Source of the DNA: Candidatus Helarchaeota ASGARD archaeon Hel_GB_B | Lineage (GTDB): Archaea; Asgardarchaeota; Lokiarchaeia; Helarchaeales; HEL-GB-B | NCBI GenBank assembly: GCA_005191425.1 | Contig: SUPR01000151.1 | Span: 1-6,426, forward strand | Length of the DNA: 6,426 nt | Direction of reading: 5' to 3' | Program-made: the position numbers and the translations under genes | Shown: positions 1 to 6,426 of the stretch, one piece after another | Position numbering within the stretch: the first letter of the stretch is position 1 | How the letters are laid out: each line of letters opens with the position of its first letter | Notes under the pieces: generated by a model | The model's input: the letters and a program-made list of their open reading frames with translations, nothing else | Told to the model about the DNA's origin: nothing | Databases searched by the model: none

Positions 1-2181
1 GATGTTAAATGGAATGACCTAAGTCAATATAATCATTCTTCTGGCTATATCTGGAACCAAGGTATTCTATCATTATATCTAGTTCTCCTTAATGATACTT
101 CAGTAACCAAAGGATCCGGATATCCATTACCAAATGGTAGTGCTTATATCTCAAATAGCTCCGGGACACATTATCATAATGTTACCTTCCAAGAGGTCGG
201 GTGGTCTACCAGAGGTGGCGACCCTGTTATTTGCACTCAAGTAGGAAACTCTGCAGATGCACTTTATCGAGTTGATATCAATGTGACTTCTGTTCCAACA
301 ATATTTTCCTCTGAAGTAGGTACTGAATACAATATTAAATTAAGAATGAAAATTGCTACTACTTTTGAAATTGCCGGAAGTGTTTATAAGTGGGAAGATG
401 CTATTTTTTCGCTTAACTTAATAGTATTACCAGACGATGCCGAACTTAGCTTGGAATATTTTACACCGGATCGGAATGACCTCTATTGGGGAGATAAATT
501 CAATGTTACAATTTCATATAGAGATACTACTAACAATTTACCAATTACCAATGGTTCAGGAGATGTTTCAATAAAGTATGACATTATTTATTATATTGGA
601 GGCACTCCTTATATTATTTACACTGGATATGCTGTATCATCCAATCAGACAATTAGCCCTGGCCAATATTATACAGCTACTATTGATACTAATGATGTTA
701 ATTATGCTGAAAATTTTTCGATCCCTTTAGGTCAAACCAGCCGTGAGTTCTTCGTTAAATTTTATACAACTGATATTGGTTTTACAACACCAACACCAGA
801 CCCGGATTATGTAATACATAGACATAAGTATTATGAAGTACAATGGGATTTTTCATTAAAAGCTCGAATTATTGACATGCCCCATCCGACAGGTGACCAT
901 CTATCATTTACAGGCTGGTCTGGGACTGCGGAGATTGTCAAAAATGATTATTTGAATTTCACTATTCGAATTTTTGACGATTGTCCAAGGCCTATAGATG
1001 AAAATATTTCATTAAGAGCACCTGTAAAAGATGTAAATGTCACTTGGATTATTCCAGATTGGGCTGGTCTGCCAGTCTATAAAGGATGGGCATTAACTGA
1101 CGAAAATGGGACTGTGAATTTCTCAATTCCTACTTATTATCCCGCATTATCCTATAATTTCCCATATGAAGTCCAAATTTCATTCCAAAAACAGAATTAT
1201 GCAAGTTATTCAAAATCATTTACACTAAAAATTGTCAGAATTCCTGTAAGAATTAAATGGGTCGGAAATAGGCCTGGCTGCGTCCAAGGAGATATTCAAA
1301 AGGTTTCAGTTCAGATCTGGGATTATTCATATGACGAATATAAATCGGTAATTTCAAATCCAAGTGTCAATGTTTATTGCAGAGTTAAATTAGGTCCAGA
1401 AGTTGTTTATAATGAATTTAAATTAACATATATTGGAAATGGCACATTTGTCGGTGAAATTAATACATGGCCCACATTATTCCATTGGTTAGATGCTAAA
1501 GCTCATGAAATTGAATTTATGGTAGATTTACCAGATGAATATGTCGATATTGCTTATGGAACAAGAGATGCAGATGCTACTATAAGATTTAACATAGATA
1601 GTGCAGGACCATTTGGTCCACTTACAATGCCTATAGTTACAATACTCTCAATAATTGGTGCAATAGCCGCAGTTTATATCACTTATAAAGGCTATAAATT
1701 TTTAACTACTCCCTATCCGATTCGTAAAATCAATGAATCACTGAATAAGATTAAGAAAAATAAAAAGGTAGCATCCGGTGTAATGAAATCTAGAGAGCAT
1801 CTAATTTATCTAGAAATGGCAAGACGGTTCAAATTAATCGGCATCACAATAGAAGCACCTCCGAAAGAAAAATTAGAACCTATCTGGGAACCTTCAGTGC
1901 TCAAAAAGGAAAAAGAAGAACTAATGAAGAAAATACCTGAAGTACCACTCGAAATAATTGAAAAAGAATTGAAAGCTGCCGGAATTACTGATGAAGAAAT
2001 TCCAATTTACATGTCTCAAATAAAAGAATTAGATATCGTAGATCGACACGACTTTATTTCCAGCTTAGTCGGTGAAGAACGATGGGCTCAAATCGAAGCA
2101 GACTTAAAAAAAGACCTTGAAAAAATAGAACCTGGTAAAGAAGAAAAACCTAAAAAAGCAAAAGGTAAAAGCAAAAAATAA
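1..2181 (+). CDS. Large single-pass cell-surface (S-layer/adhesin-like) glycoprotein, 5'-truncated by the window edge (>=726 aa)
   Basis: Frame +1 has no stop from base 1 (DVKWNDLSQYNHSSGYIW...RVDINVTS), so the GTG at 283 is internal. The ectodomain is beta-rich (T/Y/N/I/V) with 16 N-X-S/T sequons. One TM helix lies at ~1621-1686 (LTMPIVTILSIIGAIAAVYITY), followed by a basic stop-transfer segment and a ~165 aa charged cytoplasmic tail. Stop TAA at 2179-2181. Confidence 0.85.
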   Translation, partial: DVKWNDLSQYNHSSGYIWNQGILSLYLVLLNDTSVTKGSGYPLPNGSAYISNSSGTHYHNVTFQEVGWSTRGGDPVICTQVGNSADALYRVDINVTSVPTIFSSEVGTEYNIKLRMKIATTFEIAGSVYKWEDAIFSLNLIVLPDDAELSLEYFTPDRNDLYWGDKFNVTISYRDTTNNLPITNGSGDVSIKYDIIYYIGGTPYIIYTGYAVSSNQTISPGQYYTATIDTNDVNYAENFSIPLGQTSREFFVKFYTTDIGFTTPTPDPDYVIHRHKYYEVQWDFSLKARIIDMPHPTGDHLSFTGWSGTAEIVKNDYLNFTIRIFDDCPRPIDENISLRAPVKDVNVTWIIPDWAGLPVYKGWALTDENGTVNFSIPTYYPALSYNFPYEVQISFQKQNYASYSKSFTLKIVRIPVRIKWVGNRPGCVQGDIQKVSVQIWDYSYDEYKSVISNPSVNVYCRVKLGPEVVYNEFKLTYIGNGTFVGEINTWPTLFHWLDAKAHEIEFMVDLPDEYVDIAYGTRDADATIRFNIDSAGPFGPLTMPIVTILSIIGAIAAVYITYKGYKFLTTPYPIRKINESLNKIKKNKKVASGVMKSREHLIYLEMARRFKLIGITIEAPPKEKLEPIWEPSVLKKEKEELMKKIPEVPLEIIEKELKAAGITDEEIPIYMSQIKELDIVDRHDFISSLVGEERWAQIEADLKKDLEKIEPGKEEKPKKAKGKSKK

Positions 2182-2185
2182 TTGA

Positions 2186-2232
2186 CTTTTTAAATTTTTT
2201 TCCCTTTTTTTTAATTTAATGCATTTTTTTAT
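2186..2232 (+). terminator. Archaeal oligo-U terminator region
   Basis: Clustered T-tracts start 5 nt after the stop: T5 (2187-2191), T7 (2195-2201), T8 (2205-2212) and a further tract at ~2224-2230. U-tract termination is established for archaea. Confidence 0.6.
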
Positions 2233-2304
2233 GTATTTTTATGTTATAAATAAACTGATTTTATTATTATTTTTTATAATTAAAAGATTTTATAACTAAA
2301 TTTC

Positions 2305-2643
2305 TTATTCTTCAATTATTATATCGTTTTTTTCCTCTTTTACTTGCCCACTTTTTTTCATTCTCCGCCAAAAATATATTTTTATAATCTTATACCAGAC
2401 ATAAAGACCTCCTACAATATAAACTAATGCAAGTAAAAACTGAACCGCTGCCGTTATTAAATCCCAGAATTTTTCAGCAATTGGCGTAACTATTGTCACA
2501 TTGGGAGTTAGATTGGTAACATATATTTTAATAAAAAGGAATAAACAAATTAAAGTTATCCAAATGCATGTAATCATTATTAATAAATAAAAATTTTCAC
2601 TTAATTCGTCCTTTATTTTGTTTATTAAGTTCATAGCATTCAT
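2305..2643 (-). CDS. Small 2-TM membrane protein of unknown function (112 aa; alternative ATG at 2634), co-operonic with the GPT gene
   Basis: Two hydrophobic helices (FYLLIMITCIWITLICLFLFIKIYV and LITAAVQFLLALVYIVGGLYVWYKIIKIYFW) and a basic C-terminal RRMKK. It starts 12 bp after the GPT stop on the same strand. Confidence 0.75.
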   Translation of the reverse strand: MNAMNLINKIKDELSENFYLLIMITCIWITLICLFLFIKIYVTNLTPNVTIVTPIAEKFWDLITAAVQFLLALVYIVGGLYVWYKIIKIYFWRRMKKSGQVKEEKNDIIIEE

Positions 2644-2655
2644 CCTTGTATTTTA

Positions 2656-3756
2656 TCAAATAATATGTATAAAAATAGTTAATAATAATGAAATAAATCC
2701 TAAAAAACAACTAAAAGAAGATAAAAGTAAAATATCAAGTGCGATCCTTTTTTCTGATTTTGGTTTATTTGCTAATAAAATTCTCATTAATGTTAATGGC
2801 GCTTTATGGTGATTACTTGCAGTAATCAGTCCATTAGGTAATATTTTAGTAGGTCTATACTTGATTTTTCTACCTTCAACAATTTTACCAATACTCGACA
2901 GCATTTGAAACGCATTAATCACAAACGGTAATATACAAATGATCACAATAAATTCTTGCCCCCCCAAAATTGCAATAGTAGTCAGTCCATAACCTATCGT
3001 AAGTGAGCCCACGTCACCATTAAATACTCTTGCAGGATATTTATTATATTTAAACAATATTATACTTGCCCCTGCCATAATTGCTGCGACAACAAGTCCT
3101 ATTAAGCCCTGCTCCACTGATGTAGGACTACCTCCCAACTTATCTTTAAGTGGAAAAATTATGAAAAAAATTGATGTAATAATCAGTGTGATAAATATTA
3201 TTGTTGAGCTCCCAGACATACTCCCATTGACCACGTCTAACATATTCATTGCATTGGAGACCACACTAAATGCAATTGGTACTATTATAAAATATATAAT
3301 TTGAATAGTAAAACTCCCAATCAGTGGAAAATAAGGAAATGGATTACATATTTTAATTATAAAGAATTGAATTATTAAAATTGGAACACCACCTAAAGTT
3401 AATAATATCGGTTTAACTTTTCCTTTTAATCTAACCTTGTCATCAATAATTCCTATTCCTCCCCCAATTTGAGTTGCTATTAAAAACCCTAGCATCTGAT
3501 ATGTAAATACATCAGTTGGATAATAAATTAATGCTATAATAAATATAATTGTCCCTGTAATTGTTATTGAAATTAATATCCCAACTCCTCCCATCTCTGG
3601 TATTTCCGGTAAACCCTTTTTATGAATATCTTTTCCTACAATCCCTTTATTCTTCATATATTTCATTATTCTTGGCATTATTATTTGTGTTAAAATTAAA
3701 GAAATTATCAGACCACTTATTGCTATTAAAATTATAAAAATAAAATCAGTTATCGT
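2656..3756 (-). CDS. aglH: UDP-GlcNAc:dolichyl/polyprenyl-phosphate GlcNAc-1-phosphotransferase (glycosyltransferase family 4; GPT/AglH/Alg7/DPAGT1-like)
   Basis: Family motifs GKDIHK..PEIPEMGG, GIIDD, NAMNMLDVVNG and YNKYPARVFNGDVGS, plus about 10 TM segments. The frame stays open upstream of the track's ATG (3678) to 3762 and encodes an extra hydrophobic helix (TDFIFIILIAISGLIISLILTQII). The proposed start is ACG at 3756 (366 aa); the start is less certain than the family call. Confidence 0.88.
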   Translation of the reverse strand, partial: TITDFIFIILIAISGLIISLILTQIIMPRIMKYMKNKGIVGKDIHKKGLPEIPEMGGVGILISITITGTIIFIIALIYYPTDVFTYQMLGFLIATQIGGGIGIIDDKVRLKGKVKPILLTLGGVPILIIQFFIIKICNPFPYFPLIGSFTIQIIYFIIVPIAFSVVSNAMNMLDVVNGSMSGSSTIIFITLIITSIFFIIFPLKDKLGGSPTSVEQGLIGLVVAAIMAGASIILFKYNKYPARVFNGDVGSLTIGYGLTTIAILGGQEFIVIICILPFVINAFQMLSSIGKIVEGRKIKYRPTKILPNGLITASNHHKAPLTLMRILLANKPKSEKRIALDILLLSSFSCFLGFISLLLTIFIHII

Positions 3757-4346
3757 TTTATTTTAACCTCTATACTTTTGTAGGATTTTTATTTAATATT
3801 TATATTTTTATTCTGATAATATTTTATCTTAATAATTTTTAGAAAAAAATTTTTATTGGAAAATAATTTCAACGAAATTAGTTTAGCATTTTATTTTTAA
3901 TACTTTTTGGTACCATAATTTGAAAAATAGTACTTATTTCATAATATATTACGAATTTAACATTATTCAGAAAATATTTCTTTAAATATAACCTTAAATT
4001 ATAGATAACATATTTAATAAATCGTTAATTTTCCCCAATTTAGTTAAAAAGTTTTTAGATTATTTTCTTTAAATTCGAATCAGCAATTATTTCAAATTGT
4101 TTTATCTAATTTTAAGCCGAATAGTATTAATGTAATCATTTAGTTAATAACTCTTTATTTCTCTTAAAATTTTATTATTTACTTTCAAATTAATTAATAA
4201 GTAGTACCAAAAAATATTTTAAATTTCACATCTCAATAATCTCAAATCTATAAATTTAATTTTAAATTTAAAATTCTAAAACAACAGATTTAAAAAATTA
4301 CATCAATAATGTATTAACAAAATTATAGGTCGAAGGAAAGATTTAA
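3757..4346. promoter_or_regulatory. Divergent promoter region (GPT operon / ribophorin I-like gene)
   Basis: About 590 bp, extremely AT-rich, no credible ORF, flanked by divergently oriented genes. Many TATA-like hexamers are present and none can be singled out. Confidence 0.55.
3766..3770 (-). promoter_or_regulatory. Shine-Dalgarno-like GAGGT upstream of the extended GPT frame
   Basis: The minus strand reads GAGGT-TAAAATAAA-ACG-ATA-ACT-GAT. GAGGT matches the core of the archaeal SD (GGAGGTGA) and sits 9 nt before the in-frame ACG. Confidence 0.5.
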
Positions 4347-6086
4347 TTGAAAAAAATTGCTTGGATATTGTTAATTAGTATATCAATTTCAATTTTTCTA
4401 TGTTTTATTCCTCAAACTTATGGATATACTCAACAAAATATTAAAATTATTTATATACACCGAAATTTTTCAATTTCTAGAAATGGTATTATTCAAATTA
4501 GTGATAATTATGAAGTTAAAAATATAGGGACTGATCCAGTCAATTTTATTTATATTGGATTGGATGAGACTTTCTATTCAAAAATATCATATTTATCGTG
4601 TATTGATTCTAATGGGCATAAAATGGACTTAAACAGAATACCTAGTTCTGGAAATGGTTTTGAACAGTGGATTTTATTGTTTTTAACTCCTTTATCGCCG
4701 TTGAAAACTATTAACTTCTCAATTACTATGGAATTTATCGATATTATGTCAATTTCATCGAATAAGCGACTTAATATTCAATTTAGTAAATATCCTGCAA
4801 GTCCATATACGATTCAAAAGTATGATGTAGATATTTATTCACCATCTGATAGCACTATTAATAATCCTTATACGGGACAGGATGCAACACCCCCCGTAAC
4901 TGCACCTACAGAAGAGAATTTAACACCATGGCAGGATACAAAATTAAATTTTCACATTACTTTTACTACTGGCACACCTATGCAAGGATTTGTATCAATA
5001 CTTCGGATTATAGATTTAAATCACCTGGGGTATATTCAAGTACAAGAGAAACATAGTGTACGGAATATAGGTCCTATTGGAATGGACGCTTTGAACAATC
5101 CCAAATTCTCGCTTCCAAATAATGCCAAAAACATAAAAATTTATGATAATTTCAGTGTTTTATCTTTTTCAGAAAAGTTGAGCGGACAATATAATAATAT
5201 CACAATAAGTTTACCCCCTGATAGATATGCTCCTCGAGTAGGCGAGACTTTTACTTATTATGTTAATTATATCCTACCTATTGAAGATTTTGTATCTTTT
5301 AATGGTGATATTGTCTATCTTAGAATTGACCTTCTATTTGGTGAATTCAATAGTCAAATTTACCATTACGTATCAAAATTAATACTCCCTACCGGTTCGT
5401 CAATAATTTCATTCTCAAGTGGAAATTCAAAAATAATATTAGACAATGATGATGGAAAACCTATTCTAAAATTTGATGATTATAAAATTACATATCGAGA
5501 TTCTGCGAATATAAATGTTGTGTATAATTCAATAGGTGCATACTGGTATTTGCTTGTTCATCCATTAATAATTTCTTTAATAATTAGTTTAATTGCTACT
5601 GCTTATGTTATAGTCAAACGAGGACTGCCTTATACACGCGTAGAAATTAAGCGGAAAACCGTAGTTTCTCCTTCTGCTTTACGGGAATTTTCCATACTTT
5701 ATGAGCAAAAAATTGCAGTTTTAATAGAAATGGACAAATTAGACAATGATTTCCAGCGTCGAAAGTTACGAAGTCGAGAATACAGGAAATTACATAAAAC
5801 CGCGGAAAAAAATTTACTAGAATTAGACAAATCTCTAGAAGAATTAAAACCTGAGTTCCGTAATGTTGGCGGACGTTATAAAGAGATAGTCGATAAATTA
5901 GAAATTCTAGAAGGTGAGAAAACTACAATTAAAGACAGCCTTATGCGATTACAAGCTAAATACAAACGAAAACAAATTAAACCAATTGCATATCGAAAAC
6001 TTAATGAAGATTTCCAAAATAGACTCAAAAAAATAAAGTCTAATATGGAAAAATTGGTCCAAGAGTTAAGAGATTATATTACATAA
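4347..6086 (+). CDS. RPN1: Ribophorin I (OST1/RPN1)-like oligosaccharyltransferase accessory subunit
   Basis: TTG start after GAAGGA, and a signal peptide (MKKIAWILLISISISIFLCFIPQTYG). Two related luminal beta-domain motifs (HRNFSISRNGIIQISDNYEVKNIG and LRIIDLNHLGYIQVQEKHSVRNIG) resemble the RPN1 'R.I..ShwG.i.veE...l.N.G' motif. DRYAPRVGE sits where RPN1 has PRYPLFGG. One TM helix (HPLIISLIISLIATAYVIV, ~5550-5615) precedes a helical cytoplasmic tail. This matches RPN1 architecture. Confidence 0.78.
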   Translation: MKKIAWILLISISISIFLCFIPQTYGYTQQNIKIIYIHRNFSISRNGIIQISDNYEVKNIGTDPVNFIYIGLDETFYSKISYLSCIDSNGHKMDLNRIPSSGNGFEQWILLFLTPLSPLKTINFSITMEFIDIMSISSNKRLNIQFSKYPASPYTIQKYDVDIYSPSDSTINNPYTGQDATPPVTAPTEENLTPWQDTKLNFHITFTTGTPMQGFVSILRIIDLNHLGYIQVQEKHSVRNIGPIGMDALNNPKFSLPNNAKNIKIYDNFSVLSFSEKLSGQYNNITISLPPDRYAPRVGETFTYYVNYILPIEDFVSFNGDIVYLRIDLLFGEFNSQIYHYVSKLILPTGSSIISFSSGNSKIILDNDDGKPILKFDDYKITYRDSANINVVYNSIGAYWYLLVHPLIISLIISLIATAYVIVKRGLPYTRVEIKRKTVVSPSALREFSILYEQKIAVLIEMDKLDNDFQRRKLRSREYRKLHKTAEKNLLELDKSLEELKPEFRNVGGRYKEIVDKLEILEGEKTTIKDSLMRLQAKYKRKQIKPIAYRKLNEDFQNRLKKIKSNMEKLVQELRDYIT

Positions 6087-6154
6087 AAGTATCAGATTGA
6101 TTGTCTGTTTATAACTTTTAATTTTCTATTATTTCTTTTATTGAAGTAATTAAA

Positions 6155-6346
6155 ATGATACGAATTTATATAGACTTAGAAAAATGTGTTGGATGCGGGC
6201 AATATATCAATGCATGTCCTTTAGGTATCTATTATATTGACCCAAAATTGAAAAAAGCCAAAATAGATGATCTTAAAAATTGTCTTGAATGTAGAGCTTG
6301 CGAAATTCAGTGTAAAAATGGTGCAATAAAAATTAATATAATTTGA
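6155..6346 (+). CDS. 2x[4Fe-4S] dicluster-type ferredoxin (63 aa), first motif degenerate
   Basis: IDLEKCVGCGQYINACP...CLECRACEIQCKNGAI fits the CxxCxxCxxxCP x2 pattern, except Tyr17 replaces the third Cys and K follows the last Cys. Confidence 0.85.
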   Translation: MIRIYIDLEKCVGCGQYINACPLGIYYIDPKLKKAKIDDLKNCLECRACEIQCKNGAIKINII

Positions 6347-6350
6347 AGCA

Positions 6351-6426
6351 TTGAACTACCATGCCCTAAAGGGCGATGGATTCGTAATTCATTGAAAATT
6401 GCTCTCCAAGGGAGAGTCTTACATCT
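6351..6426 (-). mobile_element. Right end of an IS200/IS605-family (TnpB/IS1341-type) element, continuing beyond the window
   Basis: The minus strand ends ...GAATCCATCGCCC-TTTA-GGGCATGGTAGTTCAA: a GC-rich subterminal hairpin (6359-6379, one bulge) followed by terminal TTCAA, the right-end signature known for ISDra2/IS608-type elements. A second hairpin CTCTCC-CTT-GGAGAG is at 6402-6416. GC content jumps abruptly relative to the flank. Confidence 0.72.
6366..6425 (-). CDS. tnpB: Probable extreme C-terminus of TnpB (partial)
   Basis: The minus frame reads DVRLSLGEQFSMNYESIAL*, with TAG at 6368-6366 inside the terminal hairpin. This resembles the DVR....Q.S...E.P.L tails I recall for TnpB ORFs that run into their own right end. 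Only 19 codons are visible. Confidence 0.45.
   Translation of the reverse strand, partial: DVRLSLGEQFSMNYESIAL

Follow-up and report, generated by a model that had tools for sequence, protein, structure and literature searches.

Does a short Asgard contig, on which a gene for the first step of lipid-linked glycan synthesis is divergent from a ribophorin I-like gene, represent an oligosaccharyltransferase (OST) gene cluster, and is the small membrane protein encoded next to the transferase one of the OST subunits? The window analysed here, 6,426 nucleotides long, is the whole of contig G000:C60 (6.4 kb) of a Helarchaeales-type Asgard archaeon. We consider it probable that this contig carries two modules of a single N-glycosylation pathway, one consisting of the transferase GPT with the small protein B, and the other of RPN1, a subunit that would work beside STT3. 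The pieces are known from Asgard archaea; what is new is the GPT partner protein B and the conserved linkage of the genes.

Gene content of the contig

GPT and RPN1 are divergently transcribed, and ORF A runs towards B and GPT in convergent orientation (Table 1). An ORF check recovered every gene that the first-pass annotation had described, each in its described place. A ferredoxin gene that was missing from that gene list closes the contig; it likewise lies directly 3' of RPN1 in relatives of the same family (L036 and L037, family f1) and in L045 and L051 of family f14, while in f20 a ferredoxin copy is found near RPN1 on the opposite strand.

Table 1. Features of the 6.4-kb contig, with the evidence for each
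Feature	Positions	Strand	Evidence
ORF A, giant surface protein C-terminus	1-2181	+	ORF, open at 5' end, 726 aa
ORF B, two-TM protein	2305-2643	-	ORF, 112 aa
GPT, Alg7/AglH/DPAGT1-type	2656-3678	-	340 aa from first ATG; Pfam Glycos_transf_4
GPT in-frame 28-codon extension	3679-3762	-	translation and alignment with relatives
AT-rich spacer separating the divergent GPT and RPN1 genes	3763-4346		composition, no ORF of at least 28 aa, no Rfam match
Repeated AT-rich element of ~100 bp, inserted in the spacer	3799-3900		second copy in G000:C38
Conserved 24-nt block, candidate promoter element	4201-4224		comparison of window, L036 and L037 spacers
RPN1/OST1 homologue	4347-6086	+	579 aa, TTG start; Pfam Ribophorin_I
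Ferredoxin, 2x[4Fe-4S]	6155-6346	+	63 aa; Pfam Fer4_10 and Fer4_7

The 579-aa protein is a ribophorin I homologue

The product of the rightward gene is a true ribophorin I/OST1 homologue, as the first-pass annotation had proposed, and three lines of evidence agree on it. It matches Pfam Ribophorin_I (PF04597) with 66.6 bits (curated cut-off, 25 bits) in two segments (profile positions 4-229 and 256-436), and no match to this family was found in any of 14 control genomes. Searched against the PDB, the profile of alignment A1 retrieved human RPN1 (6s7o_E) over its full length (RPN1 residues 34-584; E 2e-38), the 161-aa 'Ribophorin 1 superfamily protein' 8whn_A over the tail (E 1e-35) and yeast Ost1 (E 2e-26). 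Finally, in a fold search of the PDB with the AF2 model (pLDDT 87.4), the best eight matches were all RPN1 or Ost1, with E values between 5e-23 and 9e-31 and TM-scores up to 0.74; the next match had an E value of 6e-8. The model comprises a signal-peptide helix (residues 2-20), strands between residues 32 and 394 forming two luminal-type beta-sandwich domains, a single TM helix at about 396-425, followed on the cytosolic side by a four-helix bundle at 442-578 (helices 442-470, 476-507, 510-540 and 546-578). In RPN1 of the metazoan and Asgard type, a C-terminal bundle of this kind docks the ribosome. The TTG start of the gene and a AAGGAAAG motif upstream of it are kept in relatives.

The closest structures are those of mammalian RPN1 in OST-A and OST-B (PDB 6S7O, 6S7T, 8B6L) and of yeast Ost1 (6EZN, 6C26), with which the archaeal protein shares the order of signal peptide, two beta-sandwich luminal domains and one TM helix, and, with the mammalian protein, also the cytosolic four-helix bundle. 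Unlike them, it resides in the cell membrane instead of the ER, its gene adjoins GPT, and the identity is just 14-16%. OST1 as described for the Asgard archaeon MK-D1, 'Ca. Prometheoarchaeum syntrophicum' (PMC11417166), and the protein of PDB entry 8WHN are members of this family too and share the cytosolic helical tail; the protein described here comes from a different order, shares 24-25% identity with Lokiarchaeales-type copies and differs from the MK-D1 type in having GPT as a divergent neighbour. The Sec61-beta gene of the genome analysed here is located elsewhere. RPN1 homologues had been put forward as an Asgard feature; according to Carilo et al. 2024 (PMC11417166), TACK archaea, like Asgard archaea, possess OST1 and OST3/6.

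As for the remaining OST parts expected in the same genome, a single STT3 was found, on contig C113 and thus not on the RPN1 contig. The same contig C113 encodes a 191-aa OST3/6-like candidate that is marginal, since it matches OST3/OST6 (PF04756) with 27.5 bits against a cut-off of 27, only over the membrane part (profile positions 176-282), and falls to 26 bits, below the cut-off, in a six-frame search. OST48, RPN2, DAD1 and OST4 were not found above their cut-offs in this genome, OST48_N scoring 18.9-21 bits against a cut-off of 36.

The transferase and its unusual start

Judged by its Pfam match, its profile and its motifs, the leftward transferase is of the Alg7/AglH type, in line with the earlier assignment. 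Pfam Glycos_transf_4 (PF00953) matches with 82.7 bits (cut-off, 27 bits), and this is the only PF00953 match, and thus the only gene of the PNPT family, in the genome. The Asgard GPT profile has human DPAGT1 as its best PDB match (E 1.4e-24, 89.9 bits), followed by MraY (1e-22, 83.8 bits), and in a single-sequence search the two rank the other way (MraY 1.1e-10, DPAGT1 2.4e-10); the lead of DPAGT1 over MraY in the profile search, only 6 bits, gives no firm indication of the sugar specificity. The motifs DD..K, N..N..D..NG and YP..VF.GD align with DPAGT1, the invariant residues being D107, D108, K117, N170, N173, D176, N179 and G180, and an F..G motif and an aspartate near position 250 are also present.

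The open frame of GPT continues in the 5' direction beyond its first ATG up to a TAA stop at 3763-3765. This extension contains no ATG, GTG or TTG, encodes TM1, is conserved in the alignment with relatives, and has ACG at the position where L036 has ATG. The ACG is kept in contigs of three other samples, in which the changes within this extension are two synonymous ones and one I>V substitution. The product may therefore start at an unusual codon or lack TM1.

Known systems comparable with this GPT are Alg7/DPAGT1 (PDB 5LEV, 6BW5) and archaeal AglH, such as those of S. acidocaldarius and M. voltae (Meyer et al. 2017; Shams-Eldin et al. 2008; both as cited in PMC8993221). It shares with DPAGT1 the PNPT superfamily and an alignment from TM1 to TM9, and differs from it in a shorter cytoplasmic loop before the last helix (about 32 against about 68 residues in the profile). 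Unlike both Alg7/DPAGT1 and AglH, it lacks a canonical start codon before TM1, and the Asgard GPT has a two-helix partner, either separate or fused.

Protein B as a probable partner of GPT

That partner is ORF B, which the first-pass annotation had listed as an unknown small subunit next to the RPN1-like protein. B is a two-TM hairpin with a basic C-terminal tail and two sequons in its external loop, and its gene starts 12 nt past the GPT stop. It matches no Pfam family. B has also been compared with the OST small subunits (OST4, OST5/TMEM258, DAD1/OST2, OSTC), none of which turned up in its Pfam matches up to E = 1 or in its NCBIfam matches, its gene context being GPT, and with Alg14 (PF08660), again with no Pfam match. 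The family comprises 130 clusters at 50% identity among 1.84 billion proteins, mostly of 80-110 aa, and we found no description of a two-helix GPT partner in the literature consulted.

B lies immediately 3' of GPT in families f1, f14, f17 and f20. Across the phylum, 63 of the 72 matches of a B profile are GPT-linked: 46 are adjacent to GPT and 17 lie inside a GPT frame of 450-489 aa. Such fusions, in which the B module follows the GPT C-terminus after one extra helix, occur in f2, and the pairing is also seen on other metagenome contigs. A model of the GPT-B complex reached a median ipSAE of 0.85, a measure of model confidence and not of measured binding, against 0.00 for the best of three controls; of 80 solved complexes, 58 attain the mark applied to this score, as do 2 of 110 mismatched pairs, a rough calibration made with our own alignments. 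The model runs share at least 77% of contacts, and the partner has a pLDDT of at least 73. Adjacency, fusion and the predicted complex thus identify B as a putative dedicated partner of GPT.

The alternative, in which B is a subunit of a multi-subunit OST, like OST4, OST5/TMEM258 or DAD1, and the locus combines donor synthesis with an OST complex, draws on the size and topology of B (a small two-TM protein, about as large as DAD1 or OST5), on the sequons of its external loop and on the 1.7 kb that separate its gene from that of RPN1. We find it hardly credible, given that B matches none of the Pfam families of OST small subunits, that the model places it on GPT, that it stays linked to or fused with GPT phylum-wide, even in families whose RPN1 gene lies on a different contig or at a distance of hundreds of kb (such as f5, f6, f15, f16 and f26), and that in f28 it adjoins DUF354, not RPN1 or STT3. 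The small-subunit reading of B was accordingly abandoned in favour of a GPT partner.

In the mechanism that we propose for the module on the minus strand, GPT would transfer HexNAc-1-phosphate, probably GlcNAc-1-P, to dolichyl phosphate at the cytoplasmic face of the membrane. According to the complex model, the first helix of B would pack on the last two helices of GPT, and its basic tail would rest on the GPT cytoplasmic loop before the last helix, an arrangement that may exist as a physical complex in the cell. In Lokiarchaeales-type relatives, in which GPT and B form one polypeptide, the extra linker helix would keep the topology.

The divergent spacer

The region 3679-4346 is AT-rich (GC 17-20%), and its spacer part, 3763-4346, contains no ORF of at least 28 aa and no Rfam match. 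In the relatives L036 and L037 the spacer measures only about 325-350 bp. The inserted AT-rich element has its second copy at G000:C38:4650-4749 (94% identical over 102 bp); in run X3, one contig lacks 3800-3888, and numerous short contigs with greater depth terminate at the element. A 24-nt block, found once in the genome, is located some 120-145 nt ahead of the RPN1 start; it comprises GTAGTACC and, after it, an A/T run resembling a BRE/TATA element. It is near-invariant among the window, L036 and L037, the other spacer sequence being not alignable, and we infer that it is a candidate promoter element.

Linkage of RPN1 and GPT across Asgard families

Conservation of the adjacency in relatives had been named as a check of the earlier reading, and it was found: RPN1 and GPT lie at most 7 kb apart on one contig in seven Asgard families. 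These are f1 (the window, L036 and L037), f2 (22 of the 29 genomes having both genes), f8 (2/2 checked), f13 (3/3), f14 (2/2), f17 (3/3) and f20 (4/4), counts that come from related genomes and are not independent samples. In a genome of 3.5 Mb, two genes would be expected to fall within 7 kb of each other by chance with a probability of about 0.4%. Gene order varies among the linked families, being divergent, tandem or convergent. STT3 was never found within 10 kb of RPN1 in the genomes sampled. The linkage is missing from f4, f5, f6, f15, f16, f23, f25, f26 and f28; in two complete f6 genomes, 450-490 kb separate the two genes.

Proximity might carry no functional meaning, as an ancestral remnant or because the genes hitch-hike among the many envelope genes of the region. 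The absence of linkage in about ten sampled families would fit this, as would the differences in orientation and spacing and the variable intervening genes (Trm112-like, acetyltransferase, aminotransferase, AP_endonuc_2). We regard this explanation as unlikely, however, since closeness outlasts rearrangements of order and strand in seven families, the pattern expected if closeness itself is kept; 'any glycosylation gene' is not the rule, because RPN1 is never beside STT3; and in the family of the window the 24-nt block persists in a spacer whose remainder has diverged. Because the two modules are near each other in seven families and RPN1 never lies beside STT3, the linkage does not describe an 'OST operon' but points to the co-inheritance or co-expression of glycan initiation with an OST helper, whose regulation may be shared.

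The same gene neighbourhood could be taken to mean that Asgard RPN1 does not assist STT3 but mainly serves the glycan-building enzymes, as a scaffold or a handler of lipid-linked glycan that acts with GPT, B and DUF354. Linkage of its gene to GPT, in f2 to DUF354 as well, and never to STT3 would fit such a role. This seems very unlikely to us: fold, topology and tail match those of RPN1 inside solved OST complexes, most of the protein lies on the outer side, whereas the chemistry of GPT is cytoplasmic, and Carilo et al. 2024 (PMC11417166) report binding of eukaryotic ribosomes by the cytoplasmic domain of an Asgard OST1, which fits a role at the translocon. The module on the plus strand would most likely supply RPN1, a subunit without catalytic function that would work at the Sec translocon together with the one STT3/AglB of the genome.

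The surface protein

ORF A has a full-length homologue of about 2040 aa at L036:1889-8008 (1301 bits), and since the contig extends no further than the window, ORF A covers just the C-terminal third of such a protein. It is of type I: residues 1-538 form the ectodomain, one TM helix starts at 539, and a cytoplasmic tail of some 160 aa, rich in K and E, follows. It matches no family in Pfam, NCBIfam or PHROG; as a lead only, Atlas features liken it to Ig-like and macroglobulin-like archaeal surface proteins (scores of at most 0.84). Of its 17 N-X-S/T sequons, the ectodomain contains 16. In 2000 shuffles keeping composition, 5.0 +/- 2.0 sequons were obtained and none (0/2000) reached 17; among the genome's ORFs of at least 300 aa, its sequon density stands at the 95.5th percentile. 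On this excess over the roughly five expected, the protein is probably glycosylated.

The 16 ectodomain sequons and the convergent orientation thus agree with the first-pass annotation, which had also taken the protein for a likely substrate of the locus. It adjoins the GPT and RPN1 genes only in the closest relative, so that its place next to them is no evidence for a dedicated substrate. The giant surface protein is a plausible client of the pathway whose position is lineage-specific.

A possible second step and its meaning

In eukaryotes Alg7 is paired with Alg13/Alg14, and in bacteria MraY with MurG. Alg13 and Alg14 were not found in most Asgard archaea (Meyer et al. 2022), and we found no Alg14 candidate in the genome of the window. 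By family, the distributions nearly complement each other: Alg14 is present in f4 (4/4), f8 (38/43), f19 and f27 and almost nowhere else, whereas DUF354 and B occur in about 19 families, and the four that lack them are exactly these Alg14 families. The genes for GPT, B and DUF354 lie next to one another in many Asgard families, as they do on other archaeal contigs. Across families, the B-type GPT goes together with DUF354 and not with Alg14, which makes DUF354 a possible candidate for the missing second-step enzyme. We tentatively suggest, as an idea with somewhat less than an even chance of being right, that in most Asgard lineages, including that of the window, N-glycans are initiated by a previously undescribed three-part complex of GPT, the membrane adaptor B and, for the second step, the orphan GT-B-fold family DUF354, in place of Alg13/Alg14. 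Such a complex would resemble the eukaryotic and bacterial pairs in joining a PNPT enzyme to a GT-B-fold protein through a small membrane element. It would differ from them in that B has no detectable similarity to Alg14 and that DUF354 is a different Pfam family, its nearest solved folds being UDP-GlcNAc 2-epimerases and not MurG. If this is true, the position of RPN1 beside the initiation module would suggest that initiation was coupled to a translocon-bound OST before eukaryotes arose.

Gene content of the contig

The window is the whole of a 6426-bp contig (G000:C60) from a genome of 3.5 Mb that is 94% complete, and the gene layout given by the first-pass annotation was correct, with five genes found on the contig (see the table below). 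Among relatives of the RPN1 protein, one with 61% identity is filed at NCBI as 'Candidatus Lokiarchaeota archaeon'. A scan of the whole window against Rfam (E <= 1) returned no RNA families. The last of the five genes codes for a 2x[4Fe-4S] ferredoxin, and such ferredoxins (62-70 aa) lie directly 3' of RPN1 in two distant Asgard families, f1 (that of the window) and f14, and nearby in f20.

Features of the window and of the other loci considered (unprefixed positions are those of the window; G000, the window's own genome; C, contigs; L, other loci compared; f, Asgard families)
Feature	Location	Strand	Remarks
ORF A, sequon-rich surface protein	1-2181	+	5' end open
ORF B, two-TM protein	2305-2643	-	112 aa
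GPT, GT4-family transferase	2656-3678	-	
In-frame region coding for the first TM helix of GPT	3679-3765	-	
Divergent spacer between GPT and RPN1			very AT-rich, GC 17-20%
Spacer repeat	3799-3900		AT-rich, ~100 bp
Part of the repeat absent from one other strain	3800-3888		89 bp
Second copy of the repeat	G000:C38:4650-4749		94% identical
Conserved spacer block	4201-4224		24 nt
RPN1	4347-6086	+	579 aa, TTG start
Ferredoxin, 2x[4Fe-4S]	6155-6346	+	63 aa
Ferredoxin copies after RPN1 in other loci	L036:11843-12034; L037:3265-3453; L045:5820-6029; L051:5464-5649		
Trm112-like genes	L038:6144-6767; L040:3361-3981; L045:7852-8577		207-242 aa
STT3/AglB	G000:C113:24035-28954		1640 aa
OST3/6-like membrane protein	G000:C113:14906-15478		191 aa
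DUF354	G000:C138:2099-3163		
Loci with ORF B next to DUF354 (f28)	G123:C6:4128-5295; G190:C25:104-1229; G199:C207:21506-22685		
Gene next to a DUF354-GPT-B operon	L058:6250-6936		metagenome contig

Identity of the initiating transferase and of ribophorin I

The claim of an Alg7/AglH-type transferase is supported by the Pfam family Glycos_transf_4 (82.7 bits) and by a profile from nine Asgard GPT relatives, whose top match is human DPAGT1 (E 1.4e-24, 89.9 bits, from TM1 to TM9), with MraY just behind at 83.8 bits. Since DPAGT1 is the best profile match and the DD..K, N..N..D..NG and YP..VF.GD motifs align with it, the enzyme appears by sequence to be of the Alg7/AglH type, from which we infer its sugar specificity. 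It is the only gene of the PNPT family found in the genome. The codons for the conserved first TM helix lie in frame 5' of the first ATG, with no ATG, GTG or TTG before them; at the position of the ATG of the closest relative the window reads ACG, and the frame is closed a little further upstream by a TAA stop. Because this ACG is retained in contigs of three other samples, in which the 28-codon stretch differs by two synonymous changes and one I>V only, the stretch is probably translated from a non-canonical start codon, the alternative being a protein that lacks TM1.

Also in agreement with the earlier proposal, both HMM and structure identify the product of the divergent gene as ribophorin I. 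It matches Pfam Ribophorin_I at 66.6 bits (cut-off 25), and a profile built from 21 Asgard homologues recovers human RPN1 (6s7o_E, residues 34-584) at E 2e-38, yeast Ost1 at E 2e-26 and, on the C-terminal tail, 8whn_A, a structure of 161 aa that bears the name 'Ribophorin 1 superfamily protein' (E 1e-35). In the AlphaFold model (pLDDT 87.4) a signal peptide is followed by beta-sandwich domains that extend to residue 394, a single TM helix and a cytosolic bundle of four helices. The best eight fold matches of this model in the PDB are all RPN1/Ost1 chains from the OST of human and yeast, with E-values of 5e-23 to 9e-31, the ninth dropping to E 6e-8. This identity is nothing new in kind, as Asgard OST1 is already published, with a cytoplasmic domain reported to bind eukaryotic ribosomes, and OST1 and OST3/6 have been reported in TACK archaea too (PMC11417166).

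RPN1 is linked to the initiating enzyme

Of the 201 genomes sampled from the phylum, 103 have an RPN1 homologue; the 14 control genomes have none. Seven families have RPN1 and GPT on one contig, at most 7 kb apart. Gene order is identical in the two relatives compared within f1 (L036 and L037), and in f2, a Lokiarchaeales-type family, the genes are linked in 22 of the 29 genomes that have both, most of the seven unlinked ones having them less than 2 kb from contig ends. The same linkage was seen in f8 (2/2 checked), f13 (3/3), f14 (2/2), f17 (3/3) and f20 (4/4), in orientations that are divergent in f1, f8 and f20, tandem in f2 and f13, and convergent in f14 and f17. RPN1 and GPT are apart in f4, f5, f6, f15, f16, f23, f25, f26 and f28. 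In the same genomes STT3, the catalytic OST subunit, was never found within 10 kb of RPN1, the closest distances being 34-38 kb (f15 and f23). Thus, of the conserved adjacency suggested initially, the proximity of RPN1 and GPT held in seven families and the reading as an OST gene set did not: the conserved unit is RPN1 with the initiating enzyme. As far as our searches show, this linkage is undescribed in the literature. Two other kinds of gene recur around RPN1: a Trm112-like zinc-ribbon protein with a long insert, after RPN1 in f2 and within the RPN1/GPT region in f14, and AP_endonuc_2 (xylose-isomerase-like TIM barrel) genes, near RPN1 in L036, L037 and L043.

Between the window and its two f1 relatives, the divergent spacer is conserved in two parts only, a block that is unique in the genome and the region of the ribosome site and TTG start of RPN1. 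We infer that the conserved block may have promoter function and that GPT and RPN1 may be co-regulated. The window's spacer exceeds those of the relatives by about 250 bp, part of which is a repeat with a second copy elsewhere in the genome; one other strain is without most of this repeat, and it is where many short contigs of higher depth terminate. The repeat may be a miniature mobile element. A search for hidden spacer ORFs, such as Sec61-beta, found nothing of 28 aa or more, and the Sec61-beta gene of the genome is on contig C128.

The remaining machinery was looked for in the same genome, as had been recommended, and one STT3/AglB gene and an OST3/6-like gene were located on contig C113. 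The latter adjoins a CDP-archaeol synthase gene 9 kb from STT3, and its product scores 27.5 bits against a Pfam cut-off of 27, with the membrane part alone covered. The STT3 frame greatly exceeds the 690-1300 aa that are usual in other Asgard families. No convincing OST48/Wbp1 was found: the best candidate reached 18.9-21 bits, where the cut-off is 36, and fits the description of a GIFT-domain protein better.

A small membrane protein is the partner of GPT

The product of ORF B has two TM helices, joined on the outside by a loop that carries two sequons, and its tail is basic. It has no Pfam family; neither ORF B nor ORF A has a PHROGs match, and Atlas searches with both gave scores below 0.9, which are leads only. 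B lies immediately downstream of GPT in relatives of f1, f14, f17 and f20, and a profile of eight copies, searched across the 201 genomes, gave 72 matches outside the window's own genome, 63 of them tied to GPT: 46 directly after the GPT gene and 17 in a fused frame. The fused copies are found in f2, at the C-terminus of GPT frames of 450-489 aa, and are preceded by one extra helix between the last GPT helix and the B module, needed to keep B in its in-in topology because the C-terminus of GPT faces out. The pairing holds where the RPN1 gene is far away (f5, f6, f15, f16 and f26) and, by an exhaustive profile search, on metagenome contigs as well.

When GPT (with TM1) and B were modeled as a complex, the score was 0.85 (0.83-0.85 across the runs) versus 0.00 for the best of three controls; among reference cases, 58 of 80 solved complexes come up to this mark, as do 2 of 110 mismatched pairs, a comparison that is rough since our own alignments were used here. 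At least 77% of the contacts were common to the runs, with a partner pLDDT of at least 73, and the first helix of B is predicted to touch GPT residues 271-290 and 342-358, and its tail the GPT loop 314-333. No solved PNPT structure that includes a partner of this kind is known to us, and the score is therefore unlikely to reproduce a complex that the predictor had been trained on. The complex is a prediction and not a measurement. Given that gene context and model both tie B to GPT, B is not an OST subunit, as the first-pass annotation had it, but a dedicated partner of GPT. Such a two-helix partner, split or fused, was also found to be undescribed in the literature that we searched.

The neighboring surface protein

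In ORF A, for which no known family was found, 17 sequons were counted (16 in the ectodomain), where shuffled sequences give 5.0 +/- 2.0, and its sequon density is in the top 5% of the genome. From its sequence it is therefore very likely to be an N-glycoprotein. A role as a dedicated substrate is not supported, since only the closest relative shares its position beside the GPT/RPN1 genes.

DUF354 as a candidate for the second step

DUF354, an orphan family of GT-B fold, is a recurrent neighbor of the GPT/B pair (among L041, L043, L044 and L058-L061). In f15 and f16 it shares an operon with the pair, in the order DUF354-GPT-B; elsewhere it is convergent with the pair in f5, f17 and f20, lies inside the RPN1/GPT cluster in f2, and is near GPT/B on other archaeal contigs too. 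In f28, B adjoins DUF354 and not GPT, an arrangement that fits B as an adaptor between the two enzymes. At the family level, with families that are few and related, DUF354 is nearly the mirror image of Alg14, being present in about 19 families without Alg14, while Alg14 occurs in f4 (4/4), f8 (38/43), f19 and f27, the families without DUF354 and B; in one f4 genome Alg14 is 4 kb from GPT. In the window's own genome neither Alg14 nor Glyco_tran_28_C (Alg13/MurG type) was found, and the one DUF354 gene lies next to ATP-grasp and HAD hydrolase genes. On one metagenome contig, the gene following a DUF354-GPT-B operon has a sub-threshold match (81 bits, cut-off 132) to NCBIfam 'Sel_Asgard, putative selenocysteine system protein'.

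In most Asgard archaea Alg13/Alg14 went undetected in the work of Meyer et al. (2022). The neighborhood of DUF354 with GPT/B and its distribution complementary to that of Alg14 make it a candidate there for the enzyme that carries out the second step of building the glycan, B possibly serving as a membrane adaptor. DUF354 cannot be taken as an established transferase, because the solved folds nearest to the DUF354 model (pLDDT 89.4) are UDP-GlcNAc 2-epimerases, not MurG or Alg13. No PDB sequence match was found for DUF354, and a 2015 survey noted that few transferase catalytic residues are conserved in it (PMC4520260). Equating DUF354 with Agl24 was rejected: the Agl24 paper does not mention DUF354, and S. 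acidocaldarius, among the control genomes, has no PF04007 match.

Implications for Asgard N-glycosylation

Ribophorin I and Alg7 belong to opposite ends of the glycosylation pathway of the eukaryotic ER, and Asgard archaea are already known to have both. The observation at this locus is confirmed and its first interpretation is partly supported, with components of known kinds. What the locus adds is organization: the gene for an OST helper keeps to the neighborhood of the initiating enzyme, not to that of the catalytic STT3, and a small membrane protein is the conserved partner of the initiating enzyme, as a separate protein in some lineages and as part of a fusion in others. If the DUF354 lead is true, it would identify the second-step enzyme of the lipid-linked glycan in most Asgard archaea, a question that publications have left open, and would give a function to a 25-year-old orphan Pfam family.
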